Below are positions 1 to 64,000 of a stretch of DNA of 64,000 bases, piece after piece (the first letter of the stretch is position 1; each line of letters opens with the position of its first letter). Both the position numbers and the translations under genes were made by a program. The DNA comes from Eledone cirrhosa (lineage: Eukaryota). The notes below the pieces were generated by a model, which saw only the letters and a program-made list of their open reading frames with translations, was not told the origin of the DNA and searched no databases. The stretch covers positions 311,240,001-311,304,000 of the forward strand of contig OZ024742.1 in assembly GCA_964016885.1 (NCBI GenBank), read 5' to 3'.

Positions 1-3000
1 CATGGAAGAACGGACGTAAAACGGTGATGATGATATATAATAAATATGTGTGTGTTAAGAAATCACTGTACATTAGCTGACAAAATAAAATCTTGTAGAA
101 ATACACATACATGCCTTTCACACATGAACGACTACATACATATCCAAAAATCAGATAAACAAAACAGATTGTCTCAAGTGGACTCAGTTTACCTGGATGA
201 CTACTGATCTAATTCATACTTTATGTTTATGTTGGAACACCTAAGTAGGATATCAAGCTAATGTTTGATCTTCTCTTCTAGAAATATTTGACACATACCA
301 TTATCCAGCATTTAAAGATTGGAAGAATTGGTAAAGCATTGGACAAAATGCTTGACAGCATTTGTTCTGGCGGCCCATTGTGTTCTGAGTTCAAATTCCA
401 CTGACGTCAACTTTGCTTTTCATCCTTTCAGGGGTCAATATAATAAAGTACCAGCCAAGTACTAGGATCGGTATAATTGAAACAACTTAAAGAAATGTTA
501 TTTCACTACAGGACATAGTGTTATCTAATGTTGCTTTGAAAACAGTGAAGGAATTTGAAGAAACCTACAGGCAAAAACCAGCCGGCTAGAGACCCAGAAC
601 AAGATGGTCGGATAACATCCACGAGTCTCGCTTGGGAATCCAACCGGATCAGTTGGAGATGGTTGCTTATGACAGGACCCACTGGAAGGAGTGTTTGAGG
701 ACTCTGTCCCCATGACACTCTCAGGAATAAGTGGGCGAAGAAGTTGTAGCATTATCCAGGATTTAAAGACATTACCACTTTTCTCTTCTCTTCCCTCTCT
801 CTCTCTCTATACCCTTCTCATTTCTATTCTCTTCCCCCTCTCTCTCTATACCCTTCTCATTCCTATTCTCATGCTTTAGAATCCCTTTCTTCCATTCTCT
901 CCCTCTATCCATTAGACTCTCTTTCTTCCATTTTCTTCCTCTATCCATTCTTCTGCTTAATATGTGATTATATTTTAACCCAACTTTTAGCTAAGCACAT
1001 AGCGATCAGCTGTATTCAGCTAACTCCATGCTGAGATTCCTACAATTTTATGAAAAATCAGAAACACTCATTGCTTCAATCCTTTTCAATTAATGTTTAC
1101 GGGGGTCGATAAAATAAAGCACCAGTAATGCACTGGGGTAATTGCTGGCCTTGTGCCAAAAGAAGAAAAAATTATTTCTAAGAGATGGAAATGATTTAAA
1201 GAAACCTTATTTCAATTCTGATTCTGTGCATGATGTTATCTAATGTTACTTTGGAAATAGATTGAAATGATTTAAGTCCCAGGCTAAGCTGGCTCCAGAT
1301 GGCAGAGGCTATCTAGGGTTGTGAACCCTTCCTTGCAACTGTGGGGAATGGAGATTTCTTCATGCCTAATGATTCATAGAGAGCAAAAAGATCTGAAGAA
1401 GAAGAAGACAGCTGACATATCTATTTGTGCTATTTTTTTAAAGAAACCCCTTTATTTAAATGAATTTTCCCAAGGACCCCTGCAGAAAGATCTATCAACT
1501 CATCAAACACAGAGACCCCCAGTACTACTTCTGCAGAGCCCTAGGGGTCAGTACACCACAGGCCTGTGTTATGATTGAAAATATTTCAACTGCAACTATT
1601 GTCTTTTTAGGGCTATCTAGGACTAAATCATGTAATATGTTCTTCCTCTTTTTTCTAAGATAGTAGGGTGTGATTTGAGGGATGTTTAGTGCTATTTCTA
1701 TCAGGTTATTTAACCCTTTAGCATTTAAACCAGCCATATCCAACCAGAATTCTCTCACCTCTTTCTCTTCAAACCAGCTGTAACTGGCCCCTCATACTAA
1801 CATTAAGATATTTATGGTAGATAAAGTGTTTACCACAAAAATATAATAATATATAGAAAGCAATGTAAATACTAAAGAGTTAAACACAAAGAGGCTCTAT
1901 TATTGACTTGTGCCTCTTCATATATTTATTTTTATGGACAGCTTCCTTTCTCAAGTATCAGAGCAGAAAATTGGATAGAATGCTTTGCAGTATTCATGCC
2001 TGTTCTCTGCACCCTGAGTTCAAATCCTGCTGAGGTCAACTTTACCTTTCATCCTTACAAGGTCGATAAATAATGTGCCTGTCCAATACTGGAGTTGATT
2101 CTTCCTCTATGTCACTTTCTCACTCCCCCTCTCTCTTTCTCTGGAAGAAATCAACTGTGTTCAGACATAGAGAAGTATGGGCTCTGACAGGTTTAAAATG
2201 CCCAAGAAACGCTGTATGTTATGACAACGCTCTTACAACTCCACCAGACACCACCACCACCATCATCGTTTAACATCTATTTTCCATGCTCTTATGGGTT
2301 AGAGGAGTTGTCTTCGTTGTGAGACAAGTCAGATCAGGTAACCATGTATGGCTCATACAAAACTGCTTCTAGCGTGGTTTCTATGACCAGATACCCTTCC
2401 TAATGCCAACTACATTTACAGCGTGGATATACATTAAATTAAAATACCCTTATTTTAAACTGTGCATGGTTTGGACTTTGAAGGAATGTAACTCTTATAT
2501 ATTCATATACTGGAGTTATATCCCTTGTGACGTCATCAACTTCTGAAACATTCTTTTTGTATAGTTTCATATCTCTATGACTGGCAGAATCGGTAGAACA
2601 TCGGACAAAATGTTTTGCAGCATTTAGTTACGGCCCTTTATGCTCTGGGTTCAAATCCCACCAAGGTCAACTTTGCCTTTCATTCTTCTGGGGTTGATAA
2701 AATAAAGTGCCAGTAAATCATTGGGGTCAATATAATCGATGTTCCCCTCCCCACAAATAGTTAGCTTTATGCTTGATTGGCAATATCAATAGAGCATCAG
2801 ACACCATGCTTTGCAGTATATAGTTACATCCCTTTACATTCTGATTTCAAATCCTGCCGAGGTTAGCTTTGCCTTTCATCCTTACGGGAGTCAATAAAAT
2901 AAAGCACCAGTTATGCACTGCGGTTGATTTAATCGACTTCCCCTCTCCCAAATTACTGGCCTTGTGCCTATAGTAAAGATCATTATTATTGGTGGATTAG

Positions 3001-3243
3001 CAGAATCATTAGAGCATTGGACAAATACTTAGCAGTATTTGTTCTGGCTCTTAAAGTTACAATCTTGCTAAGGTCAGTTATACCTTTCATCCTTCTGGGC
3101 TTGACAAAATAAAGTTCCAGTAAAGAACTGTGGTTGATATGGTCGCCTCCCACCCCCTAATTATTGGCCTTACACCTGAAGTAGAATCATTATTTTTTTT
3201 TTTTTAAATTTACCAGTGAAATAATATTTAGTTATTTAGATAA

Positions 3244-3349
3244 TTAATCTTCAGCACACTGTCAGAGACAATAGAGTCATCTCCCTTTAATACATAATGC
3301 AATGTCATGGGGAGCAATTCATAAAAGAATTCAGTGTGCTGAAGGTTAA
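3244..3349. mobile_element. Small piggyBac-type MITE
   Basis: ttaa-tcttcagcacactg...cagtgtgctgaagg-ttaa, inverted termini matching at 13 of 14 bases. Confidence 0.7.
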
Positions 3350-3579
3350 CAAGAAGAGACGAAAAGAAAAAGGGAGGAAATAGGGAATGACGCAAACTCC
3401 ACACCCTTGACAGGGTGGTACATTTCAGCTGTGCCATGCAAATAAGATGGCAAAAGCATTGCCATTGAGAAGAGCTAGTGACACCATATTGTAATCCATA
3501 AAGGTGGTCATGTTGGTGACATGACAAAAAGCACCATGTCCACCATGTAAGGTGGTTGTGCTGGTAACACAATGAAAAA

Positions 3580-3798
3580 GTACCCCGTCCATCTTGTTTT
3601 AGTGCCATGATAAAAAACACCCAGTCTGTGCTGCAAATGTGGTTGGCATTAGGAAGGGCATCCAATCGTAGAAACCAAGCCAGAAACAGTTCTCTATGAA
3701 CAAGACATGGGCACCTAATCTGACCTGTCTCACAACAAGATAACTCATCTAACCCATGCTAGCATGGAAAATGAAGAGTAAATGGTGATGATGATGAT
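3580..3798 (+). mobile_element. SINE sharing the RTE 3' tail (ccatgctagcatggaaaa..(gat)n)
   Basis: The tail matches the 3' end of the RTE LINE at 54765-54824. Other tails lie near 1-33, 2270(-), 26270, 35800, 40140, 45815, 49850(-) and 51415. Confidence 0.75.
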
Positions 3799-4204
3799 AT
3801 GTTTGTATTAGATGAGATCACACTCCAACCATTATCATTACTTAGTGATTAGATTGGCCGAATCATTAAAATGTGTTTTTATCCTCCTAGGGTTGATAAA
3901 ATAAAGTATCACTCAAGTACTGGAGTTGATTTAAATTTACTTTCCCCTTCCACTCTATTGCTGGCCTTCAGTTTAAATAGTAAGATGAAAGATATACTAA
4001 GAGTGAAATGTAACTTTTCTTTCACCATATAATGTGGGTTTACTGTACAAGAAACAGCTTTTAGACTCGTTATCTCTTATATACACATATACACCTTGTC
4101 CAAACACAAAAGAACCAAACTCCCACTGTCACTGCCTCTATCTCTCCCCATCTCTCACTATTGTGAGCAAATGGGGGCTCACACGCTGACCACCTCACAG
4201 CCCC

Positions 4205-4372
4205 AGTGGACAGAATAGAGGTGTTTCCCCACAGGATGATGAGGGAGATGCACTGGAAAAGCCATTCCAACTCGTGAGGCTCACACATGTGGGTAGAGCC
4301 AACTCTGTGTCAATGAGGAGTGAGCAGGGAGGTGGCCCGAGGGCCAAGTACACCAGAAGTCTCCACTGCCAT
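4205..4372 (-). mobile_element. Relic of the restriction-like endonuclease C-terminus of a CRE-like non-LTR retrotransposon
   Basis: AVETSGVLGPRATSLL...CEPHELEWLFQCISLIILWGNTSIL resembles the AVET.G..G....E..WL.QR.S....RGNA..I ending of CRE-clade ORFs. One internal stop. Confidence 0.65.
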
Positions 4373-5009
4373 ATTTTCTTCAAGTTTATCTTTACTTGTT
4401 TTTTATGATTCCCATGTAACACATTGGTTCTATGATATGAAACTTTCTTTTATTGTTTTTATATTTATCTAAAAATCTATCATAACTTTATATAAGAAAT
4501 TTTGTTAAGTTCCAAATGCGAACTTAATTATGAGAAAGTTAGCAACGTTACTACATCTCTAGAATGTCTCAGGAAATAATCGCTGGACAGATTTTACAGG
4601 CAAAGCCAGAGAGGAAACCCAGACAGACTATGAGCAAACATAGCTGGATAACATCTATCAATTCAGTTGATTTCACTTGCAGATCCAGCTGAAACATTTG
4701 GAGATTGTTGCTTCTGAAAGGCATGTCAAAACTCTCAGGAATAAGTGAGTGAAGAAGAAGTGAAGAAGATAGGCAATGTCTTTTATTAGAAATATAATGA
4801 AAGGGTTAATAATCGGTGGAGCAATGGTCAAAATGCCCTATTTTTAATATACTCTTTTACATTCAGAGTTCAAATTATGACATTGCTTTCCAGCTTTTTT
4901 GCGTCAATAAAATAAAGGGTATGATTTGAAGGAGATTTTGCTGCAATTTCTAGCAGGTCGTATGACTATATAATGATCTCTCATTGCGTTGTAAGTAATT
5001 GTTGAAATA

Positions 5010-5180
5010 CGAGGGTTGGCTGAAAGGTTCATAGGCTGACGAAAATACTCTCATGGAATGACCAAATGAGGTTTATTTTTCAACATAGTCCCTGGAAAGA
5101 AACAATAGTTATTAATAAGATTTCACAGTTCTAGTATCAATCCTTCATAGTGAGCCAAAGAACTTTTCAGCCAACCCTCT
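5010..5180. mobile_element. Mariner-type MITE
   Basis: TA-cgagggttggctgaaaggttc ... gaacttttcagccaaccctc inverted termini. Confidence 0.75.
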
Positions 5181-5277
5181 AATTTGGTCTGACCTACAAA
5201 TTCTGTTCCAAATATACTTACAAAGTAATAAGATAGTAAAGATTATATGATAAATATTGAAGACGTAAAAAGTAAGA

Positions 5278-5800
5278 CATGATAGTTACACCATGTAGAC
5301 AAAACAGTTATACCATGTAGACAAAAATGTTACACCATATAGACACAACAGTTACACTATGTTGACATAGAACAGTTACACTATGTAGACAAAAAAGTTA
5401 CACCATGTAGACACAACAGTTACACCTGTAGACAATAGTTACATCATGTAGATACAACGGTTATATCATGTAGACAATAGTTACACCATGTTGACATGAT
5501 AGCTACGCCATGTAGACAACAGTTACACCATGTAGAGACAACAGTTACACCATGTTGACATGATAGTTTCACCATGTTGACATACAACAGTTACACCATG
5601 TAGAGACACAACACTTACATCATGTAGACAAAAAAGTTACACCATGTGACACAGCAGTTACACCATGTAGACAATAATTACATCATGTAGACACAACAGT
5701 TACACCATGTAGACAATAGTTAAACCATGTAGATACAACAGTTACACCATATAGACAATAGTTACACCATGTAGACAATAGTTACACCATGTTGATAAGT
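5278..5800. repeat. Minisatellite, about 19-22 bp unit acaacagttacaccatgtag
   Basis: About 25 imperfect tandem copies. The array resumes at about 6008-6045. Confidence 0.95.
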
Positions 5801-5821
5801 TACACAATGACATGGTGTAAC

Positions 5822-6006
5822 CAGACCTGCCAACTTCTAAAAACCCAAACAGGGAGTACCATGAAAAAAAGTATCCCGAAATGGGGCAAAATGGGGAGAT
5901 TTTACATAATGAAAGCTACACCCATTTTCACAAGAGAAGACATCTCTCACCCACCCCTAAATGGGTGGGAGATCTCCCCGTCGGACAAGTAGAGCTGACA
6001 GGTCTG
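5822..6006. mobile_element. hAT-like MITE inserted in a minisatellite (second copy at 63799-63972)
   Basis: Termini cagacctgccaact / agctgacaggtctg. The internal sequence is repeated at 63799-63972. No target duplication is recognisable. Confidence 0.65.
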
Positions 6007-9000
6007 ACATGTAGACAATAATTACACCATGTAGACACAACAGTAATATATAATCTGTTCAAGACGGCATCATCCAATGTGTCTGTGTGTGTACTTCTTA
6101 AACCGAACAGTTTATATATGTTCTGGCTATGGATTTGGAAGAGTCGTTGGAGCATTGTATATTTATACCGGATCTCTGCGTTCTGTGCTCAAATCCCACC
6201 ACGATCCACTTTGCCTTTCATTTTTTCGGGGTCGATAAAGAAAGTACGAGCTGTGTTGTTGGTGCTGCCCTTTCTCCATCCAGCTGTCACATCTTGGATA
6301 TTCTGGTGGATCAAGAGAGGGAGGGTCGAGAAGGTGCCTGTCTTTGCTCTCATCTGCATAGACAACCATTAGCGATTGCAAGTGACGGCTGTAATTTAGT
6401 AGTGATGTATATTTATTCATCAATGAGTTGCCGGCAAAATTGTCACAAGTCATACAACTGTCTTGTTATTGTTTACCCTTATGTTAGTTAGTTCTGATTG
6501 AACAAACCTATGATCAAAGGTATTCCAGCTGTGATCACTCCATCTTTGTAGGGATATATCTAAGACTGTATCATCCAATGTGTACTTTCTTTGTTTAAGA
6601 AGTAAAGGACGTTTTCAGAAAGATTTGACTACTATTTTCAGCAGGTAAACTGATCATTGTTCTCATCAGAGTCAATATTTAAGAATTGAATGAAAGGTTG
6701 CGGGGGTGGGTGGGTTTAACACTAATAGACGAATTATACCTTACTTTAAAAAAAAGGTCTGTATGTAACAGCAGTGTGATGAAAGAGTCAGGATAGAAAA
6801 AGATCCACCACTAGCCCAGAAAGTAAGGATTTATATGCATGGTAAGTTGACAGAATTGTTTGTACGTTGGACAAAATGCTTTACGGTATTTAGTTATGGT
6901 TCCTTACATTCTGCATTCTGAGTTCAAATCCCACTGAGGTCAGTTTTGAATTTCATTGCTTCCGGGGACGATAAAATGAAGTACTATTCATGTGCAGGGG
7001 TAGATTTAATCGACTTTCCCCTCCTTCAAATTTGTTGGCCTTGCGCCAAAATTAGAACCCAAAACACATGACCATTCCTATCAACGCAGGATTTCGACTA
7101 GAGAACCCGCCATGTGGTCACTCGTTCTGCTAGAAATAGTAGTCACATTTTTCCTTTAAATCACGTCTTCTTGAAAAAGGAAGTAAACATTGGATATTAT
7201 AGAAACAGATACGCCATGCTTGATGATGAAAAAAAGGGATTGTCACGCTACTAGAAAATCTTTGATCATAGATCTGCTCAATCAGGGCTGACCTAGGGTT
7301 AAAAAGTAACAACAATACACGAATTTAGATTATATCACGTCAAGGAACGAAAAAGCGAAAGAATTACATAGTTAAAGGGAGGTAATGAATAACTAAGAAA
7401 CAGCACGCTGACCCAGCAGTTAGTGTTGACCCGCTGACATTTGACATTTGACCTGCGCATACTCAAAACAGTCCGCCAGTCGGCTTTCATTGTTAGTTTG
7501 TATTTGCTGTTCATCTTAGCAAGCCAGCTATGTTGAGAGCTGTTAAAAGTTTGATAGACAGGAGATAGCACCATGCTTGCGAGATATATATATCATATTC
7601 AAATGGGGCAGGACGAAAGAAAACTGACGATTGAAAAAGAAAAAAAAAGAGTTTAATATATTTATATACAACACAACAATATTTCGGATTAATCATTATT
7701 ATTTTGTTTATTTCTCAGTGAATATATGTGTGTGAGTGTGTGCATATATGCGAAAAGTATATATATTATGTATGTGAATGTATGTAATCCATAAGTTAAA
7801 TTCGAATATTGGAGGTTGCGATCTCAAAATTACATAGATTAAACCTAAATCCGATTTCAAATCAAGCACATTTCCTCAAAACGGCTAGAAAAAGCAAGAA
7901 AAGGAAGGAAAAATCAGAAAGAGAGAAAGACAAGCAAAAGAAGGTAATACACACCTTATGTTGTAATGTTGTTTGTCTTTACTTATAATCATCATCGTAA
8001 TTTTATTTTCTAGAAGTGAAATCATGCTTTGTCAACTAAACTGAAAATGTGTATATATGTATGTATATAAATATATATGTCTCTCTCTATATATATATAA
8101 TTTATATTCTCTGTATCTAGAAATGTAAATATATTTCGTAGTGTTGTGTATATGGTCTGGCCTAGGAAGATAATGTAGATTTAAAAGAAAAACATTTTTT
8201 TTTTTCATTATAATGTTAAAAATCGTTAGTAATACTTATTAATTATTACAGTCATCGTCATTTCGTGTTGTTTCACAATCTTATTTAGTATATTTCTGAA
8301 AAATACTTAAGAAGGTTTTTTTTTCTGGTAGTGTTTCGAAAATTATGTCAATCTATTTGTGTTGTGTATGTGTCACACACACACACATTATATATATATA
8401 TATATATATCATATGTATAATACATATATATATATCATATGTATAATACATATATATATATGTATGTGTGTTTTCTATATTATAAAAAAACAAACGAAGT
8501 AACCACATAGTTAAGATTCCCGGGCGAAGTAAAATTCAATTCACTTTACTTATGTTGCTGCTCATGTCCTTGTAAAAAGCATGAACATCACAACCATCCG
8601 TTTAAAATATCCTGTGTAAAATCTGTCCTTTCTTTATGCCAACATATATGAAACCAATATTATAATTACTTGTTCGGGAACTAACATGGGTTTGTTTTTA
8701 TATTCTTCGTGTTCGGCCCTTTCGCTTTCTCCTGTTGGAACAGTTTCACTCGACTTTCACCCGCTTCACCTTAAATAAATCTGCAATATCTCTAAAATCG
8801 AACAAACAAGAAAAATCTGCCATGCTTTTCTATATATTGTCATTGTGAGAAATCCTATATTTATAAATCGTCTTCGAAGGGTTGACCAGAAATAAAATGA
8901 AATAGGGGAAAAATGCAAACACATTCTATGATTGATTTGATTTATTTAATACAAAAAATAATGAACTATTAAAAAGGAAATAATAAAAATTATGGAAGAA

Positions 9001-9989
9001 GAATAAAACGAAATATACTTACACGAAATACACACACAATATGTATATATATATAATCGGAAGAGTTGTATAAATAGATTCATGGAATATAAAGATTTGT
9101 TCGAAAAATATAAACAAAATGTTAACAGAACGAAAACAAATATCTGAATGTAAAAGCTAACATAACTAGAGGTTGCTATTTATCTCCGAAGTTTCCTTCT
9201 GCTCCGCTGTTATCTTTTTTTTCTCAAGAAATATTTTGTTTCGTTATTCAAACCTGCCTTGATATTTGTTCTGTCTAGAATATTTGATCACACAAAAATT
9301 TAACCTAATATTTATTATTTTAAATTCTATAGTTGGATGTTTCACTATGTTTTGAATTAAAAAAAAATCTTGTCCGTCTCGACTTAGTTTTTCTATTATC
9401 AAACCTCATGTTTTGTGGTCGATAAAATAAGTACCAGTAATATTATAGGACCTATTAAGTATCGCATATGAAAATAGGGAAACGAAAACTAAATAGCATA
9501 TGAACAACTATTGGCTTTTTGCCGTTATCAAAAGATTATGAGGTTGTAAAAATAATATTACTGAGAGATATGAACGAATGTCACAACATCCCAATCCCTC
9601 CTCCACAACTCTCAGACGAAATCCTATGTCTATATAAGAAAGTGTTGTGTAAATATGGTAAAAGAAGTATTAGAAACCGAGCTGAGAGAAATAAGTGTCT
9701 CCCACTTCCAGTCATAAAATACACATCTCTTTCTATGTATTTGCTTTTTTGGTCCACAAGTGTTTGTTAAAGAGAATAGGGTTATTTTTCATATTTTCCA
9801 CATATTAATCATGTACCTATGTAAATCTGTCGTTCTGATTATATATATGTGTATGTGTGTGTGAATGATTTAATATAGAAACAGTTCTAGTCCTGTAGAA
9901 GCCATTTGTATATTAAATTTTCTATTATACCCTATTAATGTATTGAGTACTTCATTTACTGTTGTTACCCCCCGATCGAACCCGGGACT

Positions 9990-10033
<44 letters not shown>

Positions 10034-11053
10034 ACATCAACGGTACATGTATTCCTTTATTTCTGTTTATCTAAAATGTTTCCTCTTTCTAAATAGCAAC
10101 ATCAAGTATAACGTAAATAGTTTTCGAATGAAAGAAAAGAACACAAGAAAAGAATCTATTCTTTCCCAGTCTTTTACTCTTCTGTTACTAACTGTTTTTA
10201 TCTTTCTCTCATTTTTATCTATCTAAATTCTCTGCCTCACGTCCTTCTTTCTCTCGTTTCGTGATGTCTTTCATGTTAGCTCTCTCTTTTCCAGTTTTTC
10301 TTTTACTTTCTTTTCTCTATATTACACATGAGACGAGAGGCGGGTATTCGTTTTACTACACCTGGAAGCTTCTACGCTTGTCGTTCGACTTGTTAGAAAC
10401 AGCAGCCAAATTTCTCTCGAATCATATCCCACTGTCATAAAAATAAGGAGCGACACATTCTGAAATGTAATCTATTTATTAAAGGGAGTTTGGTAGTTTA
10501 TGGTTGGAATATTTGTGATAACAGATTTGCTCGATCTGGACTGACCTAGGGGCCAAACAACAATATACATCGTGTCTATGTTGAAAGATGAATAGCTAGA
10601 TCGCTCGTTCCCCCATATCACTGATGTCCAGCAAGAGGTTAGTATTAAACATTAATGGTGCCACCGATATATACATATGTCGAAACCTCCACCAAGCGTG
10701 AACCTAATATAACTGTGTACAATTGCCTCCTGTGTTTTGTTCGTTTATTTTCAACTATATATATATATATATTCTGCTTTAGGTTCCACACCGATTTATC
10801 AGACCTATGATCAAAGGTGATTTGAGAGGAATTTAGCTGCTATTTCTAGCTGGTCGGCTGACCGCGTAGAGATTTCCCAACATATATATTAAACATGTAA
10901 TTTAGTTTTTGTAGATATAACGATGAATGTTGATAGACATGTGGGTTAATGTTGTTACCTTAGTGTACAAATATGAATTTATAACACATATATACATATA
11001 CACTCAAAAATATATGTATATATGCTATCTGTATGTATGTATGTGTGTGATTG

Positions 11054-11091
<38 letters not shown>

Positions 11092-11129
11092 TTTTACATC
11101 TGCTTTTCCATGTATATTGCATTCTTTCC

Positions 11130-12270
11130 TCATCTCCTCCGTAAGGTTAAGCGTTTTGTAATCAGCTCTCGCTGTTCTATCGATGTTTTCCTTGGTCATC
11201 ATCTTAAGCAGCTTTTATTCTACTGGGATCTCTTGGCACTTCACCTAACGATCATTATCCATGCAAGGCAAGTGTCCATACTAGCACAATCTTCTCTCTT
11301 TCACACTACAGCTGATTCCTCTAATGCCCAGTGTTTCTTTCAGTTCATTCATGCACTGTAACATTACACATACAAATGAAACATGTTTGATACGTTTCTC
11401 TCCAGCTTTCGCATATCCTCTGCATTCACTATCCATATCTCACTTTCTTGCGGGACTTCATATCACCTAAATTTTGAGGGGAGAAAATCCCTTTGTTGTC
11501 TATAGCTGTAGTACATCCCTGAACTCATCTCAACCTGTTTATCTTCTAGCTTCTATGTTTCAGGGCATCCACCTCAACTGCTAATTTCGTTACCCAGATG
11601 AGAGAAACTATCAACTACTTCTCTGTAATCTTTGCAGGATTGGAAAAAAAAATATTTCACTGGTGATATATTGAGTACATTATATAGAATTCTTACCTTT
11701 TCTGCATATTGAGCAGTGCCATTTCCCAGATGTTGTCAGGATCATGTCTTCTTTCTTTTGGCATTTGCTAGGTTTTGTTTCCATAGATTCAGCTATAAAG
11801 ACCAGGTCATTAACATACAGAAGTTCCCATGGATATTCAGCCTTAAACTCCTCTATTATGTCTAGAACTATAATGAACATAAAAGTTCTGTGGGCAGAGT
11901 CTTCTTGAACATCCATCTGCTCATTGAATTCCTCACTAAACTCAATACCAACACTCACTTTGCAGGCATCGCTTCACAAAGCTTGCACTGCTCTCACAAG
12001 CCACTAATCTACATCCAGTTTTCTTAAGGACTAGAAAACAACAGATTCTGGTACTTTGTCAAAGGCCTTCTCCAGGTTAACAAAAAGCTAGCTTACACTT
12101 AACTATGAACTTCTCTTGAAGTTGTCTCTCCAAGGAAGCATCTGTGGTACTCCTTCCTGGCTCAAAACCAAACTGCAAATTTTGTGCCCAAACTCTTTTT
12201 TTCCATTTACATAACTTGAACCATAATTTAATGCCTTTGTAGTTGCTTCTTTTTAGAGCATCATCTTTTC
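11130..12270 (-). mobile_element. Degenerate RTE LINE fragment (same family as 53496)
   Basis: Relics of QFGF.PGRSTTDA, LEKAFDKVP, IEEFKAEYPWELLYVNDL and GKWHCSICRKG. Confidence 0.85.
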
Positions 12271-12299
12271 CCTATATATATGCATGTATCTCCTCGACT

Positions 12300-13090
12300 A
12301 GGTCTTCATGCACTGAGGTGCACAAGAAAGCAAGCTTCTGTCAGCAGTCAATCTGCCATGGTTCTCCCCGCACTTGTCTAATCAATTCCTGCGTGCCTGA
12401 GGTCCTCCTGGAATGTTCGATGTCAGGTCTCCTTGGGCCAGTCCCTCTTCTGCTTCCCCACCTCCGATGTCTATGATATTACTACCAATGTATGTTGAGT
12501 GGCTTGGAGGGGCAAAATGTGACTTGCCAAGCAAAACTGCCACAGTACCATGCAGTTTTGGAGTGCAAGAGTATTTGGGAGATTTTTCTGCAAGCAAAGT
12601 TGATGGAAAGTGTTCCGGTTCTTAGTCACCTTTGCTGTCATCTTCCATGTTTCCATGTCTCACTGCCATACAGAACTATTGGTAAAACTATTGCACTATA
12701 AAGTTGGATCTTTATTTTAGTGTTGACACTATCTAGATTTGACTCATGCTCTCATCACTACTGATCATGTTGCCTAGGTAGCAGATTTCACAGCCTGTTT
12801 TACTGTTTGTTCTTTTAGCTTGGTTGTTAGTTCTTGCAGCCCAATTCTTGTTTCTGCCAGTAGTGCAATATTCTTAGAAAAATCAAGATTTTCCTCTATG
12901 GCAATCTTACCATTTGTTACCGTCTTCATTACAAAGTCAACTGATAAGAGGAAGGGAAAGGGTGAGAGGATGCCAGTGTTAATGTTAAAGTCAGTATGGC
13001 CAGAATCTGTTCTGACACAGCAGTTGGAAATTTCATAAAGACTCTGGAAGCTGTTGAGGTACTATTGGGAGAAGGTTGGGCAAGCTTCCA
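12300..13090 (-). mobile_element. Degenerate LINE fragment, second RTE-like lineage
   Basis: Minus strand relics QLYSAIVLPIVLYGSETW..NTFHQLCL and YLG. Boundaries are approximate. Confidence 0.65.
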
Positions 13091-15943
13091 AAGATGTATT
13101 TATATAATTTTTATGTTCACTTTTCCATATTGGCATGGGTTGGACAGGTTGTTTTTTGAGAAAATTTCTTAATAGCAGGATGCTGGTCACTCACTACATT
13201 TATATTTTGTGTTGTAGTACTTGTACAGGAGGGTCTTTTGTATTATGGCATATTGCTAGTCAGCTTGGTCCTGTGTCATCTTCATGAGGTTCAGTTTCTT
13301 GTAGTCATTCCTTACAAAATTGGCCCTTTGAATTTACAGATACAGCCCATCCATCAGGCTTCCAATTGGTTTCCATCTATCCAGCTTCACTCACAAGGTA
13401 TGGGTCCTCCCGAGGTTCTGCTAAATGGCACTTGGTGAAATTCCACACTGTGGCATTGAACCCGGGACTCAAAGATTGCGATGCTAACTTTTTAACCATT
13501 CAGCCATATATATATTCATTATCTTCATTTAAACAGACTTTAAATGATGAAACTGATGAATATATATATGTGTGTGTGTGTATATATATATATATGCAAG
13601 AAAATCAATTAGATGTAATTTTTGTTCACCAAATGCAATGACTGAGTATATAGGATGTCAGAAAGTTATATAAACCACTAAAATAAACAGATATGTAAAT
13701 AAATACCAACCTCCTGTACCTTTCAAATGTTGATGTGATCGCATTGAGGTTAACTTTGCCTTTCATCCTTACGGAGTCGATAAAATAAAGTACCAGTAAT
13801 GCACTGGGTAATTGCTGGCCTTATGCCAAAAGTAGAAACAATTATTAAGAATGGGATTGGCAGTATTGATAGAGGGTCGGACGCCATGGTTTGCAGTATA
13901 GAGTTACAGTCTGAGTTCAAATCCCGCCGAGGTTAACTTCGCCATTCATCCTTACGGTGTCGATAAAATAAAGCACCAGTAATGCACTGGGATAATTGCT
14001 GGCCTTGTGCCAAAAGTAGAAACAATTATTAAGAATGAGTCGTGCAATAATGTACACACTATTCATTCGTCCCAAATTATAGCTCTCACCATTCACATAA
14101 CTTTGGTATCATCTCCATATAAAAGATGAAACTTCTGCGTGGACATGAGACCTGTTAGAAATAGCAGTAAAAAAGAAACAAAAGACACTTTGGATATCCA
14201 AATTGTTACTAAGACTACTGGATGACTGACGATGGGATGCACGTGTTTGGAATGCCTTTCATTATACGTCTGCTTGATTATAGCTGTCTTGCTAGAAATA
14301 GCAGTCAAATCTTTCATACCATACCGTCGTAAAAGCGAAAAGACATTGGATATTTGAATAACTGGAAGAAGTTTTAGATATTTGAAACAGATAATATACA
14401 TGATGGTCACGGCTGGAATGTCAGTCAGAGCTAACCTGATTTGTCATAAACTTTAAAGTGAGGTGTTACATATACATAATGGCCTGAACATTTTTTTTTT
14501 TAACGAGTGCGACTAGCCGATTGTTTAGAGACTATTTTCTCCACTTGTCTTTCTTTTCATACAAACAGACATTCCATGCTACCGTTGTTTCTTTAGTCTA
14601 TCACGAACATTGTAACATCAACAACAACTACTGCTAATGGTTTTTGATTTAGGCACAAGGCCAACGGTTTTGGGAGGAGTAAGTCGATTAAATCGATCCA
14701 GTGCATTACTGATACTTTACTTTATTTTATCTATCTCGTAAGGATGAGATTTGAAATCATTTCTGATTTAGGGACAAGGCCAACAATTTTGGGGGAGGGG
14801 AAAATCGATTAAATCGACCCTAATACGTTAATGGTACTTTATTTTATCGACCCCGTAAGGATGAGAGGCAAAGCTAACTTCGGCGGGATTTGAACTCAGA
14901 ATGTAAAGAGCAGGAACAGATATCGCAATGGCATTATATCCGACGTTCTAACGATTCTGCCAATCCACAACCGTTTCTTACATTAGACATGAAATCTGAG
15001 TTTTTAAGGACAGGATGACATTGGGTGATTGCGACTTGTGAACTGATGGTTCCAAATGGGAATCGAGACTTATGTGTATATTGTTTTGAAGATTAGGGTA
15101 GGACACGGCAGTGGCCTTATGACTTTCTTTTAAAATAGAAAAGATATTTAGGAAGCCAAAACATTCATGCCTGTGTGTGTCTGTGCCAAGGGCATTATCT
15201 CTGTATATGAGAAATGGAATGGTCACTACCAGAGAATCGAAACCGAGCCTTGAGAACTAACAGTAGTTTGTTTTTACAGTCGCAATACAATAGATATAGT
15301 GTGTATTAAGAAAGGGTAAACAGATATCTTATATATTAAGAAAAGGTAAATAGAGATTTAGTTCTTACCATATTTGAAGAGTCTTAAATGGTTCCTAATT
15401 GGAATTTTAATAAAAATCGTAATTATTTTGTATATACGCATAGGATACGAACGTAATGGGAATATTTTTTTTACATATGTGTGTCTTCTAAAGAGGATTA
15501 GGGAACTAGTGTCTCCAAAGGCTTACTAATAAACAGATAGTATGACACATTTCCATTACACATCAAACACTTAAAGATAGTAAACCTGTGATTCTGAACG
15601 TGGGCTTGTATCCCTACGAAGCGAGGGACAATTTTTAAAAAGTGTAGTGGTGGGGCATACAGCAAAAATAAAATAAAAATAGATAAGGCTCAGAACAATC
15701 GTGTGAAGTGCTTAAGCTTCAATTAATACATTAAGATGTTTACTTTCAATTTATTTGGATCAAGCCCAATTTTTTTGGACATTCGTAAGTCGTAACGCGA
15801 GAAGAAAACAGAATTAATATAGCATATTGCTTTAAAGCGAATGAATCAACATTGCTTTTCTTTCATTCAATTTATTTTATCTTGTTTATTTTTATAAATA
15901 TTTTAAAGTTGTTTCTTTCTGTGTTATTGGTGTATATGTGACG

Positions 15944-15980
<37 letters not shown>

Positions 15981-16208
15981 TCCTTCCTTCCATATACTGT
16001 ACCGATTGTGTTGTTATTTCTGTTTACCTTTTACACACACACACATATATGATTTAACTTTTTTTTTTGCGGCATGAAAAACACCTTATCTTGCCCCCCC
16101 CCCCCTTTGAAAATAAGTTTTGTACACACATACGTAGATATGTAATATCCTTGGTTTGTTTTAAGCATCACGGCAACACCATGCTGGAGCACAGCTTCTC
16201 TCCCTCTT

Positions 16209-16241
<33 letters not shown>

Positions 16242-18340
16242 AGCTGTGCTCCAGCATGACATTGACGTATGCGTGTATTTTATATTTCTCAAAGGGGCGT
16301 CCTGCATGATGAACATATTGTGCAAGCTACCATACATAAGGTAGCCTGCACTTATACATACATACAGACTCGACATAGCGCATGTCTATGTAGTTATAAA
16401 CGGTGTTGTTCGCTGGAGGTGTGTTTAAAACAATCAACAAAAGTACGAGAGAGACGGGTTTTGAAGTGGTAAAATAAATGTGAAAGTGGGAGTAAGCTAT
16501 GTATGATCCTTGATACGTTAGTAAGAAAGTGGTTAGAAGTAGTGGTGGGGGTGGAGGGAGTAATAGTAGTAGTATAAATCAACGTAGAGGTGAAGTGTAT
16601 GTATGTATGTAGGTTGTTGCGAAGGAAGGAAAGATGAAAATAGATAGATGTAAAGTCCTTTATGACGAAATACAGCAGAAATATAGAAGATGGAACGGAG
16701 GAATAGGAGAAAGTCGATGATCAGAAGAAAAGTGGATTACGAAATGGAAGAGGATGAGGAGAGAAAGGAAGGAAGAAAAGTTTAGAGGTGGAATGTTTAA
16801 AACTACGAAAAGGGGGAAATGTTAGGAAAATCAGAGAGAGGAGAAAAGGGGGAGAGAATAAAAGAAGGCAGAAACATCATAATGTTGAGAAAAAGTGTAT
16901 GAAATGAAGTGATGAGTAGTAGGGAGAGGAATAGAAGAAAGAAGAGGAAAAAGCGACAATTGAACGAATTTGTCGGAGAAATAAGTGACAAGTATGAAGG
17001 AGAGAAGATGGGAGGAGCAGGTAAAAGAATTTAAACGGGAGAGTGAGGAGATGGGAGCAAAGATAGTTGTGTTTTTCTATAGTGGCTGGAGGGAGAAAAT
17101 AAGTGAGGTAATAGAATTAGGTTGGAAAAGGACCGAATAGAGGGAGGATCAGGGAAGATTGTTAATAGTTAAGCGCAAACATTTGACACTGTATAATGTA
17201 ATCTTAAGTTTCTCATTGCTTATTTTATATTTTGTTAGTTTTTTTTTTTTTTGCTAAATCGATCTTCTCTGTATTGTTATTGTTAGTTATTTTATCGATC
17301 CCGGTCCTACCTGCCCTCTTTTCCGCCCAACATGATATGAAATAAGAAACTAACGAGATCGAAGTAAAGTCCGGTGCTGTATCTTATTTCTGGCAACACC
17401 TTACAATAACATCTGACTATCGTTCCATAGACCATTGCGGTTGTATAGTAGTACTACTACTACTATAGACCAACCACTACTGCAGTAGTAGCATTACTTC
17501 TCCTGCAGCAGTGGTTGGTGCGGAGCAAAATAGTAACAGACGGAAGAACTGAAGGAGCTGCGGTTCCTTCTGTTTAATTTCAATAGAACTTCCTTCGACC
17601 GCTGCATGTTGGGTAAAGACATAAAAAAAACCCCGGGAAGACAGGAGGTGCGTCGTCCGGTGGTGGTGATAATAGTCAGACGATGGCAGTGGGAAATGAA
17701 AGAGAGAAAAATAAAACTGGTAAATGCGACTATTCAGAAAGACCGGTGGTGGTAGTAGTAGAATTGTCATGCCGGGCTGCTGGTTAGTTGGGGTGGTAGT
17801 GGCGGCGGTTGAACTTACTCGTTTCAATGTTTTTTTGCATGTAATGTTTAGCTAGTAGCTTCGTTATAGTAGTGGTGGTGGTAGTATATGACATGTATGT
17901 TATGTTAAAACTGGGTCTTGGAGCAGGAGGTGATTGAATAGATGATAAAAAGCTCTTAGATATTATAGCCAAGCTGATCGACTGGTGTGGGAAGGGGATG
18001 GATATTGTCCTGAGATTTTTTAAAGACTTGGAACGTGTTTTCAATATTTCAAATACGTTAAGGAGTTAGTTGATGGAAAATGTTTGCTTCTAGAATGACT
18101 AAGAGCAACTTTTTAGGACCTAAAGTTGCGGAACCTCTTTAATATCAGCAGCGTGTTTGAAGTGCATAAAGAACGTGTGATGGCACATGTGTTGAGAAAT
18201 ATGAACCTTTAATTTTTCAAATTCATAGGTATGTAACATACATTAGTTTTGATTTCAAGGCTTAAACTGTTTTTAATGGGCTTTAGGGACTGTCAGCGGA
18301 CAGTTTTAAATATAAGTATCCCTTAGCTAAACACACCCGT

Positions 18341-18383
<43 letters not shown>

Positions 18384-21300
18384 TTACTTTCTTTCTGCGC
18401 ATCGGAACATAGATAAACGTCCCTATTTCATTCCATCTTTGTTTGCCTGAGTTGAATATATCTGGATCTATTGCGATAGTTGCTGTTTATTGTTTTGAAT
18501 GTATGAAAGTTTTCTAAAGTTGGTGGTATATATATATTAGTTTTTAAATGTTTACATGCTAACATTTATGTATGTTTGTACATGTAAAAACCGGTACGTA
18601 CTGTCAAAACAGCGAAGTTATAATATGCTTTACACGATTGTATTTATTATTAAAGGGTTTTTGTTGGTGTATGAGTCAACATGGGTTTTCATTTTTCTCA
18701 CCTTGTCCGCCCTATGCCCATGTCTGTCATTTCTTCTATCTATCTATCTCTCTCCATCCATCAATTCTTAGTTCTTTGTTAGTCAATCTTGAGCTTCTGC
18801 TTTAGAATTTCCATTACGCAGAAAGGCGAAGTATCTTACTTCCTGTGCCTCCTTTTTGCTCGTTATTCATTCCGTTTCTTTTACTTTCTTTCTCTCAATT
18901 TCTCCGCCTAACCTCTTCCTTTCCTCCCCAATTCTACTGTCTTTCTGTCAAACATACCTTCCTCTATCACTGTTTTGATCCCTAACATTTAAGGATATGC
19001 AGCAGTTTTTCAAGGTACACTGATAAAAATACGTTTACCCAACATTTTCAATATATATATATATCTTAATTGCTATTTAATTCTGCTTTTAAGTATTTTG
19101 TTTTTATTTTTAAATAATTAATGTTGTTTGTCAAATCGAATGAACAAATATTTACATTAGAATGATTGACCACACTGGGGTATAATATTATTGCAGGTGA
19201 TATATTTATTGATTATAGAATGTATATTTGTTAATTTACTCAAAAGGTGTATTATATCGAATTTTGGCTGTATTATACAGAAATTTATATGTAGTTCAGT
19301 GTAATCGCTGCGATTGCACATGGCTCTATTCTCGATTAAATTCTGGCGGCTTAAATGCAGTGGTAATTGTATTGTAATGATTTTTAGCATTAACAATGGG
19401 CTATGTATTTTAAAAGGTCGGCAATGTATTTATTTTTAATGTTACATATCGCCGAAAATTGTTCGATCTTGAGAGTGGTTTCTGCTTGTCATTCTTGGCG
19501 TTAATTAAATATTTCTTTAATTTCCCTAGTTTTCTGTTTTCTCATGTTAAAAATACGAAGAGGTTTGAAGTGAGAGATGTGTCAACTATCTCAAGCAAAG
19601 TAACAGAAGGCGTATGCTTGGTTAAATCGATCTCACTACATGCTTGTTTCTTATTTTTATCGATCCTGGATGAAAGGCAAAGACCGACCAATCCTTTAAT
19701 ATGAAATAGTCGAATTCTATCCCTCTGACTTATTTCTATACCAAATGCTGCTGTTTCAATGTTTTGTCAACATTAAATCTTCGTTATATTTCGTGCTTAC
19801 TATTTACCTACATTGTTGATATAATCGGTTGGTTTTAGTTTATAGGAGTGGTTCAAATGTATAGAAAATCGAAAGCACTCCCTTTATTCTCTATTTCTAT
19901 TTTTCCAAGATATCTTTAAAGATCGACTGGGACCAGCTTGGGGCTGATTAAAAAAAAAAATTGACGTTGTTTCATGTTGATTCTTATATCGAGGTTGCAT
20001 CTACTTTCAAGGAAGGCACAGACCATAGTCTCATCTCTTCTTACTATCTTCCTTATATGAATTTGAAGCCATGTGATATGTAATAGATATAATTAACTAT
20101 GATAGGGCAGTTATGATTTCATGAGTTTCATCAACTCTGAATTTAGTTCTCTCTTTCGCTTTCATACACACACACAACGAAATTCAGTGTAGGTCTCAAA
20201 CGAAAGACCAATTTTTAAAATTTATAAATGTATATAGGTAGGTAAATGTTGCAGAATATGTGCATAAGAAAACGTCATTGACTTCCGCATTCTATCTAAC
20301 TACTTTTATAAAATGGTAAATTCTGGATATATACAAATAGCAAATTATAATTTACGGAAAATTCATTTCAATAGAATTTTTGAAGAAATACGAATTCTTG
20401 TTTTCTCGTGGAATATGTGATGCATGTGGTGTCGAAATGCTTGAATTAAGACAAAATCGTAGGTGTGATAGATATTGGTGAAGCCACTGAAAAGATTGTC
20501 GCAAAGAATGCATTCTTTGGGAACCGAAAATTGATATTGAAAGAAATGTTGTACACGTTTGCACATGAATTTGTTTAATCTGAAGATCGCCAAACTTTTA
20601 AAGGTAGGCCGGATTGGAAATACTTTTATATCTTGCGGGCTATGACGAATAAAAAATGAAATAATGATCATACAAGACTAATAAAAATTACTTTAATGTT
20701 TTTCATTAGAAGCGTTTAACTTAGAACAAAATAAATCTTTTTTTCACTGGTGGTTACAAAAAGAGCAGGCATTTCTTTTTATAATAATGCAGACATGACC
20801 AAGGACATTTTATTTCGCAAGATTATATATATATATATATAAACAAGGGTAAAAGTTCAGGTGAAGAAAGTAATGCCAACATTATTTCAAGCCCAGTGTG
20901 GTTCAATACTCAGTAAAAAAAAAACGAATTAAAATTGCATTCTCTTGTTTGTCTATCCAGTATATATATAATAGTGACTAAAATCGGAGTTGCAGCTGCG
21001 ATATATATATATATAATATTCTAGAGATGTAAATATTATCACGCTTAGTTTAAATTTGATTCAATTCAACAATTTCTTAAAGAAATATAACCAAAACATC
21101 CTATTTATTTGCTAAATTTTGTGCATGCAACCAATCCAATTATTTGTATACTAGATTATTTATTGTATTCGTTCGCGTTTCTCACTACAGCCATCTATCT
21201 ATTTCTAAATTAGTTTATCGTATTCGTCCTTTCCCACTGCAACCATCTGTCTATTTGCTCTGCTGTTATCAGTTCTGTCTGTTTGAACATCCGTCCATGT

Positions 21301-23862
21301 GTGTGATACTAGTTTGTTTTCTTCAAACGTATATCTAAGCCAATATTTTCTATGGCTGAACAAGCTAAGCTAATCAATTTGAAATGTCCATACTTGGTTC
21401 TATTTTTCTTTTTCTCTCCGCCTCTCCATTCAACACATCCGTTTCTCCACAGCACTCTATTTTTCTCTCTCTCTTTCACTCAACCCACATCAAATATATT
21501 TGTCTCTTTTCCTTTATTAATTAACTTCATTCTCTTTGTGTATCTTTTATATGAAACGCCCATTGGTTTCTTTTGTTTCGTTATTTATTCCATTTAACGA
21601 CTTGGTTCTATTTTATCTACTTCTATCTCAATATTAAGCTTATACTCATGCTGTCGGTTACTTAACATGGTTATAGTTTCAACATGAGGTGCGTGTCGTC
21701 ATGTTTAAAGTTGACTGCGGCGTACTAAAGTGTTTGCACAATAGTTTCAATTCCCGGTTATGCGGCATAAGTATAAGTGTCTTTGAGAAAGACGGAAAGA
21801 AATATTGCACATTTCCATTTTTTCCCCCTTTAAATATACTAACATAGAAGACCTTTCCTCTTCTTTACTTAGGTCGCTAATGTTCCCTAGAAAAACACAA
21901 ACCTAACAGTACTCTCCTTTCTTCTCTTTGTGTCTAAGAAAATATTACATTATCAAAATGTCATGCCAACTAGTTGTGTAATTACCTGCTGATAGATTTT
22001 GTTTGACATATAATAAAATATGTAGGCTATTGTTGCAAAAGCTGTTTCTCAACAGGACGGACGGCATGTCAAGATGAGATAGCGTATATCTATCTGTTTG
22101 TCTGCCTATCTATGTGTGTGTGTGTGTATATATATATATACACACACGCATAAAGTATATAGAGAGAAATACACTTAGATATATGTTCAATCATAGGGGA
22201 TATAAAACCCACCAGTGTGACGAACATAAGAGTTTTTAACCCACATATATGTATATATATATATATATATATATAATACCCCCCCCCCCCTCATATATGT
22301 ATGTATATATATATATATATATAAATGAAAATATAGAAATTATTGTGAGCAAGAAGCCAACAGTATTTCATAATATATGTGACTATAACGTCAAATGGAA
22401 AATAATTCAAACTCAATTAAAAAAAAAAGAGATTTATATATATATATATATATACATTCAAATAAACACATAAATGTACATTTAGAAATACATGTATACG
22501 TACAGATACACACACACAATCATAAGATCGTGCTTTAGATTCCTGAACTTGGTAAATCGTCGTGCTCTTAAGACACTTCATTTCTTCTATGAGATGCAAC
22601 TTCGTCAAGGGCCAGCTAAACCTATATATAGGTGTAAGCTGTAAATTTCATTTCATATATAATAACTACTTTTATGTTTTCGTGTTCAGAGAAATATAGC
22701 TGTCACACAGAATATAAAAATACCTGGATTAATTCCCTGGCGAGGACACAATAACGTGTGAAATGCCGATACAAGGATAATAATCTCTCATGTTTCTGTA
22801 CCATGGAGGAATAGCTGAAAGTGTTTACATTTTACAGTTCATTCTATTCACAACTTAGGCTTTTCTAGTATAAATAGTTCTTATTTATTTATTTATGCGC
22901 GGGCGCGTATATATACATATGTATATGCACACTCACACAGCTATCAAAACTGGGTTGTACCTGTAATTGAAAAGGCTAGTCTTGTCACACACTGTCACGC
23001 TAAATCGCTCTGAGAATTTAGGGCACTCGTGCCTATGTAATGCTCAGTCACTTTGCACGTTAATTTCATAAGCAGGTTGTTTATTCCATTATTCGAACAA
23101 CTGGAACACTTCGTAATCGACTGAGGTCCAACAATATGGAGTTTAGGTTTTCAATATTTTTGTATTTATATTCGGTTGTAATTCTTCTGTGCAAAGAAAG
23201 AAAAAAAAAACAGAAGAAAAGGATGGAGGAAGACACTATAATAGTATATAGTTCTCGCACGAAAAATACTAATACACACACACACTAGTGCCGTCAACAA
23301 TAACGCTAAGCCTGGCTTTTTTTAGTTCAAGATTAATACACACACAGATATATGTCAGGATTACTGGATATATGAAAAAGTAAACTGGGATATTTGTGTT
23401 TTTATAAATTAATTGGTTGCTTAAGAGAAACCATATAATTTACATTGATTACTGACACGTAGAGGTAATTAAATATAAAAAAAATATATACATATTTTAA
23501 GAATTTATTTCTAGATATGATTATATAAATGTTTAGCATGTATGTACAAATGACATACTGTATTAAATGTATGAAACTTTGGAGAAATAACTACTTACGG
23601 GGACAAATGTAGGTTTAGAACCCAGGGCCTTGTGATTAGGAAGCAAATTCATAGCACGCAACATGACTGAGATAGTGTGTATATGTGTTTGTGTAAATTT
23701 TAAAGAGTTACAGACGGAGATTTATATAAATATACAAACATACAAGGCGTATAATTATGGTTGGTGTGTAATTAGTGTATTTGTTGTATTAATTATTATA
23801 AACTATATATTATTTTAAATATATTGTTCAGGTGCATTTTCGTCTTCATTTTCTCTTTCTCT

Positions 23863-23897
<35 letters not shown>

Positions 23898-23993
23898 GTA
23901 GGAGGTGAGTTTTATTGTAGCACAATAAAGCAATGCAAATATCGGATAAGTAGCACTCAACAGTTTATAGGACTGGAGTATATAAATCTCCGT

Positions 23994-24060
23994 CTGACGA
24001 GAACGCAAATATCATCCCATGATGATTGATATTTGTTTTTGAAATGCGCATAATAAAATA
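23994..24060 (+). ncRNA. Hammerhead ribozyme family A, 5' strand of stem I missing (probably inactive)
   Basis: CTGACGA-stem II-GAAA-tgcgca-TA-ataaaata is intact but is preceded by ctccgt instead of tattttat. Confidence 0.65.
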
Positions 24061-24076
24061 CATGGAACTCTTTTGA

Positions 24077-24149
<73 letters not shown>

Positions 24150-24177
24150 ATCAAAAGATGGTTAAAAGAGTTCCATG

Positions 24178-24248
24178 TATTTTATTATGCGCATTTCAAA
24201 AACAAATATCATCATGCAATAACATTTGCGTTTTCGTCAGATAAAATA
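24178..24248 (-). ncRNA. Minimal type I hammerhead ribozyme (family A)
   Basis: Minus strand reads tattttat-CTGACGA-aaacgcaaatgttattgcatgatgatatttgttttt-GAAA-tgcgca-TA-ataaaata. Confidence 0.8.
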
Positions 24249-24418
24249 GGGAGACATGATATGAAGGTTAAAACACACTTGTGAATAGTGCAGTTTTAAA
24301 TCAACTCTTTTAACCATCTTTTGATCTTATATATTATTTATACTCCAGTCCTACAAACTGTAGAGTGCTACTTATCCGATATCTGCATTGCTTTATTGTA
24401 CTACAATAAAACTCACCT

Positions 24419-24463
<45 letters not shown>

Positions 24464-24718
24464 GGAAAAAATGAAACGAAATTTCATTTCCCACTCTTAG
24501 TACGGCTGTTACTTAAATATAAGTATGTACACGTACATACAAATATGTATACAGACGTACAGTAGTATGTATATATACATACATGCACACATATATATGT
24601 ACGTATGGATTCACCGAACATTTATTATAATGCTCGGGGTGTTTGTAAACAAACATTCCGTATTAAGCCGTAGTGTCTAGCAACCATCGTTGCTCGTTTG
24701 TTCAACACTGACAAAGGA

Positions 24719-24761
24719 ATGCTGTACTAGTTTCAAGCTTATTAGCTATCGTCAGCAACGT
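24719..24761 (-). ncRNA. Minimal type I hammerhead ribozyme (family B, inverted copy)
   Basis: Reverse complement of the 25163-25205 motif with one substitution in stem I. Confidence 0.78.
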
Positions 24762-25162
24762 ATACCTTCCTGCCAGATTGTTGAACGTATATACTTACCT
24801 TATGCATATTAACGGCTGAGTAGCCCAATTTGCATATCGAGTGGGTTAATCGGCCGGGTGCACCGAAAACGATAAACGGAAAAAATGAAACGAAATTTCA
24901 TTTCCCACTCTTAGTACGGCTGTTACTTAAATATAAGTATGTACACAGTAGTATGAATATATATATATACATACATGCACACATATATATGTACGTATGG
25001 ATTCACCGAACATTTATTATAATGCTCGGTGTGTTTGTTTTTTTCCGTTTATCGTTTTCGGTGCACCCGGCCGATTAACCCACTCGATATGCAAATTGGG
25101 CTACTCAGCCGTTAATATGCATAAGGTAATTATATACGTTCAACAATCTGGCAGGAAGGTAT

Positions 25163-25205
25163 ACGTTGCTGACGATAGCTAATAAGCTTGAAACTAGTAC
25201 AGCGT
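25163..25205 (+). ncRNA. Minimal type I hammerhead ribozyme (family B)
   Basis: acgttg-CTGACGA-tagctaataagctt-GAAA-ctag-TA-cagcgt: 6-bp stem I, AGCT/AGCT stem II (T-T at its base), palindromic stem III ACTAGT, GUA cleavage triplet. Confidence 0.8.
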
Positions 25206-25423
25206 TCCTTTGTCAGTGTTGAACAAACGAGCAACGATGGTTGCTAGACACTACGGCTTAATACGGGATGTTTGTTTACAAACACACCAAGCATTATAAT
25301 AAATGTTCGGTGAATCCATACGTACATATATATATGTGTGCATGTATGTATATATATATATACATACTACTGTACATATATGTATGTACGTGTACATACT
25401 TATATATATATATATATATATAT

Positions 25424-25983
25424 AGAAGTGGTTACACAACAGTTAGTTCACCATACCGAGAACAATTGTTTCACCTCAGCTCGTAATCAAATATTTGTTT
25501 TGCTTCTTCACATCTGTGTATGTGTGTACACACACACACAGAGATGTGAAGAAGCAAAACATAAATATTTGATTTTTGTGATTCTCAATAAATCAGCTCA
25601 ATAAGGAACTTTTTTTATTTCATCTAGAGTACATATTTTTCTTAGAAATATGTGTTCTGTAAATATACAATATATTGTGTTTTCTTACGGATATATGGTT
25701 CTCTCTCTCTCTCATATATCCGTAAGAAAACATAATATATTGTATATTTACAGCACATATTTCTAAGAAAAATATGTACTCTAGATGAAATAAAAAAAAG
25801 TTCCCTATTGAGCTGATTTATTGAGAATCACAAAAATCAAATATTTATGTTTTGCTTCTTCACATCTCTGTGTGTGTGTGTACACATACACAGATGTGAA
25901 GAAGCAAAACAAATATTTGATTACGAGCTGAGGTGAAACAATTGTTCTCGGTATGGTGAACTAACTATTGTGTAACCACTTCT
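25424..25983. repeat. Fold-back palindrome with about 273-bp arms
   Basis: Arms 25424-25697 and 25713-25983 are near-perfect reverse complements with a (CT)n spacer and (TA)n on both flanks. Confidence 0.95.
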
Positions 25984-26299
25984 ATATATATATAGAGAGA
26001 GAGAGCATTCGCCTTGCAATCGAAAGGTTGTGAGTTCAATTCTCCTCAGACCGGGTGATGTGTTGTTTCCTTGAGCAAGACACTTTATTTCACATTGCTC
26101 CAGTTTACTCAGCTGTAGAAATGAGATGATAGGGACCCCAGTCCCTATCATTCCACTGCAAAGTAGTCGTGGAGGTGTCACGGTAAATAAGCACCCAGCA
26201 CTCACTGTAAATGAGGTTGGTGTTAGGAAGGGCATCCAACTGTAGAAATCAAGCCAGAATCAGTTCCCGTCCCACCCTTGCAAGCAGGGAAGATGATGA

Positions 26300-26355
<56 letters not shown>

Positions 26356-27975
26356 GTATGCATATATGTGCACACACAGTCAGAGGAGAGGGTTGAAAAA
26401 TGTTTTATGTAAGTTTATCGTAAAAAGTAAGCAATTGTATATAATGTACACCGTGTGTTGCTGTTTATGACAGTGAAATTAGTTACTGAAGAATGTCTGG
26501 ATCATACTATTCTATCCGCCCTCTTCACATTTCATTATTTGTTCTATTTCAAAAAAGACACAACGTATTTCCATTGGTTTGTGTCATTTACAGAACCAAA
26601 CAGTTGTTATCATTGCCATTGTTTGTTTAAAAAAAAAAATTAAACCAGCCTTTTATTTAAAGAATTATTTAAACCATTCCGTTTTTTCGTTTCTATTTTA
26701 CAGTTGTCTTTTTGTTAAATGCATATTCCTTTTCAAGGCACTATTTATCTCTTTATGTGTATTATTTACTTTAGTAAGAATACAATAGCAGTCTAATTGT
26801 TGTATTACGGCGAAATAACAAAATGTATTTTTTTGTAATTTCAAAACAAGCCTTTGACCCCCGACTTACACTGCTTTCGATTTAATGTGGTCCCCGTGTC
26901 TATAATTATACACTCCACTACTTTGGGGAATGAAGTATATAACCCTTAACATCCTGTACCGTGTGTGACCACATTAGCAAGACATTCTTGAAAAGTACAA
27001 AACAGCACTATAAATGCAATTTTTTTTACAACGTTAATGAAAGCATTTATAAACACATCAGTTTTTTTTTACATTTTCTGCTAAATAATTACAAGATAGT
27101 AAGGATTAAATTAGGTTTTTTTCTTCTTCAAAGATCAAAGATATATTTTGTTAGTGGAGATGTTATTAAAAATACACTATAAAACACTGTATTAAAGTAA
27201 TTACATACAAAAACATAGTATGTTCCTTGTGGTGGTGGTGATGGATTTGACAAAGTGACTAGTGTCATATTAGAGAGAGGGCCACAGCTTGTAATGGTTG
27301 GATACACTGAATAAATGAGGATTGCTTGTGTGTATGTGTGTTTACCCAGTACACATACATGGGATTGTGTGTACTAATATTTGACACGTGTCTAAGTTAG
27401 TTGGATTATTAGAAAGATTTTGCGGGGCAAGGATTTTCGTTCCCTACACGATTTTCTCACTTTCTCGCATGCTCAGTACCGACTTCATCACACGATGTTA
27501 TGTATGTATGGACCCGTAATTCCTGATGGAGGCGTAGGGGCGCCATAGTTACATACGGTTTGTCTTGGGTATATTAAACTTGGCGAAGTCCATCCCTCTC
27601 GAGCTTTGAACAAGCTGATCTCTGTTAGAGAAGGAGAGGAAAGACTTTATAAAGTATGAGAAAAATTCAAAAGTATTAAAACTTGCTTGAACATAGATGT
27701 GTCTGTAACAAAACATGTCTAAAAGGCTGTTCACCATATGTATATACACAAACACCCACCTAGTTAGTTGGTGAGCAATAATTGTTTCTACTTTTTGTCA
27801 CAAGGCCAGCAATTACCCAGTGCATTATATCACGATAAGAGGCGCTTATTTGAGCACTGTGCTTTTAAGTGAATTGAATATTGTGATAAAAGTGTGTATT
27901 AACACTGACATGTTATTGGCGTAATATGTAGAATGAGAGATCGAAGTTTCAGTTTAATATATTTAATTTGTAATC

Positions 27976-28069
27976 ACGCATAACATGTGTTTCGCAAAAC
28001 GACCAACCCGGAGCCTTAATCGATTCGAATCGGCTTCGATTCTGGATTAATTCGCTCATCAGACGCCGT
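27976..28069 (-). ncRNA. Candidate hammerhead ribozyme with enlarged stem II (family D)
   Basis: Minus strand reads acggcgt-CTGATGA-gcgaa...(about 50 nt)...tttgc-GAAA-cacatg-TT-atgcgt. It lies next to a (TA)n tract at about 28100-28132. Confidence 0.55.
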
Positions 28070-28096
28070 AGAGATCAAATTTGGAATACATTCATC

Positions 28097-28137
<41 letters not shown>

Positions 28138-29153
28138 GGATAACAACTTGTTTTATCAACAAAGAAAATATCATGCATTGATGTTCGAAATACTTCACCT
28201 TTTGTTGGAGATATCTGACACAACAATAAACTAGGTGGTGAAGCTGGTGTATTATTGATGTTGCTGCTGTTGTTACAAGCATCCCTTTATTTTTTCCTTA
28301 ATCTTAACGTCCTGTATCGCATGAAACTGCATTGGTTAGACATTCTTGATAAGTACCAAACGCTACTGACTACTCAATGATTTGTCAACAAATTTATTTT
28401 TAAATATTTTCAGCTAAATAATTACAGTATGTTAATTAAACCACAATAATAATTGTTGACTAAATTGAATTAATTCAGGTAAAAGGGCATGGTATCGACC
28501 CATTACTCCTGGGAGTCGTAGGAGTGCCATATTGACATGGCATTTCTAGAGCATTTTAAAATCTGGCGGAGCCCATCTCCCCTCCAGGCCTGAATACAGC
28601 AGATTTCTTCCAAAGAAGGATAGAGAGTGAGTGAGAAAGAGATATAGAGGAAGAATCGACCCCAGTACTTGACTGGTACTTTTTTTTGTTTTTATCAACC
28701 ATGAATGGATGAAAGACAAAGTTGACCATGGCGGGATTTGAACTCAGAGAGCAAAGAGCTGAAATGAATGCTACAAAGCATCCACCCAACGTTCTGACTC
28801 TGTAAATTCGCCACCTATAAGGGTATGGTATAATGAAAGATAGTATCAACTTCAGCAGTATATAAAATATTTAGTTGATGATGACAGCAGCATGGTTAGT
28901 TAGCTTCATAACATGACAATTGGCTTATTAACTCATGCAAGCATGGAAAATAGGTTAAATAGTGATAATGATAATTGATGACAGCAGCTTATGAGATATA
29001 TTTATGTAGTTGGTGATGAATCCAATCACAGCTAGCAAGATAGGTTATTGTGTTTAATGTCCAACCTAGCCAGGTATCACCTGACATCCAACATAAGCAG
29101 GTATAACATCTGTTTAATGTTTGTAATTAGAAATATCCCATGAATTCTAGGTG

Positions 29154-29348
29154 TTAACCCTTTAGCATTTACATTACTGTATACATACTATTATATTTTC
29201 ACATAATATAGAATCTGAGATTTTGATATTTTTTATTTTGAGAACAATACCTTACATCAGTATGAGCAGTCGGCTACAGCTGGTTTGAACAGAAAAAAGG
29301 TGACAGAATTCTAACCAGATATGACCGGTTTAAAAGCTAAAGGGTTAA
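29154..29348. mobile_element. piggyBac-type MITE (TTAA target, CCCTTTAGC termini)
   Basis: ttaa-ccctttagc...gctaaaggg-ttaa. Further copies at 1710-1883, 35234-35457, about 38390-38573, 42741-42933, 48005-48203, about 49050-49239, about 50540-50720 and 62106-62362. Confidence 0.88.
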
Positions 29349-30579
29349 GCATATGAGAGAAATATTTCTTTGCGAATTTGATGCCAGTCCACCATAGGTA
29401 GCACTCCCTGAGCTTTTGATACCTATTCCTGATAGCTTGATGGACTGAGGTAAATTACTGTGTTGCCCCTCTGTCAGTTCCAACAAAGAATGTTCTAGTT
29501 TGATTAATGGAGTAGCCTGCTTGTGAAATTGTGCAAATGGTAATTCTCAAAGATATTCAACATGACACGGTGTGTAACAAGGGTAGCCCTTTGTATCACA
29601 GGTACAACTGGCCAGCTGAGTGAACTGGAGCAATATGAAATAAAGTGTCTTGCTCAAGTACACAACAAGCTGCCAGGAATTGAACTCATGAACTTTCAAT
29701 CATGAACTGAACCCTTAACCACTAAGGAAAACAAATACCTTCATACATTTTGCTGTGTATTACTCTAATACTCAGTCCCCATCGAGCACACTTATGATTA
29801 ACTCTTTAATCTTCTGGAGGCTCCAGGTGTTATAAGTCACCAATAGAGTAATCTCCCCTTAATACACAATGCAGTGTCAAGGGAAGCAATTCATAAAACT
29901 TTCTAGAAGGCTGTAATGATTCAGTGGAAACTATCGAAATACATGTTTACCCCAAAGTCTCCGTCTTTTTGTAAGACAGATGGTGTAAGTTGAGGGATAT
30001 TTTGCACAAGACAGAGAATATAATTACTTAAATCATGAGATAGATTGGCATAATCATTAGTGTTGGACAAAAAGCCTTGCAGTATTTAGTTAGAGCTAGT
30101 TATGTTCAGAGTTCAAATCCCACTAAAGTCAACTTTGCTATCCATCCTTCTGGGGTTGATAAAATAAAGTACCAGTCAAGTACTATGTTCGATTTAATTG
30201 ATTTATCCCTTCCCTACGAATTTAGACACCTGTGATGAATTGGCAAAGTCATTAGAACATCAAATAGACTACTTTGCGATATTCATTCTGGCTGACTGCA
30301 CTCTGAGTTCAAATTCTGTCAAGGTCAACTTTGCCTTTCATCCTTTTTTCTTCTCTGGAAGAAATCAGCTGTATTCAAACGTGAAGAGAAATGGTCTCTA
30401 CCAGGTTTGAAATGTCATTATGGCACCCCTATGACATACCTATGTTAGAAAATATTATATAACTTAATAATTTTAATGACACTGCAAGGTGTGAAAGGAA
30501 AGGTTACTGTTGGGATTTGAAACTAAGAATTCAAAGAAACAAACTAAATTAGATAGGTTTGTAGATATCCAACTAAATA

Positions 30580-31310
30580 ATCAGCTGTTCTTGACCTATC
30601 CTTGGCACTGTGTGTGTCTTTGATCAGCTGTTCTTGACCTGTCCTTAGCATGGTGTGTCAGTGATCAGCTATTCTTGACTTCTTGACACTGTGTGTCAGT
30701 GATCAGCTGTTCTTGACCTGTCCTTAGCATGGTGTGTCAGTGATCAGCTATTCTTGACTTCTTCTTGGTACTGTGTGTCAGTGATCAGCTATTCTTGACT
30801 TCTCCTTGGTACTGTGTGTCAGTGATCAGCTATTCTTGACCTGTCCTTGGTACTGTGTGTCAGTGATCAGCTGTTCTTGACCTGTCCTTAGCATGGTGTG
30901 TCAGTGATCAGCTATTCTTGACTTCTCCTTGACACTGTGTGTCAGTGATCAGCTGTTCTTGACCTGTCCTTAGCATGGTGTGTCAGTGATCAGCTAGCTA
31001 TTCTTGACCTGTCCTTGCTACTGTGTGTCTGATCAGCTGTTCTTGACCTGTCCTTAGCATGGTGTGTCAGTGATCAGCTATTCTTGACTTCTTGGTACTG
31101 TGTCAGTGATCAGCTATTCTTGAATTCTCCTTGGTACTGTGTGTCAGTGATCAGCTGTCCTTGACCTGTCCTTAGCATGGTGTGTCAGTGATCAGCTATT
31201 CTTGACTTCTCCTTGACACTGTGTCAGTGATGAGTGGTTCTTGGCACTGTGTCAGTTATCAGCTGTTCTTGACCTGCCCTTGATCAGCTGATTTTGACTT
31301 GTCCTTAGCA
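30580..31310. repeat. Minisatellite, about 40 bp unit gtgatcagctRttcttgac...gtgtgtca
   Basis: About 18 tandem copies in two main variants. Confidence 0.95.
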
Positions 31311-32919
31311 TTCAGATTTTGTTAGTGATCAAGACATTTAGCAATGCAATGATAACAGCAAAACACTTATTTGATGAATGATTTGTTAGGTTGCATTGTT
31401 TTTTTTTTAACTTTTCCCATACCAGCTTGCCCTGCTCTGGCTCTATAAAACAAAACTATCCATTTTAAAGGTTTCCTATTTAAATTGTAACCTTCCAGCA
31501 TAATTTGATGTAAGTGCTTTTTGATAAGGTTATTTTACAAATACTATCTTGATACTGAAATAAAAAATTTCATTAGATATATGGTAACAAAATGGTTAAA
31601 ACTATTTAGTCAGTGGGGGAAGGACAGTGCATACAACTCTTTTCAGGGCTTCCAAAGGTGAGGAAGCCCTGAAAAGAGTGGATTTCACTAAAGGCAACCA
31701 AGACAGCAGGTCACCTTGGTTCGACAATATTAAGCTGTTTATATTTATGTTATTGAGAGATCACAGCTCCAATACTATGGACATGTGGTTAGAATGTCTC
31801 GGGAAAGAATTGTTGGACAAATTTTATGGGTAAATGCAATCAGCGGATACCCAGGGATAGACCCTGAACAAGCTGGTTGGATAACATCCATGAGATCATC
31901 TGGTCTTGCTTGGGGCTGCAGCCGGATCAACTGGAGACAGTTGCTTCTGTCAAGAGCCACTGAAAAGTGTGCTGAGGATTCTGCTCCCAAGAATAAGTAG
32001 GCGAAGATGATGATGTACTTCAAACAAGCTTGATAATGAGAAAATTTGTTATATTACTAAATTCTCCATTATTTGCAAAATTATTCAAAAGTCATAAACT
32101 GTTTTTCATTAGAATATTGTAATGAAAGGATTAAATCTACCATACAAGTAGGCCGCAACTAGATTTGGACTTGAAATGTAAAGAGTAGGAACAAATACCA
32201 TAGGACATCTCGTCCAATGCTCTAACAATTCTGGTAATCTGCTGCCTTAGACTGCTACTTATTTTATCAACTCTGAAAGGATGAAGGTAATAATCAACCT
32301 CGGTGAGATTTGAACTCAAGCATATAGAGTGCTGTAACAAATACTGCAAGTCATTTTGACCTTTACTAAACAGCATCATAAATAATGTTAACTATGAAAC
32401 CAAACCACACAGTTTAAAGGGTTCTTATTGAAATTAAAATCTTCCAATATGATTTTATATAAGAACCATATGTTATGTTACTATATTAGTAATGAAATAA
32501 TTAATAGTTTTAGTAAATCCCTCAAAATTCTTCTCATCTTCGTCCATGTATTCCTAGGAGGGTCATAGGGGCAGAGTTTCAAACATGCCTTCAGCAGTTC
32601 CTGTCAGGAGCAACCATCTCCAGTTGATCTGGCTGGATTTCCAAGTGAGACCAGTCGAGCTTGTGAAGACTTATTCAACCCTTGCTAGCAGGGAATATGA
32701 ATGTTAAATGATGATTGATCAGTTTTAGGAGACAATGTTTCTTTCATCTGTTTGTTCTTTCATTTATTCTTACTCATTCATTTGCCATTCTTATGTGCAT
32801 TTTTTCTTTTTTCATTCGGCCTCTTTCCTTCAGGCTTCTATTTTTTTCCATAAATTCTTTAATTATTAATTCATTCATTCAGTATTTTATCCAACTACTC
32901 TTATATTCATTTACTTTCA

Positions 32920-33230
32920 CCTCTCTCTGTCTTTCATTCATCTACTCCCACATCTCTCTCTCTCATTCATCTACTCCCACATCTCTCTCTCTCATTCATC
33001 TACTCCCACCTCTCGCTCTTTCATTCATCTACTCCCACCTCTCGCTCTTTCATTCATCTACTCCCACCTCTCGCTCTTTCATTCATCTACTCCCACCTCT
33101 CGCTCTCATTCATCTACTCCCACCTCTCGCTCTCATTCATCTACTACCTTTATCTTTCATTACTCTACTCTCACCTCTTGCTCTCATTCATCTACTTTCA
33201 CCTACTGCCACCTCTCTCTTTCATTTACTG
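32920..33230. repeat. Minisatellite, about 25-29 bp unit tcattcatctactcccacctctcgct
   Basis: About 10 tandem copies. This explains the spurious 202-aa ORF at 32715. Confidence 0.95.
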
Positions 33231-34200
33231 TCTCCTCTCATTCTTTCATTCCCTCTCATTCTTTCATTCCCTCTCTTTCTACTTTTTTTCTTCTGTTTTT
33301 CCATGTGCTATCAACTAATCTGACCTCGAAGATGTTCACTATTGACTTTTCTCAGGAAACTATCTAAAAATAAGTTTGTTAATTCAAATGTTTATAGTAC
33401 TTTTGCTATCAGAGGTATTATTATGAAAATTTTACAGTAAACTTAAGTAAAGACTAATTTTTCATGTTATGTAATATGTGCTGTTTTGTGGTTTTCAATA
33501 ATGTTTTGTTAATGTGATTTCATGTGGTACAGGACATTAAGATATAGGAGCTACTGATCAATGGAGTGGCAACAATAAATAAATGACTGGACTGTTTTGT
33601 TCTATTTAGTTATCTCCCTTTAAATTGTGAATCCAGAATCTGCTAGGGGCAGATTTTTATCTTTCATCCTTCTGAGGAAGCTTCTAGATCAGGGATGGTG
33701 TACTTTTTTTGTCTGCCTTGTCAATTTCCTAATTTCTTTAACAATCCTATTTAAGTATCACTTAATGTATACATGTTTAGGTGTATGCTGCATGTGTGAG
33801 AAGTGCCATGATTAACCTTGCAATGGGCTGGCACTATGTCCAGAAGGGACTCTGATACTCCCAGTTGCTTAATGCCAATGAAGCTGGGATAAGCTATAGT
33901 TTGATGAGATTCTGGGTTTTGAACAGACTTTAACATACTGTGATATTGTCTGTAAGCTTTATCTCTGGTTATCATTTACCAACAGATACAAGTTTCACTT
34001 AACCTTCTAATAGCTACGTATTTTATCATATATTTTTCATTGTTTTTTTACATGGTTTCTATAGCTGGATGCCCTTCTTAATACCAACCACATTACATTT
34101 ACTGAGGAAAATGTTATTCCCAGTACATCAGATTAAGTGCTTTGTGCTATCAGTTATGGTTCTCAGCATTCTGAGTTCACATCTCCCCAAGGTTAACTTT

Positions 34201-34453
34201 GTGAAGGCGCATGGCTTAGTGGTTAGAGCATTGGGCTTGCAATCGAAAGGTTGTGAGTTCACTTCTCGGACCGGGTGATGTGTTGTTTCCTTGAGTAAGA
34301 CACTTTATTTCACGTTGCTCCAGTTTATTCAGCTGTAGAAATGAGATGATAGGACTGGGGTCCCTATCATTAAACTACCCAAGGCACCTCCAACAAGATA
34401 TACCTTGGAGGAGGCCAGCTAAATCTGCATAGGTGTGAGTTGTCACACACACA
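34201..34453 (+). mobile_element. tRNA-derived CORE-type SINE inserted into a Meta-type SINE
   Basis: tggcttagtgg A-box, ccttgagtaagacacttta..cagctgtagaaatg core, (CA)n tail, 13-bp duplication caaggttaacttt. Related copies at about 26008-26160 and 29600-29725(-). Confidence 0.85.
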
Positions 34454-34961
34454 CAAGGTTAACTTTATCTTTCATCTTCTTGGGGGCAGGGGTTGATAAA
34501 TATAGTATCAGAGCAGTGGATCACCAGAGGTTATATATAGTTGGATGGGATACCTTGTAATATCTGTTCTGGCTTTGAATGTTCGAAGTTCAAATCCTGA
34601 CCTGGGTGACAAATAGGACTGGGACCACCTAAGAAAAACCTAAGAAACCTTCTATATGAAATAAAACTTCTTCCAGAGTTAGCTAAAACTGCACAGATAT
34701 GATCCTTAAAAAACTACAATTAATATATACCAGTAATAGGTTACAGAGATTTCACTAAGCCTCTCAAAAATCTTGATTATATTGAAAAGTAATTAATCAG
34801 ATCAAAAATCTATTTATTAAGAATATAGTCATGAAACGGTTAAGTTATTAATGGTTTTGGGAAAGACATGAATTTCATAAATTCTTTCATATATTTCTCA
34901 TATGAATCTAATTTCCCATTATATATTTATTTATTCTCTTTCTTCCATTTTAGTGGTCAAA

Positions 34962-35141
34962 ATGAATAGTTCTGTGAATGGCTTCAGCACGGAGGATGAC
35001 AGCCGGAGCGGGCATGATCAGATCTGCAGCCTTATAGATGATGGTGAGCGCTGCAGACGTCCAGCAGGAAATGCAAGTTATAGCAAGCGAATACAGAAGA
35101 CAGTGCAACAGAAGAAACTAAAGCTAACGAGGGATGATTGT
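34962..35141 (+). CDS. SAP30L: SAP30L-like coding exon 1 (N-terminal zinc finger)
   Basis: Acceptor ttttag ends 34953, ATG at 34962, donor GTAAGT at 35142. Translates [60 protein letters not shown], matching the SAP30/SAP30L N-terminus. An upstream non-coding exon is implied but not located. Confidence 0.95.
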
Positions 35142-38100
35142 GTAAGTTGTTACATTTCTACTAGCTGTGGCTTAGAGCAGTGATGTTCTATGGTTGACAA
35201 AGATTAATTAAACAGCCTGCATTCTAGAAGACTTTAACCCTTTAGCATTCTTATTACTCTGTTTACTATTGTATTTTGATAGAAAAGGTTTTACCTCGCA
35301 TAGTTATCTCACATAATATCGAATCTATGAGATTTTGATATTTATTTTGAGAACAATACAGTAATATTAGTATGAGGGGCTGGTTACAGCTGGTTTGAAC
35401 AGAAAGAGGGGAAAGAATTCTGGCCAGATACAGCCGGTTTAAATGCTAATGGATTAAGTCCCTGGCCTGGCATGGTTACCGAAATGAAGTTTGAGATAAA
35501 CTCTACAGGTATGGTAGAGCTCGCTGTCAAGCTTGTTTGAGATGCAAACATAGTGATGAAACCATCTTGCATGCATTAGTCCAGTGTCCGAGCATTGCTG
35601 ACTTATGGAATTATATCGAACATCTGTTGTTACTTGTAGGATAGATTTAGCTATCAGCTGAATCTATCGAGAAACACACTGCCACCTTACTTTGGCTTGG
35701 AAAGGCAGGTAGTTTTCTTTGTATGGTGGATACATCAGTTCTGTATGAGCAAGACATGGTCACCTGACCTAGAATTGCCCACAACAGGACAACTCTTCTA
35801 ACCCATGCTAGCGTGGAAAAATGGACGTAAAACAATGATGATGATTATTAGATTGAAAGGACTGAGGACAGTTTTATTTTTGGCCAAACCCTCTTCAATT
35901 TCTTTATGGTGAGGGCGGAGTGGAGAAATGTTTTCTAGCAAATTCGCTTGAAAGGTGAGTATGGTGGTTGACAATGACCTGGTTAAACGAGACCACTCTT
36001 GATGGACCATCATCAGTTTCTATGATGAGTGTTCTTGTAGTTTGATCAGCAGAATAACCTGCTCATGAAATTAATGCATAGATGGCTGAGCACCCCACAG
36101 ACATGTGTACCCTTAATGTAACTCTCAGGGAGATTCTGTGTGACATGGTTGGCCCTTTAAATTATAGATACTGAGGGGCTTCCTAATAGTTACCATCTAT
36201 CCAATTTTACTCACAAATCATGGGTTGACCCAAAGTTAAGGTAAATGAGCTTTGCTCAAGATATCACATTGTGGGATTGAACTTGGGATCTAATGAATGG
36301 GAAGTGATCCTCTTAAACATTTGGTCATGCTGCATCCTTGAGGTGGGCCAATCGGGTTTCTTCGTTGACCCTATGTGAGTGTCTCCCCATTAGGTTATCT
36401 TATTTCATGCCATTTTTATACAGTTTTCCATGGGTTCTTTCACAATCAATTCTGTATAAACTGCCTACCCTTTTTGTAATATCCCCTTATCTGTTGCCCT
36501 TGTGGCAGATAAAAGAAATCAAGTATCAGACAAAATGCCCCAAAGTATTTGTTCCAGGTCTTTAAGTTCAAATCCAGCCAAGGTCAACTTGCCTTTCATT
36601 CTTTTAGGGTTGATAAAAGGATTTACTTCAATAACCTGTTCCAAATTTTTGGCTTTGTTCCTCTATTATTAACAATTATTGTCAATATCGTCATTATCTA
36701 AGGTCTGGAGCTTATTAATATAATGGCAACTTAACTTTGACACCCCTCCTCAAAATGTATAGTCTTGTGCCAAAGTAGGAAAATTGTGTATATATAATTA
36801 TCAGAATTATTAATTTAATCAACTACCCCCCCCCCCCCTCCCCTCTCTCCATTCATAAATTTGTAGCCTTGGGTAAAAAATGATTAAAACTATTATATAG
36901 TGAGATCTTCATTATGATGCAATACTTTAAACTGTTAATGTAATAATAATAGTGTTTGATGATAAATCTCTGTTCAGTTGCTAAGGGTGATATCTGTAGT
37001 TGAGCTAACTTGTCTAACCTTTGTTAACATACATTTGTCTGACATATCTTTGTTGCTAGGAGTGACAGCTGCAGTTGAACTAACCCCTGGAGTGTGGGTG
37101 GCTCTTGTAAGCTCTCTCAAGATTTGGTTATGTCAATAAGGTCTCCTATCCTTTCTAACCTCACACTGAGTAGTTATAGTCTCACATGACCCATTCACAG
37201 CACAGCATAAGCCACTCCTGAGAGAAATGCAGAGAAGAAAGAAGAATTGACTCCAGTACTTGACTTGTACTAATTGACACTTAATTATGACACTTAAAGT
37301 TAACCTTAATTAGATTTGAATCTAGAACACAGCTAGAAAGAAAATAAAAGGAACACAAAATGTTCTATCTGATGCTCTAATGATTCTGCCAGTTTACTAT
37401 CTTATTATTATGGTAATACACACTTAATTAATAATAACATTCAAAACAGTAATACTAATATCAAAATTCATTAAAATTAAAAACAAACCAATCCAGAGGC
37501 TAAATAGACATGAGACCAGATATGTCACATTTTATATTCTGATACTTTGAAATGTCACCAATTTTTTAGATCTACTGAAGAATTTCAGTCCAAGCCTATA
37601 GATTGCAAAACAATGGAATTAGGGCCAGTATGGTAGATAAGGTTTTTCCCCCTTCTCAAAATAGGTATTGTATCATCATACTCGTCATCCCCCTCCTTTT
37701 TACCTTGTAGTTATGTCACTGTCTCTACGGAATATTACCCTCCAGTTTGGAATCACTGTAGTTGACGTTAAATATGGTGTCTCATTTTTGAAAACAGGTT
37801 GGCCTGAAATAACATCTGGCGGCTGAATTTAAAACTAGCATGAATATCAATAGTCTTTATTGTTTCTTTTAGGAGTTGAGTCAAAGAAAAAGGTGCAATA
37901 CAGATGACCTTTGCACGATGTTGGACACTCGTTTTGGGAAAGTCAGGCGAAGAACCACAACTCTTGGATTGCTGCTAGCCACCACTCCGCTCCCTTTAAA
38001 AAACCCAGCTGGAAAACAATAGCTGCAGCTTGACTCTGTTGGCTTTGATCCCTGAGTGTCTTTAGTGAAGTTAGATGAGGCCTCCAGTTAGTGAATAACT

Positions 38101-38835
38101 TTTTCCTCTCTCCGCACCAGTCTTGGAGGTCCTAGAAAATAGAGGGTCATGAGTGATGTTTTTCTCTCTTTGATTAAACATTATGAAAATATATAAATAG
38201 AGCAGTGGAGTGGAGTTCTATCACATCTAGCAACAGACTTCTCTGCTGGAGAACCTCTAACTTTATACTTGTATATTTATACCTTCACACATATACTCTC
38301 TAACAAACAAGGGTACCACACAAGGCAGTATGGTTGCAGCACATCAAGTTATTGAGTTATCAGACTAGAGATGTGGTCTGATTATATTTACTATTGTATT
38401 TTCGCAGTAAAGGATTTAGCTCTCATAATTATCTCACATAATATCGAATCTGAGATTTTGATATGATTTATTTTAGAGAACAATACTTTAACATCATATG
38501 AGCGGCCGGTTATGGCCTGTTTGAACAGAAAAGAGTGAGAGAATTATGGCCGGTTTAAATGCTAAAGGGCTAAGGTGTGGTCTGACTACAACAGTGGACT
38601 CTTAAGGTATAGTCTATCTGATTAAAATGGAGTGGAGTCTGCTAAGATGTGGTTGACTGATGGCAACAGAATTGACACAGCTAAAGGCCTCTAAGAATCA
38701 GTTAGTGTATTAAAAGCCAGCAATGGAGTAAGCCTACCAATACTAATTAACTACTTTTTTTCTTTTATTGCTGTTAATCTGAAAATAAAACTGAATGTTT
38801 GTTTCAAGAAATTCATTATTTGTTCTGCATTACAG

Positions 38836-38958
38836 GTTTCTCATATCTACATTTGCGACTATCATAAAAATGTCATTCATAATGTACGCTCAAAGCGGAA
38901 GAGGAAGGATAGTGAAGATGACCGTGGGTCACTAGAGGGTGATGAAGAAATACCAGAG
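38836..38958 (+). CDS. SAP30L: SAP30L-like coding exon 2 (zinc finger end, basic NLS, acidic stretch)
   Basis: tacag|GTT...GAG|gtaaat, phase 0, 123 nt: VSHIYICDYHKNVIHNVRSKRKRKDSEDDRGSLEGDEEIPE. Confidence 0.95.
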
Positions 38959-39250
38959 GTAAATTTATTACTTAACTGATCTCATTAAAAAACTTTTTCT
39001 TCAAAAATATAATTCTTTTAACCATATCAAGTAAACACCCCCCAACGGATTTTACATCCTTTAATATTCTGAAATTTTAAATCATTTTTATCTCCATTTT
39101 TCCCTGCTTGCATGGGTTAGATGTATAACATCTCTCCACTTGTTTTTTTTTTCTTTTGTGATGTTCAGCATTGTGAGATCAGCTTTCACCACTCCTGCCC
39201 ACTTCTTCACCTAATGATCATCATCTCTACACATTATGTGTCTGTACCAG

Positions 39251-39435
39251 GGCGGTGGATTGGCAGTATTGGTAGAGGGTTGGACGCCATGCTTTGACTA
39301 TAGAGTTACGGCCCTTGCCATTCTGAGTTCAAATCCCGCTGAGGTTAACTTTGCCTTTCATCCTTACAGGGTCGATAAGATAAAATACCAGTAATGCACT
39401 GGGTAATTGCTGGCCTTGTGCCAAAAGTAGAAACA
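39251..39435 (+). mobile_element. Meta-type SINE, full-length, in SAP30L intron 2
   Basis: Same family, flanked by the 18-bp target duplication attatgtgtctgtaccag. Confidence 0.9.
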
Positions 39436-41649
39436 ATTATGTGTCTGTACCAGTGCAGCCATCTCTCCTGCTCACTACATCTGATTCTTTTTATACTCAG
39501 TTTTTTTTCTCAACTCATCTGTACTTAGTCGTTTTTGTATACTAACATTGTATATGCAGCACAGCATGCATATGCAATTTTTTACCTTTGCACATTCTCT
39601 GCTTCCAAAGCCCCTGTCTCACTACCTTGCATTCCTTCATTATCAGCCAAAGTAATAGATCACCAAACTTTTTCCACTGTATTTTTATTCTGGTTACTAT
39701 GTTTTCAGAGCGCCACCACTGTTAACTAGGTCACCTGGTTAACAAAAACTATCAACTACTATATAACCTACTTTGGATTGTTTATCTAATGCTCTTAATG
39801 CTGACTACTCCTGTGCATTTGCCACACACAAAATTTCTTTTCTCTGATGCCATTATACCACGTGCACCTATTGTTAACACTGGACACACTGCATAGAATT
39901 TCTACCTATGCCTTTTCTCCATATTGGGCATAGCCATTTCCCTGATGTTAGCGGAGTTCTGTCCTCTTTCTTACTAAGACTTAATGAAGTTTATTCTGGT
40001 TTTTTAATTCTAGGTTTTGTGTCAACATTTGAAAATTCTCTAAATCATCCACATATTTAGTTATAAGTACTATTAGGTCATCAGTTAGAGGTATTTCCAA
40101 CCCCAGAATAGTTAGAGTAGTTGTTAGATATACCGTCTAACCCATGCTAGCGTGGAAGATAGACGTTAAACGATGATGATGACTTCTAATTTCAATTAGA
40201 ATAAATAGTTGTCAAGAGTACATCTTAGCCATACATTCGTATATCTCTGACTCAATTCCACGCATATGATAGATATCATATTAAGTACATTTCATTACTA
40301 CTAGCAACTAAATTGGAAAACTTTTAACTCTTGAGACAAGGTGGTTACAACTGGAATGCTTTTCAATCGGGGTTGACCTTGGGCTAAACAGCAACAACAA
40401 TTGTGAAAGGAGCAATTATCAGCAAAATTAAGGAAAAACTAAAACAAACGTATCATTGGGTAGCGATATATACGATTTTATTAACAATAATTTAAAACGT
40501 GTTTGTTTGAACCACAATAAAATAATAACTATAAAGAAAAATTAAACATACACACACTGAATAAATTTGCATGAACATTAATACAATAGCTTCACAAACT
40601 TGCTAAACAAATGAGGTTAGAAGCTTACTTTCCTACTAATAACAACTTACCGCTTTGAAAATAAAACAAATACGTTCGATTATGTAATCAAAAGATTGGT
40701 CACAGACCTGCGGCGAAACAAAATCTCGAACTAAGCGGTCTTTTGCTACTATCCGGACATGTATGTAGCTTTGAAAGTAAACAGAGTGATCTCCCTTATT
40801 TTGAACCTCTCTTTCTAGATTCAACGTCAGAGTGATGGCCCTTGTGCTTTAAATAGAACTATTTTGAATATGAACATCAGAGTGACTTCCCTGTTGTCAT
40901 GTCAGCAAGACACAACAGCGACATCAGATAGCGTCATATTTGAAAGAGAAATTTTTAGAAACAAACGACGCCTTCCGTTTTTTTCTTCTAAATTTTTGAG
41001 GAGGGGGTGGCCACTGGCGCCAGTCAGCATTGCTGATAACGTGACCAACCAACCAATCTTTATGTGGTGGATCAGGAGACTTAAGGAACGCTATAACGCT
41101 GACAAAGTTAGAACATACCCATTTTTTTCCATTTCAGATAACATAAAGTCAACTTAGCGAGAGTGATGAAGAATGTATGTGTCCCATTAGTGCGATCCTA
41201 TAGAGTCATGCTACTTCATTCAGACAGGGTCAAATGGATGAAGATTTTTGAATATGTAAATGGGACTTGTCTCTTCTGTATAGGAGCAAAAAATATCAAC
41301 TCATTGCAACAAATACCAGTGTGTTTGTGTCCAATGCTTAGTTAGATACAAATTAAAATTAAATATTAAGATAGTAGAAAAACCAGGTATTCCCATAAAA
41401 GCCCTGATTAGCAGAATGTACCCTTTTTAGAAAATCCTCTGCACTGATAGAAAATGATTAAGCCCACAACTGGAATGGTTGTTACTTACTGTTCCTATGT
41501 TCTTAATTAATCTACCTGAGGTCCCACTACATCTCTTGTGTGCCATAGTTTGTATTTTCCTACACACTGAGCAAGGCCATTTCTCTGAGGTGGGTCTGGG
41601 CCTTGTTATCCTTTCTACTTACTAGGTTGACTGGTGCTTCCGGGTCAGG

Positions 41650-42515
41650 AATTTTTTCTCTAGTTCTGGGCATCCTGTTTTAAACTCTTTTGTTATATAT
41701 AACCTGGAGGATAAGAATAAACAGGCGAGGACTAAGGACGGAGCCTTGTTGGACCCCAACTTGCACACTAAGCTTGATATAGTAATTAATTTTAACCTTG
41801 TTGACAGTACCTCTCTGTACATGGCTTGTACTGCCCTCACAAGCCACTCTTTTACTTCATGTCTCCTAAGTCCACACCAGCTTACAGAACAAGGGACTCT
41901 GTCAAAAGCTTTCTCTAGGTCAACAAATGCTAAGTAGAGAGCGTGTACTTTTAGCTAGGTACTTCTCCAGCAGTTGCCTCACAAGGAAGAAGGCATCTAT
42001 GGTACTTTTTCCTGGCACAAATCCGAACTGCATCTCATCTAGGCTAATTCGACCTCTAGTTTTCTCTGTCTAGTGCATCACCTTTACCCTCATAGTAGTT
42101 GACGATGCTGCTGCTATGCCAGTCTTTGGGTATGATACCATTTTGTATTACTTGATTTACAATATGGATACTTATGGTGTGTCCTACCATCCTAGATGCT
42201 TCCAGCATCTCAGCAACTATTCTCAATGACCCTACTGCTTTACCTGTTTTCATATCCATAATTGCCTACTACACTGCTGATCCCTCTATAGGGTCCACTT
42301 GGGGCAGGCTATGTTTTTCCCACACATTCTCCTCATTCATTAGTCTCTCATAATGACACTTCCATGCTGCCTTCTTTTCAGTTTTAGTGAGGGCAAGTGC
42401 ACCATTGTCATCACAAATACACTTCTCTCCCACAACATCACTATTTTCTCTGACACACTGCCTTGCGATCCTGAACGCCCTGCGTCTTTGGTCCGCACAC
42501 TGCATAACGTGCATA
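41650..42515 (-). mobile_element. Degenerate RTE LINE fragment in SAP30L intron 2
   Basis: Broken frames with WKCHYERLMNEEN, MKTGKA, IPKDW..GKGDA, QFGFVPGKSTIDA and FVDLEKAFDRVP. Confidence 0.88.
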
Positions 42516-42570
42516 TGTTAAATGGTGATGATTTATTTATGCTTTCTGTGTTTCCTACATAATTTTTCAG

Positions 42571-42669
42571 ATTGACTTTTTTCAAATGCCTGTAAACACA
42601 CTCCGCCGATACAGACGACATTACAAGTTACCCACTCGGCCTGGAACTAACAAGGCCCAATTGGCTGAG
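42571..42669 (+). CDS. SAP30L: SAP30L-like coding exon 3 (Sin3-binding domain)
   Basis: tttttcag|ATT...GAG|gtagat, phase 0, 99 nt: IDFFQMPVNTLRRYRRHYKLPTRPGTNKAQLAE. Confidence 0.95.
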
Positions 42670-44559
42670 GTAGATAGATATCTTCTATGTTATAAAATTT
42701 GTTTAGAATGTTGCTACCAGTTTGTTTTATGCAAGTATATTTAACCCTTGAGCATTTAAACCAGCTGTATCCTGCCAGAATTATCTCCTCCTTCTGTTCA
42801 AACCGGCTGTAACTGGCCACTCATACTGATGTTAAGGTATTTATTGTTCTTAAAATGAATAATATCAAAATCTCAGATTCAATATTATTTACCATAAAAA
42901 TATGCAAATGTAATGCAAATGCTAAAGGGTTAAATGACTTGTAATTTCATATTAAGTTCTTGTTATTTCTACAAATAATTACATTCAGGATTAGTTAAGC
43001 CTCACAGAAACCGAGGTGGTCAACACCATTACAGAAATTGAACTTAAGACATCAAAGTGGTCAAGGATGGTTAAGGCCTCTCAGAAATTGAAGTGGTCAA
43101 CACCATTCTAAAGGAATATAAAACATAAGCAGGAACACATTTAGTGAAACAAATTAGTGGGCTTGCAGTTCAGCACCTGTAGAAATAATTCCATGCCACT
43201 GACCAAACATCATGGTACTTTGGACAGGTTGACCATTTAAGTTGCATGGAGTCTAGTTGAGTCTCAAACTCTGGATAGAAACTAGGACAAGGCCATGAGT
43301 AAGATGGTCAGTCAATTTCACTTGAAAATGGGCTGAGAGAGAGAGAGCTATCTCTGAACAGCTGGGTGGAGCTGATGAATATGTATATAGCCTACATTCA
43401 TCCTTACGGGGTCGATAAAATAAAGTACCAGTAATGTACTGGAATAATTGCTGGCCTTGTGCTAAAAAGTAGAAACAATTATTGCCTGGCTGTTGTGCCG
43501 TACTTCAGTTTTTGCCTGACCAGATTAGAACATCTGCTCATTTACTTATGGACGGTATGTGTTCTACTTGCAAGGCAATATACCTGCTTCTAGTCCCTAT
43601 GTATTGATGGCGAGCAAGTGTGATTGCCCTTTATCTAGCAAGTTTTTTTTGCATGGCTCATCTTTGATGGAGATGTGTTCTTGGACTAAGTAAAAGCTAA
43701 GATCAAGCAACCGGAATGTTGTCAAGTATTCATAGCCCCCAAGCAATGAAATTTGCAATTTAGCTTGTTTTAGGAAACTAGTGATGGATAACAGTGACAA
43801 TATTCTTGGTGAAACTTCAATGACTTTCAAACTTGGGGCTATGGTAACTAACAGAAATCATTGACCTGGGTCCATTGCTGGTTTGAGATGAATTCTACAA
43901 GCACAGAAACACTGCCAGCCAAGCCTGTCTAAGATGTGTGCAGAGTAACAAAACTGTTCAGCAAATATGTGGTTCAGCCTGAGCATTGTTGATATGTAGA
44001 TTTTTCAAACAACTGTTGCTGCATGTAAAGTATATTCAACTATTGACTGAGTTCATTGTGAAAATTGTCCTGACGTTTTCTGTTGATCAGGAAGGACAAG
44101 CAGTTTTCCTCTCTGATATCTGTGGTGAAAAATAAAATCTGTGCTAGATACAATGAAAAAGACTAAACAAACATATTTTTCTTCTGTTGAGCCATCATAG
44201 GTCTGCCTGCTCATTCGTGTTTGACCTAAGGCTAAATATAACATTAGAAATTTGATATTAAGGTGACGATTTGTGGGGAAGAGAAAGTTTAATAAATTGA
44301 CCCCAGCGTGTTACTGTTACTTTATTTTATTGGCCCCATAAGGATGAAAGGCAAAGCTAGCCTTGGCAGGATTTGAACTCAATACCTATTTTAAGTTGAG
44401 CTAGATTCCACTAGACGGCACTGGCCATCAGCCTTTCAAAATGTTTATTTATTAAATACACCATATATCTTTAGATGTACGAAATTCACATACAAATAAT
44501 ATTTTTTTGAAATCTAAATGTCTTGCACTACTTTTCTTCTTTTATTTTTTCTTCTCTAG

Positions 44560-44685
44560 AGTGTTGCTCGGCACTTTAAAACAATTCCTGTGGCAGAAAA
44601 AGAAACTTTGACATTCTTCATTTACATGACAAAGAATTTTAAAAGCAGATTCGACCAGAAACACATCGAAACAGCTCCAAGCTAG
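44560..44685 (+). CDS. SAP30L: SAP30L-like final coding exon
   Basis: Long polypyrimidine tract then ctctag|AGT: SVARHFKTIPVAEKETLTFFIYMTKNFKSRFDQKHIETAPS, stop TAG at 44683-44685. The four exons join in frame to 175 aa. Confidence 0.95.
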   Translation, partial: SVARHFKTIPVAEKETLTFFIYMTKNFKSRFDQKHIETAPS

Positions 44686-45305
44686 TGGACTGTAGAGTAC
44701 ATCCGTGTCACTCATTATTATTATTATTATTGCTACAAGTACTACTACTACTATTACTATTATTTTGGATGATGTTGATGATGATGAATGGAAGTCCAAG
44801 ACTGAGATAAACCAGAATAAAAGGCCAGTGCTTTTGCTGGGTGGTGGTGGAACCGGTTGTTGTGATGGTGGGAATAATAATAACAATAATAATAGGAAGA
44901 GGAACATAATTTTTCTCTTTCTTGTGCTTGCTTTCCTTCTAAACACACAACACATATACACACACACTAGGCCACATCATGTGACCTCCATCACCACCAC
45001 CACCATCACTCCACTATTCATCTTTCTTCCCACAATAAAGACACAACAAATCAAATAAGACATAAGACATTGCAGAGTTTAAAAAGGAACAACAATAAAA
45101 ATAACAACAATAAAAATAATTATGAAAAACAACAACAAAACAAAACAATTTGGAAATGAAACTATTTGAAAAGACAATATTTACAAAGACACTTTGTGCC
45201 TGCTTTTCAATTATGGAAGACAATTTGTGCATCTGTTTGCTGAACAGGAAATATTAATATATATATATATATAATGTGTGTGTGTAATATATATATATAT
45301 TTATA

Positions 45306-45364
<59 letters not shown>

Positions 45365-45378
45365 TATATATAATGTAA

Positions 45379-45418
<40 letters not shown>

Positions 45419-47606
45419 ATAATAATAAAACAGCTGTCAGAAGAATAACCTCCTGCTCTTTCTATCTTCTTTCTATCTCCTTTCTCTTCCTCCTCCTCCT
45501 GGTGACACTCGCATACACACATAAATGGAAAGGAAGAAAGAGAAAAACGACTTTTAATAACAGATGTCACATTCTAACAAATTTATGTTTTCTTTTTGAT
45601 TTTCTGATCATTGTTATTTTTTTTGTGGTTGTTGTTATTATTAAGTAAAGTGGTTGTGTAGGTGTCATGACAAAAAGCATCCAGTACTCATTTTAAGTGA
45701 GGTTGGCGTTAGCAATGGCATCCAGCCGTAGAAACCAAACCCAAATCAGTTCTGTATAAACAAAGCATGGTCACCTGACCTAGCATTGCTCACAAAAGGA
45801 CAACTCATCTAAGAATGGACGTAAAATGGTGATGATGATGATGATGATGATGACCAGTTAAGTATTGAGGTCCTCCATCCCCAATTTTCTGGTCTTGTTC
45901 CTATCCTAAAAATAATTTTTATTATGGTAAGTGTTATAGCTACTTCCAGCCAAAGTTCCAGCAACAAAAATCTGCTAGCTGGCATCCAAAAGTGTCAGTA
46001 ACTTATAGATAAATCTATAGTTTTGTGTTGTTGTTACATCTGGTACATTCATGGGTCTGGCTGTACCACTGCTGAGATGACTTTTCAGAATATGGTTTCG
46101 CTTTCCATGGGAACCAATTACTGGATATCCTGCACTACATACACGCAAGTTTGCTAGGGTTTTATTAGTGTCTTGAAGGTTTTTTCAACTCTTTTCATTC
46201 CTCCACCAGGGTTTTGGTATTGATTCTTAGTGCTTCTTGTTTTTCTCTTGTTTCATATTATTGTTATTACTATTTGTAGCTGGGGTTTTCCTGAGGACAT
46301 ACAGAAACACACAAGCATACATGCACGCGCACAGTTTTCCACACGTGTTGACTTACATTTAAAATTCTCGCGTTTTCAGTCAAAACTCTTAGTGTGGTGA
46401 CAACTCTCTCTTCCTATCTAACTTTCACACACACACACACTCCCTCTCTCCGTCAATAACAACAACTTGTTTTTTTCTTTCTTGAAACAAATTTTCAGTC
46501 TATATCTCTTTCACAAGCTTGCTCTCTCTCACTGTATTGTTCTCTCAATAACAGCAACAATAACCACTTGTGATTATAGTGAAAGTATTTTTTTGAAGTT
46601 TGTGTTGCGTTATCTATATGTTGAACGATATACAGAAACACACACACAAACACAAAAAAAACTATTCTTTTCATTTGTTCACACATTACGTTTTAGTTAG
46701 AGAGAGAGGGTGGTGGAATAGTATTTCTCTCCTTCTCTATAGAGAGTGTGACTGACAGACTGACAGTCATAACTGTATAGTATAGATCAGAGCTGTGGAT
46801 TGGCAGTAATTGGTAGAGCGTCATACAAAATGCTTTGTGGTGTTTAGTTCACTTTCTATGTTCTGGTTTCAAATGCTGCTGAAGTCATCATTGCCTTTTG
46901 TCCTACTGGGTTCGATACCATTAAAGTATTAAAGTTGATATAATTGACTTTCACCCTTCCCCCAAATTGCTGGCCTTGTGCAAATATTAGAAAGAATTAT
47001 TATTATTATTATTATTTGGTAGAATGGTAGAATCGGTAGAACGTCAGGCTAAATGCTTCACAACATCAAATTATGGCCCTTTACATTTTGATTTTGAGGT
47101 TAGCTTTGCCTTTCATCCTTACGGGGTCGATTCAATCGATTTTCCCCTCCCCTTCAAATTGCTGGCCTTGTGTCTAAAGTAGAAACAATTATTAGGGTGG
47201 TGGATTGGCAGAATCATTATTCAGACAAACTGCTTTGCAGCATTTAGTTATGGCCCTTTACATTCTAAATTTAAAACCCACTGAGGTTAGCTTTGCCTTT
47301 TATCCTTTCTGAATCGATAAAATATAGCACTGGTCACATATAGGGATTGATGTAATTGACTTTGTCCCTCTCCCACATATTGTTGACCTTGTGCCTAAAT
47401 TAGAAATCATTATTATTATATTTTGTAAAGCAGTTGGCATTAAGAAGGGCAATCTCGCTGTAGAAACCATGCTAAAAAAAGAACACATTGAATGAGATGA
47501 TTGACCAGTCTAGTAGGACAATAGCTCTGATTTCATCAGTAATGTCTCACCCAGTCCATGGCAGCATGACAAAGAATAATTAAAATCATTATTGATTATT
47601 ATTTAA

Positions 47607-47789
47607 GGCGGTGGATTGGCAGTATCGGTAGAGGGTCGGACGCCATGCTTTCCAGCATAGTTATGTCCCTTTACGATCTGAGTTCAAATCCCGCCGAGGT
47701 TGACTTTGCCTTTCATCCTTACGGGGTCGATAAAATAAAGTACCAGTAATGCACTGGGTAATTTCTGGCCTTGTGCCTAAAGTAGAAAC
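47607..47789 (+). mobile_element. tRNA-derived SINE with Meta-type core, full-length copy (over 25 related copies in the window)
   Basis: A/B-box-like head (tggcagtatcgg, gagttcaaatcc), core gcctttcatccttacggggtcgataaaataaagtacc, flanking direct repeat cattattgattattatttaa. Other copies lie near 330, 2580-3190, 6850, 13750-14030, 14640-14970(-), 30050, 46800-47400, 53130(-), 56730 and 63170(-). Confidence 0.9.
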
Positions 47790-50700
47790 CATTATTGATT
47801 ATTATTTAATAGAATTGTTATAATATCGGAGAAAACATTTGCTTTGTTGATGAAATAAAGCAATTAGTAAAGTACAAAAGTTTATTGACTGTCTCCTACT
47901 CCTAAATTTCTGACTTTGTATAATATATAATTCTATATATTACCACCAGTAATATATAGAATTATTTTCATGAATGCCTTCTGGTATTTGTTCTGGTTTA
48001 TTACTTTACCCTTTAGCATTTAAACTGGCCAGAATTCTCTTACCTCTTTCTGTTCAAACCGGCTATAACCGGCTGCTCATACCAATAAGATATTGTTCTC
48101 GAAATAATATCAAAATCTCATAGATTCGATATTATGTGCAATAAAGCCTTTACCATGAAAATACAATAGTAAATATAGAGTAATGTAAATGCTAAAGGGT
48201 TAATGAGTTTGAATCCTGGTGCTGTTAAATTTGCTCTTCAGCCTGCTTGAGTTGATAAAATAAAGTATTAGTCAAGCACTAATTTGATAGCATTCCTCTT
48301 CCCAAATTATTGGCCTTGTGCCTAAATTAAAAACCATTATTATAAATGTTTTTCTGAATAAAGGCTCATAAATATAATCAACATCATTTTAAGTCTGTTT
48401 TCATTCTGGCAGAAGTTTTGGTCTATACTTGCACAATGTCCCATTGCTTGGTGTGGTTCTAAATTTTCTAAATATAAGCTTATATATAGGTTCTGTAACT
48501 TAGCTTGTCTACTAAATTAGCAGTTCAACAAACAGAGATTAATGAAATAAGAGCTAGACTCAAAAAGAGAACTGGGGTCAATATAATCAGTTATAACCTT
48601 CAAGGCATGACCACTGTCAAATGACTGAAGCCAGTAAGAGAATAAAAGAATGTCAGTAATCTTAATTGTTTCTACTTTAGGCTCAAAGCCAACAATTTGA
48701 AGGGGAGGGGAAAGTCAATTAAATTGACCCGAGTGCATGACTAGTACTTTATTTTATCGACCCCAGAAGGTAAAGGGATGTAACTTTGTCACTAAGCATG
48801 TCCGTTGCTCTACCGATTCTGCCAACCCACAGCCCTTAGTAATCTTAATAATGAGATAAAATGGGTATTAAATTATCAGCATATTTTCCATTCTTGCATG
48901 GATTAGATGAGACTTTTTGAGGTAATGTTTTACAGCCAGATGCCCTTTCTGACACCAAACCTTTTAGTCAGTTTTTACAACACACAGGGATACAGTGTAC
49001 CTTTTCTAAACAGGACACTCATGGTAATAAACTCTGCCAGACAACTTATGTTTAACCTTTACATCACTCTATATATACTCTTGTATTTTCATGATTAGCT
49101 CACATAATATTGAATTTGAGATTTTGATTTTATTTATTTTGAGAACAATACCTTAACATAATTATGAGTGGCCAGTTTGAACAGGAAGAGGTAAGAGAAT
49201 TCTGGTTGGATACAGCTGGTTTAAATGCTAAAGGGTTAATTGTGTTCATATGGTTAATGAGAGAAATAGTTGATAAAAATATCAATCAGTATAAGCAGCT
49301 AATGAGATTTGTCCAATGAATTTACCATGTCATGTCATCCTTAACTCCTGATGTAAGGTAACCCATCATATGATGATGATCATTTTTAGCTTCACTTTTT
49401 GTATGTGTTGGGTTGAGTCTTTTGTGGTAGGTTTTCTACAGCCAGATGTGTTCAAGCTGCTATGCTGCATGGCAATGAGATGTTGACCGTGAATGGAGAA
49501 GATTTGCAATGATGGGAAAGAAATTAAGCATTTATGTTCTGCTGGATGTGTAATGTACAAGTGAGTCGAGTAGAAGAGTTAGATATAGCATGTAAGAGAA
49601 ACAGATGATTGTGATGGTATGGTTATGTGATGTGTGAAGAGATTTGAGTATTGTATAAAGAAGTGCAGTGTGCTTGAAGTAGATGGGACCTGTGAAAAGG
49701 GGAGACTTAGCACAAAGTTGTGAAGAATGACTAAGAAACTGAACCTTGCAAAGAAAGTAACACAACGTTGTTGACTGCTAACTTGCCATACTAGAAAATA
49801 CCCACCCACCGGTACAATCACTGCTGCTAAACAATATATCATCATCATCATCATCTTCGTTTAACGTCCATCTTCCACTCTAGCATGGGTTAGATGGAGC
49901 ATGGTGAGATATTAGAAACTGCATGGAATGAAGAGTTCCCTTTTAGCCTATAGTGGTCAAAACAACCTCTTTATTATTTATGTCAATGAAACACTCAATC
50001 CTGCCTGAAATGTGGTCATTAACAAAGTATGACAATGTCGGGTAGAAAGGACACTTTGCTCTGTTGCAGACTTACTGACTCCTCTGGTGTTGATGCCATG
50101 ATATCATGTACGCAGTACACTCTGTAAAGGGAATGGTGACTGAATGGAGACAATATATGGTAGAAAGGACATTTCAGTTTTGCAGAATACATAGCAACCT
50201 TTCTAATACTGGTGCCACCATAAAATGCACTCAGTATATTGTGTAAAGTGGTTGATATTAGGAAGGGCATCCGGCTCTAGATACCAAGTCAAAATATGGA
50301 ACTCAAGCAAGATTTATTTCTCCAACCCATTTAGTCTTAGAATGTGCTGGTCTGTCCAACCCATGCCAACACAGAAAGCAGGCATAAAATGATGATATAT
50401 GAATGTATGTGTGTGTGGAGTGTTTGATTGTATGTGTATCAAATACTCCAACAGCTTGGCAGTTTGATGAACAGCAGTGATATATTTAAATATAATAGGG
50501 ATAGATTGTAGGAAGGACATCTGACTGCAGGAAACTGCCTTAACCCTTTACATTACTCTATATTTACTATTGTATTTTCATGGTAAACACTTAATCTCAC
50601 ATAATGTCGAATCTACGAGATTTTGATATTCATTTTGAGAACAATACCTTACATAATTATGAACAGTCGGTTTTAACAGAAAGAGGTGATAGAATTCTGA

Positions 50701-53495
50701 CCAGAATGGCCGATTAAAATGTCTTACCCAACCCATGTAAACATTGAAAGGCAAAAGTAAAAATGATTGATTAGCTCAAATTAATTTCTAACATAGGTGA
50801 TAAGGCTTTGTATATATCAGGAAGGGTTACTGTTGGTTATATTAATCCAAGAATTCGCTTGTACTTTATTTTATTGAACTTTGTATATGGATGACTATAA
50901 TTACTTTCTAATGTAATGATTCTGTTAATCTATTACTCAATAGATTCTTAACTCTAACTCCAGCCTTACCTTTAATATCTATATGTGATTGTGTGTTAAA
51001 CTTTTAACAACCCTAACTACAGAATCAAATTAAAGACAATAATTGAAATATTTAACATAACACATTTGAGTGTTTCCCTTTTAACATAATGGGTATGTTT
51101 TATCGTGATAGTGTAGTATTGGTGCCAGTCCACTTTGTAAAGAGGTAATGTTGGTGCCATGATAAAATGTACCCAGTCCACTTTGTAAAGTGGTAGCACT
51201 GGTACCATGATAAAACACATTTAGCCCATCCTGTAAAGTAATTAGTGTTAGTGGCAAAAAAACAAAACAATAAAAAACAAAAATAAAACACACACTATAA
51301 GATGGTTGATATTAGGATGTACATCGAGCCGTAGAACCCATGTCAAATATAGAACATGAGCAAGACGTGGTTACCTGGCCGATCTAGACTCAGAACATGA
51401 CAACCTATACAGCCCAGGCTGGTATGGAAAGTAGGTGTAAAAACCATGATGATGATGATGGTGAAGCAATGTTATAAATATTTATAAATTTATGCATCAA
51501 AATAGAAATAATCGCTGGACAAATTTTACAGGCAAAACCAACCAGCAAGAGACCAAGGGACAGAGCAAGATGGTTCAATAACATCCATGAGCTTGTTTGG
51601 TCATGCTTGGAGATCCAGCCGGATCAGTTGGAGGCAATTGCTTCTGACAGGACCCACTGGAAGGAGTTTTTGAGGACTCTGCCCCAAGGAATAAATGGGC
51701 AAAGAAGAAAATAATAATAATTTTTATAAAATATACAATTTTCCCCGATCTTGCTAGTCATTATTAGCTGTTCAGTTCCATTCGGCACAATTGGTTCAGT
51801 AGCAGACTCCACATTGCATATTTTTGCTATTTGAAGGTCAATACAATGCATCTATTTTGTTATATTCTCTTTCATTCTTTTGCAATTCTTGTAATATAGT
51901 AACTTCTTGTTTTAACCTGCAAGCTGTTTACCACCTCCACCCAGTATACCTGCCTCTTTATTATTTCTGAATTTATGCCCTGGCCCTGACCATCACCAAA
52001 TGTACTAAACATATTTTCCACAACCCTTCTGCCACAAGAACAAAAATAGCCCCCTTGAATCGTTTCTCTGCTCATATTTTCTCCACTGGTATTAACATGA
52101 AGTTCAAGCTAAATATCAACTGCATCGCTCTCGCTAGTCAAAAAGGCACTGCTGTTCCTGTATAGATCAGAGCTGCTACTCTTTCCAGATGTCATGATAC
52201 ACTGCTCTTTTCTGCATAGATTACCAGATGCCATGGGTACTGTTCCTTTGAATAGATCACAGTGGTTATCTTTCCCTGATGCCAGGCTGTACTGTCCTCT
52301 CTATATGTATCCACTGATATGGATTCTGAACACGTGCACATGCTTAGGTCACGTTAAGGTCAACTGCAGGAATCGATAAGTTAGAAAAAAGTGTGATGAT
52401 CAATGACCTGGAAGTTGACTTACCATGAAATTAGTCCGAAGAATAAAATCCAAATTGTATGTTGACGAACATTCGTACTCCCGGCATGTTAATTGTAACA
52501 TGCTGTCTTTGAGAATAGAGTTTATTTTGTCGATATTTCGAGGTGTTGGATCGTGGAAAAATTAACACGAATTAAGAAAATATAACTTCTACCCCATTAT
52601 TGACACTTTGCAACAGTGAATGTTACTAGGTACTCTTTAGGGCCAACACTTCTGATTGATTATCCGACTTATTATGGTGTGTTTTCTCGGATTATGTCTA
52701 CTATGGGGGAAAACGGGATGGTTTTATTTAATTGCTTCAGTCATTCGAAGGGCTTTACAAACGGTGATATACAAGGTGCTTGAACAGTACCTGAATATGT
52801 TCACTCGGTTATAATTTCTTCAATAATTGCGATGACTTCCTCAATTGTTCTGTGTTTGTTCTTGAGCGCTAAGGCAGTAAGTTTTCTATTCTTATAGATA
52901 GTTTCTTGAATAAGTTCGATACTCTTTGAGGTCAAACGTCCCCAGCTTATTCACTCTGAATGAAGGACTTATGACTTAAACGGCTATTGATAATTCCACC
53001 CCCCAAATTGATCTGCTATAAAAACACCTAGCAATGGTTGCTATTGAAAATCCAGTATGGGCACCCAGAGTCGCTAGCATTTTCAGGCGCACTCTGGGAA
53101 CTGCGAATAACCCACCTTTCCCTGGTCAATAATTTCAGGGGAGGGGGAAGTTGATTAAATTGACCCCAATGCGTTACTGGTACTTTATTTTATCGACCCC
53201 GTAAGGATGAAAGGTAAAGCTAACCTTGACTCAGAACATAAAGGGCCATAACAATATATTGCAAAGCATGTTGTTCGACGCTCTACCGATAATAATAAAC
53301 AATGTCTTTCGTAGTCGCTAAAACAGTCCATTTACAACATACGTGTGTGTGTGAGAGTTCGGCAATCTCGTAATGTATGAAGAGAGTGCCGAACTCACAC
53401 ACACACACGTATATATACATATACACATACATACAAATACATATATACATACATAATACATACTAACACACACGCAAATATATATATATATATAT

Positions 53496-54824
53496 ATGGT
53501 GAGACAAATGCAAGAGAGGTTCTTAGAGAAGAATAAGCCACTATACTTAGCCTTTGTTGACCTAGAGAAGGCCTTTGATAGGGTACCCCGATCTGTCATC
53601 TGGTGGTCCCTAAGGAAGCTAGGTGTTGAAGAATGGCTTGTGAGGACAGTGCAAACTTTGTACAGAGGTACTCAGTAAAGTCAGGGTAGGAATGGAGTTT
53701 AGTGAGGAATTCCAGATACAAGTAGGAGTACATCAGGGTTCGGTCCTCAGCCCGCTCTTGTTCATTATAGTCCTCCAAGCCATAACAGAGGAGTTTAAGA
53801 CTGGCTGTCCATGGGAACTTCTCTATGCTGACGATCTGGCTCTTATAGCAGAATCAATAGAGGAGCTAGAGAATAAATTCCGGCTATGGAAACAGCAGTT
53901 GGAAGCAAGAGGACTGACAGTAAATCCTTCTAAGACAAAAGTGTTGATGAGTAGAAAAGAGGACAAAACCCTGATTCCGTCAGGGAAATGGCCATGTTCG
54001 ATATGCAGAAAAGGAACTGGCATAAATTCTATAAAATGCACACAATGCAGGTCCTGGGTACACAAGAGATGTAGCGGGATAGCAGGCAAACTAACAGGTA
54101 GGGAGAAATATGTATGCAGTAGATGTACAGGGAAATTAGACAGTAGAAGTCGCACTGATAGACACATTTTTCAAATGCGAGAGGGCGCTATAGAAGTGGT
54201 GGATAGCTTCCGGTACCTAGGAGATCAGATTAGCATGGGAGGAGGGTGTTCCGAGGCCATAGTATCTAGAATAAGGACGGGTTGGAAGAAGTTTAGGGAG
54301 CTGCTTCCTCTGTTGACGAAGAAGGGTTTCTCCCTGCGTACGAAAGGCCGGTTGTATGATGCCTGTGTGAGGAGTGCGATGCTGCATGGTAGTGAGACAT
54401 GGGCAGCAACCGCAGAGGATATGCGACGGCTGGAGAGAAATGAGGCAAGCATGCTCCGTTGGATGTGCAGTGTAAATGTGCGTGAACGACCCAGCATAAA
54501 TGTGTTGAGAGAGAAACTGTGTCTGAGAGGGATAGAATGTAGTGTACGGGAGAGGAGACTGAGGTGGTATGGACATGTGATGCACATGGAGGATGACCGA
54601 TGGGTGAAGAAGTGCCAGGAAATGCCAGTTGAAGGAAGATGTGGTAGAGGTAGACCACGAAAAACATGGGCGGAGGTGGTGAGAACAGACCTCAGATCAT
54701 TGAAGCTCACGGTGGAGATGACGAGGGACCGTGACGAGTGGAGAGATGCTGTGCTGAATAAGACCCATCCCACCCTTGCAAGCAGGGAAAAGCAGACGTA
54801 AAATGATGATGATGATGATGATGA
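53496..54824 (+). mobile_element. 5'-truncated RTE-clade LINE (RT C-terminal half, one frameshift near 53675, (GAT)n tail)
   Basis: FVDLEKAFDRVP, GVHQGSVLSPLLF, LLYADD, FRYLG, RRLRWYGHV and GRGRPRKTW motifs. Ends taaaa(tga)n. Confidence 0.95.
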
Positions 54825-54896
54825 TGTCCCTAAAAATGTATACATACTTCAACAGCATTCTAATCAAAGTGTGTATACATTTTGGGGGACACCCTG
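54825..54896. mobile_element. Tc1/mariner-type mini-MITE with its left end clipped at the RTE tail
   Basis: tgtccctaaaaatgtatacatactt ... aagtgtgtatacattttgggggacaccctg-TA. Confidence 0.65.
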
Positions 54897-54966
54897 TATA
54901 TATACATATGTATATATAAATATTAATTCAAAATATTAACAAAATAGATATTCTTGTGATCAAGTA

Positions 54967-55033
54967 TATTTTATTATACATATTTCAGAGGTACTGAGTT
55001 AACTTCAACAGTACGTCCTCATCAGATAAAATA
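54967..55033 (-). ncRNA. Minimal type I hammerhead ribozyme (family C)
   Basis: Minus strand reads tattttat-CTGATGA-ggacgtactg ttgaagttaact cagtacctct-GAAA-tatgta-TA-ataaaata. Confidence 0.8.
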
Positions 55034-56069
55034 AGATGATGCATGACATACACTGACATAGTAGATGGTTAAGATTCAGTCATGGTAGTGAGTAATATAT
55101 GACAAAACTCAATATTTATATACCTTAATATTGAGAACATGAGAAAAATATATAATACATACAATAGAGAGGGTGCGTGTGATACAGCTTAAAAAATACT
55201 TGGCATCAATATAACTTTTAAATAATTTAAATTACCGAAGAAAGAGAAAAGAAAAGCATAGAGGAAGAAACAGATGAGGGGATAATATAGTTAGTAGGGG
55301 CCTAGAAAAACAAAAGAGAGTTGATTACAGAGAGAGAGATAAAGAAGAATAACTTATGTTCAAGTCTTTAGACAATTATCCATATATACAATATATATCT
55401 AAACATATCTGGTTGACCGTTAATATTCAAAATATTTAATTTAAGTTAGTTCAGAGTAATGAATAATATCTTAGGTTTTAAAAGTTAATGGGTATCTGTA
55501 TTAATATTAAAGTATACTATCAAACTTAATTTATGAAATCAAATTTAAAGGATTTACAAACACAAGAAAGAAAACAATGTTTTTACAACCTCACGTAGGT
55601 AAACTTTACCAAATTTATCATATAATATTGACGACAGTTTATATAATATAATTTAGAAAATAATTACCGTTATAATTTTTAAAGAATTTATGATTAACAA
55701 TTTGAATGCCTAAAGGATCAACAGGCCTTATAATTAAACTTAAAAAGGTCTGAATTTTAAATTACATATATGTGTTTATAAAAAAAAATACACAAAGATT
55801 ATATTGTCTAAATACTTAAGATGATATCTTTCAAATATACATAATATAATACAATATAGTAAATAAGTTACTGAAAATATTGTTAAAAATTAATGTTTTA
55901 GATCAATTATTGTAAAAGGATCATTTAATAGATATATACTATAAATATATGTCAAGACTTCATGAGTCCTAAAGATAAGGACTAGATACAAAATAAAAGT
56001 GAAAAAAGTGAAAAAATAATGAATTGTTTGCAAAACATAAAAAATATAAAAACTGAAACAAGGCCTTTG

Positions 56070-56437
56070 CATATATACATACACATGCATACACATAAGT
56101 ACATTACATACATATAAATACATATACATTCACACACATACATGAGTGCATATAAACATGCACAAGCATAAACATGTACATATAAATACATATACATTTA
56201 CACATACATGAGTGCATGCATACATATATATAGATATACATACATACATATGCACACACATATACATATATATACACAGACACAGAGACACACATGCATA
56301 CATACGTAAGTACATACATAGATACAAACATACATATACACACATACACATATACATACAAACCTACATACATACGCACTTACACTCAAACATACATACA
56401 TACATAGATACATTCACACACACACACATATACATAC
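56070..56437. repeat. Compound (TACA/CA/TA)n microsatellite
   Basis: Low-complexity tract. Many shorter (TA)n tracts occur across the window. Confidence 0.9.
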
Positions 56438-56581
56438 AGTCTGCTGATATGCAAATCTGGCTGATCAGTCAAATCTGCTATTGACTGATTGGCCAGTCTG
56501 CTAATATGCAAATCAGGCCGATCAGTCACTGTATATTTTAGAAAATATCATATATTTCACTAGCTCTGACAGTTGACAGGT

Positions 56582-56631
56582 GAACAGTACTGATGAAGTG
56601 TAATACCCAGAAACATTAGTGTCTGCAGTTC
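56582..56631 (+). ncRNA. Candidate decayed hammerhead ribozyme
   Basis: gaacagta-CTGATGA-agtgtaataccca-GAAA-cattagtg-TC-tgcagttc: stem I pairs 7 of 8, GUC triplet, weak stem II. Confidence 0.5.
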
Positions 56632-56921
56632 TGTTTACATGCCAAGACAAGAGCATGAATGTGGGGGTGGGGGGTGGGGGTGGGGGATGTCATTCTACTG
56701 ATATGGCTTTAAAAATGAGGCTTGTTTACATAGAGTTACGGCCCTTTCAATTATGAGTTCAAATCCCACCGAGGTCAACTTTACCTTTCATCCTTACGGG
56801 GTCGATAAAATAAAGTACCAGTAATGCACTGGGTAATTGCTGGCCTTGTGCCAAAAGTAGAAACAATTATTATTAATATTCGAAAAACTCAGATTACATT
56901 TATTATACACACACACACATA

Positions 56922-57280
56922 TCTATCTCCTTATAATATATAACCAGCAATTTCTCTGTCTGTCTGTCCGACAGTGGAAACACGTGCACGCGTGCGAATG
57001 TTTTTTGCGCACGCGTAGAGAGAGAGTGAGAGTGAAAGAAAGAGACAGACTACAAGAGGGGGGTAGCGGGAGGGAGAGAGGGGGAATTGAGGAGTGCTAC
57101 AGAAACATATATACATTTCTGTGTGTGTGTAATATATATATATATACACACACAGAAATATATATATATGCACACAGAAATATATATACATTTCTGTGTG
57201 TGTAATATATATATATATATATACACACAGAAATATATATATACGAGCAGAAAACCACCCGGTGGGTGGTTTTCTGCTAG
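56922..57280 (+). mobile_element. Non-autonomous Helitron-like element 1
   Basis: Starts with TC after a host A, has (CTGT)n near the 5' end, and ends in the hairpin agcagaaaaccaccc-ggt-gggtggttttctgct with terminal CTAG. Confidence 0.6.
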
Positions 57281-57911
57281 TCTATATATCTAAAACAGAA
57301 TGTGTCTGTCTATCTGTCTGACTCCCTAAAACTCGAGAACCACCCTACCGATTGTTTTCAAACTTTACACATGTAATATTTATGGCCCTGTGAGTGTTTT
57401 GAGCAAAAAAATCTTTTCGAATTTTCAATGCCTTAGGGACCGCATTAGGCGATTTAGCAATCTCTCTCTATAATTCTTAGTCTTTCTTTTTAGATAGATA
57501 CATAGATATAACGTTGCGCCCTTATAATATCTGTCTGTATGTCTGCATTACGACATTATGACGTCGCTATCTGTGAGTGTGTGCATATATGTATATATGT
57601 ATATATAGTGTGTGTATATATATATAAGTGTAGTGTGTAACGTTTTTCGAAATATTTACTTCTGCGTTCACAGATTGATTACTTTAGTTTCAGAAGATCC
57701 TATTAAGGGTGAAAGCAACGATTCTTTGCTTAAACTTTAATCTGTTATTTTAATATATATATATATATATATATTCAGGTTTGAGGTTCACCACTGGATA
57801 GAGCCGGTCAATTCCGTATGGTCAATCTTAATGTAATAATATGGAGAGTACTCAACGTAAAGCAGTTCAACCATCTTCGTTTTTGTAGTTGGTGGTGCTA
57901 GTACGGAGTTA

Positions 57912-58092
57912 AATATTATAATGAAATGACAGGAGGCTGGACTTGTGTAAATCCTTGAAAGGTTTATTATACTATGATCATTTCAATGACCGGGTTCCGT
58001 ATGAATCCATACGGAACCCTGTCATTGAAATGATCATAGTGTAATAAACCTTTCAAGGATTTACACAAGTCCAGCCTCCTGTCATTTCATTA

Positions 58093-58099
<7 letters not shown>
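57912..58099. repeat. Fold-back palindrome, 92-bp arms with 4-nt loop
   Basis: 57912-58003 versus 58008-58099, two mismatches seen, loop AATC, followed by (TA)n. Confidence 0.95.
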
Positions 58100-58133
<34 letters not shown>

Positions 58134-58134
58134 T

Positions 58135-58292
58135 GATTTAAAACTTCACTATTCACAAGTGTTTTTTAAGCTTCATATCATGTCTCCCTATTTTATCTGA
58201 TGAGAACGCAGATATCATCCCATGATGATATTTGTTTTTGAAATGCGCATAATAAAATACTTGGAACTCTTTTAACCAACTTTTGATCTTAT
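58135..58292 (+). mobile_element. Family A short ribozyme element, dispersed copy
   Basis: Matches the reverse complement of 24145-24302 from gatttaaaac to ttttgatcttat. Lies between (TA)n tracts. Confidence 0.85.
58189..58259 (+). ncRNA. Minimal type I hammerhead ribozyme (family A)
   Basis: tattttat-CTGATGA-16 bp stem II with CCAT loop-GAAA-tgcgca-TA-ataaaata: perfect 8-bp stem I, palindromic stem III, AUA triplet. Confidence 0.85.
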
Positions 58293-58311
58293 ATTATATA
58301 TATACATATAC

Positions 58312-58387
<76 letters not shown>

Positions 58388-58552
58388 GTGTACAGATATT
58401 TTTGCATACACAATAACAAAATATAAACAAACGTATTTATTTCACGAGGCTCGATAAGGATAAATATATGTAGCAAGACTTGCTACATATATATCAAATA
58501 TATAGAACCCTAGATCAAATCCCGTGCAACGCCAGGCCATTCTGCTAGTATA

Positions 58553-59252
58553 TATAAAGAAAATTATTTTTTTAAAAATGGCTTGAAAAGCGCGTGTGAT
58601 GTATATATATATATATATATATATGTAAAAGTAAACAGAAATAACAACACAATCGGTACAGTATATGGAAGGATTTATTATATTAGGTTAAACTTGTCCC
58701 TTCATTTCTACCCTCACCACTCTTACAGGCCCTAACGGGTCTTTCCGTATCCTCTACTCGTTCACCTGCACATCCACCCACGTTGTCTATGCCCTCCGGT
58801 GTTCTCTTTGCGGGTCGTTATATATCGGGCAAACAGGACGCCGTATGAACGACCGGGACGGTTTTGCCGAGCATTTGAGGGACACACGACTCGGTTTGGA
58901 TACTCCTGTCGCCCGTCATTTCTTTTCTCCTGGTCATTCTTCCCAACGTGTTTCAGTCCTGGTTGTCCTTTTACATCATACATCACAGGTCTCGCGCACC
59001 AGGACTGAATAAAGTCTGATTCACCGCCTTGGGTCCTATTCCCCTTTTGGACTCAACTCATCTCATTTCTCTAATTATCACACCCCTAGATTCCTATCGC
59101 TCTCTCTTGATATTTAACATCTTCTCTTACAACTAATACAGGCCGACTATATATGCTCACTCCACTTTTCCCTTCACTGCTCTGTATACACACATCACAC
59201 ATATATAAAGTGCGTTTTTCAACTCACCTTTTTAAAAATAATTTTCCTTATA
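58553..59252 (+). mobile_element. 5'-truncated Penelope-like element (GIY-YIG endonuclease relic, probably Neptune-type)
   Basis: Frame 58692-59060 reads TCPFI..FTCTSTHVVYALRCSLCGSLYIGQTGRRMNDR..FAEH..PVARHF..GH..E*SLIHRLGSYSPFGLN with one stop at 59010. The 3' tail 59192-59252 is repeated, inverted and diverged, at 58553-58602. Confidence 0.88.
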
Positions 59253-59303
59253 TAACGTAATTTGTATAGAACGTTTTCTAACGTGCACACTCGTTTTAAC
59301 TGT

Positions 59304-59341
<38 letters not shown>

Positions 59342-59392
59342 AACGGTGGTGATGATGATATATAAATTCTTTATTGCTGCTAAGTGATAAGT

Positions 59393-59439
59393 TTGTTACT
59401 ATGGAGTTTCACATGTGCACTCACAGGGTCATCAGACAA
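59393..59439 (-). ncRNA. Candidate decayed hammerhead ribozyme
   Basis: Minus strand reads ttgt-CTGATGA-ccctgtgagtgcacatgt-GAAA-ctccatag-TA-acaa: 4-bp stem I, tgtg/caca stem II with a mismatched base, GUA triplet. Confidence 0.45.
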
Positions 59440-60603
59440 TGCATATATAATGTATTTCTTGTCTGTCCAGAACTGACGTAATTTTCGCCCTGAATTAGAA
59501 GGAAAACAAACACACGAATATACATAATTCCTACACGTAACTGAGATTGTGAGAAATATTCTGTTTTCTACTGAAAATATATTTGTACCTCTCTGCCTAC
59601 AATATTGCACCCTGGCACTGGAAATGTTGTTTACATTAGTATCATATTCCAGTGAAACGCCTGATTAAAGAATGTTGTTCCTCAATGTCGTTCAAATTTA
59701 GATAGATCATTTCACTTTCTCCGCCCTCTGTAACAGACGCCACACAACACACCGATTCTTCAAACACTATCTTCTCTTGCTTTCTTTATACATCTTTCTT
59801 TCCTTTCCCTTTTCCCTTACACAGTATCTATCTATCTATCTATCTGAATAAATAAATAAATAAATAAATAAATAAGGTACTCTATACAGGACTAGAACTG
59901 TTTCATTCGTTTGAATGAATAAATAGATGATAGACAGATATTTCTCTCCCTCCAACTGCCGTTAGCAAGCCAGATGTAAAACATATGAAGGTTCAACAGT
60001 CTTGTCAGTTTAATTCTTTATGGTTAAGGCTTTAAATGACACTTCAGTCCAGCTGCTGATTTACACATCAGGCGGCATTTAGTGCAGATGACAGCATTTT
60101 GAGCGGAGCAGGATGGTATATTTCATTGCATCTTGGTGTTAATCACGAAGATGGAAGAGACGAGATTTTTCGTAGTTCTATATACCTTCATGGCAGACAG
60201 TTCTCCATTTTCTACGGCCAGCAGCTTGGGCTTCAAGAGAAGTGAAAGGTATGTTCACACATTTAAGATTATACCTCAGTTTGTCTGAGTAACGGTCTGC
60301 CTACATTACGTGCACTATTATGAAATTGGGTGTGCGGTCGTTGAAAGATGGGTGAGAGAGGCATGCATGGCCCGAGTGAATGGGCCTGCTCTGAGTATGC
60401 GCCTGTAAATTGGAGGTGGAAAACTGGGAGAGAGCACTTTCCCTGGTGGTCAGGGTCATCGTGGCTTTTTTAATAGGCTTTCTTCAGGAGTATCCCTCGG
60501 AAGCCCCCCCCCCCCCCCCCACTATTGGGAATTTTCCTTTGTTTCTTTTTTTTTGTCATTTCCTTTGTTTTTTCTTTACACGCAGAAATGCCCATTTGTA
60601 CCG

Positions 60604-62085
60604 TCATATGCACAATTGGTCTGGAAGCAGTCTCCTTGGTCGGGTAGCTGTGGGTAGTCCTCTTGTTTCGATGTGGTGTGTGACACTATGCTTAATAGGA
60701 CCATCCTTAAATACCGGGCGAGTGATGTCTGGGTATTTCTGGAGAATGCGGTTGTACCGCGAAGGCTCTGACTGGCAAATTACAGGGCTCACTGTGGATT
60801 GCGTGGTAAATATACCTCTCACAGTGAAGTTTGTGGTGGTGTCAATAAGCCTCCGGTTCTTCATATCCACCAGAAGGTTGAAGTGGTGGAGAAAATCGGC
60901 TCCTAGGATAGGGGTCGGCAGGTCTGCCATGACGAACACCCATTGAAAACGCCGCCTCTGGCCTAAATTGAGGGTCAGTGATTTTCCTAAGAAAGTAGGA
61001 ATTGACGATCGGTTCACTGCCTGCAGAAAGGACGGTGCTGGGTGTCTTTTGCCCGAGATTAGTGAAACAGGAATAACACTAACCTGGGCTCCTGTATCCA
61101 CGAGGTAACGGATGCCTGTCGCTTGGTCGTTAGTAAAAATAGACGACTTTTCTTTTCAGTATCAGGGGTGAACGTCGTCGCTAGGCCCTGGGTGGTATTT
61201 TGGAAAGAGCACGGGGCCTTGCACTTAGATGCCTGTGCGCCGAATTTTGCGTGATACCAGCAGAGGTTGCCAGACACACGATTTTGACTGGGACTTCTGG
61301 ATCTTCGACGGTGAAAGGGCCTGGATCGACTGTTGCTGCGTCGCCGGTGTGTTTGAAAAGTCAGGTTCTCTACTCGATTTGAAAGGGCTTTAATTTGACC
61401 AGCCCGCTCTCTGATCATAGCCCGCAGCTCTGAAATCTCGGCCTCTGTCGTTGGTTGTGACATGTCCATGTTGGTATCTTCTTAGGTGCTATCTGGTTGC
61501 GCGTTCGAACCACGTCGGGGTCACCAATTGTAGCGACGTGGTTGGTCAGTCTGGTCACTACTTCCGATCAGATCCGAGAATAGCCCTTAAAAGGACTGTT
61601 ATCGCATACGGTCTGATCGTATCTGAAGATAGCCCTTAAAAGAACTGTTGTCACATACGGTAAGGATGAACAGACGAAAGCACAAGTTCAAAGGACGAAG
61701 CAAGGCGAGAGATGTAGTTTCGATCAGCTATTTATTTTCACATGAATCGACGATACGAGGTACAAGGCGTGTGTGAGTGACCAGCTTGGCAGAGGAGAGG
61801 AACAACGATACGCTAGCTGACTCTGCCAAAGGTCGACTGGCGAAAGTGTTTGGAACCACTCTATTTATATAGAAATAATCGTTTGATGTTTAGTCGCTGC
61901 GTAGGCGTTTATTCTGGTGACTTCTAAGGTTTGTTTGTTTCACGGTGAGGTAGCTAGCTAACAGATAGACGGAGCTGTATATTTCACAGATGTTATTTCC
62001 GGTGGCTGTACAGATATACATACGAATATCTATGTGTGACAAACATGGCACGTGTCATGGGCACCACTTAAAAGGGGGCGCTACC
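60604..62085 (-). mobile_element. Deleted Ty3/Gypsy LTR retrotransposon: 5' LTR, PBS, gag end, protease, start of RT
   Basis: Gag knuckle CWYHAKFG..A.KC..PC, protease YLVDTGAQVSVIP..ILGADFL (frameshift near 61135), and HHIET..PRRL. LTR at about 61529-62085 has termini tgtagcg/cgctac, a minus-strand TATA near 61865 and AATAAA near 61735. Confidence 0.9.
61495..61526 (-). other. tRNA-Trp primer binding site
   Basis: The + strand reads ggttgcgcgttcgaaccacgtcggggtcaCCA, matching the 3' end of metazoan tRNA-Trp plus CCA, 2 nt from the LTR edge. Confidence 0.85.
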
Positions 62086-62386
62086 TGGAGTAGGAGCACT
62101 CTCTATTAACCCTTTAGCATTCACATTACTCTATATATACTATTATATTTTCATGGTATAATTATCTTGTAGTGGAACTACGTCGCACCTCGCAATAGCA
62201 ACATTTTCATACGCAATAAGGTCAAACTGACCAATGGGAAGTTGCGTATGAATATTTTTGAAAGTATTTATTTTGAGAACAATACCTTAACATCAGTATG
62301 AGTGGCCAGTTACAACAGAAAGAGGTAGAGAATTCTGGCCGGTTTGAACGTTAAAGGGTTAAAGTCAGATAAGCTATTGTTAAAGA

Positions 62387-62995
62387 GTGAAAGAAACAGG
62401 TATGGTTCTATTTTATCTTGTTAGATCTCATCGGTGAAGTATATTTACATAGAAAGTTGGTTAGACCTTAATGTAACTAGATATTAATAGAAGAGGGGGG
62501 GGGATTGTACAAATGATTATGTGTTCTTCCAGAGATGGAGAGGGGGTGAGAATGAGATATAGAGGAAGAATCGACTTCAGTACTGGACTAGTACTTTATT
62601 TATCAACTTCGAAAGTATGAAAGGCAAAGGTGACCTCGATCGAATTTGAATTCCGAGCGCAGAGAGTTGGAAAGAATACCGCAAAGCATTCTATCTGACG
62701 TTCTAACGGCTCTGCAAAATTCACCACCTTATACATCTGGATATACAAGCAACCCCCTTCCTCAAATGTACTTAATAGCTGTAAAATAGAGTCTCTATTT
62801 TTATGTATACACTTCATGCAAAAACTCCATCTCCAGGTAGTTTTACCACTATTCTTTGTTGACATATAATCATTGTATAATTTTCCCCTTCTATTAATAT
62901 CTAGTTACATTATAGTCCAACCAACTTGCTACGTAAATATGCTTCACCGATGAGATCTAACAAGATAAAATAGAATCATACCCGTTTCTTTCACC
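62387..62995. repeat. Diverged inverted repeat (about 135-bp arms) enclosing a Meta-type SINE
   Basis: 62387-62522 is the approximate reverse complement of 62861-62995. Confidence 0.85.
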
Positions 62996-63474
62996 ATGTT
63001 GGCTTTTAGAAACGCCCACTCTCATTGCACCATATACGATTGGTCCGAAAGATTAGGATTAGATCGAAGAACATTAGTTCTCTCCTTTGTTTACTTCTCA
63101 CGATCTGAATTCTCTCAAAGGAAGTTTCGGTCTTGAAATTAAATATTTTGAAATTGATATAATAATGGTTTCTGATTTAGGCACATGGCCAACAATTTTT
63201 TAGGGGAGGCGATAGTCGAATACATCGACCCTAGTGTATTACTGGTGCTTTGATTTTTGACCCCGTAATGATGAAAGACAAAGGTCACTTCGGCGAGATT
63301 TGAACTCAGAACGTAAAGGGCCATAACTCTATGCCCCAAAGCATGTTGACCAACGTTCTACCCTTTCTGCCAATCCATCAAATGCCGGCTTACGAGACAG
63401 TGATAAATTTCCAAATTTTATTTGGATAAAGGATATACCCCTAGATGTGAGCATGAGGGAAACTGATTAAAATA

Positions 63475-63730
63475 TCTCAGGAAAGAATCGCTAGACATAT
63501 CTTACAGGTAAAACGAACCTTGAGGGGATCCAGGGGTAGACCCCGAGCAAGATGGTTGGATAACATCCATGAGCTTGCAGACGGTTGCTTCTGACAGGGA
63601 GGGGTGTTTGAGGACTCTTCCCCCACGATCCTCTCAGAAATAAGTGGGCGAAGAAGAAGAAGAAGAAAAGGAAAAAGAAAAAGAAAAAGAAAAAGAAAAA
63701 GAAAAAGAAAAGGAAAAAGAAAAAGAAGAA
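63475..63730 (+). mobile_element. 3' end of another RTE-like LINE with (GAA)n-type tail
   Basis: Relic ERIARHILQ..RGRPRARWLDNI then aataagtgggcgaagaagaag. Related copies at about 560-742, 4560-4770, 31790-32012, 32525-32690(-) and 51505-51708. Confidence 0.7.
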
Positions 63731-64000
63731 GCCGCCAGTCTATGACGTTCGAGATGTTTGGTGGAGTTGGGCTGCTGACAGCGAGGTTCTTGTTATCTCT
63801 GCCAACCTTTAAAAACCCAAACAAGGAGTACCATGAAAAAGTGCCCCCAAAATGGGGAGATTTTACATAATGAAAGCTATACCCATTTTCACAAGAGAAG
63901 ACATCTCTCACCCACCCCAAAGTGGGTGGGAGATCTCCCCGTTGGACGAGGAGAGTTGACATGTCAGGTCTGGTGTGTGTGTGTGTGGAGTGGGGTTGAA

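Follow-up and report, generated by a model that had tools for sequence, protein, structure and literature searches.

The window analysed here, a stretch of 64,000 nt from the genome of Eledone cirrhosa, contains a short repeat that carries a predicted hammerhead ribozyme, runs on beyond its own length and then reverses its orientation, all within a TA microsatellite. How does a sequence with no credible open reading frame come to be inserted in this form, by which enzyme, and from what kind of RNA? Our results suggest that it belongs to a high-copy non-coding hammerhead retrozyme family, very probably inserted in trans by the reverse transcriptase-endonuclease of Penelope-like elements (PLEs).

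We number the unit u1-u414 in the sense of the ribozyme, as the reverse complement of 24462-24875. The minus-strand arm (24462-25038, 577 nt) consists of u230-414 followed by u1-414, a 1.4-unit tandem of the 414-nt repeat. An earlier note on this DNA had described such a 1.4-mer, with a unit starting at 24462 and restarting at 24876, and this description is accurate. The complete unit (u1 at 24875, u414 at 24462) has a 3' end that we call long. The unit upstream of it (24876-25038, 163 nt) is truncated at its 5' end, lacks the ribozyme and carries a 22-nt deletion in its low-complexity part, and the two are joined head-to-tail exactly. The strand switch, previously placed near 25037, lies at 25038/25039, where the two arms meet head-to-head (5' to 5'). 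The plus-strand arm (25039 to about 25405) comprises u405-414 and then u1 to about u362, i.e., 0.9 unit, and its 3' end is of the type that we call short. The inverted copy that had been reported is thus present, with 95% identity to the first unit, but it is not full, since the final 52 nt of the unit are missing from its outer end. This tail, u363-414 (24462-24513, minus strand), lies between the two preferred 3' ends of the family and contains a 7-bp hairpin and the 3' strands of both long-range helices of the RNA fold. The insertion is bordered on both outer sides by strandless (TA)n remnants of the target, the left one at 24421-24461 (21 TA repeats span 24421-24462) and the right one, which the plus-strand arm reaches at about 25405, at 25402-25424.

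The longest ATG-initiated frame of the doubled unit has only 47 codons in the sense and 51 in the antisense orientation, in agreement with the lack of a credible frame noted before. There is a single ribozyme per strand, and therefore no unit-length monomer could be released from the locus itself. Judging from the sequence, a read-through transcript would fold into a 349-bp hairpin.

The ribozyme and its family

Each full unit has one hammerhead core, as had been stated, and one is found on each strand of the locus. The first type I hammerhead (24719-24761, minus strand, core 24755-24725) has a C.A mismatch in stem I, and the second is at 25163-25205 (plus strand, core 25169-25199). The predicted cuts follow GUA at 24725 (minus) and 25199 (plus). 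The motif comprises a 6-bp stem I that continues into a longer hairpin, CUGACGA, a stem II of U.U plus 4 bp, GAAA, and a stem III (ACUAGU) in which a palindromic tetraloop caps a single pair. The T.T opposition at the base of stem II was known from both copies at the locus and recurs in 224 of 233 distinct genomic contexts. The proposal that the ACTAGT of stem III allows dimeric cleavage fits the resemblance of this ribozyme to hammerheads reported to act as dimers (PMC7229834), and its predicted activity is low in the monomer and higher in the dimer.

Rfam scans returned no hammerhead family among 104 and 2 matches, which were spurious microRNA-like hairpins only, so the identification rests on motif, fold and covariation. 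The fold of the unit is more stable than that of shuffled sequences (z = -5.5), in part because of a TA-rich hairpin. Across 16 natural units, 96.5% of the cells of a 73-pair structure are paired and seven pairs show double changes, including a U.G to G.U change in stem I and three pairs in two long-range helices (u32-37/u380-385 and u204-210/u369-375). Base pairs are thus kept across subfamilies, with compensatory changes in the stems. The number of cells with double changes exceeds that of all 500 shuffles, while the number of covarying pairs is matched by 104 of the 500, the rows being related to each other. The double changes stem from three to four related subfamilies and hence represent few independent events.

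The 35-nt ribozyme core has 5,522 exact matches in this 3.0-Gb genome against none for its reversed control, which puts the repeat far above chance. Motifs just downstream and upstream of the core have 13,094 and 9,368 matches, respectively, again with none for the reversed controls, and the closest genomic copies are 98-99% identical to the one in the window. The earlier view of a retrozyme-like, multi-copy, non-coding repeat is supported. Its length of 414 nt holds for the locus but not for the family, whose young copies mostly have about 416-424 nt, which makes the locus a short variant. Two main subfamilies occur in proportions of about 55:45, alongside an older variant, typified by locus L107. 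A sister retrozyme family (L106:7278-9000, L117-L135), with 837 candidates and a length of about 470-510 nt, is approximately 72-85% identical; it contains compensatory changes and an expanded (TA)n stretch in its interior.

Units occur as monomers, as multimers and in long arrays, and they abut head-to-tail at an exact junction with no internal region between them. Arrays with higher-order periods were found on C28 (45.63-45.67 Mb), C11 (3.29 Mb) and C1 (51.77 Mb), the array loci examined being L091-L093, L095 and L197. Two arrays (L196, L198) have an A-B-A-B arrangement in which alternate units show no differences, and must therefore have grown at the DNA level after insertion. A spacing of 2.53 kb between matches was considered as a possible coding unit and rejected, as it is a six-unit higher-order repeat of tandem arrays. 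Likewise, a high disagreement within insertions at u82 and u156 proved an artefact of queries that carried, and selected, those alleles; in the positional sample, neither site shows a common variant. The C11 array opens with an inverted 5' arm, as an ordinary insertion does. The family illustrates how retrozyme insertions seed satellite arrays.

Non-LTR retrozymes are a known class, of which this family is a new member. The class was defined by Cervera & de la Pena 2020 (PMC7229834), who showed circular RNAs and dimeric cleavage, and described retrozymes of 350-390 nt in mussels and Rtz331/353 in axolotl. As in the animals described there, the repeat is non-coding and tandem, measures a few hundred bases, has a single type I hammerhead in each unit, is present in thousands of copies, and occurs both dispersed and in arrays. 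Its units of about 420 nt fall within the 150-450 nt that characterise the class. It shares with Amex1 a stem III of one pair and a palindromic tetraloop, and with Amex2 the basal U.U of stem II; unlike either as described, the present ribozyme unites both weak features. The strict (TA)n targeting, the two fixed 3' ends and the head-to-head arms also set it apart from animal retrozymes in the accounts consulted, which in turn include RNA and cleavage data, whereas the present family is known from DNA. The open literature that we searched contained neither this sequence family nor any cephalopod retrozyme and no counts of short/long pairing, and the available text of an octopus repeat annotation (PMC13282606) mentions neither retrozymes nor ribozymes; the family may sit in Repbase or in supplementary tables.

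Insertion ends and the mobilising enzyme

The analysis of ends covers 140 complete insertions, drawn from three samples. Of these, 52 were chosen by similarity, 54 by their position on C1 with the core as query, and 34 by position via the motif downstream of the cut. Long arrays, duplicate loci, matches confined to low-complexity sequence and insertions touching the edge of a locus were dropped beforehand. The 3' ends cluster at two sites some 52 nt apart (u362 and u414), and in simple insertions they fall within u352-366 or u404-414 in 23 of 28, 21 of 26 and 9 of 13 cases in the three samples. TA repeats follow 157 of the 173 canonical 3' ends, and both sites carry 4-6 nt of TA microhomology. 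Target-site duplications cannot be delimited, because the ends merge into (TA)n. The 5' ends are scattered throughout the unit and are somewhat more frequent at u1 and within its TA-rich part. The circular permutation of start points that had been expected is therefore seen in the scattered 5' truncation points, but not at the 3' ends, from which reverse transcription begins and which lie at two fixed sites. The truncation points cluster mildly where the ribozyme core starts (u116-125, 9/80 in the positional sample), which may reflect that the core was required in sampling.

Half of the insertions are head-to-head (71/140; 27, 23 and 21 in the three samples). When both outer ends are canonical, 48 pairs combine a short and a long end, two are long/long and none is short/short. 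Mixed pairs prevail in every sample (19 vs 2, 17 vs 0 and 12 vs 0), and once two duplicated loci are set aside the pairing still holds for 46 of 48 (binomial p about 4e-12). The exceptions to the rule are the two long/long pairs and another 20 head-to-head insertions with at least one non-canonical end (6, 6 and 8 across samples, a tally that allows for one insertion classed as other/other in two of them). The end statistics suggest asymmetric two-site priming by a dimer.

This pattern is that of PLEs. In vitro, a PLE protein modelled as a dimer cuts and extends both strands of AT-rich DNA, and two internal start sites on the RNA define a "tail" (Frangieh et al. 2024, PMC11167929). PLEs with an endonuclease (EN+; Neptune, Nematis) are described as having 5' truncations, partial tandems, inverted 5' copies and a (TA)n bias, with the tail often at a single end (Craig et al. 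2021, PMC8557442). The retrozyme shares all these traits, including the two reverse-transcription start sites and the tail at one end only. It differs from these elements in having no open reading frame and a tail of 52 nt rather than 30-40 nt, and from the PLE studied in vitro, for which initiation without homology was reported (PMC11167929), in the TA microhomology at both of its start sites. The inverted copy is an ordinary Penelope head-to-head structure, not a sign of circularity.

The same rule applies to the coding PLEs of this genome. Among 50 inspected loci, out of about 10,600 GIY-YIG candidates, we identified four young coding families with reverse transcriptase and GIY-YIG domains (in the protein of family C only the former is above the Pfam threshold) and with a Cys-x4-Cys-x2-Cys linker of the type described for Neptune and Nematis (PMC8557442). 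The three families that were mapped have two (TA)n-linked 3' ends, 62, 44 and 35 nt apart, so that the 52-nt tail of the retrozyme falls within their range of 35-62 nt. Short ends pair with long ones in all eight of their head-to-head insertions, read by eye (L076, L101, L102, L105, L107, L108, L109 and L115, with L102 and L115 counted on arm ends alone, not on arm continuity). The ribozyme of family D resembles that of the retrozyme in its U.U and its palindromic stem III, and the proteins of family A are about 97% identical, indicating recent activity. Long open PLE frames are present at L096 (938 aa), L097 (844 aa) and L098 (1096 aa). Further, unrelated hammerhead motifs, of at least three families, lie near PLE loci L070, L098, L102, L103, L108 and L109.

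Retrozyme ends thus obey the same two-site, one-tail rule as coding PLEs in the same genome, which ties them to that enzyme. Mobilisation of retrozymes had previously rested on co-occurrence and sequence similarity. LINE or PLE enzymes were proposed to copy the circles (PMC7229834), and vertebrate retrozymes were recently presented as non-autonomous elements derived from PLEs (Li, Clavereau & Pollet 2026, bioRxiv 10.64898/2026.07.22.740005), with cleavage in one of nine dimers tested. We agree with the latter on PLE-dependent mobilisation and on the co-occurrence of PLEs in the genome. Their case, as set out in the available text, builds on co-distribution and pLTR homology in vertebrates, whereas ours builds on the mechanics of insertion ends in an invertebrate-type genome, where no homologous pLTR was found among the 50 GIY-YIG loci inspected. 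When the unit was aligned to the 3' regions of three PLE families, 23, 105 and 56 of 200 shuffles scored as high, so that a resemblance between its long end and the short end of family A (23/200) is not significant. Relatives of the unit near GIY-YIG frames (L085, L106, L107) were also discarded as a link to a partner, because they are separate (TA)n insertions. Hence we infer the PLE partner from the mechanism.

Could the unit simply be the pseudo-LTR, or 3' end, of a coding PLE, and its copies truncated versions of that element? It does have every insertion feature of PLE ends, and a neighbouring hammerhead family in the window is itself the 3' end of a longer element. Yet units join head-to-tail at exact junctions with nothing intervening, and a search of 1.2-2 kb of upstream sequence at 105 retrozyme loci, using 20 PLE frames as queries, found a PLE protein match at four loci, none positioned as a frame upstream of the unit, and no frame with reverse transcriptase and GIY-YIG continuous with it (0/105). 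The unit is thus neither single-copy, given its 5,522 cores, nor the fixed terminal repeat of a coding element, and we regard the pseudo-LTR explanation as very unlikely. We give next to no credence to an origin at the DNA level, with the inverted arm as a fold-back or replication-slippage palindrome in (TA)n and MITE-like or satellite spread: arrays did grow after insertion in L196 and L198, and 5' ends of arms coincide in 10 of 48 mixed pairs, but the short-end arm extends past the long-end arm in 25 of 48 and so is no copy of it, while fixed 3' ends, random 5' truncation and a conserved RNA fold indicate retroposition. This explanation is largely refuted for dispersal and holds for later array expansion. 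Among sources of the inverted arms, fold-back is rejected for most of them, being excluded in those 25 pairs, and so is classical twin priming, which fits just 7 of 48.

Insertion in trans by a PLE enzyme might then proceed as follows. Tandem copies would be transcribed into an RNA that folds and is bound by a PLE protein of the Neptune/Nematis type, probably as a dimer. The enzyme would introduce a nick in either strand of a (TA)n tract, and from each nick cDNA synthesis would be primed at one of a pair of internal UA-rich sites, located at about u359-362 and at u414 plus UUAU. The cDNA would pass over unit junctions and over the ribozyme site, whether uncut or re-ligated, before stopping at a random point, and two cDNAs would be joined 5' to 5', or a single arm would be joined to the target. 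The template would be a continuous RNA, either a circle made by the ribozyme, for which we see roughly even chances, or an uncleaved multimer, which we rate a little below that. Some insertions would later expand into satellite arrays through duplication at the DNA level. The near-strict pairing of short and long ends constrains how the inverted repeats of Penelope elements form, a step whose mechanism the literature leaves undefined (PMC8557442).

The template of reverse transcription

The earlier note proposed that a longer-than-unit copy derives from a circular or multimeric RNA, and our data support a continuous template. The cleavage site is read through in 160 of the 163 segments that contain u158-180. 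The starts of the other three lie in u146-158, two of them at u150 in a duplicated locus and one at u157; no segment begins at u152. Read-through in nearly all segments leads us to reject the cleaved linear monomer as the usual template. Together with copies longer than one unit, it implies a template that is continuous, i.e., a circle or an uncleaved multimer.

Within an insertion, subfamily-diagnostic sites disagree in 55 of 790 comparisons between units and in 25 of 302 between opposite arms (7-8%), against 48% between insertions. Both arms must therefore come from one molecule or from one homogeneous source. Rare variants are mostly unshared within insertions (571, against 42 shared), showing that most differences arose after insertion, and thus they do not separate circles from multimers.

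The first possibility, about evenly balanced in our judgement, is that dimeric hammerhead cleavage yields a monomer that is ligated into a circle and copied as a rolling circle by both primers simultaneously. Half of the arms (40/80) are longer than 430 nt, beyond one unit, and 11 exceed 850 nt, although a few were lengthened after insertion. Arms and units of an insertion are of the same subfamily and have some rare variants in common. Of the 48 mixed pairs, 30 have a cleavage site in each of the two arms that was copied across, and only seven have arms that abut, as twin priming on a linear RNA predicts. Mussel and axolotl retrozymes are reported to form abundant circles (PMC7229834), and the covariation in stem I implies that selection acts on the ribozyme. 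Against circles, the 571 unshared variants leave little private signal by which to assess the identity of units, at least one arm (L181) combines two subfamilies, the conserved fold closes near the unit junction, and the circular form is about 6 kcal/mol less stable than the linear one.

The second possibility, to which we give slightly less than even chances, is that the template is an uncleaved linear transcript of several units from tandem source copies, the ribozyme acting occasionally or at another step. In vitro, uncleaved RNA is reported as the dominant PLE substrate, ribozyme cleavage is dispensable and insertion persists when the ribozyme is mutated (PMC11167929). With a stem III of a single base pair, the monomer is predicted to cleave weakly, long arrays are available as possible sources, and the L181 chimera is consistent with a mixed multimer. 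Nevertheless, present arrays diverge internally by 6.3%, against 3.3-3.5% among the units within dispersed insertions, and dispersed copies do not commonly carry a variant that is frequent in the C28 array. The arms seldom abut as they should on one linear template, so the multimer would require two molecules or strand displacement.

A more specific form of copying from a circle is speculative and, in our view, rather doubtful. A PLE dimer may place one subunit at each of the two sites on one circular retrozyme RNA, where opposite strands of (TA)n would prime two cDNAs that roll around the circle and displace each other. Such double rolling-circle synthesis would explain both the short and long ends of head-to-head insertions and the arms longer than the unit, and the conserved long-range helices of the tail would position both start sites. 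The 420-nt RNA would then be a minimal substrate for the integration step of Penelope elements.

Neighbouring elements in the window

A second, unrelated type I hammerhead lies at 24172-24256 on the minus strand, with a degraded copy at 23995-24055 on the plus strand. It has an 8-bp stem I, a long stem II and a palindromic stem III, and its fold alone is no better than that of shuffled sequences. Its family is very young: all 40 copies scored, out of 451 candidates, are 100% identical. The hammerhead is the 3' end of a longer element, of which 0.6-1 kb upstream is common to 5 of 15 loci; no PLE protein was found within 1.5 kb of it. Two apparent head-to-head insertions of this element (23896-24076 and 24148-24420, as read from the sequence) lie in the same (TA)n tract, and each has one short and one long end. 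At another locus (L256:1651-1700) the 3' end of this element passes directly into the tail of family A, a coding PLE, which may reflect kinship or a template switch.

Directly to the right of the retrozyme locus, 25413-25994 is a (TA)n-flanked inverted-repeat insertion with nested hairpins. Farther along the window, a 385-aa frame (53644-54801, plus strand) matches reverse transcriptase and a PHD finger and is probably a LINE fragment, and a motif scan gave two further candidates of the form CUGAUGA...GAAA, at 56590-56623 (plus) and 59435-59397 (minus).
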